A stretch of 42,403 nt of DNA from a virus (Duplodnaviria; Caudoviricetes), in the IMG/VR virus record IMGVR_UViG_3300046786_000606, positions 1-42,403 of that record; one strand, given 5' to 3'. Numbering within the stretch: position 1 is the first letter of the stretch; every line of letters starts with the position of its first letter. Below are positions 1-42,403 of this stretch, in pieces. Below the pieces are notes generated by a model. The model saw only the letters and a program-made list of their open reading frames with translations, was not told the DNA's origin and ran no database searches. The translations under genes were made by a program, and so were the position numbers.

Positions 1-169
1 GTATAACTTTGTTGAGCTTTTTTTGCGTTTTTGCTGTCCGCAGTTTCGTGGCTCTATTGAGCCATTGACAGCAAATGCGGACAGCAACATGCCGGTCACC
101 GTTGCTGGTCACATATGCCTGTTGTCAAAATATGGCTAACTTTCGTTAAAAGTTATCCACTTTTGTTAT

Positions 170-198
170 TTGACTATCGGTTAGCTATTTGCTAAGCT
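170..198 (+). promoter_or_regulatory. Sigma70-type promoter TTGACT-17-TAAGCT (extended TGn), with DnaA-box-like TTATCCAC at 153-160
   Basis: Direct motif read; identical in copy B. Confidence 0.65.
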
Positions 199-231
199 AG
201 TAAATGAAGCTTACCAATTAACTAAAAAAAC

Positions 232-327
232 ATGATTCAACTTGTATCAGGAGAGGTGATCACAGAGGAAGAATATAAGAAAATTAGGGAAGCGATTAAA
301 AATAATAATCCATTCAAAAATGACTAA
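232..327 (+). CDS. Small hypothetical protein MIQLVSGEVITEEEYKKIREAIKNNNPFKND (not in ORF track)
   Basis: Frame conserved in copy B (38805-38903) with synonymous/conservative changes. Confidence 0.7.
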   Translation: MIQLVSGEVITEEEYKKIREAIKNNNPFKND

Positions 328-907
328 GACACAAGAAATAACAGTGATCGAGCGTGAGTTGAACCCAATGCTTGTAAAGGCAAAGGATTTGAACATACGA
401 GGGGCTAAGGATATGGAGGTTGCCTCAGAGTATCTATCACAGCTCAATATCGCCAAGGATAAGGTCACAGAGCGTATGGAGACTATTACAAAGCCCGCTA
501 AGGAGACCATAAAGGCAGCAGAAGCAATATGGAAGCCATTTGTGAATATGGCAAAGGATGCTATTCAACTCATTCGTGATAAACAGTCTGCTTATCAAAC
601 GGAGTTAGTACGCATAGCTCGTGAGAAAGAAGAGAAGATAGCTGAGCGGGTTGCTAAGGGCAACTTGAAGCTGGATACCGGGATCAAGAAAATCGGTGAG
701 ATTGAGAAGCCTGTTGAGGAAATCTATACCGATAGTGGAAAAGTTTCATTCCGTGAAGACGAGTGTTTCGAAATAGTAGATATTTCAAAGTTACCAGTCA
801 AATATGTTTTACCTAATGAGGTAGCTATCAGGATTGCAATGAAAGCTGGTATAAAAGTCGAAGGTGTACGTTACTTTACTAAAATGATTCCAGTTAACAA
901 GCGATAA
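320..907 (+). CDS. Coiled-coil phage protein (Gam/Gp157-like C-terminus)
   Basis: Helical K/E-rich body, ITKP motif, C-terminal FEIVDISKLP...GIKVEGVRY; homolog at 38893-39477. Confidence 0.55.
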   Translation: MTKTQEITVIERELNPMLVKAKDLNIRGAKDMEVASEYLSQLNIAKDKVTERMETITKPAKETIKAAEAIWKPFVNMAKDAIQLIRDKQSAYQTELVRIAREKEEKIAERVAKGNLKLDTGIKKIGEIEKPVEEIYTDSGKVSFREDECFEIVDISKLPVKYVLPNEVAIRIAMKAGIKVEGVRYFTKMIPVNKR

Positions 908-908
908 C

Positions 909-1028
909 ATGAACAAACAATTTATTGAGGATGCACAAGCGGACTTCTTTATGAAGCGAATGGCTAGACAAGGTATCGTTGCGGGATTGATCGTGACTTT
1001 AGTAGTAGTGGTTATTGTTAATCTATAA
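909..1028 (+). CDS. Small membrane protein MNKQFIEDAQADFFMKRMARQGIVAGLIVTLVVVVIVNL (not in ORF track)
   Basis: Fills gap between genes, C-terminal hydrophobic helix, conserved in copy B (39479-39598). Confidence 0.7.
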   Translation: MNKQFIEDAQADFFMKRMARQGIVAGLIVTLVVVVIVNL

Positions 1029-1032
1029 TTAT

Positions 1033-1527
1033 ATGACAAAAATTTATTATGGTAGAGATTTAATTGGAAGGTTTACCTGTGATGGTAAGAACTACACACG
1101 TTTTCAGTTGTTCCTATTGAAGGTAAAAAGGGCTGTTAAACGAACCATGGTTGCCATGGCGGTGTTTTCGGCAGTAGGATGGGGGATTGTGGCAGGTGCA
1201 ACGTATTTTCCAAGGATAGACATTGTAGAGGCCGAAGTGATCAAGGAGGTTGCTGTAAAAGCTCCTGTAATGGACAAAATTGCTCAGTGTGAGAGTGGTA
1301 ATAGCCATATTGATAAAAAGACTGGTCAGGTGCTGATGAGAGCTAATACGAATAAAACGGTTGATGTCGGGAAGTACCAGATCAATTCTGTGTGGTACAA
1401 AAAGGCTACTGAGCTAGGTTATGATATAACCAAAGAGGCGGATAATGAGAAAATGGCATATTGGTTGTATTATAATAGGGGAACTGGCGATTGGGTTTAT
1501 TCACAAAAATGTTGGGGAAATAAATAA
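1033..1527 (+). CDS. Membrane-anchored lysozyme-like/SLT lytic transglycosylase
   Basis: TM segment then IAQCES (catalytic Glu), DVGKYQIN and W..S..CW motifs; ATG at 1033 preferred. Confidence 0.75.
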   Translation: MTKIYYGRDLIGRFTCDGKNYTRFQLFLLKVKRAVKRTMVAMAVFSAVGWGIVAGATYFPRIDIVEAEVIKEVAVKAPVMDKIAQCESGNSHIDKKTGQVLMRANTNKTVDVGKYQINSVWYKKATELGYDITKEADNEKMAYWLYYNRGTGDWVYSQKCWGNK

Positions 1528-1528
1528 T

Positions 1529-1636
1529 ATGAACACCGTAAAAATAAAGTGGAGTGGTGTGTGGGTAATGGCACTGTTCTTGTTTATGATTGTGCTTATG
1601 TTGAGCGACATTAGTAGTAAGTTAACTTGTAGCTAA
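1529..1636 (+). CDS. Small membrane protein (35 aa)
   Basis: ATG just after preceding stop; hydrophobic; conserved in copy B. Confidence 0.65.
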   Translation: MNTVKIKWSGVWVMALFLFMIVLMLSDISSKLTCS

Positions 1637-1638
1637 TT

Positions 1639-1839
1639 ATGATCATCAACACAAAATTCATTACAGTACAGCAAGCAGGTCGAGCTTGTTTGAAACGTCA
1701 GTTGGAAATAGATGAGGTTAATCTTCCTGATTATCCAAGACCGTTAAAAAAGATTAAAGGTACTCATAAAAATTACTTCCAGACACAGGCAGCTAAATAT
1801 GGATTTGTCATGGCGGTCGTTAGATGTAATTTGCCTTAA
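1639..1839 (+). CDS. Hypothetical protein
   Basis: Conserved in copy B (40226-40426) with many synonymous changes. Confidence 0.8.
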   Translation: MIINTKFITVQQAGRACLKRQLEIDEVNLPDYPRPLKKIKGTHKNYFQTQAAKYGFVMAVVRCNLP

Positions 1840-1864
1840 TAATTATTAGTGATAATATATACAT

Positions 1865-2047
1865 ATGAAAGACATATCTATTGTTCAAAAAATAGTTACA
1901 GTGTTAGTTGTATTGGCTGTGTTAGTGATTGGATTATCAGTGATATTTAAGTCGGAGCCTGTTAAGTATGGACCATTTTATCCTGATCCAACCCCGACTC
2001 CAACATCAGGACCAATGACTGTTTATCCCAATAGTGGAAAAGAATAG
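1865..2047 (+). CDS. Small membrane protein with Pro/Thr-rich tail
   Basis: N-terminal TM helix, PDPTPTPT repeat; in-frame 6-nt indel in copy B. Confidence 0.8.
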   Translation: MKDISIVQKIVTVLVVLAVLVIGLSVIFKSEPVKYGPFYPDPTPTPTSGPMTVYPNSGKE

Positions 2048-2054
2048 TACAATT

Positions 2055-2088
2055 ATCCCCTTGACGGGGGATTTTTGTTTGGTATAAT
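2055..2088 (+). promoter_or_regulatory. Terminator hairpin overlapping promoter TTGACG-16-TATAAT (likely leaderless mRNA for 2095)
   Basis: ATCCCC-TTGACG-GGGGAT followed by T-run; TGG-TATAAT 6 nt before ATG; stem covaries in copy B. Confidence 0.75.
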
Positions 2089-2094
2089 TATTAC

Positions 2095-2895
2095 ATGAGG
2101 GATATCTATTTAACTCCTGATGCTAATAATACAGCATTGGAGACTCCTGATTCTATTGTTCGAGCTACCCCACTTCTTCGTGTAAATTACGATCGGGGTA
2201 TTTTTGCTTATTACGAAGGAGCTGAGTATCCACAAAAAGGAGTTAGTTCTATTGAGGTTATGAAGGCGATCAACATTGTTAAGGCTATTATTGCTGGTGT
2301 ACTAAGTTTTAGATTTACTTTACTGAGTTTACTAATGGCTTTCAATCGAATAGGAAACAAAGTGATCGAACAGTATTTACTCAAGGATGAGTATCGAACA
2401 GCTGGTACGTTAGAATTGGGTAGGATAATGTATGACTTTATTTTTTCATTGACTTCTAATCACACTGTAGCGCTTCATTTTTCTAATATTTGCTCACATT
2501 TGATTGAATATGATAATGCTTATCGTTTGAGACTTCTTGATCTAGGAAGTGAAACGACCAAGGAAAGGCTGTTAAAGAATCCTCGTAAAGAAATGAAAAG
2601 GTTAGTTAAGTTATTGTCTGATCGAGAAGTATTATTGGGAGAGGATGTCGCGCGAAAGTTTAGGACTGCTGTAAATATATTATCGTGGTTATTATTTATT
2701 CCTAAATATAGAAAAGCATTTAAGCATGCTATCCATATGGCCGATTGGGAAAAGATGACATTTGATAATATTGATAAGTATTGGGCGTGCCTAAGGACTG
2801 ATTATGATTTCTTTGGTAAACCTGCTTACCTTCGGATGTTAATGTTGGAAAATGAAGGTTACAGTATTCCTGTTCAAAAAGAAATAAAGATATGA
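2095..2895 (+). CDS. Hypothetical protein (266 aa)
   Basis: Long ORF conserved in copy B; EYDNAYRLR motif; no function recognised. Confidence 0.85.
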   Translation: MRDIYLTPDANNTALETPDSIVRATPLLRVNYDRGIFAYYEGAEYPQKGVSSIEVMKAINIVKAIIAGVLSFRFTLLSLLMAFNRIGNKVIEQYLLKDEYRTAGTLELGRIMYDFIFSLTSNHTVALHFSNICSHLIEYDNAYRLRLLDLGSETTKERLLKNPRKEMKRLVKLLSDREVLLGEDVARKFRTAVNILSWLLFIPKYRKAFKHAIHMADWEKMTFDNIDKYWACLRTDYDFFGKPAYLRMLMLENEGYSIPVQKEIKI

Positions 2896-3293
2896 AAGCA
2901 GAAGAAATAAGAAGTGAATACACTAAAACTTATGATCAAGGGATACTTAATCATGGTGTTCGCGCATGGTTTTATTTACAGAAAGGTTTGAATTTAATAA
3001 ATGAGTTCAAGTATTTAGTGGCTGGTATATTAGCCCTTTACTATACGTTGCAATTTGATTCCTATTGGATCTTAATTGGTATATTTGTTGTTTCTATCCC
3101 GGTGTTGACTTTTATAGGTTGGTTCCATACACATAAGATGTCAAAGGCGATGGAATGGACGGCTATGGTATTTTCTTCTTATTTTGCAAGGTATAATGTA
3201 GATTTGAATGAAAAGACTGCGGATCATACAGAAAAGAATACAAAGTTATTGGAGGCCATATTGCATGAATTACAAAATAAAGGTAAAATATAA
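2892..3293 (+). CDS. Membrane protein with two TM helices
   Basis: ATGA overlap, two hydrophobic segments, conserved in copy B. Confidence 0.8.
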   Translation: MKAEEIRSEYTKTYDQGILNHGVRAWFYLQKGLNLINEFKYLVAGILALYYTLQFDSYWILIGIFVVSIPVLTFIGWFHTHKMSKAMEWTAMVFSSYFARYNVDLNEKTADHTEKNTKLLEAILHELQNKGKI

Positions 3294-3295
3294 CT

Positions 3296-3571
3296 ATGAA
3301 TCCACTTGTTTATAAGATAGTAATGAGTGTCCAGAATCTGAAGACTAAGGATAAAAAGTTTGTCGATATCCTTTCGGTAGATGTCCACTATTGGAAAACT
3401 CCTGAGGATCGAGCGGCTTTTCAAAAGTTTGTTAATGCTGACAAGGCTAAGGAAGCTAGTGAAAAGATTTCCGTAGTTTCTGGACAAATAGCTTTGGATG
3501 CTAATCGAGAGTTCAAAAGACAGGTGAACGCAATTATTGATGAGGTGTTGAGGTTAAAGGAGGGGAAGTAA
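3296..3571 (+). CDS. Hypothetical protein
   Basis: Conserved in copy B (41890-42165). Confidence 0.8.
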   Translation: MNPLVYKIVMSVQNLKTKDKKFVDILSVDVHYWKTPEDRAAFQKFVNADKAKEASEKISVVSGQIALDANREFKRQVNAIIDEVLRLKEGK

Positions 3572-3602
3572 TTGGTTATTTGGTTCTTACCAAATTTTTA
3601 AT

Positions 3603-3917
3603 ATGGGAATATCACCCGAACAAGCACGAATAAATGGGCGTAAGGGTGGCCGTAAGAAAGGCCAGTCGGCTATTACAGCAGAAGCTGGCAAAGCTTTGCT
3701 TATAAAAATGTATCTTGAGAATATCATTCCGATCAATGAGGCATTATTAAAGAAAGCGAGAGAAGGCGATATGCAGGCTATCAAAGAACTACACGATCGT
3801 GTTTACAATAAAGCGGCACAACCTCTTACTGGACCTCAGGGCGGAAACATTGTTTTTGAGTTTATAAAATATAATGACAACCAAAGTAACCTTCCCCCAC
3901 AAGTTCCAACCCCGTAG
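3603..3917 (+). CDS. terS: Terminase small subunit (putative)
   Basis: NGRKGGRKKG N-terminus, KKAREGDMQAIKELHDR helix, directly upstream of and overlapping terL. Confidence 0.75.
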   Translation: MGISPEQARINGRKGGRKKGQSAITAEAGKALLIKMYLENIIPINEALLKKAREGDMQAIKELHDRVYNKAAQPLTGPQGGNIVFEFIKYNDNQSNLPPQVPTP

Positions 3918-5172
3918 CTATCAGTTAGCACTGTTACGCGCTCTTGATGCCGGCATTAAGCGTGCTGTAATTGTGTGGAACAGACGTTCTGGTAAAGATA
4001 AAGTGTGTTTCAATTATATGGTTAGATGTGCCGCTGAAAAGATTGGTACATATTATTATATGTTGCCTACACGTGAGCAGGCTAAGCGTGTTATCTGGGA
4101 AAATATAGACAATGATGGTTTCAAGATGTTGGATCACATACCAAAGGAGGCTGTTAAGAGTACAAACGGTACTGAATTAAAGATTGAGTTGACTAACGGG
4201 AGTATTATTCAATTGATTCCGGCTAATGAATTTTCTGAAAGAGGTGTTGGTACAAACCCTATTGGTGTAGTATTTTCTGAGTACTCATTGACTGATGAAA
4301 AAGCGTGGATATACCTTCGTCCTATTGTCCTTGCTAATGGTGGCTGGGTTATTTTTAACTTTACACCTAGAGGTATGAATCATGCGCACCTTATTTTGCA
4401 GATAGCGAAAAATAATCCTAACGAATGGTTCCATGAAATTCTTACGGTGAATGAAACAAAAGTCGTGACTATGGATCAAATTGATGGTGAGCGAAGGGAG
4501 GGCATGCCCGAAGATTTAATACAACAAGAATATTTCTGTAAGTTTACAGAGTCTGGTGCCTCATTCTTTAAACGTGTTGATGAAAATGTTTGGACCGAAA
4601 CGGATTGGAAGCCAAAGGAGTTGGCACAATTTCAACTTGGTGTAGACCTTGCGAAGTTCCATGATTATACGGTTATCACAAGATTTGATCTCAATAGTTT
4701 TCGTGTACTGCCTCAGGATAGATTTAATCAAATGGACTACAATCTCCAGAAGGCTAGAATTGAGAACGCATACCTAAAATCCAATAATGGACGTGTTATA
4801 ATCGATTCTACGGGGGTTGGAGAACCAGTGTATGATGACTTGTATGCCCGAAACATACGAGTGGAGCCATTTCGTTTTAACCAGAAGTCTAGGATGGATC
4901 TATTGCGTAACCTACAGATTTTGTTAGAACAGGATAGGATAAAAATACCTAATGATCCAATATTGATCGCTGAGTTGAAGTCAATGCAATATGCTCTGTC
5001 CACAGCTGGCAACCTAACTGTGCAAGTCCCGGATGGGTTACATGACGATTGTATAATGAGTTTAGCTCTCGCTGTTTGGGACGCACCGCAGAATCCAATA
5101 CATGTAAATCAATTTACTAATAGTAACCAGACCTATGGCGTCCTGCCTATGGATCCCACATTTGGAATATGA
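3874..5172 (+). CDS. terL: Terminase large subunit
   Basis: Walker A RRSGKD, Walker B VVFSE, FTPRG motif, nuclease motifs LGVDLA, IDSTGVG, HDDCIMSLALA. Confidence 0.95.
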   Translation: MTTKVTFPHKFQPRSYQLALLRALDAGIKRAVIVWNRRSGKDKVCFNYMVRCAAEKIGTYYYMLPTREQAKRVIWENIDNDGFKMLDHIPKEAVKSTNGTELKIELTNGSIIQLIPANEFSERGVGTNPIGVVFSEYSLTDEKAWIYLRPIVLANGGWVIFNFTPRGMNHAHLILQIAKNNPNEWFHEILTVNETKVVTMDQIDGERREGMPEDLIQQEYFCKFTESGASFFKRVDENVWTETDWKPKELAQFQLGVDLAKFHDYTVITRFDLNSFRVLPQDRFNQMDYNLQKARIENAYLKSNNGRVIIDSTGVGEPVYDDLYARNIRVEPFRFNQKSRMDLLRNLQILLEQDRIKIPNDPILIAELKSMQYALSTAGNLTVQVPDGLHDDCIMSLALAVWDAPQNPIHVNQFTNSNQTYGVLPMDPTFGI

Positions 5173-5350
5173 CATTTGATGAATATTTAATTTGGTACGG
5201 AGAGACTACTAATACACGAAAATAGATGTATAATAATTATCGTATAAGGATGCGTCATGAAAAGTGGAAGCGATCATATCGGTATAAATTATATAGTTTC
5301 TTTTTTGGGTTAGGTAGTAGGATTGTTAATTATTCTTATAGATTTACAAA

Positions 5351-5515
5351 ATGAAAGACTTTAATCAACTAACCGACAATGAAGTAAGATTGGTGACAGC
5401 CCTTCGCTCTTTACATCCGTTTGAGAAAATAATTATCAGTGCTGATAAGAACGGCGCGGTGGATAGTTACGTTGTAGAGAGAAGTTATAAAGAAATATGG
5501 GTTACTATTGCTTGA
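5351..5515 (+). CDS. Small hypothetical protein MKDFNQLTDNEVRLVTALRSLHPFEKIIISADKNG... (54 aa, not in ORF track)
   Basis: Clean ORF with A-rich upstream between terL and portal. Confidence 0.6.
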   Translation: MKDFNQLTDNEVRLVTALRSLHPFEKIIISADKNGAVDSYVVERSYKEIWVTIA

Positions 5516-5536
5516 CATAGCATTGTTTGGTATAAT
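5508..5536 (+). promoter_or_regulatory. Promoter for structural operon (TTGCTT-17-TATAAT, extended TGG); leader hairpin ACGATAGAGC/GCTTTGTCGT at about 5571-5594
   Basis: Direct motif read upstream of portal. Confidence 0.6.
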
Positions 5537-5611
5537 TGTACTAACTTAATAATTGTCACGAAAGTATCGGACGATAGAGCTTTGGCTTTGTCGTTTATTT
5601 TTATATAAAAA

Positions 5612-7291
5612 ATGCAAGACAACCTAAACAACGATATCTTAATAGATCAAAATAAAAGAGAAAAAGAAGAATCTGTTAAATTCAAAGAGAGACGTTTTGA
5701 TCAGTGGAATGAAAACTATACTCTCTTTAGGGATAAGGTATCAATCAATCGTTTAACACAGCGTCAGGCGGTCAATCTTCCGATCATTCGCGAGACTATC
5801 CAATCTTGGGTATCAAAGATTGATGAACCGCCTATATTGAAATTTGAATCCCGTGGCCGTGATGGTAGTTCCAAGAACGGTGAGATCATCTTGAATGAAT
5901 TGTGGGGCTACTACTTTGATAAACTCAAATTAGATATCCTTGATAATATGGAAAAGAAGATTGTTGGCCTCCAAGGACGTGCGTTTAAGAAGTGGGGGTG
6001 GGCTAAGGGCGAGATATTCTGTGATGTGATTGATCCATATGATATTGATATTGATCCTAGAGCCAATCCTCTTGATCTAAATTCTGCTGATCATGTTATT
6101 CATAAGAATATATTTAGGCCACTAAGAAATATTCTTGCTAATAAGACATATTTGCCTGAAGGTAAACAGCAATTGAAACAATATCTTGATTCTAAACAAG
6201 GTATTTTGGCTCAGGCTCATACAGACGAGGACTTTGAAAAGAGGAGAGAGAGACTAGAACTTCTAGGTGTAACAAATTATGACGATTTTAGGGCTTCTGA
6301 TGTTATGGTTGAGCTTAATGAATCGTATAAACTCATTTGGGTTGAGGCAGAAAAGAGATTTGTACGTCATTTGATAGTCTTTGCTGCGGACGGAGCGATT
6401 TTGTACAAAAAACCCTTGAAAGATGCTATAGGTATCACTGATATCCCTATCATTACATGGGCATCAGATCCAGATTTGAATGATATTTGGTCAGATGGTA
6501 TTGCCGACAATGTAAGGACGATCAATAAGGTGATCAACATGTATATGTCACAGGATTTGGAGAGTAGAACCTATAGAAACTTTGGTATGTACTTCTTCAA
6601 TACGTTAAATGGTACATTTACACCACGATCATTCACTCCTGCGCCGTTCGGAATGTATGGTGTCCCCGGTAAGCCGTCAGAGATTATTGAACAAATGAGG
6701 ATTGAACCATTAAATGATACTGCTAACCAGATCGGATTCTTAAAGGATTTGATCCAGTCGTCAGTTGCTCAAACTCCTACTGAAAGAGGGGTGCAAGACA
6801 ACAAAAATGCTACTCTTGGTGAAGTCCAATTGCAATTTCAACAGTCTCAGTCTCGAAACGAGGTGGTCGCCAAGAACTATCGTACCGCATGGAAAGAGTC
6901 CGGTAAGATTTTCTATGATCTATTGAACGCCAACTCTAGTGGCTCAATGACTTTGTACAAGAAAGGTAATGATGGAAGTTACTTGCCAAAAGAAGTGAAG
7001 CCTACTGATTGGCAAGACCCTAAGGGTTATGAGTGCAAGGTTGTTTTGAAACAAGAACAGGATGAGACAAGTGACTTTGACCTTAAGAAGTTGGCCTATG
7101 TTAAGCAGTCATTCCAAGATAACCCAATTGCCTTGAAGATTGCTAAGAAAAAGGAATTGGAACTATTGGATTGGAAACAAAACGAGATTGATGAGGTTAT
7201 GGCAGTCTATGATCAACCGGCTCCAATGCCTATGGGTGGAGAGCAGATGCCACAACCGGTTCAAGTACCAACTAAACAACCAATGCAATGA
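5612..7291 (+). CDS. Portal protein (P22-like)
   Basis: Size, position after terL, IDPYDIDIDP and WSDGIADNV motifs, TLGEVQL, Q/P/M-rich tail. Confidence 0.88.
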   Translation: MQDNLNNDILIDQNKREKEESVKFKERRFDQWNENYTLFRDKVSINRLTQRQAVNLPIIRETIQSWVSKIDEPPILKFESRGRDGSSKNGEIILNELWGYYFDKLKLDILDNMEKKIVGLQGRAFKKWGWAKGEIFCDVIDPYDIDIDPRANPLDLNSADHVIHKNIFRPLRNILANKTYLPEGKQQLKQYLDSKQGILAQAHTDEDFEKRRERLELLGVTNYDDFRASDVMVELNESYKLIWVEAEKRFVRHLIVFAADGAILYKKPLKDAIGITDIPIITWASDPDLNDIWSDGIADNVRTINKVINMYMSQDLESRTYRNFGMYFFNTLNGTFTPRSFTPAPFGMYGVPGKPSEIIEQMRIEPLNDTANQIGFLKDLIQSSVAQTPTERGVQDNKNATLGEVQLQFQQSQSRNEVVAKNYRTAWKESGKIFYDLLNANSSGSMTLYKKGNDGSYLPKEVKPTDWQDPKGYECKVVLKQEQDETSDFDLKKLAYVKQSFQDNPIALKIAKKKELELLDWKQNEIDEVMAVYDQPAPMPMGGEQMPQPVQVPTKQPMQ

Positions 7292-7620
7292 ATGAAAAAA
7301 TATTAAAGTTTATAAATAAGTATGCGTCCAAGATTGGTGGTAAAGAGGTTAAGTCATTCGAGGATTTGACGTCAGAAGAGAAAGAAACTTATAAAGAATG
7401 GGAAGTGGCGTTGAGTGGACGAAAACTTACTGATACTGATGTCCAAACGTTTTTGAATACTGAATTAGATACCGCAGTCACGAGACTTACAGATGTGGAT
7501 CTAAAGGTCGAGGACGCAGTATTTAGAAAGGTCGAAGTACGTTTAATAAAAAAGATAATCAATTTCTTGAACATGCCGGCTGTTGAGAAGGCATTAGTAG
7601 AGAAACAATTAGAAAAATGA
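7288..7620 (+). CDS. Hypothetical protein (head module)
   Basis: ATGA-coupled to portal. Confidence 0.75.
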   Translation: MNEKILKFINKYASKIGGKEVKSFEDLTSEEKETYKEWEVALSGRKLTDTDVQTFLNTELDTAVTRLTDVDLKVEDAVFRKVEVRLIKKIINFLNMPAVEKALVEKQLEK

Positions 7621-7904
7621 ATCAAACATTTACACATAAAATTTGTACAACAGATACTCTAGTTAAAACTGGTGGTGGTAAATTGCATACTCTTACATTT
7701 TCATGTAATGATGCGGCACCTACAGCAGGTTCAATTATTGTTTTTGATAGTACAACAGAGGCAGGAACACAAATATTTAATCATACATTTACTACAACAC
7801 CATTCGTTCCGTGTAGTGTTGTGTTAGATGTTAATTTTACTGCTGGTTTATATGTCGGTTTTACTACAACCGCAGACGTAAATTGTACGGTATCTTATAG
7901 TTAA
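7617..7904 (+). CDS. Small beta-rich virion protein (putative)
   Basis: Thr/Gly-rich, LDVNFTAGLYV-type ending seen in phage structural modules. Confidence 0.65.
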   Translation: MNQTFTHKICTTDTLVKTGGGKLHTLTFSCNDAAPTAGSIIVFDSTTEAGTQIFNHTFTTTPFVPCSVVLDVNFTAGLYVGFTTTADVNCTVSYS

Positions 7905-7964
7905 AGTCGCGACCAATGATGTCGTTAAACTCATAAGTTACTAGCTCTTTAACATAATTTATAT

Positions 7965-8231
7965 ATGGACAGAGTTAATGAAGTCTTGGCAAAGGAGACT
8001 TTGTATGAGGAAGACATAAACTTTCTTATGCAAAATGTCAACATGTTGCCAATGGCTGCAAAAGTTAGGTTAGGACTGGTTCCTGCACCAGCTATAAAGG
8101 CTGTTGAAGTGCCAGTAAAAGAGGTATTAGTTCCCAAAGAAGTTCTTGAAAAGGGACTTGTTGGACAACTTGAAGAGATTACAACAGAATCTCTACCTAA
8201 AAAGAGAGTGGGAAAGAAAGTTAAAAAATAG
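7965..8231 (+). CDS. Hypothetical protein with basic tail
   Basis: ORF in operon orientation with AT-rich start. Confidence 0.7.
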   Translation: MDRVNEVLAKETLYEEDINFLMQNVNMLPMAAKVRLGLVPAPAIKAVEVPVKEVLVPKEVLEKGLVGQLEEITTESLPKKRVGKKVKK

Positions 8232-8257
8232 TTAATCTCCCAAACCCCAAAATACAT

Positions 8258-9028
8258 ATGGGACGGGACAACAAAAGTATGAATCCAAACTCATTTGATC
8301 AAGAGATAAAGGACGCGCAAGCCAACCCTGATGCTCCACAATCACAAGGAACGGAACCGGTGACACCCGAAGAAAAGCCAGCACAGGAAGGCGAACCTAG
8401 TGTTGATTACCAAAAGAAGTTTGCCGAGTCTTCTACAGAAGCTATCAGACTCTATAAAGAGAATGAAGAACTGAAGAAAGCTCTCGAGGCAAAAGCCAAT
8501 GAGCCAGTAGTGGCTCCACCTATGGAGAGTGTGTATCCCGGTTTCGAGCAACTAGATCCAGAGGCGCAGAAGAATCTTATTGCTTATACAAATGTGGTAA
8601 CAAAGCGTGCAACAGAAGAGATTTATAAAAATCCTGCTATCGCACATTCGGTTAAAGTGTATAACGAAAATAAGTTTGACAATGCCCTAGCGTCAGTAGT
8701 TGCTAAGTTTCCAGAGCTTGAGAAGTCAAAATCTGATTTCAAAAATAAGACCTTTAATGCTAATAATATTCCGGATAATATTGAAAATATCTTGAGTGAT
8801 CTAGCAAAAGCATACTTATATGATAAAGCTGTGGAGATAGGAGCCGAGAAAGAGCGAGCAAAGGCCGGTCGTGTTGATATGGAACGAGGAACTAGTGGGA
8901 CCAAAACTCCTACTACCAATCGATCGCTTGAAGATTGGATGCGAATGTCACAGGAAAATCCTATGAAATTTGCCCAACTATCAAAGGAATATCAAGCCGA
9001 CATGGAATCTGGTAAGCTCAAGGAATAA
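8258..9028 (+). CDS. Capsid scaffolding protein (start may be 8279)
   Basis: Acidic P/E-rich N-terminus, DYQKKFAES coiled coil, directly upstream of capsid. Confidence 0.8.
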   Translation: MGRDNKSMNPNSFDQEIKDAQANPDAPQSQGTEPVTPEEKPAQEGEPSVDYQKKFAESSTEAIRLYKENEELKKALEAKANEPVVAPPMESVYPGFEQLDPEAQKNLIAYTNVVTKRATEEIYKNPAIAHSVKVYNENKFDNALASVVAKFPELEKSKSDFKNKTFNANNIPDNIENILSDLAKAYLYDKAVEIGAEKERAKAGRVDMERGTSGTKTPTTNRSLEDWMRMSQENPMKFAQLSKEYQADMESGKLKE

Positions 9029-9077
9029 ATAACCTTACATATTAGACCATAGGATTATCAATTTAATCCTTAAAAAA

Positions 9078-10178
9078 ATGTCTCAAAGTTTAGCAGCATT
9101 TACACCTATAAAATTTTCATTGAAATTGGTGGAATTGCTATATAATGACGGAATTTATCCTATCATCTCGAACAATAAGTACGAGGGTCAGATAAAGGAC
9201 GCTGGAGATCGTGTTCGTGTTCGTACATCAGCAAAGATTTCTTTGTCTTCATATACAAAGGGTATGACTCTTGTTGCACAAGAATTAAATCCTACAAGCG
9301 AGGATTTGGTTATTGATCAACAGCAATACTTTAAGTTCGTTGTTGATGATGTAGATAAGATCCAGAACGATATCAATGCTATTGCTGAATATGCAGCAAA
9401 TGCAAAGAGAGACATGTCAGAGCTTATCGATACTGATTTGCTCTCATATGGTCGTAAGAATGTGTACTACGCTAACGCGGTTGGTACAAACTACTCAACA
9501 GGTACAGTATCTATTGCTACCACTGGTGTAGTTACTGGTTCTGGTACTACTTTCACGTCTGCTATGGTTGGAGGTATTATCAAACTTGCCGGACTTACAA
9601 AGGGTTACTATGTTAGTGCTTTCACTTCGACAACATCTATAACAGTTGTTGATCAAGGTGGTACTTCATATACAGGGTCAGCTATTACTCCCGGCGCAGG
9701 TGGTTCTGATTATGTGATCTATGCCGCAACTCATAGAGCAACTACAAAGTCTACAATCTACAAGGATTTGGTAGACGTTGATACCGCTCTTACAGCACAG
9801 AAGGTTCCAAGAGGTTCACGCTTCATTGTTCTAAATGCAGCCGCTGAGGGTATCCTTCGTCAGGCTCCAGAGTTTATTCCAGCAGTACAATCTGCCTATA
9901 GTGGCGTTGTAGAGCGTGGAATGATAGGTACTATCGCTGGTCTAAAAGTTGTTTCTTCACAATTGGTTGATGGAAATAATACTACTGGTTGGTGGTTCCT
10001 AGCAGGTGATAAGGACTTCCTATCATTTGCATCTCAGATTATGAAGGTCTCAGTTGTTCCTTCTGAATCTGATCCAACTACCTTCGTTTCTACATGTAAA
10101 GGTTTGTTAGTGTATGGAAGAAAGGTATTCGAGGAAAACAGGAAGCGCGGGGCAGTTTTGAGAAGTGTACTAAGTTAG
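9078..10178 (+). CDS. Major capsid protein (HK97 fold, P22-coat-like) with inserted beta-rich domain
   Basis: YEGQIKDAGDRVRV, LVIDQQQYFKFVVDDVDKIQ, VPRGSRFIV, GMIGTIAGLKV, GLLVYGRKV motifs. Confidence 0.9.
   Translation: MSQSLAAFTPIKFSLKLVELLYNDGIYPIISNNKYEGQIKDAGDRVRVRTSAKISLSSYTKGMTLVAQELNPTSEDLVIDQQQYFKFVVDDVDKIQNDINAIAEYAANAKRDMSELIDTDLLSYGRKNVYYANAVGTNYSTGTVSIATTGVVTGSGTTFTSAMVGGIIKLAGLTKGYYVSAFTSTTSITVVDQGGTSYTGSAITPGAGGSDYVIYAATHRATTKSTIYKDLVDVDTALTAQKVPRGSRFIVLNAAAEGILRQAPEFIPAVQSAYSGVVERGMIGTIAGLKVVSSQLVDGNNTTGWWFLAGDKDFLSFASQIMKVSVVPSESDPTTFVSTCKGLLVYGRKVFEENRKRGAVLRSVLS
9378..9431 (+). repeat. 54-nt capsid segment perfectly duplicated (inverted) at 31006-31059
   Basis: GCTATTGCTGAATATGCAGCAAATGCAAAGAGAGACATGTCAGAGCTTATCGAT equals the reverse complement of 31006-31059, checked base by base. 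Confidence 0.98.
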
Positions 10179-10186
10179 TTTTTCGA

Positions 10187-10214
10187 TTTTACCCCTTTAT
10201 ATTAGGGGGTAAAA
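10187..10214 (+). terminator. Hairpin after capsid gene
   Basis: TTTTACCCCT...AGGGGGTAAAA inverted repeat; no + strand U-tract so role uncertain. Confidence 0.5.
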
Positions 10215-10233
10215 GTGGGATAATTAACCCAAA

Positions 10234-10749
10234 ATGACACCAGAAATAAGAAAAAAAATTAGTGATAAATTAAAAGGGCGCAAACCATGGAACGCTGGAC
10301 TTTCTGGTACAAAACCTATTGGTTTAACTTTCAAAGGAAGAAAACATAGTAAAGAGTCTATAGAAAAAACGAGAAATTACTTTCTTGGTAGACCTAAAAC
10401 ACAAGAGCAAAAGAATAAAGTAAGTCTTTTTAAGAAAGGTTCATGGACTGGTGAAAAAAATCCTCAGTGGAAAGGTGGAATAACATCACTTGTTATGCAG
10501 ATTCGAACTTGTTTTCAATATAGACAATGGAGGTCTGATGTTTTTACTAGAGATGAGTTTACATGTAAACACTGTGGTTATAAAAAAGGTAAGAGTCTTA
10601 ATGCTCACCATGTTAAGTCACAATCTTCTATTATTGCTGAAAATAATATTAAAATATTTGAAGACGCCATTAAGTGCGAAGAACTTTGGAACATTAATAA
10701 TGGAATAACATTGTGTAAACAATGTCATATTAATTTACATAAAAAATAA
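10234..10749 (+). CDS. NUMOD3/HNH homing endonuclease
   Basis: GRKHSKES NUMOD3 motif, WKGG, VFTRDEFTCKHC, AHH, NGITLCKQCH. Confidence 0.9.
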   Translation: MTPEIRKKISDKLKGRKPWNAGLSGTKPIGLTFKGRKHSKESIEKTRNYFLGRPKTQEQKNKVSLFKKGSWTGEKNPQWKGGITSLVMQIRTCFQYRQWRSDVFTRDEFTCKHCGYKKGKSLNAHHVKSQSSIIAENNIKIFEDAIKCEELWNINNGITLCKQCHINLHKK

Positions 10750-10752
10750 TCT

Positions 10753-11382
10753 ATGACCACCAATCAAATATTACAACTGGTTCGAAACAAAGTGTTAGAA
10801 ACCACAACTGAGATTGTAACCGACGCTACTCTTTTACTGTATGTCAATCTTTCCTATCAGGATGTGTATAAGAGGATTTTCCCCAATGATCAGATACTCA
10901 CAGCAACGGTGACCTTCACTAATGGTGTCGGAACTTTGCCAACAGACTTTGGCACCCTATACGGTGACGCCCTACAGGGGACAGCCAATTTCTTTCCAGA
11001 ACTATCGATTGATGACTTTAATAAGCAGACAACTAGCCAAGGCGTCACGATTGAAGGGGGCACGATTAAGGTCTTACCTACTACTACAGCAAGTTTGGTG
11101 ATCAAGTATTATCCAACATTTCCAGACTTATCCACCGCTGTTAACCCTACGATCAATTCATACTTCCATTTACCAATAGTCTATAGTGCCATATCGATGG
11201 TACATGAAGATTTACAGGACGAGGTTTTGTCTAAATACTATTTTGACAAATATGAAGCTGATCTAACCCGCAGGATGGCAGTGCAAAGCAATTATGAGGA
11301 GGGAAACCAGCGTAGTGGGACAATGTTTACAGGTCAAAATCTTATCGGCGGTTTGTCATATGGTGATCCTAATTATTTTTAA
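10753..11382 (+). CDS. Head-tail adaptor protein (putative)
   Basis: Position, LLYVN helix, TLPTDF and FHLPIVY motifs typical of podovirus adaptors. Confidence 0.7.
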   Translation: MTTNQILQLVRNKVLETTTEIVTDATLLLYVNLSYQDVYKRIFPNDQILTATVTFTNGVGTLPTDFGTLYGDALQGTANFFPELSIDDFNKQTTSQGVTIEGGTIKVLPTTTASLVIKYYPTFPDLSTAVNPTINSYFHLPIVYSAISMVHEDLQDEVLSKYYFDKYEADLTRRMAVQSNYEEGNQRSGTMFTGQNLIGGLSYGDPNYF

Positions 11383-11384
11383 CA

Positions 11385-12956
11385 ATGCCCTTAACTAAAG
11401 AGAATTTCATAGTACAACAACAGGATTTAGTCAAGGCAATTGACGTTGATGGTGGCGGCGATGGACGAAATGTACCAATAAATATGAACTTCGCTGAGAC
11501 CGGATACATCCAGAAGGACTCTGGTGTATCCCTTGATGGTGCTACTGAGACAACTTTGTGTCATAGTCCTTTTTATTACAAGAAAAAGGATGGAACGTCT
11601 TACATAATCAGAATTATGGGGACAAAAATGCAGACAAAGAACCAGACTACTGGTCTTTGGGCTGATACAGCGTCATCTCCGACCTTTACAGCAGGTGCAA
11701 AGATGGGTTATGCGGTGTATGACAATAATCTTTGGTTTGGTAACGCTGTTGAGGCACTCTATAAGTGGGATGGTACGACATTTACCGCTTATGCAAGTAA
11801 TCCAAAGGGTAATAACCTAGAGATTTTTGAAGATAGACTTTTTATATCAGGTGTTACGGCAGAACCTTTGACACTTTACTACTCAAAGATATCTGATCCT
11901 ACTGATTTTACTGTCGGAACAGGCGATAATGGCGGTGTAGTTAAACCTCTTGGCACAGATTATGTTATGACTCAAGAGAATTATTACGGACAACTTTTGA
12001 TATTCAAAGAGAAGTCTATCTGGAAACTTACATTTATATACGATAGTGTTGCTCAACTATTTGTACCAAAACTAGAATTACAGTCCGGCAACTACGGTGT
12101 GTGTTCTAGGAAAGCGGTCACATGGGTTGAGAACGATATTTGGTTCTTCACCGGGCGAGAAATCAGAGCTATTGGTTACAAAGACCAGCAAACAGGGGTG
12201 CTTGGAATCAATCAATCGGTTATCTCGGATCAGATCAAAGATACTTTGTACACAATTGCTACTACTGACTACTCAAAGATTGCTACGTTTTATAACAACA
12301 GAAGATTTTATCTAGCTGTTCCACTTTCCGCAGGGGGTGAGAATGACACAATCTTTGTTTGTCACCTTTTGTATAGCTCGTCTTGGACAAAATATACCTC
12401 GAGAATAAAGGCTAGTGCTACAGATTTTATGGCAATTGACGGTATAGTTTACACCGCAAAGTCAGTCACTCCATATGGGACATTAAAGTGGGATGAGACA
12501 TTAAAGAATGACAATGGTGTGGCAATATCAGCTAGTGTGACCTTTAAGAAAGTAGAAGATGCAGAGTTCAACCGCTATGCGTTTTACCGATATTTGGACA
12601 TCCAGTTTAAGAATCTGGAGGGGAGGATGATCATCACAATCTCACAAGATGCTTATGACTTAAGGACAACAAAGACAAAGACATTTTATATCGGACAACC
12701 ACTGGAAGACATGAACTCTACAACAGGGCAGGTTCCATGGGGTCAAGCATTGTACGGAGATGGTTTTGGTGAAGACGTTGTTGGCTCTCCTTTTCAAAAG
12801 AAAAGAATATCTTTTTTAATCAAAGCTCAGACAATTACGATTGGAATTTCCAACAGTTCTTTATCAGAGACGTTTACAGTATGTCAATATATGTTATCAG
12901 GTTTCAAGCAGGTTCGTAAATTAGCAAAGCCTAGTAATATCGTTTCGATAAGATAA
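11385..12956 (+). CDS. Packaged-DNA stabilisation/tail nozzle protein (P22 gp10-like beta-propeller)
   Basis: Beta-propeller-like repeats (FEDRLFI, LYYSKISDP, LLIFKEKSIW, YGVCS), size and position. Confidence 0.8.
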   Translation: MPLTKENFIVQQQDLVKAIDVDGGGDGRNVPINMNFAETGYIQKDSGVSLDGATETTLCHSPFYYKKKDGTSYIIRIMGTKMQTKNQTTGLWADTASSPTFTAGAKMGYAVYDNNLWFGNAVEALYKWDGTTFTAYASNPKGNNLEIFEDRLFISGVTAEPLTLYYSKISDPTDFTVGTGDNGGVVKPLGTDYVMTQENYYGQLLIFKEKSIWKLTFIYDSVAQLFVPKLELQSGNYGVCSRKAVTWVENDIWFFTGREIRAIGYKDQQTGVLGINQSVISDQIKDTLYTIATTDYSKIATFYNNRRFYLAVPLSAGGENDTIFVCHLLYSSSWTKYTSRIKASATDFMAIDGIVYTAKSVTPYGTLKWDETLKNDNGVAISASVTFKKVEDAEFNRYAFYRYLDIQFKNLEGRMIITISQDAYDLRTTKTKTFYIGQPLEDMNSTTGQVPWGQALYGDGFGEDVVGSPFQKKRISFLIKAQTITIGISNSSLSETFTVCQYMLSGFKQVRKLAKPSNIVSIR

Positions 12957-12972
12957 ATGTTATAATACATAT

Positions 12973-13665
12973 ATGAGAACTTGCCAAGATTGTAACAAAG
13001 AAATAAAGAATAACAATAAAATAACATTTAGATGTCTTTCTTGTCACAAAGTTTTTCGCAAGCGGAATCTTTTAACTAAACATTATTGCCAAGATTGTGG
13101 GATAGAGACAGAAAAGAAGGGAAGGTCAAAAAGGTGCGGCTCTTGTGCTACAAAAAATCAAGAGAGAACACCAGCAATGGGTTTTCAGAAAGGTCATGGA
13201 CTTATGGGAAATAATCCAACTTCAAGAGGCAGAACTTGGAAGTTAAGTGACGAAACTAAGAGTAGACAATCCGAAGGTCAAAAAAAATCTTTTAGGGATA
13301 ATCCAGAACGAAAAAAGTTTATAAATGTTAGTGGACTAATTCATGACCGTGGAGAGAAACATCCAAGATGGGTAGAAGACCGAAGTAAGGTCAGAATTAA
13401 ACGTAAGGAAATGAGTCGTTTTGAATACAAAAATTGGATGAAAGATGTTAAAAAGAGGGACAATCATATGTGTTGTATCTCAAACAAAGATTGCAATGGC
13501 CGTTTGGAAGTCCATCATATTTTGAATTGGAAAGATTTTCCAGAACTTAGATATGAAGTAAACAATGGTATTACTCTGTGTCATTTTCATCATCCGATAG
13601 GTAGAGCAAAAGAGAGTAATATGTCTCCATATTTCCAAGAGATAGTTAAAAATAAAATACAATGA
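12973..13665 (+). CDS. Zn-finger/NUMOD3/HNH homing endonuclease
   Basis: Several CxxC pairs, KRDNHMC, LEVHHI, FPELRYEVNNGITLCHFHH; TGTTATAAT promoter 6 nt upstream. Confidence 0.9.
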   Translation: MRTCQDCNKEIKNNNKITFRCLSCHKVFRKRNLLTKHYCQDCGIETEKKGRSKRCGSCATKNQERTPAMGFQKGHGLMGNNPTSRGRTWKLSDETKSRQSEGQKKSFRDNPERKKFINVSGLIHDRGEKHPRWVEDRSKVRIKRKEMSRFEYKNWMKDVKKRDNHMCCISNKDCNGRLEVHHILNWKDFPELRYEVNNGITLCHFHHPIGRAKESNMSPYFQEIVKNKIQ

Positions 13666-14378
13666 TTCACATACCGCAAAATTTTTATCGCGAAACAATT
13701 GCTCAAGATGTACCACTTGGAACTGGTAACATATATGTGTCTGTAAAACCTACTGTTGCTTCAGGCTGGGCTACGATTTCCTCTGCTTCATCTACTTTAA
13801 GAGAAATAGTTTATTTCTCTTCAACTGGTTCAGACGGTACAGGCGACTATATTGTCATAGCAAACGCCGGCGATCGTGGCCTAGGCGGTACCACCGAACA
13901 GACACACATCATTGGTGAGCCAATAAGAATGAATGTTATAGCTGAAACGATTGATGAGATAAGCGATGCGTTAGACGCTATTGTGGCGGCAGGAGCACAG
14001 GATGCAAGTACTAGTACAAAAGGAATAGTTAAATTAAATAAAACTCCTGACTCTCCAACTGATCCTATTGCCATGGGGTCAAATGCAATTGTAATTGAAA
14101 CAACTGCTGGTGTCACGCATTCTTTAACTACTATTGCTGGACAAGTAGTTGTTGTGTGGGCGAAAGGTGTTGTGAGTAATAATGGAGGTGCCGCATCTGT
14201 TACTCTTAAATATAACACTGTCACTAAAGATACTATTACGACAATCAATACATCTGTTGATCAATCATTCTCTTTAATATATACAGAAACTCCCGGTGCC
14301 GCGACTGCTAATATTACAGTGGAAACAAGTTATGGATCATTATCAAATGTTAAAATAATAGTAATGAAAATAGGATAA
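13662..14378 (+). CDS. Tail fibre/appendage protein 1
   Basis: N-terminal anchor (RGLGGTTEQTH) and DASTSTKGIVKL motif shared with next gene. Confidence 0.7.
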   Translation: MIHIPQNFYRETIAQDVPLGTGNIYVSVKPTVASGWATISSASSTLREIVYFSSTGSDGTGDYIVIANAGDRGLGGTTEQTHIIGEPIRMNVIAETIDEISDALDAIVAAGAQDASTSTKGIVKLNKTPDSPTDPIAMGSNAIVIETTAGVTHSLTTIAGQVVVVWAKGVVSNNGGAASVTLKYNTVTKDTITTINTSVDQSFSLIYTETPGAATANITVETSYGSLSNVKIIVMKIG

Positions 14379-14382
14379 ACAT

Positions 14383-15768
14383 ATGTCAATCCACATCCCC
14401 GAAAATTTCTACCGTCAAACAATCACTAGAGCAGTAACTTTAACGACTGGTGTCAATATTTACGTCTCCGCTCATCCAACACCATCAGAAGGGTACATAG
14501 CTATTTCTCCTGCCTCAACTAATTTAAGAGAGATTGTGTATTACACAGCAAAAGGTACAGATGGGAATGGTACATATTTAACAGTCACAACCGCTAACCG
14601 TGGCCTCGGAGGTACCACCGCTCAGACACATGCAATTGGTGAGCCTGTGCGTATGAACGTCTCGGCTGAGACAATACAAGAGATAAGTGACGCAATAGAT
14701 CAGATCGTGGCTGGTGGTGCGCAAAACGCTAGTACGACAGTGAAGGGTATCGCAAAGTTAAGTGTCGCTCCGGCTAGTGCTACAGATCCTATAGCGGTAG
14801 GGGATAATGATCCTCGTCTGACTCCTTTAACCGCTATAAAGTTTGGTGGTACAGGTGCTGACGGGGCTTTGACTATTACATCTGGTGCAACAAATATAGA
14901 CCTTGGGAATGCTGCGGTTGTTATAAAGAATTATAGTAGCATTTCAATTACAGGAACAGGAAGTCTAACTTTCACAAATCCTCATACGAATGGAACAACT
15001 ATTATATTAAAGTCACAAGGTGATGTGACACTTACATCAAGTGCGGCGCCAATGATAAATGCGAGTGGTATGGGTGGAGCAAAAGTTGTTGGCGGAAGTG
15101 GAGGTAGTGGTACTTTTACCGATGGTTCTGCTGGTAATAATGGCAAATCAATTGGATTAACACCCATTTCTAATGGTGGTGGTGCTGGAGCAACAGGTAT
15201 TGCTGGCCCTGCGGGTGCAAAATCTTCCGTAGATTTGTCTCTTACACAACTAAATTCTTTGTTATTAGCTAAATATCCAAGAGCTTTTATTGGAGCAGCA
15301 GGAGGGACTGGTTCAAGACAAAGACTTACTGGTACTACCGGTAATTTTACCGCAGGAGATAGCGGGGCCGGAGGAGGTTGTCTGATTATCGAGTGTCGTG
15401 GTGCTTTGAACTTTACAACAACAAATGGCATCAGTGTTGCAGGATTATTAGCTACACCTAATGGTAGTCAGGGAACGTCTGACGGAAATGGTTTCGGGTC
15501 TGCTGGTGGAGGTGGTTCTGGTGGTTACTTTTTATGTTCCTATAATAGTTTAACTGCTAATACAGGGTCTGTAACTGTAACAGGCGGAACGGGCGGTAAT
15601 CATTTTGCTGTTGGTGGCGGCTCAAGTGGAAACTCTGGTGGTGGAGGTGGGAACCAACTTTCTGCAGGAAATGCTGGTCTGTTTGGTTCATCTACTAACG
15701 GTAGTAAAACTGGCGGTGATGGGGCTAGCGGGGTAGCAGAATTTATTCAAAACACAGAATTTGCTTAA
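14383..15768 (+). CDS. Tail fibre/appendage protein 2 with Gly-rich domain
   Basis: Paralogous N-terminus, NASTTVKGIAKL, FGGTGADG, many GGG runs. Confidence 0.75.
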   Translation: MSIHIPENFYRQTITRAVTLTTGVNIYVSAHPTPSEGYIAISPASTNLREIVYYTAKGTDGNGTYLTVTTANRGLGGTTAQTHAIGEPVRMNVSAETIQEISDAIDQIVAGGAQNASTTVKGIAKLSVAPASATDPIAVGDNDPRLTPLTAIKFGGTGADGALTITSGATNIDLGNAAVVIKNYSSISITGTGSLTFTNPHTNGTTIILKSQGDVTLTSSAAPMINASGMGGAKVVGGSGGSGTFTDGSAGNNGKSIGLTPISNGGGAGATGIAGPAGAKSSVDLSLTQLNSLLLAKYPRAFIGAAGGTGSRQRLTGTTGNFTAGDSGAGGGCLIIECRGALNFTTTNGISVAGLLATPNGSQGTSDGNGFGSAGGGGSGGYFLCSYNSLTANTGSVTVTGGTGGNHFAVGGGSSGNSGGGGGNQLSAGNAGLFGSSTNGSKTGGDGASGVAEFIQNTEFA

Positions 15769-15787
15769 TTATCAATAAATTATCAAC

Positions 15788-17656
15788 ATGACCATAACAT
15801 TCAAATCAGTAGCAGGAAATCTATTTAGCGGTTTCAAAAATCTCTTTTCTTCTGGAACTGGGTATAACCCACTTGTAAATACCGCCAATGCATTTTCTGG
15901 TTCGCCCGGTATTTATGCTACTGGTAAATCTGGTGGTACAACATACTATAATAACTATACTCCTGCTAATACGAAAAATTATGTTGGCGTCTCTCAAGGG
16001 AATGTACAATATGGACCAGCGGCTCCCTCTTATACCCCTCAATACGGTGGTGGTATCAATCTTTCCGGTGGTGCACAAAATACACAAAGTATGACTACCC
16101 CTAGTGTTCGATCTAGTAGTCGTTCTGATGGCTCTGTTATTGATCAATATGTTCCCCCGCCTACCCTATCTGGACAATCTGCACAACAATACGCCAAATC
16201 CGCCGGTCTAGGCAATCTTAACCTTGAAGGCATGACCTATGAAGAGGCAGATCAGGCAATCAACACGATGAAGTCCACACAAAGAGGCCAAGTTAACGCC
16301 CTTACTTCCGCTGTGTTCTCTCCGGATGTTGTATCAAATGTTAACAAAATAGGTGAAAGGTTCGCTCTTACTTTGGATAAATCAAATAATGACACATGGT
16401 TATCTGCTCCCGCTAAAAGAGACGAGATGGATAACCTTTTGAAATCAACAGCCAAAGATTTTGCTGATCAATTTGACTCACAAGAGGCTATGATCAATGC
16501 TTATGACACCAATCCTACGGTACAAAGAGCTTTAGATCGCTTCGCACAGTACGGAGGTTCTGATCAGATGCTTATTGATGCGGTCAACGCTAAAAAACCT
16601 CAAACTCCACAAGGTAATGAGCAGACAACAATGGAATATCAAGCTAATTTGGCTAATCAACAACAGCAAGCTAGGGAAACTGATAGCATTTTGAACGGTG
16701 ACAAAATTACTACTGATGAAATTGCTAGAACTGCACAAATACCAGAGCAAATGAAGGACTACTACTTTGGCGACGCTGGTATTTGGCAGCAAAAACTTAA
16801 TCTTGACCTTGAAAAGGTAAATCTTTTGAAAGAAAAGATGGCTGATGAAAAAGCAGAGGCTAGACAGCAAGCTAATCTATTGATTGAAAAGAATAATGCG
16901 GAACTATCCGTGGCTAAAAATCAGATTGAACTCAATCGTGTTAATGCTAAGAATTATCTAACAGGGATGTTGGCAAAACTTGGTGCATTAAATACCACAA
17001 GTGCAGCGGTTGATGGTATAACAGTCCTCGATCAGAAATATCAACAGCAATCTGCTGAGATTGAACAGAAGACTCGCTTTGCAAATCAGGATATACAGAT
17101 CAAGTTGCAAAAAGCCGTGAGTGATATCGACAATTCTGGTATGGAAAAGATACAGGCTATCAAAGAAGACTTGTCAAAGGATAAGGATACAATGTTGAAA
17201 GACATTATGAAAGAAAAGATGGATTCTGACAAGAGAATATATGACCTTACTTTGAAAGCAAGTGATAGGTTGAAAAAGAATAATGATGCCTATAGGAGTA
17301 ATGCTACAAAACTTGCTGAGGACTATACGACAAACTTTAATGCTCTAGTCTCTCCGGATTTCGGAAGCGCTGGCAAGTTCTCTCCAGCACAGGTTGCAAG
17401 TAACCTTACTTCAAAACTCCCTGCTGCTGATCAGAGGATTTCTGTCTCGGCTAGGATTAAAGACCCTAGTGCTATATCTTATTTTAAGTCACTTCCTATT
17501 GGTTTTAGAAATGAGTGGATACAATTTGTAGCTAGTGAACCTGCTAACAAATATTTTACCTTGGCTGATTTACAAATGAATTATGAGCCATATCGATTGG
17601 AACAACAGCAGATAAAAACTACAAAAGAAGAAAAGAAAACTAATAGAGAAATATAA
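15788..17656 (+). CDS. Internal virion/DNA ejection protein (putative)
   Basis: Low-complexity N-terminus, long Q/K/E coiled coil, position before giant gene. Confidence 0.6.
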   Translation: MTITFKSVAGNLFSGFKNLFSSGTGYNPLVNTANAFSGSPGIYATGKSGGTTYYNNYTPANTKNYVGVSQGNVQYGPAAPSYTPQYGGGINLSGGAQNTQSMTTPSVRSSSRSDGSVIDQYVPPPTLSGQSAQQYAKSAGLGNLNLEGMTYEEADQAINTMKSTQRGQVNALTSAVFSPDVVSNVNKIGERFALTLDKSNNDTWLSAPAKRDEMDNLLKSTAKDFADQFDSQEAMINAYDTNPTVQRALDRFAQYGGSDQMLIDAVNAKKPQTPQGNEQTTMEYQANLANQQQQARETDSILNGDKITTDEIARTAQIPEQMKDYYFGDAGIWQQKLNLDLEKVNLLKEKMADEKAEARQQANLLIEKNNAELSVAKNQIELNRVNAKNYLTGMLAKLGALNTTSAAVDGITVLDQKYQQQSAEIEQKTRFANQDIQIKLQKAVSDIDNSGMEKIQAIKEDLSKDKDTMLKDIMKEKMDSDKRIYDLTLKASDRLKKNNDAYRSNATKLAEDYTTNFNALVSPDFGSAGKFSPAQVASNLTSKLPAADQRISVSARIKDPSAISYFKSLPIGFRNEWIQFVASEPANKYFTLADLQMNYEPYRLEQQQIKTTKEEKKTNREI

Positions 17657-20600
17657 TGAATCCATTTGAATCAATCTTAAATATCGGTAAAAGCATTATA
17701 ACTTCCGGTAAAAGAGCGGTTACAGACCTTTATAGTGGCCAAGGGGCTTTTGCACCAGACACTAATTTAGGTATTGCGAGGAATACCATTACTGGATTGC
17801 CATCTGCTGCGGGTACGGTTAAAAGTACAATTAGTGATTTTATAGCACCAAAAAGGGGTTTCGATCTAATGTCTACTCAAGATTATGTAAGAGGACTAGT
17901 TAATGCTAAGACACTGGCTGATCGTACTGCTTTGAATGAAAAGTGGAAAGCTCAACAACCGACTTTCAAGGAATCTGCTACGACACCTTTTAGATATGGT
18001 GCTGAGATAGCATCCGGACTAGGCAATCTTATTGGTCCGGCAATTGCTAATAGACCTTTAGTTGGAGAAGGCAGTATTGCTGCTAAATTCGGTGTTCCAA
18101 CTAAGACTGGTAGTGAGTTGGCAAACACACCGTTTGGATCTAGGTTAGCCGACTATGGGGCAACGGTAGAAGATTATGCAATACCAAAGACTGCCGGAGA
18201 GGCTCAGGCTATGCAGGTTGCTGATATATTATCTTTCATTCCAATGGGATCAGTAAAGGCGGTAACTAAAGCAAAACCATTTGCTGATTTTATTGTAAAA
18301 GACCAGAATATCTTTAGAGAGATGGCTCGTGTAATTAGTGAAAAAGGTGTAATACCAGATAATGTACTTACTTATGCTAGAAGTAGATTTAAGAAGTATG
18401 GTTACAAGGTACCAGAAAATAATAAAGCATTTGTGGATGTTGTTAAAAACGCTGTAGAATCCGCTAACGCTAAGGCCGAGGAGGTTGCTACTCAAAAGAT
18501 GTTTACCCAACTGGATCAACAAGTCGGACAACAGTTTAAGACGCCACAAGAAATGAAACTGTTAGAAGAAGCTAAACTAAAAAAAGAATTATACTCCATA
18601 AAGGATGATGCTAATGCAATAGTCAAAGACGGCAAAGATGCCGTAAAACAAGGCCGTGATCCTATTGGTCGCTTTGACTTCAAGCCTAAGCCTGCACTGT
18701 CAGAGGAGTTAATGGGGAAGATCAACAAGGGTAAAGGCACCCAAGAAGCCTTCGGCGCCATAGGTGGTGTCGAACAAGACGAGGACGGCAAAATCAAGTT
18801 TGACCCTATGAAGGCCGCCTTTGGTGTAGCAGGCATGACTGCGTATAACAAGGGGAAAGGTTTCCTAAAGAAAGGTGTAGTCCCCGGTAACCCGACAAAG
18901 ACATTGGCGCAAACAGAAGCTAAACTAGGAGTGAAGAAGTTTGCACAATCTTTTGATGTTTTTGATAGTAATAGAAAACTATTAGGTAAAGTAGATGCAA
19001 AAGATTTTTTCTATGCAGAAGATAAGGCAAAAGAACTTTTCAAAGGAGAATATTCTTTCTTAAAAAAAGCATCAGATAAACCCGTAAGAAAAACTGTTAA
19101 CCGTGCAGAATATGATGCCGGTTACTTCGATAGAAAGCCAGTGACTTTGCCACAACAGTTAGAGGAAAAGGTTATTGCTAATCAGATCCAGAAGGAAGCA
19201 ATCCAAGCTAACCCTCTTAATGACCTCATAAAGTATGTAGCCAAGACTGGCGAGAATAAGGGTAGACTACCTGAGGTTCTTGGTGGTGCAGGTACCAAGG
19301 GTTTTGGTAAGAAAGGTGATGATATCATCAATGCGACACTTGGAGACAATGTGGACAGTGGGGCCGTCCGCGATCAATTGGAGACCTTCATGGCTAGAAA
19401 GAAGGCTGTGTTAGCAGAGGAGGTGGCTATAAAGAATGAGATTAAACAATTAAAAACAAAACCCATAGAGTCACCAAAAGTAGAGGCGCCACGTCCTTCT
19501 TCTCAAGTCCCAGCTTTGAAAGCAACGACAGGGGAAGTACGATCGCTAGAAAGAATGGCAGAGCAATCAGCCACAAAAGAAATCCTTGATCCTCAATTGA
19601 GGAAGTACGCTTCATTACCTAAAATTATAGAGAAAACGGCGACAAATGTAAAGAACAAAGTTAACGCTCTTGACTATCTTCGCACACCAGAAAATGTCCT
19701 AAAGAAAATCGGTTTGGAATCAAATGCCGTAGAGATGAGACGCGCCTATGATGGTTATGTTAAAGAGTTACCAAAGAATATAGACAAGATAACGGAGTGG
19801 TCAAAGCGTGTTTCAAAGGAAAGCGGTTCAAAGATATTTAAATATCTTGATGGTGAAGCTGTTGATCTGGCTCCAGAAGAAGTGAAGGTTGCTGGAGGGA
19901 TAAAAGATTGGTTATCCGAGTGGGCTGATCGTCTTGGTCTACCAAAGGATAATCGTATCGCAAACTATATTACCCACTTGTTTGACGATCAGTTGATCAA
20001 AAAGGAATTTGATGAAGACCTTGCTAAGATAATTGCCGATAAGGTTCCGGGAAGTGTCTACGATCCATTCCTACAGAAAAGACTTGGAGCAAAAGGATAT
20101 AAACAAGACGCATGGGGCGCACTTGATGCCTATGTTAAGCGTGCTACGCGCAAGGTACACATGGACCCCGCTCTTGCAAACCTAGAGGAAGCATCCCGCG
20201 GTCTTGAGAAGTCACAATGGGATTATGTTAAGAAATATGCTGATCGTGTAAATATGCGTCCTACCGATTTGGATAACCTTGTTGATAATGGAATAAAATC
20301 TTTTATAGGCTATCGTCTTGGTCAAAGACCAATAGCGACTATCACAGGTGCTCTTCGTCGTGCTACATATAGAGGTATGCTTGGACTTAATGTTGGCTCT
20401 GCCTTGCATAACTTATCACAAGGAGCTAACACCTATGCAAAACTAGGTGAGAAGTACACAACTATTGGCTATGCTAAATTGTTTAACCGTGCGAATTTGG
20501 CAGAATTAAAGGCTGAGGGTGTACTGTCCTCATCATTTGTTCAAGATAGGGCAATGTCATCTGCAAAGAAATTCATGGAGAAGGCAGACAAAGTGTTATT

Positions 20601-22065
20601 CTCAATGTTTGATACAGCTGAAAAGATAAATCGTGGTGCTGCTTATTTTGGTGCTAAAGCAAAAGGATTAGCAAGTGGTATGAATGAAGCTCAGGCTATT
20701 GAGTATGGTAAAAAGATAGTCCGTGAGACACAGTTTGCTTTCGGATCGATTGATACACCAGTTGGGATGTCTAGTGACTTGGTAAAGACATTAGTCCAAT
20801 TCCAAACATTTACCACCAAACAGATCGAGTTCCTTGCCGGCATGGCAAAGAATAAAGAATACGCTGGTCTTATTCGCTATGCTCTATCTGGACTAGCGTT
20901 TGTCTACACTGTTGGTCAAGCATTTGGTATGAAAAAAGAGGACTTGCTACCGATATACAGACTTGGAATACCACCATCGTTGAAACTTCCTTGGGAGGGA
21001 GCAAAGGCCATTGTGAATGCACCTGATAAGTATGGCCAACCTAGGACTACGGGAGAGAAGGTAAGCGATATTGTCGGTACACTTCCCGGTTATATTCCTG
21101 CTGGTATACAAGGAAAGAAAACTATACAGGGTGTCACCGCTATCCAACAAGGTGGATCGTACGACAAAGCCGGTAGGTTACAGTTCGAGCAAGGACAATC
21201 GCCTGCACAAAAGACGCAAGCTATCCTCTTTGGTAAGTATGCCTCGCAAAAGGCTAAGGATTATTTTGCACGATCGGATATTCAAGACAAGAAAGAAAAG
21301 TCGTTACAGCCAGTATATGATCGTGTACAAGAATTAAAACAAAGCGGTAACGTAGCTGAGGCACAAAAGATAATTGATTCATTGTCTGATTCTGACTATG
21401 AGATATATAAACAGGTTAAGTCTTCAAATCAATCTAAATTAAAATCAGAATTAAAACAAACAATATTTCCTATCTATTCTGAGGTACAAAGATTAAAGCA
21501 ATCTGGTGATACGACTAAAGCTCAAGAGATAATAGATTCTTTATCTGATGACGAGTATGACGCTTACAAAGCTATAAAAACAGAAGGGACAAAACAGCAA
21601 GCAAAAAAAACCTACAGTCAAAACGTAGTTTCTCGTTATGCGGAAGCGGTAATAAAAGACCCTGCTAATGCTCTACGGGCTTTATTTACCAAAGAGAAGT
21701 TGGGTAATGTTGAGGGTAACTTGGTGGAGTTACAAAGATTTTATGGCATACCATTTGATGACGTTGGTGGATCACAAGAGTATAAGAAAAAACGTATGAC
21801 TGAAATGGGGCTTGATTGGGATACACAAAAAGACAAATACAAACTCGAACATATTGTGCCAGTGTCTGCCGGTGGTAGTAATGCTGATAGTAATTTAATT
21901 CCTGTAGATAATACAGAACACAATCTTTACACCCCTGTCGACATTGCTCTAGGCAACGCTGTAAAAAATGGAAAGATAACACGACAAAGAGCATCTGAGT
22001 TATCCCGTGGTTTGAAAGTAACAAAAACATTATCAGTTGAAGATATTATCAATTTATTAGAATAA
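17656..22065 (+). CDS. Large internal virion/ejection (polyvalent) protein with C-terminal HNH-like motif
   Basis: 1469 aa; helical core (SALHNLSQ, QFQTFT); two about 40-aa repeats; KLEHIVPVSAGGSNADSNLIPVDNTEHN. Confidence 0.75.
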   Translation: MNPFESILNIGKSIITSGKRAVTDLYSGQGAFAPDTNLGIARNTITGLPSAAGTVKSTISDFIAPKRGFDLMSTQDYVRGLVNAKTLADRTALNEKWKAQQPTFKESATTPFRYGAEIASGLGNLIGPAIANRPLVGEGSIAAKFGVPTKTGSELANTPFGSRLADYGATVEDYAIPKTAGEAQAMQVADILSFIPMGSVKAVTKAKPFADFIVKDQNIFREMARVISEKGVIPDNVLTYARSRFKKYGYKVPENNKAFVDVVKNAVESANAKAEEVATQKMFTQLDQQVGQQFKTPQEMKLLEEAKLKKELYSIKDDANAIVKDGKDAVKQGRDPIGRFDFKPKPALSEELMGKINKGKGTQEAFGAIGGVEQDEDGKIKFDPMKAAFGVAGMTAYNKGKGFLKKGVVPGNPTKTLAQTEAKLGVKKFAQSFDVFDSNRKLLGKVDAKDFFYAEDKAKELFKGEYSFLKKASDKPVRKTVNRAEYDAGYFDRKPVTLPQQLEEKVIANQIQKEAIQANPLNDLIKYVAKTGENKGRLPEVLGGAGTKGFGKKGDDIINATLGDNVDSGAVRDQLETFMARKKAVLAEEVAIKNEIKQLKTKPIESPKVEAPRPSSQVPALKATTGEVRSLERMAEQSATKEILDPQLRKYASLPKIIEKTATNVKNKVNALDYLRTPENVLKKIGLESNAVEMRRAYDGYVKELPKNIDKITEWSKRVSKESGSKIFKYLDGEAVDLAPEEVKVAGGIKDWLSEWADRLGLPKDNRIANYITHLFDDQLIKKEFDEDLAKIIADKVPGSVYDPFLQKRLGAKGYKQDAWGALDAYVKRATRKVHMDPALANLEEASRGLEKSQWDYVKKYADRVNMRPTDLDNLVDNGIKSFIGYRLGQRPIATITGALRRATYRGMLGLNVGSALHNLSQGANTYAKLGEKYTTIGYAKLFNRANLAELKAEGVLSSSFVQDRAMSSAKKFMEKADKVLFSMFDTAEKINRGAAYFGAKAKGLASGMNEAQAIEYGKKIVRETQFAFGSIDTPVGMSSDLVKTLVQFQTFTTKQIEFLAGMAKNKEYAGLIRYALSGLAFVYTVGQAFGMKKEDLLPIYRLGIPPSLKLPWEGAKAIVNAPDKYGQPRTTGEKVSDIVGTLPGYIPAGIQGKKTIQGVTAIQQGGSYDKAGRLQFEQGQSPAQKTQAILFGKYASQKAKDYFARSDIQDKKEKSLQPVYDRVQELKQSGNVAEAQKIIDSLSDSDYEIYKQVKSSNQSKLKSELKQTIFPIYSEVQRLKQSGDTTKAQEIIDSLSDDEYDAYKAIKTEGTKQQAKKTYSQNVVSRYAEAVIKDPANALRALFTKEKLGNVEGNLVELQRFYGIPFDDVGGSQEYKKKRMTEMGLDWDTQKDKYKLEHIVPVSAGGSNADSNLIPVDNTEHNLYTPVDIALGNAVKNGKITRQRASELSRGLKVTKTLSVEDIINLLE

Positions 22066-22083
22066 TGTTATAATAGTAAAAAT

Positions 22084-22854
22084 ATGGATAACTCAAAAGA
22101 TAAACAAATGTATCAAATGCTCAATGATGGGTTTAAGAGTATCGCTAAATCGCTCTCAAACGTCTCGATTCCACAAAAAGAATTTATATTTATTGACCCT
22201 ACAAATTTCAAAGGTCCTCCGGGACCTCCGGGGGAAAGTCCATCAGATGAAAAACTGCTTTCGCTAATAAAGCCTCTTATTGAAGATACAGAACCGGGCG
22301 AGCGTGGAGCGCAAGGTGAAAAAGGAGACAAAGGTGATCAAGGTGAGAAGGGAGAACAAGGAGTTAAAGGAGATAAGGGCGAGAAAGGAGACAAGGGAGA
22401 GAAAGGTGATCAAGGGGAGAAGGGGCAAGATGCTGTAATCGATGACAGTGTTGTGGCTAAGGTTAGTCAAGCTATAGATGAGCGTATAAGACCAACAATC
22501 ATTAAACAATTTGGAGGTGGTAATACTCGTCCACTTGATCTGCTTGTAAACGGTGTATCTTACGGCGGTGTAAGAGAAATAAATATCGTAGGTTCTGGGG
22601 TTGCAGGTGAAATCATAAACGGCGTTATGACGGTCACTATTGCCGGTGGTGGTAATGCTATGGTTGACAACGAAGTGGTCTCTGGATCAGGTACCTCATT
22701 TACTTTATCTCAAACGCCTATTGCTGGTACAGAACATCTATTTGCTCTTGGTCAAAGGTTAAAACTGACAACCGATTATTCAATAACTGGTACATCTATT
22801 ACTACAGTCTCCTCGTGGTCAGCAGGAGATTTAACAGCAGATTATCAAATATAA
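22084..22854 (+). CDS. Collagen-repeat virion appendage protein
   Basis: (GEKGDK)n Gly-X-Y repeats at about 22297-22430; C-terminal FTLSQTP...DYSITG domain; TGTTATAAT promoter upstream. Confidence 0.8.
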   Translation: MDNSKDKQMYQMLNDGFKSIAKSLSNVSIPQKEFIFIDPTNFKGPPGPPGESPSDEKLLSLIKPLIEDTEPGERGAQGEKGDKGDQGEKGEQGVKGDKGEKGDKGEKGDQGEKGQDAVIDDSVVAKVSQAIDERIRPTIIKQFGGGNTRPLDLLVNGVSYGGVREINIVGSGVAGEIINGVMTVTIAGGGNAMVDNEVVSGSGTSFTLSQTPIAGTEHLFALGQRLKLTTDYSITGTSITTVSSWSAGDLTADYQI

Positions 22855-22857
22855 TAT

Positions 22858-24420
22858 ATGAATAAATTTTTAATAACATTATTAGTACTTCTTTTACCTA
22901 TAAGCTTAAGTGCTCAAACTGTATTTCGTTCAAGTCAGGTTGGTTCAAGCCCTGTATCTGATTATTATCTTAAAACAAATGGTGTAACTTCATTCTGGGC
23001 GGCGGTAACAGGCGGAAGTGGTGCAGACGGTAACTGGTCGTTTTTCAACAATTCAGGTATACGACTTGCAACAACGACCAACCAAGTAACTATTGGTGCA
23101 ACCGCAACAACTACTCTATCCCCTCTTGAAATAACAAAGACAAGTGCTGGAAATATAATTGATACACTTCTATTAAAGAACGTAAGTCTTACGGCCGGTA
23201 CAGAGACGGGTATATTCTTTGCCCCTTCTAACACAGCTGACGGTACTCGTGGCGCTAGGATCAGTGCGGCAAATGATGGAGCGAATGTAATTGCATTAAA
23301 ATTCTATACAGGTGTAGCTGGTACAATAACAGAAAAACTACGCATAACAGGTGCTGGTTTTGCAGGCTTCGGTACAACCTCGCCTTGGCGTTCATTATCT
23401 GTAAATGGCTCATCAGACTTGGGTACTAATGCACTAGCAGGTTACTTTACAGCAACGACTACAACAGCCTCGGTATTCCCTGTCGCAAACATTACTAAGC
23501 TCTCTAACCTCACTTCAAACGGCTTTGTAAAGACTGGTAGTAGTGATGGTACATTGAGCGTAGATACCACAACATACGAATCAGGCTTAACAGCTGGTGA
23601 CGGTCTTACAAGGACAGTAAATGATTTTGATTGTGATACAGCAAATAGTTCTACATTTGGTTGTCTTTCCTCTACTGATTGGACTACGTTCAATAATAAA
23701 CAATCCTCTGGCAACTACATTACAGCCCTTACAGGCGACGTGACCGCTAGTGGTCCTGGTTCAGTAGCGGCAACCCTAGCTACGGTTAACTCAAACGTAG
23801 GCTCTTATACGAATGCAAACATTACGGTTAACGCTAAGGGATTGATTACAGCAGCGGCGAATGGTACAGCAGGTGGAGGTTCGTCTGCTTATGAAATAGC
23901 GACAACATCATCTATTTCAGTATCGGAAATTTCGTACTTTACAAAGACTAGCGGTCTTACAACTTTGGGTGGAGTAGCTACGACATCAGTAACGTGTAGT
24001 GGTAGTACGACTTGTGACCCATTTACAGTAATTGGTTCTAGCCCTATAACAATAAGTTCAACAGCAGGTGGAGGCACTGGTGTTGTCGGCGGTTTCTCTC
24101 ACCTTGCAACTTCAACATCAATGAGTATAGATATTTGTGACACAGCTTATGCAACAACTTCAACGCATACGATTAAGAAACTAGCGTCCAATATAACTGT
24201 CACAATGTCGGGTTCAACGTGTTTAGGAAAATTTATCTACATTGATGACATCGCACCACTTACAGGAGTAATAGGTACTACGACCTTCTTAGGAGTAATG
24301 TGGGACGGACAGATTAACCCTGGCTCCGCTGTGGTAAATGGTTGGACAGATAGGTTCAAGTTTACTGTTACTGCCTCAACGACTGCTTATATACAAGCTA
24401 AACTAGATTCAGGATATTAA
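22858..24420 (+). CDS. Thr/Ser-rich fibre-like protein with apparent signal peptide
   Basis: MNKFLITLLVLLLPISLSA N-terminus; GFGTTSP, ALTGDVTASG, GSYTNANITVNAKGLITAAANG motifs. Confidence 0.7.
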   Translation: MNKFLITLLVLLLPISLSAQTVFRSSQVGSSPVSDYYLKTNGVTSFWAAVTGGSGADGNWSFFNNSGIRLATTTNQVTIGATATTTLSPLEITKTSAGNIIDTLLLKNVSLTAGTETGIFFAPSNTADGTRGARISAANDGANVIALKFYTGVAGTITEKLRITGAGFAGFGTTSPWRSLSVNGSSDLGTNALAGYFTATTTTASVFPVANITKLSNLTSNGFVKTGSSDGTLSVDTTTYESGLTAGDGLTRTVNDFDCDTANSSTFGCLSSTDWTTFNNKQSSGNYITALTGDVTASGPGSVAATLATVNSNVGSYTNANITVNAKGLITAAANGTAGGGSSAYEIATTSSISVSEISYFTKTSGLTTLGGVATTSVTCSGSTTCDPFTVIGSSPITISSTAGGGTGVVGGFSHLATSTSMSIDICDTAYATTSTHTIKKLASNITVTMSGSTCLGKFIYIDDIAPLTGVIGTTTFLGVMWDGQINPGSAVVNGWTDRFKFTVTASTTAYIQAKLDSGY

Positions 24421-24422
24421 AC

Positions 24423-25223
24423 ATGAATAAAAAACTTATTACAATTATAACCATTCTAACCACTCTAGGAGTGGGGTATGGTGTAGTACTAGCTTTTTCC
24501 CCACAGTATGGAATAAACGATGGTCTAGTAGGGTATTGGACACTTGATGGCAGACAAACACCATGGTCATCCGCAACAGCTGGTACAGCTCTTGATATCT
24601 CAGGTTCTGGAAATAATGGAACTCTAACTAGTATGACAAAGTCAACCGCATATGTACGTGGTAAAGTTGGACAAGCTTTGTGGTTTGATGGGAGTGCTGA
24701 TTATATTAGTGCAAACTCATCGGCCTTGACTTACCCCATAACTCTGTCAGCTTGGGTAAAACTAGATGTTATTCCATCTATAAATAATGTAGATAAAATT
24801 CCTATTTCTCTAGCAAATCAAAGTGGAATAGAGGAATTTTGGATTGGTTTTAATAGGAGTTCTGGCGGTGTTAATCAACTAAGGTCAGTTGCCCAAGGAG
24901 GTGGAAATCTGAGAACCTATAGTATTACTTTAACAATGGACAAAAACTGGCATCACGTTACAGCAGTATTTATAAATTCATCAACTCATGTACTTTATTA
25001 TGATGCTGTCAAACAGGCTGCCACCTATGGAGTCGGTGGTACAGGAACCCCGACACCTTCAGGAATAAATAAGGCATTTATTAGTGGGTTTTTTTACAAC
25101 ACATCAACCTATTATTCTCCATTTCCGGGTCTAATTGACGATGCGCGTATCTATAATAGAGCCTTGAGTGCAGTAGAAGTAAAGCAGTTATATCGCATGG
25201 GTGTAAGTGGTAATCCAAGATAA
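24423..25223 (+). CDS. LamG/concanavalin-like domain protein
   Basis: GLVGYWTLD, DISGSGNNGTL, GKVGQALWFDG, TLSAWVK, WHHV, IDDARIYNRALS; hydrophobic N-terminus. Confidence 0.88.
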   Translation: MNKKLITIITILTTLGVGYGVVLAFSPQYGINDGLVGYWTLDGRQTPWSSATAGTALDISGSGNNGTLTSMTKSTAYVRGKVGQALWFDGSADYISANSSALTYPITLSAWVKLDVIPSINNVDKIPISLANQSGIEEFWIGFNRSSGGVNQLRSVAQGGGNLRTYSITLTMDKNWHHVTAVFINSSTHVLYYDAVKQAATYGVGGTGTPTPSGINKAFISGFFYNTSTYYSPFPGLIDDARIYNRALSAVEVKQLYRMGVSGNPR

Positions 25224-25244
25224 TTATTATTTAACAAAACAAAT

Positions 25245-25598
25245 ATGAACATAGAAGTTATAAAAGATACAAAAATTATAGAAAATAACACTAAGGATTC
25301 TTTACAAGTGAAGATTGAGAACGACACTGTTATTCCTGAAACATCAGTAGAAATTGCTGGACATCTTATTAAAGGTAAAAATCTTATAGTTACCGACGTC
25401 TCCTACGCTAACCTTGGAAACATTAAAGCTCGTCTTACGGAGATAGATGAACAAATCCTTAAACTAAGTTCAGAGAAAACATCTCTTCTAGCTACTCAAG
25501 GACTTATCGAACCCGAACTCGATAAAGCTATAACGGATATATTAAAAGACCCAACTGCGGTAGATAGAAGGACAGTAAATGAAGAAGTAACACCATAA
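25245..25598 (+). CDS. Hypothetical protein
   Basis: ORF in operon, short coiled coil. Confidence 0.7.
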   Translation: MNIEVIKDTKIIENNTKDSLQVKIENDTVIPETSVEIAGHLIKGKNLIVTDVSYANLGNIKARLTEIDEQILKLSSEKTSLLATQGLIEPELDKAITDILKDPTAVDRRTVNEEVTP

Positions 25599-25600
25599 CA

Positions 25601-25993
25601 ATGAATGACAGAGAATACATAGACAAAAGAATAGAAGCTAGCCACTTGGCATTAGCAAAAACCGTCTCTGATTTTGGGGCGGTTGTTTCTAACAATAATA
25701 ACGAGATAATTGATTTGAAGCGAGTGGTGAAAGACTTTATCGTAAGAGCGGATAAGATGTTAGATAAACACGATGAACAGATTGATGCGCTTGAGAAATC
25801 AGACGTTGATATACGCTCTACTTTCAAAGGGGGTAAATGGATGGCTGGAATAGCAACGACGGTTATATTAAGTCTTATAAGTACGATAGGTGTGTTGGGT
25901 TACAACAATCTTACAGCTAGACTAGCGGTATTTACAGAAAATATATCTATAATCAATGTTAAAATCGATAAGATACAAGCACAAACAAAATGA
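25601..25993 (+). CDS. Coiled-coil plus TM protein (lysis-module membrane protein)
   Basis: HDEQIDALE coiled coil followed by one TM helix. Confidence 0.65.
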   Translation: MNDREYIDKRIEASHLALAKTVSDFGAVVSNNNNEIIDLKRVVKDFIVRADKMLDKHDEQIDALEKSDVDIRSTFKGGKWMAGIATTVILSLISTIGVLGYNNLTARLAVFTENISIINVKIDKIQAQTK

Positions 25994-26844
25994 ACTATGG
26001 ACTTGATCTAAAACGCGAACAACAACACTCCTCACCTGACGATTGGATATTTGGTGGTTTTTCTACTCCTTGTATAGCCTCGATACCAGAGACAGAGCGT
26101 TTCAAATACCTCCCTTCTGGTGAAGTACAGCGTGGACTTGAGGATATGATGGACTGTGCTACCCGTGGTCCAATTAACATATTAAAGACAAAGTTCAATT
26201 GGCTATATAGGAATAATAAAATTACTCCAGAGAATAAAGCATGGCTAGAAAAAAATGGCTATGTAAGGAACGGTAACGTCGAGTTTTCCAACGCCTTTAT
26301 CGCTATCTTAAGTGGTACGACCCGTGAAGGTAACTCTCTTAAAGCACCGCTACAAGCGATTGAAAACAATGGACTTGTACCAAATTCCAGACTACCTCTA
26401 TTAAGTACAATGACTTTTGACGAGTACCACAACCCTTTACGAATAACGAGTGTGCTTCAGTTCCTCGGACAAGAATTCAAAAAGAGGTTTCCAATCAACT
26501 ACGAGAAGGTATACGAGATACACTACAATGAGTTATACGAGGGCGACATGATTGTTGAGGCTGGTTACGCTTGGTCAATTCCTGTAAATGGTGAATACCC
26601 TAACATCGGAGCCGACCCTAACCATGTTTGGATGGGAATTTGCCGACCACTTCATACAATCTTTGATAACTATATCGATAGTGTTGATGGTGATTTTATA
26701 AAAAAGCTCGCACCAGACTACGACATGCTCGACTACGGTTATCGTGTTTTTATCTCGGCAGAAAATAAAGTTATCAACAGTTTTACAAAACAATCTTTGT
26801 GGAGTAAAATATTGGCATGGTTTACCAAGTTCTATAAATTATGA
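25990..26844 (+). CDS. Papain-like cysteine peptidase (putative)
   Basis: YLPSGEVQ...MDC (Gln/Cys), PNHV (His), FDNY arrangement. Confidence 0.7.
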   Translation: MNYGLDLKREQQHSSPDDWIFGGFSTPCIASIPETERFKYLPSGEVQRGLEDMMDCATRGPINILKTKFNWLYRNNKITPENKAWLEKNGYVRNGNVEFSNAFIAILSGTTREGNSLKAPLQAIENNGLVPNSRLPLLSTMTFDEYHNPLRITSVLQFLGQEFKKRFPINYEKVYEIHYNELYEGDMIVEAGYAWSIPVNGEYPNIGADPNHVWMGICRPLHTIFDNYIDSVDGDFIKKLAPDYDMLDYGYRVFISAENKVINSFTKQSLWSKILAWFTKFYKL

Positions 26845-27518
26845 ATAATACCTCCCGAAAACTTTTCATCTCGGCAGGACATTACGGAGCAACATCAGGT
26901 GCAGTAGTTGGAGGTCTAACAGAAGCAGAATTAAATAATAAATTTCTCGAAGCGATTAACTTCGGTACTAAAGTCCCTAAAGGAACACTACGATCTAAAA
27001 TAGACTGGGTTAACGAACGTGCTACGAAAGACGATATTGCAATTGAAATACATTGCAACTACTCAAGCGATGTAAACAAAAGTGGCATAGAGGTTTACTT
27101 TCGAGATGAAGATGATAAGAAACTAGCACTTTTGTTAGACGAGGCGATGTACAAGCAGTTTGGAAAGACGCTTGGTGGTTTTAGTGTGGATCTACACACG
27201 CTCGGTTGTGATCAAATGTTAGGTTCAGTTCACCACGATTCAGAGTCTTACGTTCAATCGTTGGGATGGTGTAGAGAGCTAAAATGCCCTGCTGTCATAG
27301 TCGAAGTTGAGTATATGACCAGTAAAGAAGGTCTAAAAATTCTATTAGACAGCGAAACGCCAGCAAAGGTGGCGAAAGCTATCTATGAAGTATTTTCGCC
27401 TGTCGTAGAGGCTTCTGTGACGTCCTGTGAGGTGGAAAAGAAGGAAATTGCAAAGTTAAAAGAGCAATTGTCGTGGTATGACAAATGGGTAGGTAGGTTA
27501 CTTCGTTTGTTGAGATAG
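26841..27518 (+). CDS. N-acetylmuramoyl-L-alanine amidase (Amidase_3) endolysin
   Basis: ISAGH, TEAELN, IEIHCN, SGIEVY, AVIVEVEYM Zn-amidase motifs. Confidence 0.9.
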   Translation: MNNTSRKLFISAGHYGATSGAVVGGLTEAELNNKFLEAINFGTKVPKGTLRSKIDWVNERATKDDIAIEIHCNYSSDVNKSGIEVYFRDEDDKKLALLLDEAMYKQFGKTLGGFSVDLHTLGCDQMLGSVHHDSESYVQSLGWCRELKCPAVIVEVEYMTSKEGLKILLDSETPAKVAKAIYEVFSPVVEASVTSCEVEKKEIAKLKEQLSWYDKWVGRLLRLLR

Positions 27519-27606
27519 TTGTCTAAAGTATCCCCGGTGAATATCCAAACCCTTTTTATATAAAGCGATAGATTGCACCGGGAATACTCTAGATAACCCT
27601 AGAGTA
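27519..27606 (+). promoter_or_regulatory. Structured leader with two mutually exclusive hairpins
   Basis: Imperfect stem 27519-27545/27567-27596; alternative perfect TACTCTAG/CTAGAGTA 27585-27606. Confidence 0.55.
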
Positions 27607-27621
27607 GAAAGGTTCATTGAC

Positions 27622-27834
27622 ATGAATGTCCATAGTGTCAGGTGTTTTCGTAGGCGGTGTCAGTTACCCATTCGGGTGGTGTCAGCTCATATCCACAATG
27701 GTCTCGTCTTCTGCTCGGAGGGTTGCTTCCGTGCATGGCAAAGCGAGAGCGAAGTGGAGGTTGAGGTCAAGCGGTGTCGCTTGTTCCCTCTCCCTATCGC
27801 CTTCCAGCGACCCGTGATGGTTCGTAGTGATTAG
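27622..27834 (+). CDS. Small Cys-rich protein (TRASH/YHS-like Zn finger)
   Basis: C-x4-C ... FCSEGC; AAAGG upstream. Confidence 0.55.
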   Translation: MNVHSVRCFRRRCQLPIRVVSAHIHNGLVFCSEGCFRAWQSESEVEVEVKRCRLFPLPIAFQRPVMVRSD

Positions 27835-27845
27835 GGAGGTATAGC

Positions 27846-28112
27846 ATGTCACGCACAGTCAAACGGTTTGGTTCAAAAGCGTATAGACGTCTACTCATTC
27901 GCAAGGGTGAGTCAAGGCATCACATGCGGTGCAGGTCTAACGGTGGAGGTAATGAACCATCGAACATATCAATTGTCAGGCAAGTGGACCATGACCACTA
28001 CCATGCCTTGTTTAGCAATCTGTTGCCACCGACAATTTGCGACATTCTGAACAAGAAGTATCTTGACCCACGATGGAGGTTCATCTGTGTTCAAGTACCA
28101 GAACGGCAGTGA
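27846..28112 (+). CDS. Small HNH-like protein
   Basis: RHHMRCRSNGGGNEPSNISIV...HDHYH; SD GGAGGT 5 nt before ATG. Confidence 0.7.
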   Translation: MSRTVKRFGSKAYRRLLIRKGESRHHMRCRSNGGGNEPSNISIVRQVDHDHYHALFSNLLPPTICDILNKKYLDPRWRFICVQVPERQ

Positions 28113-28123
28113 TGTCGTTACAC

Positions 28124-28151
28124 AGGGGGAGACTTGCTCTCCCCTTTTTTT
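28124..28151 (+). terminator. Rho-independent terminator
   Basis: GGGGAGA-loop-TCTCCCC followed by T7. Confidence 0.85.
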
Positions 28152-28360
28152 GTGATATACTTATATTGGTTTCTTCGCTGTTATCCATAACTTCACCCAT
28201 TCGTGGGTGATTTTATGTTAAACTGTACTAGGGGATAAGCCCCATAAGGTTAATATAGAAAAACGCCCTGTGCAGTATGTCGTAATTCTGCCATTATCGT
28301 CTGGGCGTTTTTTCGTTCAATGTATGGTATAATATGGGATATCAGTTAACAAATAATTAT

Positions 28361-28549
28361 ATGTCATATTCAAAGACATTCGCATTTCTTTTAGTAACCA
28401 TTCTCGGTTATCTTAATGTTGGATATTTTGTAACAGAGTCAGAGGCGGCTCTAGTATTTGATAACATACTTCAAATTGTCGGTATCGTTGGTGCAATCTG
28501 GGGACGTTACAAAGTTGGAGACGTTACAGCTCTAGGCTTCAAGAAATAA
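28361..28549 (+). CDS. Holin (putative, two TM helices)
   Basis: Small hydrophobic protein ending IWGRYKVGDVTALGFKK, near endolysin; own TGGTATAAT promoter at 28325-28333. Confidence 0.65.
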   Translation: MSYSKTFAFLLVTILGYLNVGYFVTESEAALVFDNILQIVGIVGAIWGRYKVGDVTALGFKK

Positions 28550-28576
28550 TCGTGTTATAATATATACGGACAAATT

Positions 28577-28600
28577 ACCCCTATCCTCTAGGGGTTTTTT
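28577..28600 (+). terminator. Rho-independent terminator
   Basis: ACCCCTA-TCCTC-TAGGGGT plus T-run. Confidence 0.8.
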
Positions 28601-28635
28601 GATATATAATATACAGGTCAGGCGGTTCGTAAAAT

Positions 28636-28667
28636 AAAAGCCACTAGTTTTGCTTCTAGTGGTTTTT
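28636..28667. terminator. Bidirectional terminator at convergence of the two genome arms
   Basis: AAAAGCCACTAG-loop-CTAGTGGTTTTT. Confidence 0.85.
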
Positions 28668-28875
28668 ATCTATTAACTAATCTTTTACGTCTATACTTTT
28701 CAAGTACTACTCGATGAAATATTTTTATTGTCCTATCACTTGGTATAAGTATCGGTATCCACATACCACCACTCCTCATAGCTATAAAAAGTTCACCGTC
28801 AATTACAATTACATCTTTGATGGTTCTACCACCTCTTGAGTTAAGCCATAGTTGTTGTAAGTATGTGAGGGTCAT
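28666..28875 (-). CDS. Hypothetical protein
   Basis: Tightly packed - strand operon. Confidence 0.65.
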   Translation of the reverse strand: MTLTYLQQLWLNSRGGRTIKDVIVIDGELFIAMRSGGMWIPILIPSDRTIKIFHRVVLEKYRRKRLVNR

Positions 28876-29123
28876 TAGTACATTTTAATTAAAGTCACAA
28901 TTCCACCTAAGACGAACCATAGAATAAGTCCACCAATTAAGAAGCTTACCCCACCTAATACACCACTCCAGAATACATGCCACCCCTCATTATTACTTCC
29001 AAAGGTGTCGAGGTCTCTTTTAACACACTTTGCACACCTGCCATCATCATAGTGGTTAGTCATTTGCCCACATACTTTGCAGTAGCCTAGTTCATATTCT
29101 GGTTCTCTGGTTTGTTTGGTCAT
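28875..29123 (-). CDS. Zn-ribbon plus TM small protein
   Basis: YCKVCGQMTNH...CAKC then hydrophobic helix. Confidence 0.7.
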   Translation of the reverse strand: MTKQTREPEYELGYCKVCGQMTNHYDDGRCAKCVKRDLDTFGSNNEGWHVFWSGVLGGVSFLIGGLILWFVLGGIVTLIKMY

Positions 29124-29125
29124 AT

Positions 29126-29284
29126 TTATTTCAATAAATTAATAATAATTCCAAAATCCGTTAATATGGAAGTACAAATACAAAACAAGTAAGTTAGTAC
29201 AGTTATAGATGATACGGAAGCCTTGTTTTCTTTAGACTTGCGATAACTCTCTTCCCATAAATATAAAGTTATTGTTGTTATCAT
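29126..29284 (-). CDS. Small membrane protein (start 29284 preferred)
   Basis: ATG after preceding stop; hydrophobic C-terminus. Confidence 0.5.
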   Translation of the reverse strand: MITTITLYLWEESYRKSKENKASVSSITVLTYLFCICTSILTDFGIIINLLK

Positions 29285-29288
29285 ATTA

Positions 29289-29420
29289 TTATTTTGTAGC
29301 TCCATGTAATGTCCATCCACCAATAATTGCTAACGCACAACCTTCCCCTATAAAATGATATCCAACTGCCACTATTAACGCACCTATCAAAATAATTGTC
29401 ATATCTATGATGTATTTCAT
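29289..29420 (-). CDS. Small membrane protein MKYIIDMTIILIGALIVAVG... (43 aa, not in ORF track)
   Basis: Fills operon gap; two hydrophobic segments. Confidence 0.55.
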   Translation of the reverse strand: MKYIIDMTIILIGALIVAVGYHFIGEGCALAIIGGWTLHGATK

Positions 29421-29421
29421 A

Positions 29422-29718
29422 TTATTTAATTACAGTTACAGGAAAAGTATACCCATATCCAAATCCACTGTGTACACATTTACCGTTTCTCAGTATAGGG
29501 TTAGCGTACCCTGGACATAATTGCTTTGTTATTACTTTAATATCGTCTTCTAGCCAAACAACTTTATTAGACAACTCATTGACTTGATTATAAGTCTTGA
29601 CTACATGCATAACTCCGTCAACAGCCCACGTTGCTATAACACACAACCCGATAAGCGCCAAAATTACTATTAGCCCGTTGATGATATTTTCACCTATTGT
29701 TGATTTATTCTTTTTCAT
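29422..29718 (-). CDS. Membrane-anchored hypothetical protein
   Basis: MKKNK start, TM helix, short coiled coil. Confidence 0.65.
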   Translation of the reverse strand: MKKNKSTIGENIINGLIVILALIGLCVIATWAVDGVMHVVKTYNQVNELSNKVVWLEDDIKVITKQLCPGYANPILRNGKCVHSGFGYGYTFPVTVIK

Positions 29719-29719
29719 A

Positions 29720-29905
29720 TTATTTATAAACCTGTACCCATTTAGGGTCATTACTACACTCTACTGATAAAAGATACTCTTGCTTACCGCATACTGAACA
29801 CTCTCTGCCTACTTCGACAATAAAACTATTATATTTAGGGTTAAGTGTTCTTGAAGTGTACTTTGTATATTTATGAAAGAGGTGAAACATGTTATATTTG
29901 CTCAT
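29720..29905 (-). CDS. Small hypothetical protein (HKY...RECSVCGK)
   Basis: His/Cys motif common in small phage ORFs. Confidence 0.65.
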   Translation of the reverse strand: MSKYNMFHLFHKYTKYTSRTLNPKYNSFIVEVGRECSVCGKQEYLLSVECSNDPKWVQVYK

Positions 29906-30092
29906 TATATTTTTTAATAAATTCTCTTGCTTCTTTCTCGCTCTTGAACTTCAATCTTGTGGGCGGAGGCGTGACGATCTGGATCTGTAGCTCGCCGTTC
30001 TTTTCCACATAGAAGGCGTACTGTGTGGGTATCTTCTTGTATACGATAGGGTAGGTCATATTAGTATCTGTTGAAATTATTATCTCGTTCAC
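29892..30092 (-). CDS. Hypothetical protein
   Basis: Operon packing; FKSEKEAREFI motif. Confidence 0.6.
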   Translation of the reverse strand: MNEIIISTDTNMTYPIVYKKIPTQYAFYVEKNGELQIQIVTPPPTRLKFKSEKEAREFIKKYNEQI

Positions 30093-30333
30093 TTTTTGCT
30101 ATTGTAAATGGTAGCTTTGCAGTATCAGGGTTAATTTCCCATCTGATAATTTCTAACAGGTTTTTGACTTGGTACTGCAAAGCATCGTTTTCCTTTTCAA
30201 GTCTATCAAGCTGACTAAAATTTTTAATTTTCTGCTCCTCCTCTAGTTTTGAATATTTTTGATACCACTTTGAAGCCTCGTCTCTAGCCATTTGTAATTC
30301 TTGTTGAAAGTTTTTTATTGTTGATTTTTTCAT
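30061..30333 (-). CDS. Coiled-coil hypothetical protein
   Basis: ORF with AT-rich start. Confidence 0.7.
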   Translation of the reverse strand: MKKSTIKNFQQELQMARDEASKWYQKYSKLEEEQKIKNFSQLDRLEKENDALQYQVKNLLEIIRWEINPDTAKLPFTIAKSERDNNFNRY

Positions 30334-30500
30334 ATAATATTATTTAATTCTAAATGTTCGTAATGTATACCTCGATTAAGTCTCGACAAGACTATATCTT
30401 TCTCACTCCTAAACACGTTCTCTGCTTCACTTTCCTCGTATGGTTCTAACTCACTCTTGGGTTCATCTTCATCCCACTCACGTTCTATATCGTTTGACAT
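30330..30500 (-). CDS. Acidic small protein MSNDIEREWDEDEPKSELEPYEESEAE... (56 aa, not in ORF track)
   Basis: ATG 30500, stop overlaps next ATG (ATGA). Confidence 0.6.
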   Translation of the reverse strand: MSNDIEREWDEDEPKSELEPYEESEAENVFRSEKDIVLSRLNRGIHYEHLELNNII

Positions 30501-30508
30501 ATTGTTTG

Positions 30509-30569
30509 TACCGACTGTCTTCTAATTAACCTAGTCAGAAATTTAGAAGACATGCGGTAAACTAGGTTA
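30509..30569 (-). ncRNA. Predicted pseudoknotted cis-element
   Basis: Stems 30516-25/30543-52 (10 bp), 30509-13/30555-59 (5 bp) and crossing 30527-35/30561-69 (9 bp). Confidence 0.6.
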
Positions 30570-30576
30570 GTAATTT

Positions 30577-30690
30577 TTAATACCCGTTCCCGTACCCGTT
30601 CCCGTTCCCGTACCAGTTCCCGTTCCCGTCCCCGTACCCGTACCCGTAAGTAGATTGACTTTCGTCTCCAATTAGAATAATTTTGACCAT
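30577..30690 (-). CDS. Gly-Tyr/Asn repeat peptide MVKIILIGDESQSTYGYGYGDGNGNWYGNGNGYGNGY (not in ORF track)
   Basis: Manual translation; hexamer GGG(T/A/G)AC repeat; overlaps 3' end of upstream gene. Confidence 0.7.
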   Translation of the reverse strand: MVKIILIGDESQSTYGYGYGDGNGNWYGNGNGYGNGY

Positions 30691-30920
30691 GCTTTTTTGT
30701 CACAATCTATTGTTGCAATGATTGTCAACTCATGGAATGAGACATCGTTAACGTTATCTAATTTTGTTGAAGAAGTCGGACCACCTTCTGCAATTTCCCC
30801 AAGTCCTTTTGTTGTACCCCATGTTCTAATGTTTTTTGAATTTGTTAATGTACAACGTGAGCCAACTTGACTAAATTTTCCAACAAACACCCAGCCTCTT
30901 TGCAAGATTACTATTTTAAT
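30672..30920 (-). CDS. Conserved small phage protein (IKIVILQRGWVFVG...IRTWGTTKGLGEIAEGGP; DUF6948-like), start codon uncertain
   Basis: Recognisable family motif typically followed by GYG-repeat ORF; no in-frame ATG. Confidence 0.65.
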   Translation of the reverse strand: MKIVILQRGWVFVGKFSQVGSRCTLTNSKNIRTWGTTKGLGEIAEGGPTSSTKLDNVNDVSFHELTIIATIDCDKKAWSKLF

Positions 30921-30971
30921 ATCACTACCGTGATTAAAAGTTTCCTCTTAATTTTACTTATTTTAATAATT

Positions 30972-31230
30972 TGAGATTCACTGAAAGGGGTGGGGAGATT
31001 AACGGATCGATAAGCTCTGACATGTCTCTCTTTGCATTTGCTGCATATTCAGCAATAGCTAGGATACTCTTCAACGTTACACCATACCCACTACCTACCT
31101 CCCGAACGTCACATCACCCCTTTTCAATGAACCTCATAAGTAGTCTCACTAACTAGGTAACGTGTAGACGAGTCCTATCGAGAACAAGTATACCGTCCCT
31201 AGTCTGTGTCCTACGAAGCTTGTTTGCTCT
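30972..31230 (-). ncRNA. Putative structured RNA carrying a 54-nt capsid-gene copy
   Basis: Upstream promoter; closing stem 31115-31136/30972-30992 whose two non-Watson-Crick pairs are G-U on the - strand; capsid copy 31006-31059. Confidence 0.7.
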
Positions 31231-31236
31231 GTGATC

Positions 31237-31264
31237 ATTATACTATGTACAAACGGCTAGTCAA
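31237..31264 (-). promoter_or_regulatory. Promoter TTGACT-16-TATAAT
   Basis: Near-consensus hexamers; TTATCCCCAC just upstream. Confidence 0.75.
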
Positions 31265-31281
31265 CAGGTGGTGGGGATAAG

Positions 31282-31375
31282 TGAAAGAGAAGAGGGGATA
31301 TTCAATCATTAAGGGCTATGTTCTAGGGAGCTGATGTCCTAGATACGATTGAGCCTTACCCCCGCTTCCCTTTCA
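31282..31375 (-). ncRNA. Second putative structured RNA
   Basis: Outer stem 31282-31297/31360-31375, inner TCAATC/GATTGA and TCTAGG/CCTAGA. Confidence 0.5.
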
Positions 31376-31396
31376 ATTTATTATAAACGAACTTAA

Positions 31397-31636
31397 CTAT
31401 TCAATTACTACCTCCGCACCATCTTTGAATAATCTATCCCTGTGTATTCCGTATTCAGTATAATCATCTTGTTCAATTGCTTCTGCTTGCTCGTATGCAT
31501 CTTCAAACGTATCACACTCAAGCCCTTGAGCTTTTGGTAAAATATTAACTTCATCCCAACTCTCGGCATTGACGTTTGAGAAGACTAGGTACTTTCCTTT
31601 GTGCTTTTTTATAAGTGTTTGGTTATTGGCTGACAT
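31397..31636 (-). CDS. Hypothetical protein (YTEYGI motif)
   Basis: Acidic ORF with AT-rich start. Confidence 0.7.
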   Translation of the reverse strand: MSANNQTLIKKHKGKYLVFSNVNAESWDEVNILPKAQGLECDTFEDAYEQAEAIEQDDYTEYGIHRDRLFKDGAEVVIE

Positions 31637-31680
31637 TTTATTTATCTATTATCTTAATAAATATCAAAGCGAATAATCTA

Positions 31681-31818
31681 TCAATTAGTTTTTTTAGCAT
31701 TTTTAGATTCCAATGATCGTTTATTCATCAGTTGATAATGTTCCCTAGAATAGGGATGTACCTTTCGTGCTTTCTTACCTAGCTTACTCATGTATTTTGA
31801 TATGTCTTTTTGGTTCAT
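31681..31818 (-). CDS. Small basic protein MNQKDISKYMSKLGKKARKVHPYSREHYQ... (45 aa, not in ORF track)
   Basis: ATGA-coupled to resolvase; KGG-repeat-like; candidate nucleic-acid binder. Confidence 0.6.
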   Translation of the reverse strand: MNQKDISKYMSKLGKKARKVHPYSREHYQLMNKRSLESKNAKKTN

Positions 31819-32213
31819 AGTTCTATTGTTAAGTTACTTATTAAACGTCCTCTTGCTTCACTCAAAGACCTCCGCTTTGATCGCTTACTCTCTAGTTGCC
31901 AAGTCTCGGGGTCGATTAAGACGAAGCAGCGTGGGTACTTTATAACGATAAATGCTGGACAATTCTTAAAAGCAATTGAATCAAATGGTTTCTGTCCATA
32001 ACTAGAATCATCTATCTTATATACTAAACCATTGCCTTTTACAGCTAGTAGCGCATCAATTTGATGATCCTTTACTTCTGCAAATGGTATAGAATTGGAA
32101 CCACGAGAATCTTTGAGTTCGAAAGCACCTGCAAAAAAATCTTTCTTCTTCAAAAAAACATCTTTCATATAATGATTAAATAATGTTTGAAATTTTTGTT
32201 CTCGTTTATTCAT
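31815..32213 (-). CDS. Holliday junction resolvase-like PD-(D/E)XK nuclease (RecU-like)
   Basis: E..FQ, FELK, VKDHQIDAL, KIDD...KPFD motifs (motif order permuted relative to RecU). Confidence 0.6.
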   Translation of the reverse strand: MNKREQKFQTLFNHYMKDVFLKKKDFFAGAFELKDSRGSNSIPFAEVKDHQIDALLAVKGNGLVYKIDDSSYGQKPFDSIAFKNCPAFIVIKYPRCFVLIDPETWQLESKRSKRRSLSEARGRLISNLTIEL

Positions 32214-32869
32214 TGTATTTTTTTCCAACCAAAATTATCTGTTTCTTTATGACACTCCAAGCATAATGTAATCCCATTACTGATCTCAAATCTAAGTTCA
32301 GGATATCTACTAAATTCTTTAATATGATGAGCTTGTAAATATCCACCATTTGTATTACATTTTTGACAAGTGTAGTTATCTCTTTCAAAAACTTTAATCC
32401 TCCATTGCTTATATTCAGATGAGGATCTGATTTTACAATGTAATGGAGTTACCCCTCCACGCCAGAAAGAACTTTTACTACCAGTAAGAGCTAAAGATAT
32501 ACGTTTCTTTTGTTCCGGAGTTCTCTTTTTCCCTATACATTTTTGGTGAGTAATTTTTAATGCTTCATAATTAATTGGTCTTCGTTTAATTATCTCTGAT
32601 TGTCTTTTCCTTTGTTCCGGTGTCCAAGGGATTTTATTACGAGCAATAAGGGCATCAATTACTTTCTTTGTTTTTGGAGGTTGATTCAGAGCAATTTTTC
32701 TTTTTGTTGCTTCACTGTGTTTTTTCCCTAACCATGAAGGCGGCCTATTGCCAATATCACGCTGAGTTTTGCTCATCTTCTTTTTTGTCTCTATTGAATG
32801 GTGACTACCTAAAGGCATTGCCATAATAGAAGTATACATCTTTTGATATCCAAAGTCTAGCATCTTCAT
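32210..32869 (-). CDS. NUMOD3/HNH homing endonuclease (start may be 32824)
   Basis: Repeated HS.ETK.K motifs, WRGG, VFERDNYTCQKC, QAHHIK, YPELRFEISNGITLCLECH. Confidence 0.92.
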   Translation of the reverse strand: MKMLDFGYQKMYTSIMAMPLGSHHSIETKKKMSKTQRDIGNRPPSWLGKKHSEATKRKIALNQPPKTKKVIDALIARNKIPWTPEQRKRQSEIIKRRPINYEALKITHQKCIGKKRTPEQKKRISLALTGSKSSFWRGGVTPLHCKIRSSSEYKQWRIKVFERDNYTCQKCNTNGGYLQAHHIKEFSRYPELRFEISNGITLCLECHKETDNFGWKKIQ

Positions 32870-34056
32870 TTGAATAATTCAATCTTAAAATCTTCCTTTC
32901 TTTTAACTGCATCATACACTCCTTGATCTATCGATTTGCCTTCCGTGAGGAGATAGATGAAGGTTGTTCGCGACGGCTTGTTCATCCGGAGAAAGCGCCC
33001 GTTCATTTGCTCCCACGCTGTGTACGAATAACTCATAGAGGCGTATACACACACTGGGAATGACGGAAGCTCAAATCCGATACCGCAGTCTGCTTGGATT
33101 AGGACAACAGCTCTAGTATTCTGTTCTGCTCTTTGACAGACAGAATCGCGGTCCTTGACATCGCCCCTAATAATAAGAGGATTATACGTTCGAAGTTCTT
33201 TTGCGAGATAGTCAATTTGGGCGTTGTATCTACACACGATAGCGACCTTGGTGTTCTCTTCGCAGATTGCTTTGATCCTTTCAATTTTATCTGTTTCATA
33301 TGTTTGTGGTTGTCTAAATTCATTACCTATTAAAATTCCATTCTCTATCTCATTTTGCAGAGTATATCTAACAATCGGAAGAGGATCATAATTCTCCTTT
33401 ATAGCTTTTTCTTGTTCTTTAGTTAGAGCAAAATACTCAGGTTCCAAATGGTTTTGTAGAGGAACGTCAATAACGTCGGTAATATTTACCACACTTGCGA
33501 ATTTCTTGGTAAGTTCTGCCAGTTTTGCCTCGCATCCCTTTTTCGGTACAGGGACAATTCTGGGACCAAATCGCACCTCATTAAAGAAGGTGTGCTTGAA
33601 CTTTAGCCAGTCAAACTTAAGACCGCAATAGAAGGCGAGGTTATAAATGTTCCAAGGGCTTGAGGTGTAGACTGTGGCTGATAGGAGTAGGACACGCTGA
33701 ACTTTGTGAATCTTAATGTAGTCACGCAAGGCCTTGGACATCTGAGACTTGAAATGAGGGGTGAGGAAGCCGTTGTGGACCTCATCTACAATGATCTGAC
33801 CATAAGCTTCTAGTGATTTATAATCTCTACGAAACTCCTCTTTAGTGAGAATCGTTGTTTGTAGAACATTGCCCCATTTTTTACACTCTCTGTTCCAATT
33901 GGCTTTTAGTGCCTTTGGACAGATTATCAAAGTTGAGTCGTCAATCGTTTGTGACCAATTGATTGCGGTACGGGTCTTGCCTGTTCCACACGACCAGACA
34001 AGGGCGGACTTGTCGGGGTTTTTTATAAGGAATTCTTTTTGGTGTTTGTATAACAT
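32866..34056 (-). CDS. SF2 (SNF2-like) helicase
   Basis: LYKHQ, GTGKT, IVDEVH, LSAT, QMNGRFLR. Confidence 0.9.
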   Translation of the reverse strand: MLYKHQKEFLIKNPDKSALVWSCGTGKTRTAINWSQTIDDSTLIICPKALKANWNRECKKWGNVLQTTILTKEEFRRDYKSLEAYGQIIVDEVHNGFLTPHFKSQMSKALRDYIKIHKVQRVLLLSATVYTSSPWNIYNLAFYCGLKFDWLKFKHTFFNEVRFGPRIVPVPKKGCEAKLAELTKKFASVVNITDVIDVPLQNHLEPEYFALTKEQEKAIKENYDPLPIVRYTLQNEIENGILIGNEFRQPQTYETDKIERIKAICEENTKVAIVCRYNAQIDYLAKELRTYNPLIIRGDVKDRDSVCQRAEQNTRAVVLIQADCGIGFELPSFPVCVYASMSYSYTAWEQMNGRFLRMNKPSRTTFIYLLTEGKSIDQGVYDAVKRKEDFKIELFK

Positions 34057-34101
34057 ATTCTATATTGCCCTCTAGGCGGACTAGAAGGCAATGAGACTAG
34101 A

Positions 34102-34785
34102 TTATTCTTCTAGTGCCTTGTTTGCTTCCTCGACCATAGCATCGAAATCTTCATCTGCTGATGATGTCGACACGTTTGCTTTTTCTAACTTCAATTTCTC
34201 CGTTATCGTTTCAACGAGGAACTCTCGTACTTCTCCAAAGTACAGCTTCCACTGATCCTTGGTAAAGTCCTTTACGGTCTTACCTTTCTTTGGCTTTGGT
34301 TCAGGATAACCATTGATATTTTTCTCTTCTTTGGCGTCGTAGAAGTAATTCTGAATCTTCTCGTTCTTGCCTGTCTTCGGGTTGTTCTGCCAGATTGTCA
34401 TACCCCTTCTTTGTTTACCCTTATCATCTGTAAATGCAAATGGGACAATCTTTACTGTCTTCTCAAGATTTATATTGAGAACCTTCTTCATAAAGTCCTC
34501 CCCGTAGTTACTTGCTGTGCCTAATGCCAATACGACTGGATCTGTCTTACCATCATCTACGGTCACCAATAATTGGGTGCCATAGTCTCCGTCACGGAAT
34601 GATAGGTTAGTTATCTTGCCTATAACATTTGTGTAAACGATCTCTGTCTTCTGACCTTCGAGGCCATCAGAAGTCTTGAACTTTCTTATAGTTGCCCCTT
34701 CGGTACCCTCTGGAACAGTAATGTGAATCTTGCCGTCTGATAGAACTGATGCGTACGTTTTATTATCTTGTGATTTGTTTAACAT
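34102..34785 (-). CDS. Putative single-stranded DNA-binding protein
   Basis: OB-like beta pattern (GKITNLSFRDGDYG), acidic C-terminus, position in replication module. Confidence 0.5.
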   Translation of the reverse strand: MLNKSQDNKTYASVLSDGKIHITVPEGTEGATIRKFKTSDGLEGQKTEIVYTNVIGKITNLSFRDGDYGTQLLVTVDDGKTDPVVLALGTASNYGEDFMKKVLNINLEKTVKIVPFAFTDDKGKQRRGMTIWQNNPKTGKNEKIQNYFYDAKEEKNINGYPEPKPKKGKTVKDFTKDQWKLYFGEVREFLVETITEKLKLEKANVSTSSADEDFDAMVEEANKALEE

Positions 34786-34855
34786 AATATTTTTGTTTAA
34801 CTTCGTAATAATTATCTTCGTAAGTTTATCGACCGCTCACTTATTAAGTGTATAT

Positions 34856-34884
34856 AGTATAAGCTAACGGTTAGTTGAGGTCAA
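34856..34884 (-). promoter_or_regulatory. Promoter TTGACC-17-TATACT containing palindrome CTAAC-n-GTTAG
   Basis: Direct motif read; TTATCCACA at 34893-34901. Confidence 0.7.
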
Positions 34885-35479
34885 GAGGGTGGTTATCCAC
34901 ATATTTCTGCATTTCTTTGACCGTAGACTTGATCAACAGACCAGTTTGCAGGATATCCCTCATAGTAAATTTGGTCTCAAATGTTATAGGTACCACAGGA
35001 TCGTCACGAAAGGAGATTGTCTTTATGAAGTCCCCAGTCTCTTCTTTCTTTGTTGGAAGCCAGTGGATCCGGCAAGTAAATTTCTCTGGCGATATCTTTG
35101 TGTTGATATAAATGAGCATGAGATAAACTTTGAGTTGCAATGAATCTTTTATGCGTTTATGGTCCCATGCTTTAACGCCAGTTTTGTAGTCCGCTAGAAT
35201 TTGATTGTCTAAATCAAGGCCGTCAAACTTGCCGATCAAATGTATACCACTAAATAGAGCACGCATTTCTTTCTGCATAAGTGGATAACGTGGAACCTGT
35301 GGGAGATAGGTTGGGTCTGTCTCGATGAGTTTGTCTACCTTGGATCCAAACGTAAGTTCCTCCGATGTTTGTCTTTGGTTGAGGATATAGGTATTGTACC
35401 ACTGCTCTTTGTTATACAAAAAAGAGTTCAGGTTTGAGGGGGAGAGGGGTCGGGTTTTGAAGGTGGGGTCGAAGGTCAT
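34871..35479 (-). CDS. PD-(D/E)XK exonuclease (Cas4/RecB-like)
   Basis: LSPSNL, FGSKV, GKFDG, LADYKTG, QLKVY. Confidence 0.85.
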   Translation of the reverse strand: MTFDPTFKTRPLSPSNLNSFLYNKEQWYNTYILNQRQTSEELTFGSKVDKLIETDPTYLPQVPRYPLMQKEMRALFSGIHLIGKFDGLDLDNQILADYKTGVKAWDHKRIKDSLQLKVYLMLIYINTKISPEKFTCRIHWLPTKKEETGDFIKTISFRDDPVVPITFETKFTMRDILQTGLLIKSTVKEMQKYVDNHPLDLN

Positions 35480-35775
35480 TAGAATAATTTATTATTAACA
35501 GGAACTTTACCGATATATATATTTTTCCTACGCTGTCTTTCTTTCTCTTGGTTGTTTTTAATAATATCCACAAACAGATGACTATTGCCAGTCTTTTCAA
35601 ATAGTTCCCAAAAATATTGTTTATTCATTATTTCTTTAAGACTTTTTATTTCTGGGATAAATTCCGTATATTGATAATTGTCTTTTTCTGTTTGTTTGGA
35701 CTCTAAATATATTACATGTTCAATATCACATCGCCTAAGCCAAACTTTTCTAAATAATATCAAGTCGTTATTCAT
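35479..35775 (-). CDS. Hypothetical protein
   Basis: Coupled at both ends in operon. Confidence 0.65.
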   Translation of the reverse strand: MNNDLILFRKVWLRRCDIEHVIYLESKQTEKDNYQYTEFIPEIKSLKEIMNKQYFWELFEKTGNSHLFVDIIKNNQEKERQRRKNIYIGKVPVNNKLF

Positions 35776-37367
35776 ATTTTGATAGAATTAACCATATCAT
35801 CTAATTCTCTATCACCATCATTTGCTGATTGTAGTTTCATTCCAATATACTTACGATCACGGCGATGACCTACTCTTATCTGTTTTATATTGTTGGTCTC
35901 TCCAGCAAACCTTTTTAGTTCTCGCTCAAAGGTAAAAGATGATGTCGCTTTAATTCCATTCTCTTCACAGAAAAGACGGAAGCCTGTTGCTGGTGCATCC
36001 TTACTTCCTAGCTCACCATACAATTCCTTGGCACTCATCTCATCAGTATAGTCAGGAGAAAAATCATATGTCATTTCCATATAAGCATAAACGGGGGAAC
36101 TTTGTAACAGATTGTCATGCAAATCTTCTTTACTATCATCGTTTATGACAAAGCCATTTTTTATCGTTTTTGCACCTTCTATTGCCCAATTAAGTATACC
36201 TGGTCCTTCTTTCTCAAGTAGTACCTGGTCATAGCGATTTATTCTTTCAGATTCTTTGAAGTGGTGATGAAATGGGATAGATATCATGCGGTGTTTCATA
36301 CCTTGATACTCAATAAAGCGTGGCAGATCATTACAAGCAATAATAAATTTTGCTTTAACAGTGTACAAAAATGCTGGCTTGTATTTTGGATTGATTTCAA
36401 CTACTCCTTCGGCGGCCATAGCGGTAAGTCTCGAGGATTCGATAAATTTTGATGATATCTCATCGGAAAAATTTATCTGCTTCCCGACAATGGAGGTCAT
36501 TATTGATGAGTTCTCATTCGCTATTTGATTGAGGGTCAACGTCGATACGTTACCAACTCCAATTAGTCCACATAGGATTTTTGCACAGGTTGATTTACCA
36601 TTTCTAGCAGTATCACCGTAGAGATAAAATACCTTATGCATTGGATTGCCGTCCATAATACTGTAACCGAACATCTGTTTTATCATCATAGCTGTATCAC
36701 TATTTTTGACCGATACAGTCTCAATGAATTTATCGAACTCCGGGCACTTTGCGCTAGGATCATATTCGTAAGGGACTTGAACGGTCGAAAAATAATCAGG
36801 TGTATGTGGTGACAAATGAAATGTCTCCATATCAAGTAATCCATTTTTTAGGTTCAGGTACCACTTTTTATGCAACAATTCGTCTTCTGAATAATGTCTA
36901 CCTTTTATTCCAGAGAGTAGGGAGGCAATTCTCGACATCGTATCTTCAACTTTTCTTTTACTTGTCCTATGTTCAAGTAACCCCTCTTTACGCATAAGTT
37001 CATCAATATAATTATACATATCTCGCTCATAAAGTAATTTGTATACACCGTTAACATACTCATAGAATTGTGAGCTTTCTCCTCTTGAGAATATGACAAG
37101 ATTTGGATAACTAGTAATGAATTTATTATCGAGTAGGCTATACTGTTTTTCTTTTTCCTCTCGACCCATCTGAATGGCGCCAATTACAGCGTCATTCTTG
37201 AATTTATTTTTTAGATAATCTTCAACGTATGGCGAAGTGACACCCTCAAAGTCTTTTGAAATCTCCAAGATGTCTTCTTTAGTCGCACCCCTTGAAAGAT
37301 GATACGAAGCGGTTGATGGAAATTTATATTTCGGCTTTAGCTTTTTTTCTGTAGATTGTTTCTTCAT
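35772..37367 (-). CDS. P4/D5-family SF3 helicase (primase C-terminal type)
   Basis: LNLKNGLLD...PHTPDYFST D5-N motif; Walker A GDTARNGKST; FSDE; ACNDLP. Confidence 0.92.
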   Translation of the reverse strand: MKKQSTEKKLKPKYKFPSTASYHLSRGATKEDILEISKDFEGVTSPYVEDYLKNKFKNDAVIGAIQMGREEKEKQYSLLDNKFITSYPNLVIFSRGESSQFYEYVNGVYKLLYERDMYNYIDELMRKEGLLEHRTSKRKVEDTMSRIASLLSGIKGRHYSEDELLHKKWYLNLKNGLLDMETFHLSPHTPDYFSTVQVPYEYDPSAKCPEFDKFIETVSVKNSDTAMMIKQMFGYSIMDGNPMHKVFYLYGDTARNGKSTCAKILCGLIGVGNVSTLTLNQIANENSSIMTSIVGKQINFSDEISSKFIESSRLTAMAAEGVVEINPKYKPAFLYTVKAKFIIACNDLPRFIEYQGMKHRMISIPFHHHFKESERINRYDQVLLEKEGPGILNWAIEGAKTIKNGFVINDDSKEDLHDNLLQSSPVYAYMEMTYDFSPDYTDEMSAKELYGELGSKDAPATGFRLFCEENGIKATSSFTFERELKRFAGETNNIKQIRVGHRRDRKYIGMKLQSANDGDRELDDMVNSIKI

Positions 37368-38236
37368 AGGAGATTGTTTGCAATTTTATAATTTTCCATA
37401 ACTAATGCTTTCGCCGTAGCATTAAAGTCACCACCATATTTCAAAGCAGCAAGTAGTGAAAATTTAGTATAACCTTTTTTCTGTTCCAGTTCGGGGAAGA
37501 ATTTAGTGAACGGAAAAAATAGATCGTAACCTTTCCAATTAGTCGAAGCTGATATGCCTTTATTCTTTCCGGGACGCCTCCAAAACTGTGTTGGCGTAGC
37601 TCTACCAACCTTAACCCAACCTAGAGGAATAAGAACCTCTTCCCATGAAGCGAGGGCATTAAATATATCACCAGGACGGCCTTTTTCTGAATGTGGTCTA
37701 GGGATATAAGGAGTGAAGTCAGTTGACTCTTTCTCAGGCTCTAGGTCTTCCAAAACCTTTGCAAGTAGATCATCCGGTAGGTGAGTGATCGGCACATCGT
37801 TTATAATCGTATATTTACCATTTTCAAATGTTGTTGGTGGACAGAACACAAGAGCACCATTGGATTGAACATCAACAAATTTTAGTATTCCACTTTTAGG
37901 TTCTTTTTTATGTTTCGTTGAACTAAGTAATGGATCATATAGAGTATAGAAATGGTAACCTCCGGAAGGCGTGCGAACTTCATAGAGTCCACGATTTTGA
38001 AATGGTGTTGGATCACCACCATATTTAGTATCAACATCAAAGACGACTATATTTGAAATCTCTCCACAGACTATTGCATAGTTTTGGACAGGTGAACGTA
38101 ACCAAGCAGAGATTTCTTTTTCTGTTGGCTTACGAGTTTGAAATGGTTTCCAAACTGTCAATATTTTCTTTTCTCTCGAAGCAGTATTAAAAAAACTGTA
38201 CCCACTTTCAACGTATCTTTTTATAAAATTTTGCAT
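37364..38236 (-). CDS. Bifunctional DNA primase/polymerase (Prim-Pol)
   Basis: WKPFQTRKPT, NYAIVCG, VVFDVD, VRTPSGGYHFY, DVQSNGALVFCPPT. Confidence 0.92.
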   Translation of the reverse strand: MQNFIKRYVESGYSFFNTASREKKILTVWKPFQTRKPTEKEISAWLRSPVQNYAIVCGEISNIVVFDVDTKYGGDPTPFQNRGLYEVRTPSGGYHFYTLYDPLLSSTKHKKEPKSGILKFVDVQSNGALVFCPPTTFENGKYTIINDVPITHLPDDLLAKVLEDLEPEKESTDFTPYIPRPHSEKGRPGDIFNALASWEEVLIPLGWVKVGRATPTQFWRRPGKNKGISASTNWKGYDLFFPFTKFFPELEQKKGYTKFSLLAALKYGGDFNATAKALVMENYKIANNLL

Positions 38237-38268
38237 ATGTTTTTAATTGTTACCGTCATAATGACAAT

Positions 38269-38296
38269 ATTATATACCTACTTGTACACAATGCAA
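38269..38296 (-). promoter_or_regulatory. Promoter TTGCAT-16-TATAAT for replication operon
   Basis: Direct motif read upstream of prim-pol ATG. Confidence 0.55.
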
Positions 38297-38399
38297 ATGT
38301 GTATAACTTATGCTAATATTTAATTAAGCATAATTTTTAATTATGCCGTCAACAGAAATACTCGCTATCTTGGTGTACCAGGTAAGTGGGTATTTTTGT

Positions 38400-38700
38400 T
38401 TTATATGCGGACAGCGACCAGCATGCGGACAGGAAGAAAAATGCTTGCTGTCCGCATTTCTGTCGCTATACAGAGCCATATGACCAGGTGACCATATAAT
38501 TTTAATCTAAAAAAGTTATGTATATAGTTGAACGTGTAGATATCCATATATACTATGTACGACGTACAGATACAGTATAACTTTGTTGAGCTTTTTTTGC
38601 GTTTTTGCTGTCCGCATTTTCGTGGCTCTATTGAGCCATTGACAGCAAATGCGGACAGCAACATGCCGGTCACCGTTGCTGGTCACATATGCCTGTTGTC
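38400..38700. repeat. Iteron-like ATGCGGACAG(C) repeats, putative replication origin
   Basis: Five copies in both orientations (about 38405, 38419, 38448, 38607, 38649), AT-rich spacer, between divergent arms next to prim-pol. Confidence 0.7.
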
Positions 38701-38892
38701 AAAATATGGCTAACTTTCGTTAAAAGTTATCCACTTTTGTTATTTGACTATCGGTTAGCTATTTGCTAAGCTAGTAAACGAAGCTTACCAATTAACTAAA
38801 AAACATGATTCAACTTGTATCAGGCGAGGTGGTCACCAATGAGGAGTACGAGAAAATTAGGGAAGCGATTAAAAATAATAATCCATTCAAAG

Positions 38893-39477
38893 ATGAACAA
38901 TAAAGAACTAGTGCCATTAAAGAAAAAGATTGAGGTAGTCGCGGATAGGGTATCAAAGTTTGAGATTAAAAGTGCAGATGATCTAAAGGAAGCTGTTGTG
39001 GTCTTAAGTGAGATGAATAAGTATGCCGACTCGGTTAAGGAAAAAAAGGAGTTGATTACCAAACCTTTGAATCTAGCGCTTAAGAACGCAAGGGCTATGT
39101 TTGCTCCACTTGAGGAGATATATGAAAGTGCTATCTCTATGCTCCGTGGAAAGATGACACATTATCAAACACAACAGGTAGCTATTAAGAAAGCTGAAGA
39201 GCAGAAGTTAGCTGATCGTGTTACGAAAGGAACTCTCAAGATGGAAACTGCCATGAAGAAGATGGATGCGATTGCCCCGGTTGAGAAAGAGGTGGCTACG
39301 GATAGTGGGCTAGTACAATTCCGTGAGGTTAAAAGATTCGAGGTTGTAGACATTAAGGTTTTACCAATTGAGTATCACATGGCTAATGAGACTATGATCA
39401 CTAAGGCCATGAAGGAAGGGAAAGAGATTATTGGCGTAAGGTACTATGTTGAACAGGTACCAGTTAACTATAGATAA
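38893..39477 (+). CDS. Coiled-coil phage protein, allele B of 320-907
   Basis: Same motifs (ITKP, TDSG.V.FRE, GVRY), strongly diverged. Confidence 0.75.
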   Translation: MNNKELVPLKKKIEVVADRVSKFEIKSADDLKEAVVVLSEMNKYADSVKEKKELITKPLNLALKNARAMFAPLEEIYESAISMLRGKMTHYQTQQVAIKKAEEQKLADRVTKGTLKMETAMKKMDAIAPVEKEVATDSGLVQFREVKRFEVVDIKVLPIEYHMANETMITKAMKEGKEIIGVRYYVEQVPVNYR

Positions 39478-39602
39478 CATGAATAAACAATTTATCGAGG
39501 ATGCACAAGCGGACTTCTTTATGAAGCGAATGGCTAGACAAGGTATCGTTGCGGGATTGATCGTGACTTTAGTAGTAGTGGTTATTGCTAATCTATAATT
39601 AT

Positions 39603-40115
39603 ATGACAAAAATTTATTATGGTCGGGATTTAATTGGAAGGTTCAATTGTGATGGACGTAAGTATTCAAAGTTCCAGTTGTTCCTATTCAAGGCTAAACG
39701 TCTCTTTAAGACCTCATTAAAGGCCATGGCGGTATTTTGTGCAATAGGTTGGGGATTTGTGGCAGGTGGTCATTATTTTGCAAAGACAGACATTGTACGA
39801 GCTGAGGTTATCAAGGAAGTGGGTACCAAGTTTGAGGATATACCCATGCTAGTCAAGATTTGTACCGCAGAATCTGGTGGTAAACAGTTCAAAAAGAATG
39901 GTGATGTTGTAAGGGGTGTAGTTAATCCTTCAGATGTAGGGATATGTCAGATCAACGAGTATATCAATAATGATGAGGCTCGAAGACTTGGTTATGATAT
40001 ATTTACAGAAAAGGGTAACAAGGATTATGCTGTGTATCTATTTATGCACAGAGGTACAGAACCGTGGAATAGTAGTAGAAATGTGTGGTGTAAGGGGTGT
40101 TCTAAATTACAATAA
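39603..40115 (+). CDS. SLT/lysozyme-like protein, allele B
   Basis: ICTAESGG, DVGICQIN, GTEPWNSS. Confidence 0.75.
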   Translation: MTKIYYGRDLIGRFNCDGRKYSKFQLFLFKAKRLFKTSLKAMAVFCAIGWGFVAGGHYFAKTDIVRAEVIKEVGTKFEDIPMLVKICTAESGGKQFKKNGDVVRGVVNPSDVGICQINEYINNDEARRLGYDIFTEKGNKDYAVYLFMHRGTEPWNSSRNVWCKGCSKLQ

Positions 40116-40225
40116 TATGAACACCGTCAAAATAAAGTGGAGTGGTTTATGGGTAATAGCACTGTTCTTGTTTATGATTGTGCTTATGTTGAGCGATATT
40201 AGTAGTAAACTAACTTGTAGCTAAT

Positions 40226-40426
40226 ATGATAATCAACACAAAGTTTGTTACAATACAGCAGGCAGGCATGGCGTGTTTGAAACGTCAATTGGAAATAGAT
40301 GAGGCCAACTTGCCGGATTACGAAAGGCCTTTGAAGAAGATTAAAGGGACACATAAGAATTACTTTCAGACACAGGCGGCTAAACACGGATTTGTCATGG
40401 CGGTAGTTAGATGTAATTTGCCTTAA
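40226..40426 (+). CDS. Hypothetical protein, allele B of 1639-1839
   Basis: Direct similarity. Confidence 0.8.
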   Translation: MIINTKFVTIQQAGMACLKRQLEIDEANLPDYERPLKKIKGTHKNYFQTQAAKHGFVMAVVRCNLP

Positions 40427-40451
40427 TTACTATTAGTGATAATATATACAT

Positions 40452-40640
40452 ATGAAAGACATATCTATTGTTCAAAAATTGATTACGGTATTCGTTCTAT
40501 TGGTCATGTTGGTAATTGGATTGACGGTATTGCTTAAGCCAGAACCTGTTAAGTATGGACCATTTTATCCCGATCCAACTCCTACTCCTACTCCAATGTC
40601 TGGACCAATGCCTGTTTACCCTAATAGTGGAAAAGAATAG
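40452..40640 (+). CDS. Membrane protein with Pro/Thr tail, allele B
   Basis: Direct similarity to 1865-2047. Confidence 0.8.
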   Translation: MKDISIVQKLITVFVLLVMLVIGLTVLLKPEPVKYGPFYPDPTPTPTPMSGPMPVYPNSGKE

Positions 40641-40688
40641 TACAACTAGCCCATTGACTGGGGCTTTTTGTTTGGTATAATATATTTA

Positions 40689-41489
40689 ATGAAAGATATT
40701 TATCTAACTCCTGAGGTTAATAACCCTGTTTTAGAAACTCCTGATTCTATAGTCCGTGTCACACCACTCATTCGTGTAAATTACGATAGGGGTATTTTTG
40801 CTTATTACGAAGGTGCTGAGTATCCTCAGAAAGGAATGACCCCGGTTGAAGTGATGAGATCGATAAATATCGTAAAGGCGATTGTCTCTGGTGTACTAAG
40901 TTTTAGATTTAATCTTTTGAGTTTGTTAATGGCCTTCAATCGAATAGGAAATAAAGCCATTGAACAGTATTTATTGAAAGATGAATACCGAACGGCAGGT
41001 ACATTGGAATTGTGTAGGATAGTATACGACTTTATTTTTTCATTGACCTCTAATGACACTGTAGCGCTTCATTTTTCAAGAATATTCTCACATTTGATTG
41101 AATATGATAATGCTTACAGATTGAGGTTCCTTGATCTAGGGAGTGAAACTACAAAAGAAAAATTGTTAAAGAATCCGAGAAAAGAAATGAAAAGATTGGT
41201 TAAGTTATTGACTGAGCGTGAGGTCTTCTTGGGAAAAGATGTGAGTGATAAATTTAATAAGGTTGTATCAATATTGTCTTGGCTATTATTTATTCCTAAA
41301 TATAGAAAAGCATTTAAGTATGCTATCCATATGGCCGATTGGGAAAAGATGACATTTGATAACACTGACCGATATTGGGCGTGTCTCCGGACTGATTATG
41401 ATTTCTTTGGATTATCATATGATGAAAGAATGAAGATGATAAAAGATAATGGGTATAGTATCCCTGTTCAAAAAGAAATAAAGATATGA
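40689..41489 (+). CDS. Hypothetical protein, allele B of 2095-2895
   Basis: Direct similarity; ATG 40689 follows TATAAT. Confidence 0.85.
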   Translation: MKDIYLTPEVNNPVLETPDSIVRVTPLIRVNYDRGIFAYYEGAEYPQKGMTPVEVMRSINIVKAIVSGVLSFRFNLLSLLMAFNRIGNKAIEQYLLKDEYRTAGTLELCRIVYDFIFSLTSNDTVALHFSRIFSHLIEYDNAYRLRFLDLGSETTKEKLLKNPRKEMKRLVKLLTEREVFLGKDVSDKFNKVVSILSWLLFIPKYRKAFKYAIHMADWEKMTFDNTDRYWACLRTDYDFFGLSYDERMKMIKDNGYSIPVQKEIKI

Positions 41490-41887
41490 ATACTGAAGAG
41501 ATAAGAAATGAATACACAAAGCGGTATGATAAAGGTTTTCTTAACCATGGTGTTCGTGCATGGTTTTATTTACAGAAAGGTTTGAATTTAATAAATGAGT
41601 TCAAGTATTTGGTGGCTGGTATATTGGCTCTTTACTACACTTTGAAATTAGATTCTTTTTGGTTTCTTATTGCTATATTTGCTGTCTCTATCCCTGTGTT
41701 GACATTCATAGGTTGGTTCCACACGCATAAGATGTCAAAGGCGATGGAGTGGACGGCTATGGTATTTTCGTCATATTTTGCAAGGTATAATGTGGATTTG
41801 AATGAAAAGACTGCGGATCATACTGCAAAGAACACTAAATTGTTGGAGGCCATATTGCAAGAATTACAAAATAAAGGTAAAATATAA
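41486..41887 (+). CDS. Membrane protein, allele B of 2892-3293
   Basis: Direct similarity. Confidence 0.8.
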   Translation: MNTEEIRNEYTKRYDKGFLNHGVRAWFYLQKGLNLINEFKYLVAGILALYYTLKLDSFWFLIAIFAVSIPVLTFIGWFHTHKMSKAMEWTAMVFSSYFARYNVDLNEKTADHTAKNTKLLEAILQELQNKGKI

Positions 41888-41889
41888 CT

Positions 41890-42165
41890 ATGAATCCACT
41901 TGTTTATAAGATAGTAATGAGTGTCCAGAATTTGAAGACTAAAGATAAAAAGTTTGTCGATATTCTTTCGGTCGATATCCACTATTGGAAAACTTCTGAA
42001 GATCGAAAAGCTTTTCAACAGTTTGTTAATGATGATAATGCTAAGGAAGCTAGTGAAAAGATTTCTGTAGTTTCTGGACAAATAGCTTTTGATGCTAATT
42101 TAGAGTTCAAAAGACAGGTGAACGCAATTATTGATGAAGCGTTGAGGTTGAAAGAGGGGAAGTAA
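41890..42165 (+). CDS. Hypothetical protein, allele B of 3296-3571
   Basis: Direct similarity. Confidence 0.8.
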   Translation: MNPLVYKIVMSVQNLKTKDKKFVDILSVDIHYWKTSEDRKAFQQFVNDDNAKEASEKISVVSGQIAFDANLEFKRQVNAIIDEALRLKEGK

Positions 42166-42192
42166 TTGGTTATTTGGTTTTAGTCCAATTTT

Positions 42193-42403
42193 ATGGCAGC
42201 ATCACCAGAACAAGCAAGAATAAATGGTAGAAAAGGTGGCAGACCAAAAGCTGCTCATACTATTACAGCTGAAGCGGGCAAAGCTTTGCTTATAAAAATG
42301 TATCTTGAGAATATCATTCCGATCAATGAGGCATTATTAAAGAAAGCGAGAGAAGGCGATATGCAGGCTATCAAAGAACTACACGATCGTGTTTACAATA
42401 AAG
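42193..42403 (+). CDS. terS: Terminase small subunit, allele B, truncated by window end
   Basis: MAASPEQARINGRKGGRPKAAHTITAEAGK..., merges into sequence identical to copy A. Confidence 0.75.
   Translation, partial: MAASPEQARINGRKGGRPKAAHTITAEAGKALLIKMYLENIIPINEALLKKAREGDMQAIKELHDRVYNK

Follow-up and report, generated by a model that had tools for sequence, protein, structure and literature searches.

The early arm of an uncultured freshwater phage carries, in an intergenic region, an exact 54-nt copy of part of the phage's own major head gene. The reading that we prefer, and to which we attach roughly even confidence, is that a fast-changing palindromic cassette in the leader of an early mRNA recently took up this patch of capsid DNA as a passenger. 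On balance, a recent passenger patch within a hypervariable hairpin cassette accounts for the evidence better than an RNA device directed at the capsid does, and the copy is likely to have no capsid-related function.

The window, by which we mean the whole stretch of DNA that was analysed, comprises all 42,403 nt of an IMG/VR virus record and has a GC content of 38.6%. Its first 3.8 kb reappear at the record end with 75–99% identity in a self-comparison, indicating that the assembly circled a ∼38.6-kb genome once and then entered a second strain. Late genes on the + strand encode a terminase, a P22-coat-type major head protein, an SU10-type adaptor, a collagen-like fibre and an amidase, and early/replication genes on the − strand, running from ∼38.5 to 28.7 kb, encode a D5-type primase-helicase, a PD-(D/E)XK nuclease, an SNF2-like helicase and an HNH endonuclease; the two arms meet near 28.6 kb. 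Isolated phages are distant kin only, with coat protein identities of at most 35% by tblastn. The features on which our argument turns are the following, in window coordinates.

9078..10178, + strand: major head protein gene, 366 aa, P22-coat-like (phrog_267, E 4.6e-32)
9378..9431, + strand: donor segment in the major head gene, 54/54 with the reverse complement of 31006–31059
10234..10749, + strand: homing-type NUMOD3-HNH endonuclease, start 803 nt downstream of donor segment
30672..30949, − strand: DUF6948 gene with lost 5′ end (Pfam DUF6948, E 8.8e-8)
30958..31074, − strand: 38-aa ORF, TTG start, in the capsid frame; rejected as a gene
30972..31136, − strand: long hairpin cassette, inserted, 165 nt; outer 12–15 bp common to relatives, interior variable
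30972..30992, − strand: 3′ arm of the closing stem (− strand reading), pairing with 31115–31136
31006..31059, − strand (sense on this strand): exact 54-nt copy of major head gene codons 101–118 (54/54 self-match)
31115..31136, − strand: 5′ arm of the closing stem (− strand reading), pairing with 30972–30992
31137..31232, − strand: conserved leader hairpin domain downstream of the promoter, 75% identity to relative L011
31237..31264, − strand: predicted sigma-70-type early promoter, TTGACT-16-TATAAT, 11/12 match
32210..32869, − strand: second NUMOD3-HNH endonuclease, 1,074 nt from the hairpin

Positions 31006–31059 agree at all 54 of 54 positions with the reverse complement of 9378–9431 (BLAST E 4e-23 within the 42.4-kb record), and this is the sole significant self-match of the 491-nt intergenic region, the runner-up matches being 16 nt or shorter. 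An apparent extension to 61 nt is noise, with 4 of the 7 added positions matching. The self-match is real and is not due to chance. The copy begins at the first base of codon 101 and ends at the last base of codon 118, a placement of both ends on codon boundaries that would arise by chance about 1 time in 9, and no microhomology is visible at its junctions. It lies in the 3′ arm of the hairpin, between the apical sub-hairpin and the inner stem and away from the hairpin tip, and a 21.6-kb segment separates it from the donor, the two copies being inverted. The rest of the hairpin interior has no match in the phage's own genome and nothing significant among isolated phages. When compared with isolated phages by blastn, the 491-nt region gave no match, and the hairpin alone returned just chance matches (E 0.6) to genes of Propionibacterium/Cutibacterium phages, a major tail protein being the annotation in most of the rows listed. 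A 79-aa protein neighbouring the locus has no relative in IMG/VR.

The copy is not an assembly artefact, a doubt that the original prediction had itself raised. Two of the 22 sequencing runs listed for the stretch (X1 and X2) hold most of it; they are equal in size, probably represent one data set, and are perhaps the source sample. No RNA data set appears among the runs listed for the locus. Contigs built from X1 at k = 31, which are independent of the IMG assembly, span 30474–31035 (depth 34.3) and 31030–31150 (depth 50.5), each with 0 differences. Both enter the 54-mer by 30 nt, the maximum at k = 31, the junctions not being phased onto one molecule, and their full depth indicates that each junction is carried by many reads. 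The contig of the shared 54-mer has a depth of 131.2, near the depths of locus plus capsid context (94.9 and 69.7), and the two flanks are each other's hairpin arms, which are adjacent also in the contig of a relative (X8). The capsid-bearing allele occurs in X1 and X2 only, with no second independent sample that shows it, and an exact-match search of IMG/VR for the 54-mer gave 0 matches, a weak negative. In X3, from another study, the capsid gene is present with an identical 54-mer and its capsid flanks, the hairpin flanks being uncovered there.

Upstream of the hairpin in the − strand reading, the promoter-like site at 31264–31237 scores 11/12, the best in 30000–32500. The pattern alone proves nothing, as the scan gave 7 promoter-like sites against 8.8 expected in shuffles. 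The position of the site is conserved in L011, the nearest relative in collections, where a promoter-like TTGCAT-16-TATATT stands at an equal distance from a conserved CAGAGCA, and the X8 contig retains the site with a single spacer change at 31248. The leader that follows (window 31242–31138, ∼95 nt) is 75% identical to L011 2777–2880, and the flanks upstream of it differ. A consensus fold of the two leaders has 27 pairs, 2 of them with compensatory changes, and a covariance model of the leader matches only the window and L011 among 21 sources.

The closing stem of the hairpin has one bulged A and two transitions that form G-U pairs on the − strand. A 301-nt fold of the region gives a z of −5.2 on the − strand versus −2.0 on the + strand, and the hairpin alone folds at −61.6 kcal/mol (−) versus −45.4 (+), with 10 versus 3 G-U pairs. 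In these predicted structures the excess of G-U pairs on the − strand suggests an RNA under selection, and the strand bias makes some function for the hairpin as a whole likely. No terminator-like site was found at the locus on either strand, and no T-run or U-tract follows the stem. Sequence and fold bear out what had been described beforehand of the architecture: a near-consensus − strand promoter and a copy enclosed by a closing stem with one bulge and two G-U pairs.

The hairpin is not a fixed component of this leader. L011, whose DUF6948 protein is 84% identical, is without it: at that place it has 78 nt that include the DUF6948 ATG, its leader being followed by 21 nt and then by the ATG of a 110-aa DUF6948 gene, whereas the window has the 165-nt hairpin instead. 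A depth-4 contig from X1, representing a minor strain, also lacks the hairpin and runs from the leader end through an AT-rich spacer into ATGACAAAAA. Since both of these alleles are empty, the hairpin is an insertion, and homology to them restarts directly past it, at TATTAAA.

Where the site is filled, the contents differ. The 6.7-kb X8 contig, from another study, reads 30715–30947, 71 letters, 30962–30984, 97 letters and 31122–31282, in that order. Relative to the window it has 10 differences in each of the outer blocks (30715–30947 and 31122–31282), plus 13 gap letters in the second, and 0 differences in 30962–30984, with 31122–31167 unchanged; its interior, starting GGAGCC... after 30984, consists of 97 other letters versus 137 in the window. 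A 3.0-kb contig from a third study, X4, has the same flank and left arm, with 1 difference in 30962–30985, and departs after 30985 into yet another interior, TAGTGT..., its evidence coming from the left arm only. A depth-9.5 contig from X1 likewise joins 30984 to 31121. The interiors of X8 and X4 were judged from 30 letters each, and these first 30 nt are absent from this genome at up to 3 mismatches; loose ends of 26 and 30 letters on minor X1 contigs have no match in either the window or the relatives' loci.

One site therefore holds three differing interiors in the window, X8 and X4, with the stem base (outer 12–15 bp) constant, the interior replaced and flank identity at ∼95%; the arms show no variation that would be informative about covariation. 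Three or more unrelated interiors at ∼95% flank identity represent faster change than simple decay predicts, and from these sequences the rapid turnover could point to a dedicated exchange process. Because relatives with ∼95% identical flanks lack the copy, we regard it as a recent capture, in agreement with the original prediction, which held that the match was beyond chance and offered recent capture or nucleotide-level selection as its cause. The second of these is unneeded, as 54/54 identity calls for no such selection if the event was recent.

The gene next to the hairpin is damaged. In the window the first canonical start of the DUF6948 gene is a TTG at 30905, which gives 77 aa and cuts into the Pfam domain; upstream of it stands an in-frame DUF6948 remnant, EETFNHGSDIKIVI, closed by stop codons. 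Of 17 related loci, 16 have a corresponding ORF of 107–135 aa and the last has one of 86 aa. X8 and X4 have 71 letters versus 14 in the window at 30948–30961, which, taken with the closed frame, indicates that the window allele lost ∼57 nt including the DUF6948 start codon. Of nine DUF6948 substitutions in X8 and X4, seven are synonymous, among them the two located upstream of the window's TTG; to judge from these, purifying selection still acts in X8 and X4 on the part of the frame that precedes the TTG. A conserved DUF6948 25-mer, for which an exact match was needed, had 0 matches in metagenomes and occurred in IMG/VR in L011's contig alone. On the sequences compared, an insertion beside a gene-truncating deletion looks like a hyperplastic spot and not like a tuned device.

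We propose that the promoter drives an early operon whose leader would hold the conserved hairpin, that the palindromic cassette may have been inserted behind this leader hairpin in one lineage, with its helix base kept since, and that the early mRNA would include the cassette. Any role of the cassette might act through its double-stranded base, for example as a processing or stability hairpin of the RNase III type; such a role, at present a guess, would explain why only the base is conserved. RNase III cleaves long duplexes in the early transcripts of T7 and lambda, in which hairpins with long stems lie between a promoter-proximal leader and early genes, and it is the helix that matters, not the apical sequence. 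The predicted helix of the window similarly lies between the leader and a downstream early gene. In contrast to the T7 and lambda elements, the window hairpin is much longer, and close relatives do without it, so it is not a processing site that these phages require.

Turnover of the interior could proceed by breakage and repair or by exchange between alleles, long DNA palindromes being prone to breakage. The 54-bp piece may have come, by copying or ligation, from the phage DNA that is abundant during replication, and a recent uptake would account for its perfect identity. Donor and acceptor would both be plausible break sites in a mixed-strain population. As a lead only, two HNH endonucleases may have aided capture via breaks 0.8 kb from the donor and 1.1 kb from the acceptor; the two NUMOD3-HNH proteins are paralogues with 35% identity (E 8e-25). 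The process would resemble double-strand break repair with filler DNA or captured fragments, of which NUMT capture is an example and which is known chiefly from eukaryotes (PMC2567098). The likeness is that a short exact piece of abundant intracellular DNA enters an unrelated place, in either orientation and with blunt junctions; by contrast, our literature search yielded no phage example, and end-joining genes were not seen in this phage. That search, which covered phage antisense and capsid regulators and templated insertions in phages, returned nothing relevant. Several observations count against a passenger: the junctions show no visible microhomology and the copy lies off the hairpin tip, and it is codon-aligned, sense to the predicted transcript and within an open 38-aa frame.

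A functional scaffold-plus-cargo RNA was the central proposal of the original prediction, and we consider it unlikely. Here an abundant early RNA would present an exchangeable insert on a constant stem and would serve as a decoy or sponge for a defence that recognises the capsid transcript, or as a guide or donor. In its favour, the window, X8 and X4 have different interiors within an unchanging outer stem, both promoter and leader show conservation, folding prefers the − strand, where 10 G-U pairs form, and the copy is codon-aligned, sense and identical at 54/54. The capsid piece, however, fits the scaffold no better than chance. When 300 random genomic 54-mers were placed in the copy's position, 23% folded at least equally well (mean −58.0, sd 4.1, versus −60.8 with the capsid piece), so that in the folding model the capsid piece is structurally neutral. 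What stands of this proposal is a stem that stays constant around changing content.

Hairpins of relatives bear on the same proposal. The early regions of L005 and L006 contain recurrent long intergenic hairpins with arms of 20–29 nt and interiors of 48–149 nt, and 6 of 7 hairpins, counting the window's with those of L005 and L006, fold better on the gene-sense strand. Compared with their own records, 0 of 5 long hairpins of L005 and L006 have a copy elsewhere, the matches being restricted to their own arms and to stretches of 17 nt or less. With the starts of the X8 and X4 interiors also absent from this genome, the expectation of a cargo that follows the genes of its own phage fails wherever these data can address it, although X8 and X4 may hold self-derived cargo beyond the 30 letters compared. 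L011, L005, L006 and L007 share the replication module and not the head module; the capsid protein has no clear match in the L011 and L005 records and marginal 78-residue matches (E ∼3e-4) in those of L006 and L007. Since the head module is unshared, tracking of each phage's own capsid by the cargo is outside what these relatives can show. Alignment of the window locus with a structured intergenic region of L005 revealed no convincing homology. The L005 and L006 hairpins match no Rfam family and no tRNA model; one L006 hairpin holds a T-arm-like GGUUCAAUUCC stem-loop, yet no tRNA or tmRNA was called there by ARAGORN.

Further points against a scaffold with functional cargo are that the capsid allele comes from one sample only and that the cassette adjoins a deletion that truncates a conserved DUF6948 gene. 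Early display of a late-gene target would, moreover, trigger type III CRISPR immunity sooner and not blunt it. Searched by exact match against 185,579 species genomes, the central 24-mer of the copy has 0 occurrences, although a search of this kind tests only weakly for CRISPR spacers. Flanking repeats that are inverted, together with this weak negative, speak against a CRISPR mini-array or target decoy. The more specific version, an exchangeable-cargo RNA cassette loaded with a codon-exact sense capsid snippet that soaks up a host RNA-guided or RNA-cleaving defence, seems to us quite improbable.

The analogy with retron a1/a2 repeats, also part of the original prediction, does not carry over. 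As in an msr-msd locus, inverted repeats close a structured non-coding region behind a promoter. Unlike in a retron, a reverse transcriptase family was matched by 0 of the 47 ORFs covering the record (Pfam), in the predicted fold the repeats close one hairpin and would not bracket msr plus msd, and the leader lies outside them; Rfam gave nothing at gathering score on the window, the locus or three relatives. A diversity-generating retroelement was rejected on the same lack of a reverse transcriptase and on two copies that are identical and inverted. An integron attC site was set aside as well (no core-site motifs by eye, no integrase), as were N4-type hairpin promoters (no giant virion RNA polymerase). 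ARAGORN found no tRNA or tmRNA in the window and five loci.

A second alternative, which we likewise regard as doubtful, is a MITE-like non-autonomous transposon bounded by terminal inverted repeats of ∼21 bp, which a transposase of host or phage would have moved and which would have brought the capsid fragment with it or gained it later. MITEs and the Correia, REP/BIME and RPE elements have terminal inverted repeats, lengths of 100–200 nt, empty and filled alleles, and AT-rich intergenic sites. The hairpin has a 21-bp closing repeat, lies within an AT-rich spacer and is missing from the empty alleles of L011 and the minor X1 contig, and TTAT stands on both of its borders and could be a target-site duplication. 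However, this TTAT is one T out of register relative to both empty alleles and carries little weight in AT-rich DNA. No other copies were found, in contrast to such elements: no second copy of promoter, leader or arms was detected in the record, X1 shows no excess depth on the hairpin arms, and a Pfam scan of the record revealed no transposase. Searches that needed exact matches, in collections that may lack near-identical records, are weak negatives for those reasons: JGI metagenomes and IMG/VR each gave 0 for the right-arm 22-mer, IMG/VR yielded 0 matches to the inner repeat pattern, and the two arms with an 80–140-nt gap gave 0 in IMG/VR as well as in species genomes. Interiors that are unrelated between alleles at the same site are a further difference, as three interiors at one site would require repeated site-specific insertion.

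Regulation of the capsid gene by an antisense RNA is very improbable. According to this proposal a + strand transcript over 31006–59, for example from late read-through, would down-tune capsid synthesis; read on the + strand, the copy pairs with capsid mRNA without a mismatch, and the late (+) and early (−) arms run toward each other and meet near 28.6 kb. Against it, the sole promoter-like site nearby on the + strand reaches only 9/12, the + strand fold is weak (z −2.0), and the allele is strain-specific, with little gain for a phage in silencing its own capsid gene. An antisense RNA of the P1 c4/P4 CI type was rejected, the c4-a1b1 model scoring 13.3 bits versus a gathering score of 46.7 (E 1.4) on an 18-nt hairpin only.

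It is similarly hard to credit that the copy exists as a recombination substrate, with the 54-bp inverted repeat inverting the 21.6-kb segment by means of a phage exonuclease and annealase and so producing genome isomers, one of which would set capsid codons 119 onward behind the early promoter. A repeat of 54 bp falls in the range used by phage annealases, the early arm encodes a PD-(D/E)XK nuclease, for which the neighbouring ORF of 227 aa, without a match to any annotated family, could be the annealase partner, and contigs at k = 31 cannot distinguish isomers. Inversion would nevertheless split the capsid gene, the assembled arrangement has an intact capsid gene and adjacent hairpin arms as in X8, and no isomer was observed; inversion would in any case be a side effect and not a purpose.

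Least credible of all are a chimera arising in assembly or library preparation and a capsid-derived peptide of 38 aa made by translation: a length of 54 is k−1 for assemblers run at k = 55, the ends of the record combine strains and the 38-aa frame is open, but both junctions occur in independent k = 31 contigs at a depth equal to that of unique flanks, the TTG start is buried in the paired stem without a Shine-Dalgarno or other ribosome-binding match upstream, and by our own estimate ∼38% of random contexts leave such a frame open. The 38-aa ORF has no match in PHROG, and a 61-aa + strand ORF across the hairpin was also rejected, a ribosome-binding match being absent.

Among described systems, the cassette can be set beside the PeSL (promoter-early stem-loop) cassettes of T4-type phages, which combine a strong sigma-70-like early promoter with a stem-loop (Arbiol et al. 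2010, PMC2839356; PMC4122927). PeSLs occupy a plastic early region in which close relatives differ by insertion, deletion or replacement, and they are short, are present many per genome and have stem-loops that are terminators (PMC2839356). The locus resembles PeSLs, so described, in its 11/12 early promoter match, leader hairpin, long hairpin and local plasticity. It differs from that description in being single-copy, in having a 165-nt hairpin that is not a terminator, and in varying inside the hairpin and not between flanking cassettes.

If our preferred reading is true, the locus provides a clean natural example of change in a phage early region, in which the interior of a cassette outpaces its surroundings and acquires a fragment of the phage's own genome, with damage to an adjacent gene. 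The case aids the reading of phage mosaicism and warns against inferring function from every exact self-match. The early operons of this phage group repeatedly contain long hairpins whose base is constant and whose interior is free, and these match no RNA family; this class of cassette is uncatalogued and worth modest follow-up. If the interiors prove to be loaded rather than drifting, they would constitute a new kind of phage RNA device.

In X8, a metagenome run from another study, the contig retains the promoter, the leader hairpin domain and the arms of the closing stem, while positions 31283-31625 of the window, a stretch that includes a 79-aa gene upstream of the promoter, are swapped for 176 other letters. 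The promoter, the leader and the downstream early DUF6948 gene form a conserved island flanked by variable sequence. Within the leader, the hairpin apex (31168-31190) has gained 13 letters and differs by several substitutions in the X8 contig. Over this interval the window and L011, the closest relative, which lacks the inserted hairpin, are almost the same, although L011 is more distant than X8.

Long intergenic hairpins also occur in the early operons of two related phages, several in each, with 20-29-nt arms, branched interiors and z values of -4 to -9. They gave no match in Rfam or ARAGORN:

L006, 9570-9750: long intergenic hairpin
L006, 8255-8455: long intergenic hairpin
L006, 140-246: long intergenic hairpin
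L005, 7505-7636: long intergenic hairpin
L005, 8383-8510: long intergenic hairpin
L005, 8512-8610: long intergenic hairpin

One L006 interior contains a stem-loop resembling a tRNA T-arm (CUAGG-UUCAAUU-CCUAG).

Small early ORFs composed of simple repeats were seen at 30485-30703 (-) of the window (RERERV-type) and at 7425-7761 of L006 (GYGDG and AM repeats). Many unrelated metagenome contigs match window positions 30586-30650 at high depth.

Two homing-type endonucleases of the NUMOD3-HNH kind are encoded in the window; they are paralogues that share 35% identity:

10234-10749 (+): directly behind the major head gene
32210-32869 (-): early arm, close to the inserted hairpin

A 256-aa protein encoded among the late structural genes contains a 9-nt periodic collagen-like (G-X-Y) repeat (22297-22442) and matches Pfam Collagen (E 2.7e-9); it is likely a tail fibre.

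Positions 1-3813 and 38575-42403 are two versions of one 3.8-kb region, whose blocks are 75-99% identical. The contig makes one full turn of a ~38.6-kb genome and then runs on into a second strain, which makes the record strain-chimeric rather than terminally redundant.

Two repeat structures lie upstream of the early arm:

38413-38467: hairpin with 24-nt arms
38188-38403: 20-nt inverted repeat, copies 176 nt apart

A 35-nt motif starting TTGCTGTCCGCA is present in three copies. Together with the two repeat structures, these copies fall under the coordinates 38188-38479, 31-65 and 38605-38639, and all of these elements are possibly operators or an origin.
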